Shown: in pieces, positions 1 through 24,095 of the stretch | How the letters are laid out: each line of letters starts with the position of its first letter | How positions within the stretch are numbered: the stretch's first letter is position 1 | Source: a virus | Taxonomy: Duplodnaviria > Caudoviricetes | Virus record (IMG/VR): IMGVR_UViG_3300007643_000013 | Location: 1-24,095 of that record | Direction: 5' to 3' (one strand) | Length of the DNA stretch: 24,095 nt | The notes under the pieces: generated by a model | The model's database searches: none | Told to the model about the DNA's origin: nothing | The model's input: the letters and a program-made list of their open reading frames with translations, nothing else | Made by a program: the position numbers and the translations under genes

Positions 1-114
1 CAACAGGTCGAACGGCAGCAACAGGTCGAACGGCAGCAACAGGTCGAACAGCAACACGATCGGCCACAGCCACCCGAACGGCAGCAGCAGGTCGAACGGC
101 AGCAGCAGGTCGAA
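1..114 (+). repeat. 18-bp coding tandem repeat CA(A/G)CAGGTCGAACGGCAG
   Basis: About 3 copies at 1-51 and 2 more at about 76-114, encoding QQVERQ. Confidence 0.85.
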
Positions 115-378
115 CCGGAACCCACGCGGGGCGGCCGGGAGTTTAACACAGGCGGCGCCTATCCGATCACAGTCGCAACACCGCCGCCACCGCAGGCGGT
201 TTACACCCGCAATGAATTTGTTGACGTCGAACGAGACAGCTTTGCGGCCGCCTACAGCCTGGCGTCCGCTGACCTTGTAAAGAAGTTCCCCGGTAGCACC
301 GCTAGTGTGGAAATGCTCAATGACCTGATCGAGCAGCATCTAGCGGGCAACGGCCAATTAAGGAGATCCAGCAGATGA
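1..378 (+). CDS. 5'-truncated hypothetical protein with QQVERQ repeats (not in ORF track)
   Basis: Frame 1 open from base 1: QQVERQQQVERQ...PPPPQAVYTRNEFVDVERDSFAAAYSLASADLVKKFPGST...RRSSR*; TGA 376-378 overlaps next ATG (ATGA coupling). Confidence 0.8.
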   Translation, partial: QQVERQQQVERQQQVEQQHDRPQPPERQQQVERQQQVEPEPTRGGREFNTGGAYPITVATPPPPQAVYTRNEFVDVERDSFAAAYSLASADLVKKFPGSTASVEMLNDLIEQHLAGNGQLRRSSR

Positions 379-1256
379 CCAAGCAGACAGACGCAGTACT
401 CTGGTACAACGTGGGCGTGTTCGGTGACGAAGGTTATGGTGTGCCGAATTGCAGCGACGATCCTGGCAGTCTTAATCCGACGATTCTCGACCTAGTCGCG
501 CTGACCGGACGCAACCTATCAACAGTCATGCACCACGAAGATGTGGCGATGCGGACCCCGCCGAGTATCAATACGATCAAGCGGATCCACCGGCTGTACG
601 TCCGCGCCGGGCAGCTGCTGCGGGGGCGAGCTGTACCGCCGGGCGAAGACAACTTCGAGATGCAGCACGCGCAGAGCGGCGGCGACATCTTCGTCGTCTT
701 TCCTGTGCCCTACTTCCGCGTCCGCAATTCGCAGCTGCGCCGCTGGGCAGGCTACATGCTCGCCTGCCTGTCAGAAATGATGCAGCACACAGAAAACCGC
801 CGCACCGTCGAAATTTCCCAGGGCTTTGCCGGCCAGATCGGCCAGTATTTCCACCGCGTCTATACCGAAATGGCGATCGAGCTATTTGGCATCGAGCGCG
901 AAATCGCCTATGCCGACGGATTCCTGCTGACCGACGAGCAGCTCTCTGGTTACGACCCGTCCCTGTTCTTCACCAGCACCGAACTGATCGACACTGTGCC
1001 GCGACTAGATCGCGTGTTCACGGAAGATGAACTCGCGCCGCTGACGGAAGGCATCCCGGTCACCAGTCTGCCGCCGCTGCAACCGTGGCCGACCAGCGTG
1101 AAGGCCCTATACCAGACGCTACGCGGTGACGACGTCAACGCCACGGACGACGCCTTCGCTGCACCAGGCACGGAAGAAGCGGCGGCAGGCACCGGCGCGA
1201 CAACCGCCGGACGCGAGCAGCCTACATCTATCGTGCCGCCGGCGCCTAGCCCGTAG
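375..1256 (+). CDS. Conserved-looking phage hypothetical protein (293 aa)
   Basis: AGGAG at 361-365, ATGA coupling, globular sequence with Ala/Thr/Pro-rich tail. Confidence 0.85.
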   Translation: MTKQTDAVLWYNVGVFGDEGYGVPNCSDDPGSLNPTILDLVALTGRNLSTVMHHEDVAMRTPPSINTIKRIHRLYVRAGQLLRGRAVPPGEDNFEMQHAQSGGDIFVVFPVPYFRVRNSQLRRWAGYMLACLSEMMQHTENRRTVEISQGFAGQIGQYFHRVYTEMAIELFGIEREIAYADGFLLTDEQLSGYDPSLFFTSTELIDTVPRLDRVFTEDELAPLTEGIPVTSLPPLQPWPTSVKALYQTLRGDDVNATDDAFAAPGTEEAAAGTGATTAGREQPTSIVPPAPSP

Positions 1257-1264
1257 CGGGGCAT

Positions 1265-1301
1265 AAAAAAACCTGCGGTGTGAACAAGTCATCACCGCAG
1301 G
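1265..1301 (-). terminator. Intrinsic terminator oriented on the minus strand
   Basis: CCTGCGGTG (1272-1280) / CACCGCAGG (1293-1301) stem preceded by A7, i.e. a U7 tail on the minus strand. Confidence 0.65.
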
Positions 1302-1351
1302 CCCCGTCCGCAGGTAGGCCCTGTTTCTAGCATTTCTTATTCCGGTAGTCT

Positions 1352-3451
1352 ATGACTGAAATCAGCCCGGACCCCACTGATGCGGAGCGATACGAAAAGA
1401 GGAAGCTGCGCGAACGCGAACGGCAGGCCAGCCAGGCGGTAAGCGGCGCCGGCCTGGTCATTCCGCCGGTCCGCGATCCAGCCCGGCGCCAGGATGGCGA
1501 ATCCTCGCTGCAGCGGTTCTGCGAGTTGTATTTCGCGGACCGCTTTCCGCTTGCCTGGGCGCCGCACCATCTGATTGAGCTGGAGCAGATCGAGTCCGTC
1601 GTGAAATACGGCGGCCGCCAGGCTATTGGCGACCCCCGCGGCGATGGCAAAACAACGCGGCTGGAGGTCGGCCTACTGTGGGCGATCCTTACCGGCCAGC
1701 ACAGTTACGCGGCGCTGCTGACCGCCGTCGGCAAAAGCTCGTCGAAGCGGATCACCAGCCTCAAAGTCGCCCTGCTGACCAATTCGCTGCTGCTGGAAGA
1801 TTTCCCGGCAGTCTGCGCCCCTATCCGCAAGATGGGCGGCATCGCTAACCGTTGCCGCACCATGCATGTAGGTGGCGAGCCGTGCTGGCCCGCAGCCGAT
1901 GACATCTGGAGCAAAAACCGCATCGTGCTGCCGACCGTCGAAGGCAGCCCATGTAGCGGATCTATTATGGAAAGCGCGGGGTTGCTGGAAGCCACGCGAG
2001 GACTCAACGCCGCCACCGCCGACGGTGCTATTATCCGTCCTTCGCTGTCGCTCGTCGACGACCCGCAGACCACTAAGAGCGCCCGCAGCGTGGTCGCCTG
2101 CCAGGAACGCGAAGAGGCGCTTACCGCCGGGATTATCTACCTCAGTGGACCCAACGACACCATGGCCGCGTTCTGCGCGGTCACCGTAATGCGGCCGGGC
2201 GATATGGCCGACCGCTTACTGGACCGTGAAATTAACCCGGAGTGGCACGGCATCCGCAACCAGATGGTAGTGACCTTTCCCCAACGTATGGAACTGTGGG
2301 ACAAGTACGCTGAAGTTTACCGCGAAGAACTAGCCGCTGGCGACCGCGAATTCCCCCGCTCGAAAGCGTTCTACGAAGGGCAGCAGGCCGCCATGGATGC
2401 GGGCGCCGTGGTAACGTGGGCAGAGCGGAAGGAAAGCTGCACTTCGGCTATTGAGCTGGCGATGCGGAAGTTCATCGAAAACCGCAGCAGCTTCTTTTCT
2501 GAAATGCAGAACGACCCGGAACTCGATACAGGCGAGTCTGTGGTTGAACTTCTACCGGCCGACGATATCGCCAAGAAGACTGCTGGCGAAGCCCGCTACG
2601 AAGTGCCTGTTGCAACGGACCGGCTGGTGTTTTTTGTCGATGTGCACGCCGACCTCCTTTACTACGCCGTAACGGCCTTCGAAGCTGGTTTCTCCGGCGT
2701 GGTGATCGATTACGGAACCTGGCCGCAGCAGAAATCCAGGTACTTCGACAAAGCCCACGCCCGGCAGAAGATTCAGACACACCCGGCCATCACCGCCGCC
2801 ACCGAAGAGGGGCAGGTCGAGCAGGCCCTCGATCAGCTGTTCAAGGAACTGGCGGCCCGCGTCTGGAAGTCAGTCGAAGGGGTCGAATTTCCGCTCGAAT
2901 TCGGCCTCACCGATGGCAACTGGAACAAAGATGTCGTGTACCGGGTGTGCCGCGCTGCACGCCGCCGGCATGGCCTGCACGTGCTGCCATCGCACGGCCT
3001 GGCGTACACCGCTAAAAAATGCCCGATCAGCCGCTGGGACCGCAGCAAAATCAAAGGGCGGGCGGGCGACGAGTGGCACATTCCGCCGGCCAGTAGCGGC
3101 AATGGCATCCGTCACGTGCTGTTCGACCCCGGCCGGCGAAAGAGCTTTCTGCAGCGGCGGCTGGCGACCCCGCTGGGCGATCCCGGCAGCCTGGCGCTGT
3201 ATCACGCTCCGCCGGTCCGTCATCGCATGATCGCAGATCACCTTACCGCCGAAGCCGGAGCCCGCGAAGACGGCGCTTATGACGAGTGGATCCGCTGGAC
3301 GCTACTGCCAGGCCGCGACAATCACCTGTTGGACTGCGTCAGCGGCTGCTGCACCGCCAATTCGATTCAGGGCGGCGAACTGAGCAGCACGCTGCAGACG
3401 CCAGCCAGGGACAAGCCCAAACCGAAGAAACCACGCGTTAAGTACCTCTAA
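1352..3451 (+). CDS. terL: Terminase large subunit (GpA-like)
   Basis: Walker A PRGDGKTT, Walker B LVDDPQT, RNase H-like FFVDV...D and C-terminal DNHLLDC; upstream of portal. Confidence 0.9.
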   Translation: MTEISPDPTDAERYEKRKLRERERQASQAVSGAGLVIPPVRDPARRQDGESSLQRFCELYFADRFPLAWAPHHLIELEQIESVVKYGGRQAIGDPRGDGKTTRLEVGLLWAILTGQHSYAALLTAVGKSSSKRITSLKVALLTNSLLLEDFPAVCAPIRKMGGIANRCRTMHVGGEPCWPAADDIWSKNRIVLPTVEGSPCSGSIMESAGLLEATRGLNAATADGAIIRPSLSLVDDPQTTKSARSVVACQEREEALTAGIIYLSGPNDTMAAFCAVTVMRPGDMADRLLDREINPEWHGIRNQMVVTFPQRMELWDKYAEVYREELAAGDREFPRSKAFYEGQQAAMDAGAVVTWAERKESCTSAIELAMRKFIENRSSFFSEMQNDPELDTGESVVELLPADDIAKKTAGEARYEVPVATDRLVFFVDVHADLLYYAVTAFEAGFSGVVIDYGTWPQQKSRYFDKAHARQKIQTHPAITAATEEGQVEQALDQLFKELAARVWKSVEGVEFPLEFGLTDGNWNKDVVYRVCRAARRRHGLHVLPSHGLAYTAKKCPISRWDRSKIKGRAGDEWHIPPASSGNGIRHVLFDPGRRKSFLQRRLATPLGDPGSLALYHAPPVRHRMIADHLTAEAGAREDGAYDEWIRWTLLPGRDNHLLDCVSGCCTANSIQGGELSSTLQTPARDKPKPKKPRVKYL

Positions 3452-3469
3452 CCCCAGCGGAGAACAGCC

Positions 3470-3673
3470 ATGGCGTCAGCCACACGTTGCGAAAAGTGCG
3501 GCAGCACCAGCCGCGACAACTACTACGGTATCGTTACCCACAAAATCAACGGCGCCGACGACAAGGGCAAGCCCTTTACGGTCGTCAAGTGGCGCCGCAC
3601 CCGCTGTAAAAAGTGCGGGCAGACCCGCATCGACAAGACGTTTGAAAACCCGGAGGCGGCCAAAAATGCCTGA
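3470..3673 (+). CDS. Small Zn-ribbon protein (possible late regulator)
   Basis: CEKC...CKKC, basic; GGAG RBS at about 3459-3462. Confidence 0.75.
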   Translation: MASATRCEKCGSTSRDNYYGIVTHKINGADDKGKPFTVVKWRRTRCKKCGQTRIDKTFENPEAAKNA

Positions 3674-3914
3674 ATCGCCTGAACGGACGCTGAGCATCCG
3701 TGTTACTTTAAAAAGCGGCAGGCAGTTCTGCTTCAGCTACGCATCTAATGAAAGCCGCGAATGGATCTACCGTAGATTCTATGAATGCATTAGTGAGCAC
3801 GTGGAGTGGATTGAAATAGGGGGCAGGAGCTTTTGTTTAGAAGAAGTCGCGTGTCTGGATATCAGTGAAGGCGAAGCAGAACCAGCCGGCGAGGACGAAA
3901 CTTACCTCCTATAG
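3666..3914 (+). CDS. Hypothetical protein (82 aa), AT-richer, moron-like
   Basis: ATG 3666 with GGAGG upstream, overlaps previous stop; codon usage differs from flanks. Confidence 0.6.
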   Translation: MPESPERTLSIRVTLKSGRQFCFSYASNESREWIYRRFYECISEHVEWIEIGGRSFCLEEVACLDISEGEAEPAGEDETYLL

Positions 3915-3981
3915 TTCGTGTTGCGAACTATCCGCCTCGCGCCCGGCATTGCTGGCGTTTACAGTTCTGGCTGACTTGCGA

Positions 3982-3997
3982 GTTGTCCCCGGACAAC
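3982..3997. promoter_or_regulatory. Palindromic site GTTGTCC-CC-GGACAAC, copy 1
   Basis: Perfect 7-2-7 inverted repeat ending 19 nt before the gpW-like ATG; recurs at 9975 and 15067. Confidence 0.7.
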
Positions 3998-4016
3998 CTT
4001 CACGCCGGAGACCATC

Positions 4017-4223
4017 ATGGCCGATCACTCCACCGAAATTACCGCGCTGGAAAGCATTCTGAATTCGGGAGCCAGATCGGTCACGATTGACGGCGTTACG
4101 ACCACGTTCGAGAACGCGGATCAGATCCGCCGCCGCCTGCGGGAGCTACGCGCCACCGACGACACCAACAAGGGCCGCCGGCCGCCGCTCGCCCGCATCA
4201 ATCTATCGCGGACCTTCGGATGA
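4017..4223 (+). CDS. gpW-like head-tail joining protein
   Basis: 68 aa, LESILNSGARSVTIDG...LREL pattern, directly before a lambda-type portal. Confidence 0.8.
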   Translation: MADHSTEITALESILNSGARSVTIDGVTTTFENADQIRRRLRELRATDDTNKGRRPPLARINLSRTFG

Positions 4224-5695
4224 GTGCGGAACTGGCGCAGGCGCAGGACCTGCTACATCTACCGATCGACTGCCACGCCGCCCACACCGGCGACGTGACG
4301 CAGCTGAACTACGACGCCGCCGACGATTCGCAGCGGCGCCGCAGTATCGTTTCGACGATCAAGAGCGAAGACGATGTGCTGCACCAGGCGAAACGCCGTA
4401 AGCTGCAGGCCAACGCCAGCGACATCCAGCGGAACTTCGAGATCGCCGCCTGGGCGGTCCGCAAGCACCTCGATTTCGTCTGCGCCTTCAAGTTCAGTAG
4501 CAACAACGCTGAGGCGGTCATGTCCGCCGACGCCACCGCCGTGCAGCAGAGCGAGCAGCGCGCGCAAAGCCAGCTCGACCAGGATGTCGAAGGGCTAATC
4601 CGCGAAGCGGCCGGCGCCAGCACCTGCGACGCCGCCGGCCGCCACGATCTTGACGCGCTGCTCCGCATCACCGAAGCCCGCGCCACGGTATCCGGCGACC
4701 ACGCCCTGCTCGACCTGTCCGACGGCACGATGCAATCGGTCGAGTCCGACCGCATCCGCAGCAGCAGCCACACCCGCAACCGCAGCAACGTGGTGCACGG
4801 CGTGCAGATCAACCGCCGCGGCCGGGCGCTGGGCTACGCAATCCACAACCGCACCACCAGCGGCGGCTATAAGTTCGACCGCTGGGTGCCTGCCCGCAAT
4901 CTGCACCTGCGCGGGTACTTCGACCGCACCGACCAGGTCCGCGGCATTTCGCCGATGGCCCCCTCACTCAACCGGCTGCGCGACGTCTACGAAGGCTTCG
5001 ACTACGCACTGGCGAAAGCAAAGATCTCGCAGATCTTCGGTCTGAAAGTACTACGCAACGCTGAGGACGCACTCGGCAATGTCGACAACGACGGCGACGA
5101 TGACCGCCCGGACTATTCGGTCGACCTGGGCGCCGGATCGTTCATGCTCGACATGGAGCCCGGCGACGACGCTCAGATCATCGAAAGCACCACGCCTAGT
5201 ACGCAGTTTCAAACGTATTCGGAAATGATGATCGCCATCGCTCTGCTATCGCTTGATCTGCCGTGGAATTTCTACAAGGTCGACGCCACCAACTTCTTCG
5301 GCAGCCGCGCCGCTCTCAACCTGTACCTGAAGAGCGTCAAGCCAAAACGTGCGGCCAATATCCTGCTGCTCTCCCGCTGGACGCGGCGGCAGTTACAGCT
5401 GGCAATCCTGCAGGGGCGGCTCCGGCTACCCCGCAGCATGAATCTAGACGCGCTCCGGTGGGCATGGACGCCCGAGGGTCTCCCCTGGTGGAACCCTTCG
5501 CAAGAAGCGGACGGAGCGCTTAAATCAATCGGTGCGGCGCTCGACAACCCGCAGCGTATCTGCCTGGAAACGGGCACAAATTTTTATGAAAACGTCGACC
5601 GCATCGCTGAGGCGCAGAACTACGCCGAAACCAAAGGCGTCTCCCTTAGCTTCGGCGTCGCCCCCGGTCTTACCATTCAACAGGAATCCAGCTAA
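4220..5695 (+). CDS. Portal protein, lambda family
   Basis: YDAA, HGV..NRRGRALGY, R.DQVRGISPMAP motifs; size and position. Confidence 0.92.
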   Translation: MSAELAQAQDLLHLPIDCHAAHTGDVTQLNYDAADDSQRRRSIVSTIKSEDDVLHQAKRRKLQANASDIQRNFEIAAWAVRKHLDFVCAFKFSSNNAEAVMSADATAVQQSEQRAQSQLDQDVEGLIREAAGASTCDAAGRHDLDALLRITEARATVSGDHALLDLSDGTMQSVESDRIRSSSHTRNRSNVVHGVQINRRGRALGYAIHNRTTSGGYKFDRWVPARNLHLRGYFDRTDQVRGISPMAPSLNRLRDVYEGFDYALAKAKISQIFGLKVLRNAEDALGNVDNDGDDDRPDYSVDLGAGSFMLDMEPGDDAQIIESTTPSTQFQTYSEMMIAIALLSLDLPWNFYKVDATNFFGSRAALNLYLKSVKPKRAANILLLSRWTRRQLQLAILQGRLRLPRSMNLDALRWAWTPEGLPWWNPSQEADGALKSIGAALDNPQRICLETGTNFYENVDRIAEAQNYAETKGVSLSFGVAPGLTIQQESS

Positions 5696-6918
5696 TGCCA
5701 GTCACCAGCCAGACACGTCCAACCTACTTCAGCCAGCCTCAGCCTACGCACTTCCGCGGGCCGCTCCCCACTGGCGACCGCCAGGCGGATATCGAACTCG
5801 AAGGCGGCGACCACAGCGCCGGCATGATCCGCGCCGCCGCTATCATCACCCGCGGCGAAGCACTGGGCCACAAACTGTGGATCGACCGCACCATGCTGGA
5901 GCAGACCCGCGACGCGATCAACCAGCCGGCCGGCGCAAAAGCCCGCTTCACGCATCCAGGCAGCGGCGACGCGATGGGTAAGTTCCTGGGGAGGTTCAAG
6001 AACGCTACGCTCGACGGCGACACGCTCCGCGCTGACCTGCACTTTTCAAAGTCTGCGCACGAAACGCCCGGCAGCGGAAATCTGGCCAGCTACCTGATGA
6101 GCCTGGCGGCCGAAGATCCGGCCGCGTTTGGTAACTCGATTGCATTCCTGCGCGACGCAGCCGCCGAAAGCCGCTTCGAGCAGCATTACACCGCCATGGG
6201 CGCCGTGCAGGAGAAAGGCCAGCTGGTGCAGCGGAAAACGTTCACCAGCCCGGATAGTGACAACTCGCAGAACTTCCGCCACGCAAGGCTTAGCAAGCTG
6301 CTGGCGGTCGACACTGTCGACACACCCGCCGCCAACCCTAACGGCATGTTCGAGGCCGGCGACATCGAAGAAATGGAGCAGGTGCTGTCCTACATCTGCG
6401 GACTCAGCGGAAAACCCGAAACGTCGCGGGTCGATGCTGATCTCGCTAAGGGTTTTGTGACCGGCTTCTTAGCCCGGCACAACCTCACCATTCAGGCCCC
6501 GGCCGCGACCGGCAACGCCGACGCCAGCGAAGGCGATGTCGTAACCGTCGATCCGGCCGCTGACTTCGCCGCACGCCACAAGAAGTTTACCGATGCGTTC
6601 GGCGCCGCCAGCGGTAACCAGTGGCTGGCCGAGGGCAAAAGCTTTGAAGAGGCCAGTAGCCTGCACGCGGCGGCGGTTGAAACCACCCGCACCGAAGAGC
6701 TGGCCGCTAAAGACAAACTCAACGCCGAGCTGACCGCCCAGGTCGAAGACCTGCAAAGCCGCATCGACCAGGCCGCCGCCGCCACCGGCGAAGCTGAAGG
6801 CGTCGATTTCAACGCCGAGGGCGAACAGCCTCAAGTCCCCGCCCGTTTCGCCAACCTGCCCGACGGTGTCGCCCGCTTCGCCGCCGGCCTTAAATCACCG
6901 TCCACCACCGGCCAGTAA
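5695..6918 (+). CDS. Prohead maturation protease with C-terminal scaffold
   Basis: RFTHP, FGNSI and VDTVDTPAAN motifs; C-terminal coiled coil; lies between portal and capsid. Confidence 0.75.
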   Translation: MPVTSQTRPTYFSQPQPTHFRGPLPTGDRQADIELEGGDHSAGMIRAAAIITRGEALGHKLWIDRTMLEQTRDAINQPAGAKARFTHPGSGDAMGKFLGRFKNATLDGDTLRADLHFSKSAHETPGSGNLASYLMSLAAEDPAAFGNSIAFLRDAAAESRFEQHYTAMGAVQEKGQLVQRKTFTSPDSDNSQNFRHARLSKLLAVDTVDTPAANPNGMFEAGDIEEMEQVLSYICGLSGKPETSRVDADLAKGFVTGFLARHNLTIQAPAATGNADASEGDVVTVDPAADFAARHKKFTDAFGAASGNQWLAEGKSFEEASSLHAAAVETTRTEELAAKDKLNAELTAQVEDLQSRIDQAAAATGEAEGVDFNAEGEQPQVPARFANLPDGVARFAAGLKSPSTTGQ

Positions 6919-7000
6919 GTACTAGCCGGACCACCGCCCAGCAGCCCGACCGCCTCACGTTCACTTTTTTTACATCGCCACCGCGAAAGGATTCGCAACC

Positions 7001-7927
7001 ATGGCCCGCTTAACCCTGCTCGACATCGCCAAAGCCAACGGCAGCGACGCTGTCACCGGACTCGTTGAAGAAGCCACCGCCGCCCACCCCGAAATCATGC
7101 TGGGCCAGGCCCGCACGATCCGCGGCCTCAACTACAAGACGCTTGTCCGCACCGCCAATCCGGTGGTGGCGTTCCGCAACGCCAATGAAGGCATGGCGGC
7201 TACGAAAAGCACGTACGAAAACCGCCTGGTCGAAACCTTCATTCTCAACCCGAGAATCGAAGCCGATAAGGCGGTCGCCGACGCCAGCGAAGACGGCTGG
7301 GAGGCCGCTCTGGCCATGGAAGCCCTCGGCATCACCGAGGCCTCGATGCAGAAACTGGCCGCCTGCTTCTACTACGGAACCCGCGCCGCGTACGGCGGCG
7401 ACGCCAAGGCGTTCCCCGGCCTGCTCGACGCCTACGACGATAGCGGAATGCTGGTTGACGCCACGGGCAGCACGTCCGGCACCGGCAGCAGCGTGTGGGC
7501 GGTCAAGTTCGGCGCCAAAGACGTCGAATGGGTCTACGGCAACGGCGGCGAGCTGGCGGTCACCGACCCACGGATTGAAACGATCTACGACGAAAACAAC
7601 GATCCGCTGACCGGCTACGTGCAGGAGCTGCTCGCGCGGCCCGGCCTGCAGGTCGGATCGTTACGCAGCGTCGGCCGTATCCGCAACATCACCGCCCAGT
7701 CCGGCAAGACGCTGACCGACGACATGATCAGCGATCTGCTCTCCAAGTTCCAGGTCGGCTCACGCCCGGACGTGCTGCTGATGAACCGCCGCAGCCTCAA
7801 GCAGCTGCAGCAGAGCCGCACCGCGACAAACAACACCGGCGCGCCGGCTCCGTTCCCGACCGAATCGTTTGGCGTGCCGATCGCCGCCACGGACTCGATC
7901 GTGTCGACGGAAGCCATCGACCTGTAA
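7001..7927 (+). CDS. Major capsid protein (BPP-1/epsilon15 gp7-like)
   Basis: LTLLDIAK start, FRNANEG, EADKAVAD, C-terminal FGVPIAATDSIVSTE; AAGGA RBS; followed by a terminator. Confidence 0.88.
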   Translation: MARLTLLDIAKANGSDAVTGLVEEATAAHPEIMLGQARTIRGLNYKTLVRTANPVVAFRNANEGMAATKSTYENRLVETFILNPRIEADKAVADASEDGWEAALAMEALGITEASMQKLAACFYYGTRAAYGGDAKAFPGLLDAYDDSGMLVDATGSTSGTGSSVWAVKFGAKDVEWVYGNGGELAVTDPRIETIYDENNDPLTGYVQELLARPGLQVGSLRSVGRIRNITAQSGKTLTDDMISDLLSKFQVGSRPDVLLMNRRSLKQLQQSRTATNNTGAPAPFPTESFGVPIAATDSIVSTEAIDL

Positions 7928-7973
7928 GCCGCAGTAAGCCGCACGGCCGCTTTACCCGGCAGGTTAATTAATT

Positions 7974-8001
7974 CCCGCGCGGCCGCCGCGCGGGCGTTTT
8001 T
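7974..8001 (+). terminator. Intrinsic terminator after the major capsid gene
   Basis: CCCGCGCGG-ccg-CCGCGCGGG followed by CGTTTTT. Confidence 0.75.
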
Positions 8002-8038
8002 CCACAATCACCATTCTTACCCATTAAGGGCTGACGCA

Positions 8039-8596
8039 ATGAAACGCACCACCATCATCAACACCACGATGCTCGCCGCCTGCTTTGTCATGTTCGCGCT
8101 GGCTTTCGTGCTGGTTAACTTCTTCGCCGCGCCGCTGTCCCTGATCGCCGCCTGGTCGGCCTTCGGCCTGCTGGGCGCCGGCATGACGCTGGCCATTAAA
8201 GACGATGACCCGTCGCTAAAAAAAACGGTGGCGCTGCCCGCCAGCGACACGACCGTCGCCTCCGCCGGAATCGATCTCGGCCACGGCGGCAATGGTGACT
8301 TCGCCGCCCGGGCTGAACTACTGGTGTCCGCCCCCGCGCTGGCGGTGGGAGAACTGGCGAACGCCTCGACCATGATCTACGACGTGTACCACGATACCGC
8401 CAGCGACTTCGGCAGCGAGGCCCTGCTGCATAGTGCGGTCATCACGCAGACCGGAGCCGGCGGCGCGGGAGCCGGCGCGGCCGAAAAACGGGTAGCGCTG
8501 CCGGTCGACGTCCACCGCTACATCCGGGTCAAAGCGACCAACAGCGTCGACGCCGACGCCAGCGCCAAGAGCCTGACCGCTCAGCTGGTGTTTTAG
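8039..8596 (+). CDS. Bbp16-like capsid cement/decoration protein with N-terminal hydrophobic (2 TM) extension
   Basis: SAGIDLG...VYHDTASDF...LP..VHRYIRV jelly-roll-like pattern after the MCP; residues about 11-52 hydrophobic; alternative start ATG 8183. Confidence 0.7.
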   Translation: MKRTTIINTTMLAACFVMFALAFVLVNFFAAPLSLIAAWSAFGLLGAGMTLAIKDDDPSLKKTVALPASDTTVASAGIDLGHGGNGDFAARAELLVSAPALAVGELANASTMIYDVYHDTASDFGSEALLHSAVITQTGAGGAGAGAAEKRVALPVDVHRYIRVKATNSVDADASAKSLTAQLVF

Positions 8597-8680
8597 ACCG
8601 CCTGCTGCAACGCGTTGTACGCTGCAACACGCTGACACGTCTGGTCACTACCTGCGTATGGAAACTACGGATCGAACCCC

Positions 8681-9325
8681 ATGCAAATCGACTTTATTGA
8701 GAAGATCAAGGCCCGCCGGCCCGCCTGCCTGCAGCCGTTCACCGCCGCGGCGCCGGTGCACATTCCGCTGGCCCGCGCTGAGCGGGAGATCCGGCCGGGC
8801 TGGGTCGCCCAGTTCCGCGGCCGCAGTTACATCAGCCGGCTGATTGCAGCGGCCACCGGCGGCGTGCACAGCCACAGCGCGATGCTGGCGCCGGGCCCGC
8901 ACGGGACCGACGTGCTGGAAGTGCGGGAAATGATCGGCGGCCGCACCATCCGGCTGGCGGACTACGTCGCGCAGGGCGAAGTGATCGACCTGTTCCGCAT
9001 CGACCTCAACCGCTGGCCGGAATACGACGGCGAAGCGGCGGTCGCACGGGCGCGGTGCTTTGTCGCCCGCACAAACTACAACTACGCGCAGGTCCTACGG
9101 CTGATGCTGCGGAAGATCCCGCTGGTGTGGCGGCTGTACGCAAACTCCACCGACGATGAGGCGACGATCGGCAACGTCGCCGCCCATTGCAGCCATGCGG
9201 TCGCTGACTGGTGCCGGACCGGCGGCGGCGTCGATCCTGTTCCGCGGCTGCCGGACCATTTTGTTGATCCGGCGCACATCACCCGTTCGCTGCTGTTTGA
9301 TTACTACGGCACGATCCAGGCTTGA
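8681..9325 (+). CDS. Permuted papain-like amidase (YiiX/YaeF, C92-like)
   Basis: FRGRSYISRLI..ATGGVHSHSAM (His first), YNY, HCSHAVA (Cys last), VDPAHI. Confidence 0.8.
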   Translation: MQIDFIEKIKARRPACLQPFTAAAPVHIPLARAEREIRPGWVAQFRGRSYISRLIAAATGGVHSHSAMLAPGPHGTDVLEVREMIGGRTIRLADYVAQGEVIDLFRIDLNRWPEYDGEAAVARARCFVARTNYNYAQVLRLMLRKIPLVWRLYANSTDDEATIGNVAAHCSHAVADWCRTGGGVDPVPRLPDHFVDPAHITRSLLFDYYGTIQA

Positions 9326-9329
9326 AACC

Positions 9330-9935
9330 ATGAAACCCGCCCTGCTTATCGTCGAAGACTCCCGCGACCACGCCGAACTGGCGGTTGCGGTGCTGCGCGA
9401 GGCGGCAGGCGACGAGCTGAAGATCGTCTGCGCCGCCTCTCTCCACCAGGCGCAGGCCGAATGCCTCCGCACGGCGTTCGACGCAATCGTGCTGGATCTT
9501 GGCCTGCCGGGCAGCACCGGCCTGGAAACGCTACGGCGGCTGCGGAAAATCTGCACCGCGCCGCTGGTGGTGCTAAGCGGCGCCGTCAATCACTCGGGCC
9601 GCGTACAGGCGATCCTCGCCGGCGCCTGCACCGCCATCAGTAAAGACGATCTGGAAGCACTGCCCAGGGCGGTCGCCAACGCCATCCAGCAGGGCGCCGC
9701 GGGCCGCGAAGACCGCCGCGTCTGGGACGCCAAGCTGGACACCGTCTGCGGAGTACTTGAGCAGGTGCAGGCCGACGTGGCCGTAATCCGCCTGTCACTT
9801 TTTACCGGCCGCTCGGGCCCCGGGCTCCTGGACCGCGCCGCCCATAACACCCGGCTGGCCTGGCTGGCCGTCGTCTGCTCGCTGACCGGGTGGGCCGCCT
9901 GGGTGATCGCCGCCTACACCGGCAACAACCAGTAA
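9330..9935 (+). CDS. Receiver (REC) domain fused to coiled coil and C-terminal TM helix
   Basis: Start ATG 9330 (MKPALLIVED); E9-D10, D56 in VLDLGLP, S83, K105; ends GPGLLDR...LAWLAVVCSLTGWAAWVIAAY. Confidence 0.85.
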   Translation: MKPALLIVEDSRDHAELAVAVLREAAGDELKIVCAASLHQAQAECLRTAFDAIVLDLGLPGSTGLETLRRLRKICTAPLVVLSGAVNHSGRVQAILAGACTAISKDDLEALPRAVANAIQQGAAGREDRRVWDAKLDTVCGVLEQVQADVAVIRLSLFTGRSGPGLLDRAAHNTRLAWLAVVCSLTGWAAWVIAAYTGNNQ

Positions 9936-9974
9936 CCGCCAGCAGCAACCTGTCATTGTTCCGCCATCACTACC

Positions 9975-9990
9975 GTTGTCCCAGGACAAC
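9975..9990. promoter_or_regulatory. Palindromic site GTTGTCC-CA-GGACAAC, copy 2
   Basis: Ends 5 nt before ATG 9996 and contains the candidate RBS AGGA. Confidence 0.7.
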
Positions 9991-9995
9991 CCGCC

Positions 9996-10370
9996 ATGAC
10001 CACACCCGTCCAGAACGCCATCGCGGCCGCGCTCACCGTGACCAATGCGGCCGCCGGCCAGGCGGTGACCTTTGCGCGGGGCGGAATCACCGAAACCCTG
10101 ACGGTCACGCTCGGCAGCAGCCAGTTCGACCGGGAGTCATCCGGCGACGTGATTGCGACGTTTGAGACGGTCGACTTCCTGCTTGACCCGGTGGCGCTGG
10201 CGGCGCTGGTCGCCGCCGCCGGCCTGCCGCAGGTGGGCGACACTATCACCACCGCCAACGGCCGTATCCACAAGGTGGTGCACGGCGCCGGAGAAAAGCC
10301 GTACCGCTTTATGGATCAGTTCCGCACCGCGCTGCGGATCCACACCACACACACCGGGGAAACCGCATGA
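9996..10370 (+). CDS. Head closure / head-tail joining protein (gpFII-like)
   Basis: 124 aa, AGQAVTFARG, DFL, PQVGDTI; position. Confidence 0.7.
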   Translation: MTTPVQNAIAAALTVTNAAAGQAVTFARGGITETLTVTLGSSQFDRESSGDVIATFETVDFLLDPVALAALVAAAGLPQVGDTITTANGRIHKVVHGAGEKPYRFMDQFRTALRIHTTHTGETA

Positions 10371-10810
10371 CCACCTCACGCCACCGGCAGATCGCCGCCT
10401 CCCTGGCCACTAGCCTGGCTGGCGGCAGTTTCAGTCAGGCGTTCGCTACGCCGGCAGCCAAAGCGATCCAGCTAGCCGACCTGCCCGAAGTGCAATCGCT
10501 GACCGTCGCCGTGATGCCCAAGGGCCGCACCAGCAAGCGGCAGGCCCGCGGCATCTGGCACGACCACTACACCATCGCTGTCATTGTGCAGGCCGGCTGC
10601 GATGTGACCGACCTGGACCGCATCGACGAACTGGAACTGCTGGTCGAAGAGATCACCGACTTTGTCGACGCTGCGGGCCGCATGGCGGGCGCCGCGCTGA
10701 ACCCCGAAACCTCGCTCGATCCGCTGTTTCAATCTGACTGGCTAGGCGGCGAGCAATCGCAGTTTCTGGCCATGCCGGAATTCGTCTACCGCCTCGAGCG
10801 CGAACTATAA
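10367..10810 (+). CDS. Tail terminator (gpU-like)
   Basis: 147 aa, IAVIVQ...IDELELLVEEITDF; just before tail tube; ATGA coupling. Confidence 0.65.
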   Translation: MTTSRHRQIAASLATSLAGGSFSQAFATPAAKAIQLADLPEVQSLTVAVMPKGRTSKRQARGIWHDHYTIAVIVQAGCDVTDLDRIDELELLVEEITDFVDAAGRMAGAALNPETSLDPLFQSDWLGGEQSQFLAMPEFVYRLEREL

Positions 10811-10858
10811 GCACGCCGCAAACAACTGCAACCACAACACTAGCCACAGGAGTCACGG

Positions 10859-11332
10859 ATGACCCTCGCAGAAACCGAACGCACCGGCCTGGAATGTCAC
10901 GCCTATTACAACTCAGCCACCTACACCACCCCGACGTGGGTTGAAATGAAGCGGCTGCAGGACGTCGCTGTAGCGAAGGGCAAGAGCGCGGCCGATATGA
11001 AAAGCCGCCTGTCGAAATTCATGTACAAACGCGGCGTGTTCAAAGAAGTCAGCCTCACGGCCGGCTATCTCTACAAGGCCGGCGCCGACACCGTCCGCGA
11101 CGCCCTGCAGGCCAGCTATCTCCTCGGCACGCCGATGGACATGCTGATCCTGGACGACCTGGTCACCGAGACCGGCGCCAGCGGCATCCGCCTGTATGTC
11201 GAAGTCTTCAAGTTTGACGATGACCAGGCGATGGAGAACGGGATGTCGATCGCCATCGAAGCCTCGCCGGTGATGGTCTACGACGGCAGCGGCGACCTGA
11301 TCGAGCCGGATCTCGACTACGCCGTCAGCTAA
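10859..11332 (+). CDS. Major tail tube protein
   Basis: 157 aa, TPTWVEMKRLQDV, R.SKF, beta-rich; AGGAG RBS; upstream of chaperone and tape measure. Confidence 0.75.
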   Translation: MTLAETERTGLECHAYYNSATYTTPTWVEMKRLQDVAVAKGKSAADMKSRLSKFMYKRGVFKEVSLTAGYLYKAGADTVRDALQASYLLGTPMDMLILDDLVTETGASGIRLYVEVFKFDDDQAMENGMSIAIEASPVMVYDGSGDLIEPDLDYAVS

Positions 11333-11338
11333 CACCCG

Positions 11339-11409
11339 CGTTTCACTTTCGCGCAGTTCTGCTTCACTTTCACGCAGTTGCGTTTCAACATTTCCCCTTC
11401 ACGTTTCAC
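11339..11409 (+). repeat. Pyrimidine-rich intergenic direct repeats TTCACTTTC(G/A)CGCAGTT and CGTTTCA
   Basis: 17-mer copies at 11342-11358 and 11363-11379; CGTTTCA at 11339, 11381 and 11402. Confidence 0.65.
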
Positions 11410-11420
11410 AGGGCCTAGCC

Positions 11421-11633
11421 ATGAACCAGGAACACCTGCAGCAGCTCAAGCACGCCGCCAACGCCAACCGCCGCGGCCGTAGTACGGATGACATTCCGCC
11501 GCGTGAATTCATCAACATCCGCACCCGCGACTTCGTCGAGCTGGTCGACGCTGCGGCCGCCGCCACTGAAAGCAAGCCGGCCGAAAGCAAGCCGGCCGAA
11601 AACAAGCCTGCCGGAAACAAGCCGGCGAAGTAG
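11421..11633 (+). CDS. Small hypothetical protein with KPA repeats
   Basis: 70 aa ending ESKPAESKPAENKPAGNKPAK (15-bp repeats); fills the gap between tube and chaperone. Confidence 0.7.
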   Translation: MNQEHLQQLKHAANANRRGRSTDDIPPREFINIRTRDFVELVDAAAAATESKPAESKPAENKPAGNKPAK

Positions 11634-11688
11634 CCGCGGTCTGCGGCTTCAGTCTCAAACGGCGTTAACATCAACTGAAAGGCAACCG

Positions 11689-12228
11689 ATGGCGACCACC
11701 TTCCGCGACAGCCAGAACCGCACATGGGATCTGGCTCTCACGCATAGCACCGCGACGCGGCTCCGTAACCGTCTGGAGGTCAAGCTGTATGACGGCCAGC
11801 AGATCGTCGAGCAGCTGCTCGGTGACACCGAACTGCTGGTGAACACGATTTACGTGACCTGCCAGCCGCAATGCGACGCGGCCGGCGTGACCGATGAGGA
11901 CTTCGGCGCCGCGATGGGGGGCGACGCCATTGCTGAAGCCACCGCGGCGTTTCTGGAGGCCTTTGTAAATTTTTCCCCGCCCGCGAAGCGTCAGGTGCTG
12001 CAGAACCTGCTGACGAAGACGCGGGAGCTGGAGGCCAGGCAGGCCAAGGCAGCGCAGCGCCGGCTCGACTCCGGAGTGCTCGATACATTGGCCGCGAAGG
12101 CGGAAGAACAGACGGACGCGATGATCCAGAAGATGATTCAGAAGCAGACGCCGCCGCCAGCAGGGTCGACATCTGGGAGTTCATCGACAACGCCGCCGGC
12201 CGCAGCGGCATCGAACCCGGACCGCTGA
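11689..12228 (+). CDS. Tail assembly chaperone (gpG-like)
   Basis: ATG 11689 with GAAAGG RBS; FRDSQNRTW...EDFGAAMGGDAI...VNFSP; position before tape measure. Confidence 0.8.
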   Translation: MATTFRDSQNRTWDLALTHSTATRLRNRLEVKLYDGQQIVEQLLGDTELLVNTIYVTCQPQCDAAGVTDEDFGAAMGGDAIAEATAAFLEAFVNFSPPAKRQVLQNLLTKTRELEARQAKAAQRRLDSGVLDTLAAKAEEQTDAMIQKMIQKQTPPPAGSTSGSSSTTPPAAAASNPDR

Positions 12229-12446
12229 CGCTGCGGGAGTTTGTCCGCCGCGTCAAAGCCCAGCAGATGGCCGCCTGGGATCACACGGCCGCCCTGGCCG
12301 CCATGATCCACAACAGCCACTGTAAGGCCGGCGACGCCAAGCCGCCCAAGTACTTCCACCCGCTACTCGGCAGCCACGGCGCCGGTGACACACGGCTGAC
12401 CAAAGAAAACCTGCACGTGTGCAAAGAGGCGTTCCGCACGACGTAG
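11967..12446 (+). CDS. -1 frame extension (gpT-like) of the tail chaperone via slippery site A AAT TTT
   Basis: -1 frame open 11937-12446; encodes DIWEFID..GIEPGPLTLREF..AWDHTAALAAMIHNSH..YFHPL; in-frame heptamer at 11967-11973. Confidence 0.75.
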   Translation, partial: KFFPAREASGAAEPADEDAGAGGQAGQGSAAPARLRSARYIGREGGRTDGRDDPEDDSEADAAASRVDIWEFIDNAAGRSGIEPGPLTLREFVRRVKAQQMAAWDHTAALAAMIHNSHCKAGDAKPPKYFHPLLGSHGAGDTRLTKENLHVCKEAFRTT

Positions 12447-12485
12447 CCGCAGGCAATAGCCGCACGAACCAGCCGGAGGGACGCG

Positions 12486-12995
12486 GTGAGATACGACGCG
12501 AAAATTACTTCCATGTTCTTCGATAAGCCTGCTGTCGAGCGGGCGATCGATGCAGGCAAGCGGAAGGCGCTGGGTTACGCCGGCGGCGACATCCGCCGCC
12601 ACGCCCGGCGGCTGCTGAAGACCGTCAAACGGCCGAAATCCAAGAAGGCCAAAACCAGAGCCCGGCAGCTGAAGAAGTACGAATCACCCTCCGCTGCAGG
12701 TTCGCCGCCGAAAACGCGGACAACCGGCGAGCCCAACCTGCGGACCATTTTCTACGCCTGGGATAGCAGTAGCGGCTCCATGGTGGTTGGTGCGGTGGCG
12801 TTCAGCAGCCGCAGCACCGACCGCACGGCGCCCGACATCCACGAGCGGGGCGGCGCGGTGGTCATCCGCCGCCGGACACGCCGGAAGGTCAAGCGGATCA
12901 AGGCGAATTACCCCGCCCGCCCGGTGATGGGGCCCACGCTCAGCGCGGTGCTCCCCAAGCTTCCCGAGTCCACCCGCAACATGATCGGACCGTAA
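12486..12995 (+). CDS. Tail completion/neck protein (HK97 gp10-like), basic
   Basis: GTG with GGAGG; FFD..V, GSPP, IFYAWD, HERGG, YPARPVMGP. Confidence 0.7.
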   Translation: MRYDAKITSMFFDKPAVERAIDAGKRKALGYAGGDIRRHARRLLKTVKRPKSKKAKTRARQLKKYESPSAAGSPPKTRTTGEPNLRTIFYAWDSSSGSMVVGAVAFSSRSTDRTAPDIHERGGAVVIRRRTRRKVKRIKANYPARPVMGPTLSAVLPKLPESTRNMIGP

Positions 12996-12999
12996 CACC

Positions 13000-15045
13000 A
13001 TGGCATCCTCGAAAGACATCAAAGCCGGCGGCGCGTATCTATCATTGGGGCTCCGGCCGGCGATGGAACGCGGACTGAATCAAGCCCGGTCGCAACTCCG
13101 TAAATTCTCCAGGGGCAGCGCCGTAATTGGCGGTGCACTGCTGGGCGGCGCTTCGGTGGTGCTTGGTCCGCTGCTGGCGGCCTCGCTCAAGTTTGCCGCG
13201 GCTGGCGACCGGATGCACAAAATGAGCATCCGCACCGGCGTCAGCGTCGAGGCGCTTTCGCAGCTTGAACACGCCGCCAATGCCAGCGGCACAACGATGG
13301 AAGATGTGGCTTCCGGCATGTTCCGCGCTAACCGCCGCATCGGAAACGCCGCCAGCACCGGCGCCGGTCCGGCAGCCAAGGCGCTCGACAGGCTGAAGCT
13401 GTCCGCGGCGGAGCTGTCCAAGGAAACCCCCGACCAGCAGATGCTGCAACTAGCGGGCGCGCTGCAGGGAGTTGAGAACGCCGCGGAACGCGATCAACTC
13501 GCGTTTGAAGTGTTCGGCGGTAGCTTCCAGAAGATCAAGCCGCTGCTGGCCGACGGCGAAAAGGGAATCGTATCCCTAATGGAAGAAGCAGACCGCCTAG
13601 GCATCACAATGTCGACAAAGTCGGCCAACAGCGCGGCCGCCTATACCGACGCGATGGGAGCGCTGACCGGGCAGCTCAACGCGGCTCAGCTGCAGATAGG
13701 CGGCGCGCTGGCGCCTATGCTCACTGACCTGTTGAAGGTCACCCAGCCGCTGCTGACGGTAGGCATTAACTGGATCAAGAATAATAAGCAGCTGCTGGCC
13801 ACCATCGCCAAGGTCGCCGCCATTGTCGGCGTTGCCGGCGGCGCTCTGCTGCTGCTATCCGGAGCCGCGTCCGTTCTGGGGATGGTGCTGGGCGGAGCCG
13901 CCACGGTGGTCTCGGTGCTGGGGGCCGTGCTCGGCTTTGTACTCTCACCGGCTGGCCTGGTGATCGCTGCGGTCGCCGCCGCCACCTATGCGCTGCTGAA
14001 ATTCACCGAGGCCGGCAGAACCACCAGCAGCGTCGTCGCCCGCGGCTTTTCCTCGCTGCTGGGGATCGTCGGACCGGCCGCCCGTGGCATCACCAGCGCG
14101 CTATCCGTCGGGGACCTGTCCACCGCCGGGGCCATCGCCATGGAGACGCTGAAAATCATCTTCGCCAAAGGGCTGCGGTGGATCAGCAGTCAGTTCGAGG
14201 GCGCCTTTGGCGACACCGTCAGCACCATCGCCAACCAGGTGCTGGCGGGCGACCTGGCGGGCGCGTGGAACACCGTGATCGATTTAATGTACGGTACGTG
14301 GGGCGTTTTCGCCCAGGGTCTGTTTAACACCTTCGAGCAGTGGGTCGACCGTATCGTTAAAAAGTGGGAGACGGCCACCGGCTATATCGCCAGCAAGATC
14401 ACCGACTTGAATCTGTTTGGGGAAGCCGGCATCGGCAACCGTGGCATCGAGGCCGATGCAAAGAGGGCGGCCAGCCTCCGTAAGTCGATCGAGACCGCCA
14501 AGCAGGAGGCCCAGGCCGCCAGCGCTCAAGGCGACACGAAAGGCGCAGCCAGCCAGCTGAAGGTGGCCGCAGACTTCGCCCGCTCGCTGGAAAAACTTGA
14601 AGGCTCACTCGGCCGCGGCGCCCTGGATGAAATCAAGCAGATCTCCCGCGAAATCCTCGGCGGCCAGGGGGACAACTTCCGCGACGCCGCAAAAGACTCG
14701 CTGGCGTCGCTGCGATCCACCGCCGCCGAAGCGATCAAAAAGACCGGCGGCAACCGCGGCGGCGGCAACCAGCTGGACGCATCCATCGCCGCCAGCGAAC
14801 TGCGGCTGCAAGAGCTGATCGCCGGCGCCAAAGCGGCCGCCGACGCCGCCTATGCGGACCTGGCTAAAAAGGAAAGCGGCGGAGGCCCCCAGGGTCTGCG
14901 GTCGCAGGTGCTAAGCAGCGGGTTCGCCGCCGCGGTGGCTCAGTCGGGATCCGGACCGCAGGAGCGGCTGCTCAAGGCCAGCGAGGAGACCGCCCGCAAT
15001 ACGCGGGAGCTGGCCGGACGCAAGGGCCGCCCCGCGGTGACGTAA
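13000..15045 (+). CDS. Tail tape measure protein
   Basis: 681 aa Ala/Gly-rich helical protein, IKAGGAY start, RTGVSVEALSQL, hydrophobic central segments. Confidence 0.9.
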   Translation: MASSKDIKAGGAYLSLGLRPAMERGLNQARSQLRKFSRGSAVIGGALLGGASVVLGPLLAASLKFAAAGDRMHKMSIRTGVSVEALSQLEHAANASGTTMEDVASGMFRANRRIGNAASTGAGPAAKALDRLKLSAAELSKETPDQQMLQLAGALQGVENAAERDQLAFEVFGGSFQKIKPLLADGEKGIVSLMEEADRLGITMSTKSANSAAAYTDAMGALTGQLNAAQLQIGGALAPMLTDLLKVTQPLLTVGINWIKNNKQLLATIAKVAAIVGVAGGALLLLSGAASVLGMVLGGAATVVSVLGAVLGFVLSPAGLVIAAVAAATYALLKFTEAGRTTSSVVARGFSSLLGIVGPAARGITSALSVGDLSTAGAIAMETLKIIFAKGLRWISSQFEGAFGDTVSTIANQVLAGDLAGAWNTVIDLMYGTWGVFAQGLFNTFEQWVDRIVKKWETATGYIASKITDLNLFGEAGIGNRGIEADAKRAASLRKSIETAKQEAQAASAQGDTKGAASQLKVAADFARSLEKLEGSLGRGALDEIKQISREILGGQGDNFRDAAKDSLASLRSTAAEAIKKTGGNRGGGNQLDASIAASELRLQELIAGAKAAADAAYADLAKKESGGGPQGLRSQVLSSGFAAAVAQSGSGPQERLLKASEETARNTRELAGRKGRPAVT

Positions 15046-15066
15046 CCACGCAGGCGTTTTTTAAGG

Positions 15067-15082
15067 GTTGTCCTGGGACAAC
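15067..15082. promoter_or_regulatory. Palindromic site GTTGTCC-TG-GGACAAC, copy 3
   Basis: Exact reverse complement of copy 2; intergenic after the tape measure gene. Confidence 0.7.
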
Positions 15083-15088
15083 CGCCGC

Positions 15089-15152
15089 AACGGAAGCCAG
15101 GTAACGGAAGCCAGGTAACGGAAGCCAGGTAACGGAAACCAGGCAACGGAAG
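15089..15152 (+). repeat. 14-bp tandem repeat AACGGAAGCCAGGT, about 4.5 copies
   Basis: Three perfect copies 15089-15130, variant AACGGAAACCAGGC, partial AACGGAAG. Confidence 0.9.
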
Positions 15153-15166
15153 GGAAAGGAAGCCCG

Positions 15167-16006
15167 ATGACCATTTATGTTTTTGAAACGCCGGAAAGCC
15201 GCCAGCGGCGCGGATCCGCCGACGCCAACACAAACACCGCCAAGCTGGACTACGGCTGCTACGGGACCACCGACGACCAGGAAGCCGGCGACGCCATTCT
15301 GGCTGAAGCGCCGGCGACGTTCCGCGGCCTGGAGCAGAAAGACCTGGATCTGAATTCCCTTGGCGGCGACATCTGGCACGGGTCCCTTACCTACGTGAAC
15401 CCGGACGATGACCAGGAGCGCGAACCGCCGGACCTGGGCGAGTGGAAGATCTCATTCAGCGCAGGCGACCAGACGCAATTGATGAAGTTCGCCAAGGCCG
15501 GCAAAACGACCAGCTATCCGGAATCAGCCGCCGACCTTAACGGCGCCATCGGCATCGACAACAGCGACGGCAACATCACGGTCAACGGCGTCGAGACCCC
15601 GGTCGCTGGCGGCACAGAACTGACCATCCACTACCGCCTGGCCAAAGCCACCATCGATGAGGACTATGTCGATACGCTCGACAGCCTGCGCGGCAGACGC
15701 AACGACGCCACCTTCTACGGCTTCGCTGCCGGCCGGTTGCTGTTCCTGGGCGCCGACGGCGAAAACGGCAGCCGCGGGGACCCGGTCGTCGACTTCCGCT
15801 TCCTGCTCGATATCGACCTCACCGGCTTGCAGTACGGCGATATTGCGGGGGTCGCCAAGCCGGCGCACGCGCTGCTGGATATCGTCTGGGAGCACGACTA
15901 CGATTCCGGCGACGGCGTTACGCGGCCGAAGCCGGTGGCGGTTTACGTTCACGAGGTGCACGACGATGCAGACTTTGAGGACCTGGGCATCGGGACCGGG
16001 GTGTAA
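15167..16006 (+). CDS. Putative distal tail / tail-tip protein
   Basis: 279 aa acidic, first gene after tape measure; NGAIG, FYGFAAGRLLFLGA, KP.AVYVHEV. Confidence 0.65.
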   Translation: MTIYVFETPESRQRRGSADANTNTAKLDYGCYGTTDDQEAGDAILAEAPATFRGLEQKDLDLNSLGGDIWHGSLTYVNPDDDQEREPPDLGEWKISFSAGDQTQLMKFAKAGKTTSYPESAADLNGAIGIDNSDGNITVNGVETPVAGGTELTIHYRLAKATIDEDYVDTLDSLRGRRNDATFYGFAAGRLLFLGADGENGSRGDPVVDFRFLLDIDLTGLQYGDIAGVAKPAHALLDIVWEHDYDSGDGVTRPKPVAVYVHEVHDDADFEDLGIGTGV

Positions 16007-16008
16007 TC

Positions 16009-17745
16009 ATGGCGAAATACAAGCCAGGGCAGCAGAGCATTAAGGCGGCGGACATCAATCAGGCGGTCCGCGGAGCCCGCCTTGCGCTGCAGCAGCGCGG
16101 AGAAAAGTCAGGGGCGGGCCGTAGCAGCCGGCAGTCTGAGCGGGCTTTCAACCTCACCGGCGTCGACCTGGCGCCGTTCGACTGCTGCCACTTCAGCGGC
16201 CCGCCGACCGGGCTTAGCGACTACGATTTTCAGTACCGGCGGGTGTTGCCGCTGTCGCTGTTCAACGATCTGGAGAACGTCGTCTACGATGACCCGGTGG
16301 CGGTCGTCACGCAGTCGATCGCCAGCGGCAAAACGGGGCACGTGGTGGTCTCCGGTCTGACCGCCGCCCGTATCAACACCACCGCAGATAACCGCCACTA
16401 CAAGTACGCGCGGGGCGCTCCCGGTGAAACCTACCTGACCCCGGTCAACCGCGGACCGGCGCGGATCCTCTGGCGGCCTTCGACCGGGACGGGCTTGCAG
16501 CTGGCCTGGGTGATCCTGAACCAGCAGGCGGTCGAGTCCGTGTTCTACAAGTTCGTTTTGAATGAGGCGATGCGGGCGGCCCCTGACAGCTACGCGTCAG
16601 CCGACATTACCGGCATTTACAGCGGCACACCCAACTCTGAAGTGACGCTGTACGATCCCATGCAGATCCTCAGCACGCAGGCGCACCACACCAGCCTGCA
16701 GGGGGTCTGCATCCGCCACCGGGAAGTGTACTACGTGATTTCCGGGCAGCACTCGCTGGCGGCGCTCAACGACGTGCATCTGGGCGTGCTGGGCGGCGGC
16801 GCTGACGGGCACCTGCTGACGTTCGATTCCGGCACGCTGACCTGGGTCAACCAGTCCCGCGCCGACGCCAACATCGCGGCCGCCGACCATACACACAGCG
16901 GCTACGCTACCAGCAGCCACACGCACGACCTCAGCGACATCAGCGACTCGGGAGTCCTGGCGGCGCTCGACACCGTCGGCACGGGGCAGATCACCAATAA
17001 CGCCGTCAGCCTGGGGAAGCTGGCCACGATCGCCAGCGGCTCCCTGATGGGCCGCACGACGGCCGGCTTCGGCACGGTGGAGACGCTCACCGCGACCCAG
17101 GTACGCGCCCTGCTGAACGTCGCCAGCGGCGCCACTGCAGACCAGACAGACGCCGAGATCGAAACGGCTTATAACAACCAGGTCGCCGTGGTCGGCCAGG
17201 CTGAAGCCGAGGCCGGAACCGCCACCACGGTCCGCCGCTGGACCGCACAGCGGGTGAAGCAGGCCATTGAAGCGCTGGCCAGCAGCGGCAGCCACACCCA
17301 CGTGCTGGCCGACATTACCGACGCCGGCGACCTGGCGGCGCTCGACACGCTGGCCGCCAGTCTGCTGACCGGCCTGATCGCCGACGCCCGCGTTGCGCAG
17401 TCCAACGTTACCCAGCATCAGGCGGCGCTCGCAATCACCGAGTCGCAGATCAGCGACCTGGGCAGTTACGCCGCCAGCAGCCACACGCACACGCTGAGCG
17501 ATATCAGCGACGCCGGCGCCCTGGCCGCTGAAGACGATATCACGCAGTCGCAGATCAGCGACCTGCCGGCGCTGGCCTCGACCCTCGAAGCCGAAGCCGG
17601 TACGGAAACCGGCGAACGCCGCTGGTCGCCCGAGCGGATCGCCGAAGCGGTTGCGGCCCTGGGCGGTGGCGGCGGCAACGTCGACGGCGGCGCCGCGGCC
17701 AGCGTGTACCTATCAGCTCAATCGTTTGACGGAGGCGGCGCCTAA
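16009..17745 (+). CDS. Tail-tip/fibre protein 1
   Basis: N-terminal tail-attachment-like region; HTH.LSDISD fibre repeats, AEAEAGT..RRW repeats, DGG tail. Confidence 0.8.
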   Translation: MAKYKPGQQSIKAADINQAVRGARLALQQRGEKSGAGRSSRQSERAFNLTGVDLAPFDCCHFSGPPTGLSDYDFQYRRVLPLSLFNDLENVVYDDPVAVVTQSIASGKTGHVVVSGLTAARINTTADNRHYKYARGAPGETYLTPVNRGPARILWRPSTGTGLQLAWVILNQQAVESVFYKFVLNEAMRAAPDSYASADITGIYSGTPNSEVTLYDPMQILSTQAHHTSLQGVCIRHREVYYVISGQHSLAALNDVHLGVLGGGADGHLLTFDSGTLTWVNQSRADANIAAADHTHSGYATSSHTHDLSDISDSGVLAALDTVGTGQITNNAVSLGKLATIASGSLMGRTTAGFGTVETLTATQVRALLNVASGATADQTDAEIETAYNNQVAVVGQAEAEAGTATTVRRWTAQRVKQAIEALASSGSHTHVLADITDAGDLAALDTLAASLLTGLIADARVAQSNVTQHQAALAITESQISDLGSYAASSHTHTLSDISDAGALAAEDDITQSQISDLPALASTLEAEAGTETGERRWSPERIAEAVAALGGGGGNVDGGAAASVYLSAQSFDGGGA

Positions 17746-18450
17746 CCGCCGTAAATCATGCCCACACAATTGCAGGTCAGGCGGGACACCGCCGCCAACT
17801 GGTCGGCCACCAACCCCACACCGGCCCAAGGCGAACCGTGCTACGAAACCGATACCGGCGTGCTGAAGTTCGGCGACGGATCCACCGCCTACAACTCGCT
17901 GGCCGAATTCGGCGGCACGGTCGACACCGTTTTCGGCCGCACCGGAGCCGTCGCCGCCGCGGCCAGTGACTACGACGCCAGCCAGGTCGACAACGATAGC
18001 ACCGTGGCTGGCGCCTTTGTCGATGATGCTCTCGATACGCTGGCCGGTGCGATTACTACGCTCGACGGCGGCAAGTCCGACACCGGCCACGGGCATACGC
18101 TGAGCGACATCAGCGACGCCGGCGCCCTGGCGCCTCTCGACACCATCGACACCGCGCAGATCGACGATGAGGCGGTGACGCTGGCCAAGCTCGCGCCCAT
18201 GGCTACCGCCTCCCTGATCGGCCGCGACACCGCCGGCACAGGCGACCCGGAAGTCCTTTCCGCCGCAGACGCCCGCACGCTGCTGAACGTTGAAGACGGC
18301 GCCACCGCTGACCAGTCGGACGCCGAGATTGAAACGGCTTATAACAACCAGGTCGACGTGGTCACCCAGCCGGAAGCTGAAGCCGGCACGGTCACCGATG
18401 TTCGCCGCTGGACGCCGGAGCGGATCAAGCAGGCGATTGCAGCCCTCGGC
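16918..18450 (+). repeat. Duplicated ~121-codon module in the two fibre genes (16918-17280 and 18088-18450)
   Basis: Gapless alignment at offset 1170; identical 25-mer GAAACGGCTTATAACAACCAGGTCG at 17161 and 18331. Confidence 0.85.
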
Positions 18451-18846
18451 GCAGGCGGCCCAACGCAGGCCACGCAGGCAGCCATCGAGGCGGAAACCGA
18501 TGAAGACACGTACATACCGCCCGATCTGCTACGCCATCATCCGGGCGTAGCAAAGGCGTGGGTGCGTTTTAACGGCACGGGCACGATTGCAATTAACGGA
18601 AGTTACAACGTCGCGAGCATCACGGACATTGGCACCGGCAATTACCAGATCAACGTGGACGACGATTTTTCGGCGGCTGACTACTGCCTGCTGGCTTCAG
18701 CCGCCAATAATGGCACACGCAACTACACCGACTGCGCATCGAATGCAGCCAACACCGCAGGCGTGCTGCGGGTCATCACGTCGAACCAATCCGGCACACT
18801 GGCCGACAGTGACCTGGTTTGTGCCGCCGCATTTGGAGATCAATAA
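17758..18846 (+). CDS. Tail fibre protein 2 (Mtd_N-like N-terminus)
   Basis: QVRRDTAANW..NP..GEPCYETDTG..KFGDG; VFGRTGAV; C-terminal AKAWVRFNGTG..SYNVASITDIGTGNY domain. Confidence 0.85.
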   Translation: MPTQLQVRRDTAANWSATNPTPAQGEPCYETDTGVLKFGDGSTAYNSLAEFGGTVDTVFGRTGAVAAAASDYDASQVDNDSTVAGAFVDDALDTLAGAITTLDGGKSDTGHGHTLSDISDAGALAPLDTIDTAQIDDEAVTLAKLAPMATASLIGRDTAGTGDPEVLSAADARTLLNVEDGATADQSDAEIETAYNNQVDVVTQPEAEAGTVTDVRRWTPERIKQAIAALGAGGPTQATQAAIEAETDEDTYIPPDLLRHHPGVAKAWVRFNGTGTIAINGSYNVASITDIGTGNYQINVDDDFSAADYCLLASAANNGTRNYTDCASNAANTAGVLRVITSNQSGTLADSDLVCAAAFGDQ

Positions 18847-18847
18847 C

Positions 18848-19471
18848 ATGTCAGCACGGATTGTTTACAGGCTGCCGGATGGCGGCATGGCCGTTGTCAC
18901 GCCGGCGCCTGCATCACGCCGCCCCGGCGAAAGCCAGGAGTCGTGGCTGGAGCGGGTGTTTGACCGCAGCGTGCCGCTGGTGCTGACGAGCGATATCGCC
19001 GGCACGGACTACCGCGCTGGCATGGCTATCAAACGCAACACCGCGCGGAACCTGCTGGCCGCTGGCAGCAAATTTACGGCCAGCGAACCGGACTCAGAGA
19101 CGACAACCGCAGCAGCAGTCGCCGCTCTAGACCGCGACTTCCGCGGCGCCTGGCAGTACAGCAAGCAGGGCGGTGCGTGGATCGACCTGCCCCAGGCCCG
19201 CGCGCTGCACCTGGCGAGGATCCGCACGGCGCGGGATGCGGCCTTTGAGCCGCTCGATCAGGATTTCGCCAGGCACGACGCGCAGGCCAAGTACAGCGAC
19301 AACCAGCTCAAGAAGCTGGCGGCCCTGCGCGACGCCAAGGCCGCCGAAGATCAGCGGCAGCAACTACGCGACGCACCGCAGAGTGTGGCCGCTGAGCTGG
19401 CCGCCGCTGACACGCTTGAGAAACTCAAACAGGTCTGGCCGGCGGTTGTGCCGGTTCCCTCCAAGTCTTAA
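18848..19471 (+). CDS. Tail fibre assembly chaperone-like protein
   Basis: ATG 18848 just after the fibre stop, GGAG upstream; DRDFRGAW, IRTARDAAFEPLD, RQQLRDAP, LKQVWP. Confidence 0.75.
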   Translation: MSARIVYRLPDGGMAVVTPAPASRRPGESQESWLERVFDRSVPLVLTSDIAGTDYRAGMAIKRNTARNLLAAGSKFTASEPDSETTTAAAVAALDRDFRGAWQYSKQGGAWIDLPQARALHLARIRTARDAAFEPLDQDFARHDAQAKYSDNQLKKLAALRDAKAAEDQRQQLRDAPQSVAAELAAADTLEKLKQVWPAVVPVPSKS

Positions 19472-19500
19472 TGCTCCCACCGCGAAAAAGGAATTTCACC

Positions 19501-19890
19501 ATGCAGACACGATCCGCGTTATTAGTTGCCCTGGTTGCCGCCCTGCTGCTGCTCCCTGGCCTGGCCGCCGGGGATGAACGGGCCGAGTGCGAACGCCTGG
19601 CGCCGAAGTATCAGGCCGAGACGGAGGTGCGGTTGTGGGACGCCACCCGCGTCGACCTGCTCACTCCCACACACGCGATTGAAGTCGACTGGTGCAGGAA
19701 GTGGCCCGAGGCGATCGGGCAGGCGCTGTACTACGCGCTGGTCACCGGCAAGCGGCCCGGCGTGCTGCTGCTGATCTCCGACGCCCGCGCCGAAGCCCGC
19801 TACGTACACCGCTGTCAGGCCGTCTGCGCCAGACACAGCATCGACCTGTTTATCGAGAAGGTCCAGCCCACCCCGGCGCCGCCGGAATGA
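19501..19890 (+). CDS. Signal-peptide protein with PD-(D/E)XK-like fold
   Basis: AAGGA RBS; MQTRSALLVALVAALLLLPGLAAG signal; E..L.D.TRVD...AIEVD...EAIGQALYY. Confidence 0.75.
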   Translation: MQTRSALLVALVAALLLLPGLAAGDERAECERLAPKYQAETEVRLWDATRVDLLTPTHAIEVDWCRKWPEAIGQALYYALVTGKRPGVLLLISDARAEARYVHRCQAVCARHSIDLFIEKVQPTPAPPE

Positions 19891-19916
19891 CCCGGCTGTC
19901 CGGCAAAGTGGTGGGT

Positions 19917-20318
19917 TTACTCGGCCATTACGGGCGGGTCGATCTCTTCAGTCCACTCGACCAGCTTGTAGCGGCACTTGGCCGCCCGCCAGTCGCCGGC
20001 TAGAGCTGCCCGTAACTGTTCGCGAATCGCATCCTGTCCGTCGATCTGCTCGCACTCGATCTTGTAGAAGTCGCCATCTTCCCCAGTGGTGTCGCGGTTG
20101 ACGAACGCGGCGCCGAATACCGTTTCAGCCCAGTACTCACCGCCCTCCGGGTGCTCGCCCTGCTCCCGGAACGTGATCGTGGTGGAGCCGGTGAAGCGAG
20201 CGTCCATCTTGTCTATCACCTGATCGCCAGGCCCTGGCGCCCACGTAAGCACCGCCTGCGGACCCTGCTGCACCAGGTACAGCGTCTTGTATTGGGAGGT
20301 TTTTCCAGTCGTGATCAT
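19917..20318 (-). CDS. Hypothetical protein (133 aa)
   Basis: GGAG upstream on minus strand; natural acidic composition. Confidence 0.75.
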   Translation of the reverse strand: MITTGKTSQYKTLYLVQQGPQAVLTWAPGPGDQVIDKMDARFTGSTTITFREQGEHPEGGEYWAETVFGAAFVNRDTTGEDGDFYKIECEQIDGQDAIREQLRAALAGDWRAAKCRYKLVEWTEEIDPPVMAE

Positions 20319-20383
20319 CGTTTCGTCTCCAGGTTAAAAAGTGATCTATCTTATTTCCGTTTCACGGTGGACACGTCTGGTCC

Positions 20384-20602
20384 TTAACCCGGCTGATCTT
20401 GAGCACGGCGGGTGGCGGTCATGGTCCGCCCGTCGACCTGCCAGCCCCAGCTGGCCAGAGCGTCCAGGGCGGTCCGCATCTGATGTTCCGCCAGGCCGGG
20501 ATAGCGGGCGGCGACCGTGTCGCGTAGCTGGTGGAGGCTGACCGTGGTGCTACGGAAGGCTTCAGCGGCGTCGGCGAAAATGTAGTTGATGGTGGTCTGC
20601 AT
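20384..20602 (-). CDS. Small hypothetical protein, possible winged helix (72 aa)
   Basis: ATG 20602 with GGAG 8 nt upstream; downstream of a minus-strand promoter. Confidence 0.7.
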   Translation of the reverse strand: MQTTINYIFADAAEAFRSTTVSLHQLRDTVAARYPGLAEHQMRTALDALASWGWQVDGRTMTATRRAQDQPG

Positions 20603-20633
20603 GGCTGCGGCTCCGTGATCGTGCGGGGTGCGG

Positions 20634-20661
20634 TTGATTAACTTGTGCAATGCAGTATACT
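20634..20661 (+). promoter_or_regulatory. Candidate sigma70 promoter TTGATT-16-TATACT for the HTH gene
   Basis: -35 at 20634-20639, -10 at 20656-20661. Confidence 0.5.
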
Positions 20662-20681
20662 GGTATACCGTCATGCGTCAA
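20654..20681 (-). promoter_or_regulatory. Sigma70 promoter TTGACG-16-TATACT
   Basis: CGTCAA 20676-20681 and AGTATA 20654-20659 on + strand; near-consensus in AT-rich intergenic DNA. Confidence 0.65.
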
Positions 20682-20710
20682 TAACCATTACACAAAAACG
20701 CACAAGAAAC

Positions 20711-20941
20711 ATGCAAACCGTTGGAATCGCAGACTGCTGGCGCCCCGCCAAGGCGGCTGAGCTGGCTGGCGTCACCCGCAGCGCCATCTATCAGGCCATC
20801 CGGCGCGGGCAGATCAACACCGTTGAAACGGCCTGCGGGCTGACCCTGCTACACCGCGCGGAGCTGGACCGCTGGATTTCTGAGGCTGATGACCGCCAGG
20901 GCCGCGGCGGCCGGCCGCGCAAAGAGGAAACCAGCGGCTAG
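20711..20941 (+). CDS. Excisionase/MerR-like HTH protein with AT-hook-like tail
   Basis: PAKAAELAGVTRSAIYQAIRRGQI...L.RAELDRW; C-terminal GRGGRPRK. Confidence 0.85.
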   Translation: MQTVGIADCWRPAKAAELAGVTRSAIYQAIRRGQINTVETACGLTLLHRAELDRWISEADDRQGRGGRPRKEETSG

Positions 20942-21516
20942 ACCGGCTGCGTTACATCCTTGCGGACTAGCTCCCGCAGCCAAAGGGCGACATCTCCGCG
21001 GCCCTGCTCTTCGTACCAGTCGGCGACCTGCAGCGCGCGGGCTGGCGTGTACGGCGCCCATTCCTTAAATGGCAGCAGGGCTTTCCAGGCGGTGGGGAAG
21101 TGCTGCCACAGTTCGCCCGCGGTCAGCTCCATCACCGCGTCGGCGTCACTGTGATGCCGCAGCCATAGCCCGGTGGCGATGCCGACCTCCTGCACGGCGA
21201 TCTCCTGGAACTTCTGCAGCAAGTGCTTCCAGTCGCGTCCGTACCAGCCGTACCAGTCTACCTCCGGTTCGACGTAGTCGGTCAGTGCGAAACCGTTCAA
21301 CTCAATCGACCTGAGCAGATGCTCATCGCAAGCCGCCCCGCTGGCGATCCGTTCCGCCAGGTCACGCGCCATCTCGCCGTACGGCAATTGCTCGTCGACC
21401 GTAGCTGCTACAACCTTCGCCAGTCTCCCGGCAATCGCTTCAGCCACCGCCGGCCAGCGCGTCGACGGTTTCGGCGGCCGGATGTCTTCCATGCCTGGTA
21501 GTTTCATGGTCTGCAC
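20938..21516 (-). CDS. Hypothetical phage protein
   Basis: 192 aa ORF, GAAG upstream; C-terminal LQVADWYEEQG motif; alternative ATG at 21507. Confidence 0.75.
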   Translation of the reverse strand: MQTMKLPGMEDIRPPKPSTRWPAVAEAIAGRLAKVVAATVDEQLPYGEMARDLAERIASGAACDEHLLRSIELNGFALTDYVEPEVDWYGWYGRDWKHLLQKFQEIAVQEVGIATGLWLRHHSDADAVMELTAGELWQHFPTAWKALLPFKEWAPYTPARALQVADWYEEQGRGDVALWLRELVRKDVTQPV

Positions 21517-21528
21517 CTTCGCTTTTAG

Positions 21529-21915
21529 TTAAGAAATAACTTCCACGCCCAGTAGCTCCCAGTCTTCCGGGTAAGCGATATCTTCGTTGAACGGCCAGCC
21601 GTCCGCATCCGCAGCAATTTCAAGGTAGTCTTCTTTTTCAGTATCGCTCCACCAGTGCATCGCCCAGCCGTCACCTGCATTGTTAACGCAAAGCCGGTAG
21701 TCACCTGCCGGCTTTGCCGGCTTTAGCCACCCCTTTTTGACGGTGCACGGAACGTGATCGAAATAGGCTTTTAGCCGCCCCAGGTCTGACACGAGACCGC
21801 TTGCATACCGCTGCGCTAGTTGCATGTTTTCACCAGCCTGGCAACCGTGATGGCAGCCACAAGTGTTCTGTTTACACGCTTTCACCATGGCCCGTAAGCG
21901 AGGGATTGTTTCCAT
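21529..21915 (-). CDS. Hypothetical protein with Cys/His-rich N-terminus
   Basis: ATG 21915 with GGAG 8 nt upstream avoids overlap with the next gene; CKQNTCGCHHGC. Confidence 0.7.
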   Translation of the reverse strand: METIPRLRAMVKACKQNTCGCHHGCQAGENMQLAQRYASGLVSDLGRLKAYFDHVPCTVKKGWLKPAKPAGDYRLCVNNAGDGWAMHWWSDTEKEDYLEIAADADGWPFNEDIAYPEDWELLGVEVIS

Positions 21916-21938
21916 CTGTTCTTCTCCGTGTTTTGTGA

Positions 21939-22193
21939 CTATCGCGTGTTGCGCCACCTTAGCCAGGGCCGTGTGTTGGCCGCCTTCGAAGTCCGTGGCT
22001 TGGGTGGTTTTTCGCAACGTTGCAGGCTTGTATATCTGCGCCGGCGGACAAGCGATTCGCCTTTATGGTCTGTGGTCACTAGTCGAAAATGCGGCCAGTT
22101 AATTTCTGAAATCCGGGCAGTCTTCTGGTGATTGCCGAAGCTGGCCATAACGTAGTCACCAACAAGCAACGCCCTGGCCTCGATGGCTTTCAT
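21939..22193 (-). CDS. Small basic hypothetical protein (SH3/KOW-like start)
   Basis: ARALLVGDYV motif; ATGA coupling with upstream gene. Confidence 0.7.
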   Translation of the reverse strand: MKAIEARALLVGDYVMASFGNHQKTARISEINWPHFRLVTTDHKGESLVRRRRYTSLQRCEKPPKPRTSKAANTRPWLRWRNTR

Positions 22194-22447
22194 GGATTCA
22201 CCTTTCTCTGCTCTGCAATTCGTGCGGTTGCCGCCTGCGCTCCCACATCGTAAATCTCCACTTCAGCGACCCGGGTTATTTCAACACCGGCAGTATTGTC
22301 GATCTGCGAACAAACGTCGGCGGTTGTACGAACGTTACGCCCCTTGTAGGCCACTTTAAACCCGAGTCCTCGCAGGTGCCTGGCGACGGCGACAGCCACC
22401 GTTGTGGCCCCTTCACCGCGATTGCTTCTGATGTTAATTTCGATCAA
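22190..22447 (-). CDS. Small protein with degenerate P-loop
   Basis: TTG start with AGGAG; INIRSNRGEGATTVA..VARHLRGLGFKV. Confidence 0.7.
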   Translation of the reverse strand: MIEINIRSNRGEGATTVAVAVARHLRGLGFKVAYKGRNVRTTADVCSQIDNTAGVEITRVAEVEIYDVGAQAATARIAEQRKVNP

Positions 22448-22463
22448 CTCAATTCTCCTGTAG

Positions 22464-22667
22464 TTAAGACTTCGCTTTCAAGTATTCAAGTTCCCACGTC
22501 GGATGGTAGGCGCCCGCATGCTTCTCACCATCCAGCAGAATCATCAGGTAGCCGCCGCGGGCGCTCCTGATGGTGCCCTTCAGCGGTTCACCACGCCCGG
22601 TGTAAATGACGCGACCGCCACGTTTCGCGGGAACCCCGCGGGTTCTGCGGATATTAGCCATGCTCAT
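22464..22667 (-). CDS. Small phage hypothetical protein (67 aa)
   Basis: MSMANIRRTRGVPAKRGGRV...LDG...HPTWELEYL; ATGA overlap with the ParB-like gene stop. Confidence 0.8.
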   Translation of the reverse strand: MSMANIRRTRGVPAKRGGRVIYTGRGEPLKGTIRSARGGYLMILLDGEKHAGAYHPTWELEYLKAKS

Positions 22668-24095
22668 GGCTTCACCTTCGCTTTCAGGCACTTCGGCAGC
22701 GGTAGCGACTCCGCGGTGTGCAGCTCGATCAGCTCCGCCACCAGGTCGCTTTTCTTCTTGGCGGTGCACGTCGCCCGCAACTCCCGGCAGAGTTTTTGCA
22801 GCTGGGCGGTGGTGTGCATCTCCAGCAGCTCGGTGACCAGCAGACGGCAGACGTCGCCGGTGCGGGACTGCTCCCACACGCCGCCGGCCGTGGCGCCGGT
22901 CTGGCCGGCCGCGTAGGCGGTTATTTCTCCGCGGATGGGCATCAGCGGATCGTTGACCGTCGGCGGCGACGCGGGCGGGAACAGCTGCAACGGACCGCCG
23001 CTGCGGACGCCTGGCTCGACCGGCCAGAACATCAGCCGCACCACATCACGCTCGAACTCTCCCTGCTGGTCATCCAGCAGCGGCTCAAGATACCCGTGCA
23101 GCTGCGGCAGCGACTTTCCGCCGGTCTGGCTCTGCTGCTTGCCGCGGGTCACGTAGCTGACGATCAGCCGCCGCCAGCGCCCGGCATCCTCCAGCAGCAG
23201 CGACAGCAGCAGCGCCTGCGTCAGCCGCACGCCCGGTTCTATCAGGCCGGCGATCTGCTGCCGCACCGCCCGCTCTTTCCACTGCGCGACACGCCGCTTC
23301 AGCTGATCGTCCTGCTTAGCCCGGCGGGCCTTGTCCGCGGCCGCCACCTGGCTACGCTCCGCGGCGCTCATCGACGCCAGGGCCTTACTGGTTGCCCTGC
23401 CGGTCGTCTTGCCGCCCAGCTGCTTCAGCGGTTGGCCGCTGGCGTCGATCTCCCGGTTGCGGAACTGCTGCCGCGGTTGCTTGTTGAGCTGATCCCAGAG
23501 GTCTGTGTTGAGGGCCCGCCGGCGGGTTGCGTCGCCCACCGGAACCTCGACAATCAGCAGCTGTTTTTCCAGCTCTGCGGTCAGCTCAAACAGCCGGCCA
23601 TATTGCGCCAGCTGGGCGCCCTGCCAGGTTTGCAGCGGCCGGTCGCCCTCTTCCAGCGGCCGGGTCAGGTCGTCGGCCAGGCGGGCGAGCTGCTCTTCGA
23701 AATTCTTCCGCGACGTGATGAAGTCGGAATCGAGGTAGACCTCCGAAAGATCTTCGATGCAGGCGCTGTACATCCCCTGCAACAACGCCGGCGCTTTGCA
23801 GTACTTCTCCAGCGGCCGCAGCCAGCTGGCCGGCATCCGCCAGAAGCGTTCATCTTCCTTGCCGCCGCCTTCTTTGCCGCCGTCTTCTTTGCCGCCAAAG
23901 GCGACGCCTTCGCCGCCGACCTGCTGCCAGTAGGCCGGCAATGCGGCCAGGCCGCACCAGTGGCTGGCGGTGCCCTTGTGCACGCCGAACTCCGCGGCGG
24001 CCGCCGCCAGGGTCAGGCCGGCTTCACGCATCGCCAGCACCATGCGGCCCTTTTCGATCTCGCTCCACTTCCGCTGGTCGTCGCCGCGGGCGATC
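22664..24095 (-). CDS. ParB/Spo0J-like protein, 5'-truncated by window edge
   Basis: Frame open to window end: IARGDDQRKWSEIEKG..GLTLAAAAAEFGVHKGTASHWCGLAALP (ParB-type HTH region); C-terminal TTAQLQKLCREL..KKSDLVAEL helical motif. Confidence 0.7.
   Translation of the reverse strand, partial: IARGDDQRKWSEIEKGRMVLAMREAGLTLAAAAAEFGVHKGTASHWCGLAALPAYWQQVGGEGVAFGGKEDGGKEGGGKEDERFWRMPASWLRPLEKYCKAPALLQGMYSACIEDLSEVYLDSDFITSRKNFEEQLARLADDLTRPLEEGDRPLQTWQGAQLAQYGRLFELTAELEKQLLIVEVPVGDATRRRALNTDLWDQLNKQPRQQFRNREIDASGQPLKQLGGKTTGRATSKALASMSAAERSQVAAADKARRAKQDDQLKRRVAQWKERAVRQQIAGLIEPGVRLTQALLLSLLLEDAGRWRRLIVSYVTRGKQQSQTGGKSLPQLHGYLEPLLDDQQGEFERDVVRLMFWPVEPGVRSGGPLQLFPPASPPTVNDPLMPIRGEITAYAAGQTGATAGGVWEQSRTGDVCRLLVTELLEMHTTAQLQKLCRELRATCTAKKKSDLVAELIELHTAESLPLPKCLKAKVKP

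Follow-up and report, generated by a model that had tools for sequence, protein, structure and literature searches.

A phage receiver domain fused to a coil and a C-terminal membrane helix: a candidate phosphorylation-tuned holin-like protein

Introduction

What would a tailed phage do with a two-component receiver domain that ends in a membrane anchor? The question is posed by a gene at 9330..9935 on the plus strand of a viral record, the 201-residue product of which (P0001) joins a receiver to a coil and a hydrophobic helix. The window, that is the whole stretch of 24,095 nucleotides analyzed here, is the entire linear IMG/VR virus record IMGVR_UViG_3300007643_000013, a fragment about 70% complete. 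It contains a lambda-like late region with terminase (1352), portal (4220), major capsid (7001), head-tail joining (9996), tape measure (13000) and tail fibre genes. The reading preferred here, tentatively and a little short of even confidence, is that the fusion is a phosphorylation-tuned, tail-anchored holin-like lysis protein, either a holin subunit or a lysis regulator.

Architecture and distribution of the fusion

P0001 comprises a receiver domain (9330..9686, +), recognized by Pfam, alignment and a structural model, a coil of around 40 residues, a turn with the sequence TGRSGPGLLDR (residues 159–169; 9804..9836, +) and a predicted membrane helix (residues 176–194; 9855..9911, +). This helix, the only hydrophobic one in the protein (mean Kyte-Doolittle value 1.86), would be a tail anchor of probable N-in topology. 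The whole tail measures around 80 residues and, searched alone, has no match in Pfam or PHROG. It had been described in the first-pass annotation as about 75 residues of coil, a GPGLLDR motif and a terminal hydrophobic helix; the motif (residues 163–169) and the helix are indeed present, but the coil before the motif is only about 40 residues long.

The same annotation had allowed that the fusion might be a one-off. This is countered by P0002, a second full-length fusion from another data set, which has 199 residues, the same architecture and 56% overall identity. Identity is 71/119 in the receiver, 4/15 in the linker, 17/24 in the coil and 12/21 in the membrane helix, which indicates that both halves are under constraint. 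The fusion is thus real and rare, but not unique. The existence of P0002 also rules out an alternative-frame or frameshift artefact.

A search with the tail left two proteins among 104 candidates, P0001 itself and P0002, and the same search of 1.84 billion representatives returned, besides P0002, only two repeat-rich false matches. Of 552 receiver matches, the best 120 were inspected, and a hydrophobic C-terminal helix terminates these two proteins and none of the 118 others. The earlier suggestion to look for homologs of the tail devoid of a receiver led to no close one in the searches run, be it among shorter proteins or in scans of viral, metagenome and GTDB contigs, while 401 genomes of the phylum of genome G001 gave a single spurious match. 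The ESM Atlas offered no usable match for the tail (best value 0.75).

The receiver domain

Residues 6–114 of P0001 match the Pfam family Response_reg (PF00072) with an E-value of 1.3e-13 and a score of 51.5 bits, where the curated cut-off is 30.2. The first-pass claim that all phospho-acceptor residues are present holds: when 120 receivers are aligned, E9 and D10 (9354–9359), D56 (9495–9497), S83 (9576–9578) and K105 (9642–9644, all +) fall in columns conserved in the 118 other receivers and are kept in both fusions. The available text of PMC12632262 defines a true receiver by five active-site residues (DD, D, T/S and K), and by this definition the domain of P0001 is, as judged from its sequence, a true receiver.

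Two positions around the lysine, not remarked on in the first-pass annotation, depart from the usual pattern. At K-3, where the aromatic switch residue normally sits, P0001 has Ala102 (9633–9635, +) and P0002 also has Ala, while 114 of the 118 homologs have Tyr or Phe. According to the same partial source, this aromatic residue, which takes part in Y-T coupling, is found in 86% of true receivers and absent from 14%, and membership without it is possible (PMC12632262). Since not all true receivers are aromatic at K-3, Ala102 is unusual but not disqualifying. The K+1 position is Asp or Glu in the two fusions (Asp in P0001) rather than Pro. The cis Lys-Pro bond has been described as positioning the lysine within the active site (PMC9981736).

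The nearest receiver homologs are bacterial proteins of the LDLGLPDSxGLETL type, in which helix 5 runs on into the coils of kinases or GGDEF proteins. In a quick tree, the two fusions group together (support 99) on a long branch beside this group and apart from the receivers of Alteromonas phages. The matches in BFVD concern the receiver part of P0001. The arrangement of receiver, helix and output known from bacterial REC-GGDEF and REC-kinase proteins is shared by P0001, as its helix 5 is also predicted to continue into a coil, but their output is enzymatic, while P0001 has a coil, a turn and a membrane helix in its place.

The departures around the lysine bear on a reading in which the receiver is a phosphorylation-independent cap or protein-binding domain, in effect a built-in antiholin, of a holin-like protein whose role in lysis is real but which reads no phosphate signal. 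The long branch leading to the two phage receivers (1.48), the loss of both the K-3 aromatic and the K+1 proline, and the role described for the Lys-Pro bond would agree with it. Nevertheless, the five catalytic residues that make a true receiver in PMC12632262, as far as that text is available, are kept in both copies, and K+1 is often not proline in the nearest bacterial subfamily either (Pro in only 52 of 118). Such a cap is regarded as rather unlikely.

Predicted structure

The structure of P0001 was modeled with AlphaFold2 from 38 receiver sequences, with just two alignment rows spanning the tail. The mean pLDDT is 89.6, with values of 85–98 in the receiver and 73–89 in the tail apart from the last residue; with two sequences as the only input, the fold reached no more than pLDDT 49. 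The model contains five strands and five helices in the receiver, which corresponds to the (βα)5 fold. Receiver helix 5 and the coil are predicted to form one unbroken helix of 54 residues (105–158; 9642..9803, +), followed by a turn (159–165) and a second helix (166–198) that contains the membrane segment. The tail thus has the layout of XhlA-type proteins, a coil with a single C-terminal membrane helix.

Genomic context

The gene directly upstream of the fusion (8681..9325, +) encodes a permuted papain-like enzyme of the YiiX/YaeF, or Peptidase_C92-like, type (phrog_1128, E-value 1.6e-7), whose structure match reaches the bar set for PF05708. Its stop codon lies 4 nt before the start of the fusion. 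This C92 enzyme is a candidate enzyme of the cell envelope and could be a non-standard endolysin or a lipid or lipoprotein amidase. Its look-alikes in the Atlas are mostly viral.

These two genes are bordered on the left by a conserved post-capsid gene with no family match (8039..8596, +) and on the right by the head-tail joining gene (PF25138; 9996..10370, +). In the six closest relatives with the post-capsid gene (L003–L008) the head-tail joining gene directly follows the post-capsid gene, so that 8681–9935 represents a two-gene insert made of the C92 enzyme and the fusion. Its codon-position GC equals that of the neighboring genes, so that by this measure it would not count as recently acquired foreign DNA. 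Neither a promoter-like site nor an above-chance terminator was found around it, and no receivers were found in 39 loci collected by their capsid genes. A terminator-like hairpin is located at 7974–7994 (+), between the major capsid and post-capsid genes.

The post-capsid gene begins with an in-frame leader of 48 residues (8039–8182, +), which contains two hydrophobic stretches (Kyte-Doolittle values 2.53 and 1.81), is missing from the L003–L008 orthologs and has no Pfam or PHROG match. It may act as a two-helix partner in the membrane or as a leader for export. The last late gene (19498–19890, +) has no Pfam match and encodes an N-terminal hydrophobic helix followed by a domain that we take, by eye, to resemble a PD-(D/E)xK nuclease.

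In line with the first-pass annotation, no kinase domain was found among the 38 window ORFs scanned against Pfam (21 + 17 entries, some overlapping). No recognized endolysin was found in this approximately 70% complete record either. Among the capsid relatives in GTDB, 5/7 loci lie in Planctomycete records, the best two being 66% identical and located in Phycisphaerae MAGs, and on this sequence evidence the host is likely to be a Planctomycete.

In 5 of 18 gene-listed related loci, a small gene encoding a coil and a membrane segment directly follows the head-tail joining gene, and the other 13 have no such gene. The five loci correspond to four distinct phages (L003 = L262, L004, L010 and L012). 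In these relatives the small membrane gene comes after the head-tail joining gene, while the fusion comes before it.

A stand-alone family with a similar tail

The turn of P0001 resembles the G-N-G-x-P-G-L-x-x-R turn of small stand-alone phage proteins, in which a coil precedes and a membrane helix follows. This family, unnamed and without a Pfam model of its own, was assembled from viral contigs with a motif chosen by the analysts (GNGxPGLxxR). Small proteins with coil, G.G.PG turn, coil and membrane helix made up 92 of 120 matches to a first pattern and 53 of 91 matches to a second, and the pooled family contains 156 proteins (51 at <50% identity), with some contigs present twice.

Non-redundant loci with long flanks numbered 42, and in 39 of them (150/162 ORFs) gene neighborhoods were inspected by crude ORF calling and Pfam. 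A peptidoglycan hydrolase is encoded within two ORFs of the family gene in 10 of the 39 loci, and hydrolases account for 9/78 adjacent ORFs versus 1/72 second neighbors (Fisher p 0.018); the other 29 loci have no recognizable hydrolase nearby. XhlA (PF10779) is matched by 2/33 family members and a PHROG holin by 1/33 (1.8e-9). No receiver was found near stand-alone members at the loci examined. Of the 401 genomes from the G001 phylum, 14 were matched by the family profile, and the loci examined in them contained no receiver. In 4/39 loci (L064, L177, L220 and L234) the gene immediately upstream encodes DUF1353, and in L220 a lysozyme gene also lies downstream, which hints at a place for DUF1353 in lysis clusters.

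In five of the 39 loci, the family gene directly follows a head-tail joining gene, with no recognized hydrolase nearby. The profile, applied without motif selection, also found the member in L012, a capsid-related phage, next to the head-tail joining gene. Several Planctomycete-type phages (L012:3435-4043, L035, L046, L088, L231 and L242) encode G-N-G-x-P-G membrane proteins directly after this gene, and no recognized endolysin was seen near them.

These five loci, together with the position of the fusion (9330-9935) among head-completion genes, would fit a reading in which the tail family is non-lytic in Planctomycete-type phages, serving as an assembly scaffold, in superinfection exclusion or as another membrane accessory, with the receiver regulating that function. 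The adjacency to endolysins in other loci and the matches to XhlA and holin profiles point the other way, and most related phages make virions without such a gene. This explanation is regarded as improbable.

Kinship of the P0001 tail to the family

The core of the turn, P-G-L-x-x-R between two helices, is present in both fusions (PGLLDR and PGLINR), while the N-G of the family motif is replaced. The turn itself varies among other family members, and P0001 has a turn one residue longer in common with the members from L041, L063 and L078. The L-E that follows the arginine in the family, mostly forced by the search patterns, is not matched, the fusions having N-T and T-T.

Profile comparisons gave mixed results. 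Alignment of the P0001 tail with the family by hhalign gave 82%, and none of 100 part-shuffles reached as high. With the motif masked, P0001 scores above most of 208 control frames, many of them probably spurious, and is equaled by four: two motif-variant family members and the slot genes of L263 and L010. By hmmsearch with the family profile, however, P0001 reached only 2.6 bits, a value attained by 63 of 1000 part-shuffles. An ungapped register test failed, with 4464 of 5000 shuffles scoring as high, and with one inserted residue allowed the score of P0001 was reached by 878 of 10000. The pinholin gp63 of phage N4 scores 24.6 to the family on its membrane helix alone, versus 20.1 for P0001. 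Of the 14 matches to a pattern copied from the spacing in the window, one, L162, belongs to the family. Taken as sequence evidence, homology of the tail to the stand-alone family is plausible but only moderately supported.

The first-pass description of the tail as holin-like, and specifically XhlA-like, gains from the look-alike family beside endolysins, from the XhlA and holin matches of some of its members and from the layout of N4 gp63. It fares worse by direct profile comparison, as the tail of P0001 has no XhlA (PF10779) match at E 0.1 or 0.01 and no PHROG holin match, and its family score does not exceed that of N4 gp63.

The family also bears on the possibility of two products from one gene, in which an internal GTG codon (V146) would initiate a 56-residue holin without receiver, the full-length fusion being its antiholin. 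A weak possible start exists at 9750..9767 (+), with GGAG 11 nt before the in-frame GTG at 9765. Of the 217 internal ATG/GTG codons counted in 18 genes of the window, just 8 are preceded by such a motif, and V146 is kept in P0002; yet around 0.12 such sites are expected by chance per 80 codons, the GGAG-GTG spacing is long, and the product would be without most of the N-terminal coil of the family. A dual start is regarded as improbable.

Relation to known lysis proteins and to receivers of cultured phages

XhlA of Bacillus PBSX and gp24.1 of SPP1 (PF10779) are small holin subunits with one predicted C-terminal membrane helix, which need a two-helix partner, according to the available text of PMC6316719 and PMC6834076. 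P0001 shares the single C-terminal helix, but neither protein has a receiver domain. XhlA acts together with a two-helix holin, while the window has no clear XhlB-type partner gene; the neighbors that come into question are the C92 enzyme, whose action on peptidoglycan would be putative, and the two-helix leader on the post-capsid gene.

N4 gp63 is an experimentally tested pinholin with a cytoplasmic coil or helix and one C-terminal anchor in N-in orientation, and the mutations that alter its lysis timing cluster in the cytoplasmic stretch preceding the anchor (PMC12642591, in the parts available). It has a proline-containing turn at a place similar to that of P0001, but only the membrane helices of the two proteins align, and the “Receiver domain” of gp63 is, in that text, the name of a short cytoplasmic stretch and not a CheY-type domain. 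T4 holin T and its antiholin RI, as summarized in the same partial source, constitute a signal-controlled single-helix holin, which is what is proposed for P0001. In T4 lysis inhibition, however, periplasmic DNA is read by a separate antiholin, and not through cytoplasmic aspartyl phosphorylation.

Receivers also occur in lysis-type clusters of cultured Alteromonas phages. The order in phage V22 is a C92 amidase, a coil protein, a receiver (ORF30), an Rz-like spanin and a two-helix membrane protein; the amidase belongs to the same PHROG as the C92 enzyme of the window and lies two genes upstream of the receiver. In phage R9Y1, overlapping genes encode a membrane-coil protein, a receiver (ORF12) and a GH108 lysozyme. 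Both receivers have a long helix 5. Unlike the fusions, they are stand-alone proteins without a fused membrane helix, retain the Tyr and the Lys-Pro and are placed elsewhere in the quick tree. The V22 cluster (L261:4960-8236) around the CheY-like gene is unannotated and also contains DUF5675; in the available text of PMC7289586 the receiver appears only as an auxiliary signaling gene. In phage R8W, g48 is called PhoB, with the holin g46 nearby (PMC8228385, in part). The Stenotrophomonas siphovirus Bhz63 encodes a PhoP-like regulator and then a kinase-like protein behind its tail genes (L297:2989-4535).

The recurrence of receivers in lysis clusters of cultured phages argues against a non-lytic role as a membrane-tethered phosphate sink or decoy, in which a borrowed anchor would hold the receiver near host membrane kinases and drain or jam a two-component pathway. 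Retention of the catalytic residues with loss of the aromatic switch in both fusions would be expected of a domain used for its chemistry rather than for allosteric output, and the fusion gene is an optional insert. On the other hand, conservation in the coil (17/24) equals or exceeds that in the receiver (71/119), beyond what a bare anchor needs, and the 14% of true receivers that also lack the K-3 aromatic in the available part of PMC12632262 weaken the argument from its loss. The sink is regarded as unlikely.

Proposed function

A phosphorylation-tuned, tail-anchored lysis protein is suggested by the single-anchor subunits XhlA and gp24.1 together with the regulation of N4 gp63 through its cytoplasmic stretch. 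Phosphorylation of receivers on aspartate by a kinase or a small donor is established chemistry. In the proposed mechanism, D56 of the cytoplasmic receiver would be phosphorylated by a host kinase or a small phosphodonor, and the phosphorylation state would be relayed through the single helix, predicted to be rigid, into the coil and the membrane helix. A shift of the coil could then change assembly in the membrane, where the tail may oligomerize and permeabilize, and so move the time of lysis. As to direction, the phosphorylated or receiver-capped form might be the one that restrains lysis. Each of these steps, including phosphorylation in vivo, is inferred.

In favor of this proposal are the catalytic residues kept in both fusions, the gene's position right after a papain-like amidase within an insert among the late genes, the continuous helix 105–158 predicted by the model, the endolysin neighborhood of the look-alike family, and the V22 and R9Y1 receivers in lysis-type clusters. 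Simple gating is opposed by the loss of the K-3 aromatic and the K+1 proline and by a window with no kinase or proven endolysin. The lysis reading is opposed by the lack of a holin profile match, by the 29/39 family loci without a hydrolase and by the 13/18 related loci without a small membrane gene. Gating by phosphorylation, as a presumed input, is weakened in particular by the missing aromatic switch residue, which both fusions have lost.

Implications

A search of the full-text literature, covering mainly the main text of openly accessible articles, turned up neither a fusion of receiver and holin nor a holin gated by phosphorylation. Among single-anchor holin-like proteins the fusion is a real and rare variant, for which a signaling input is plausible. 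A broader view, in which the trigger of a phage holin is wired into host two-component signaling, with aspartyl phosphorylation turning the rigid helix to set the lysis time, and in which phage lysis genes have acquired phosphorelay domains several times independently, is doubtful.

The stand-alone proteins, encoded by environmental phages of the Planctomycete type and others, make up a large unnamed family and are candidate holins, and the Alteromonas phages with stand-alone receivers in lysis clusters provide a cultured genetic system. Regulated lysis in T4 and N4 reads superinfection. If the proposal is true, this phage would read the phosphorelay state of its host to time its exit, and, as far as sequence and model indicate, a host signal would likely tune the burst time of the infected cell.
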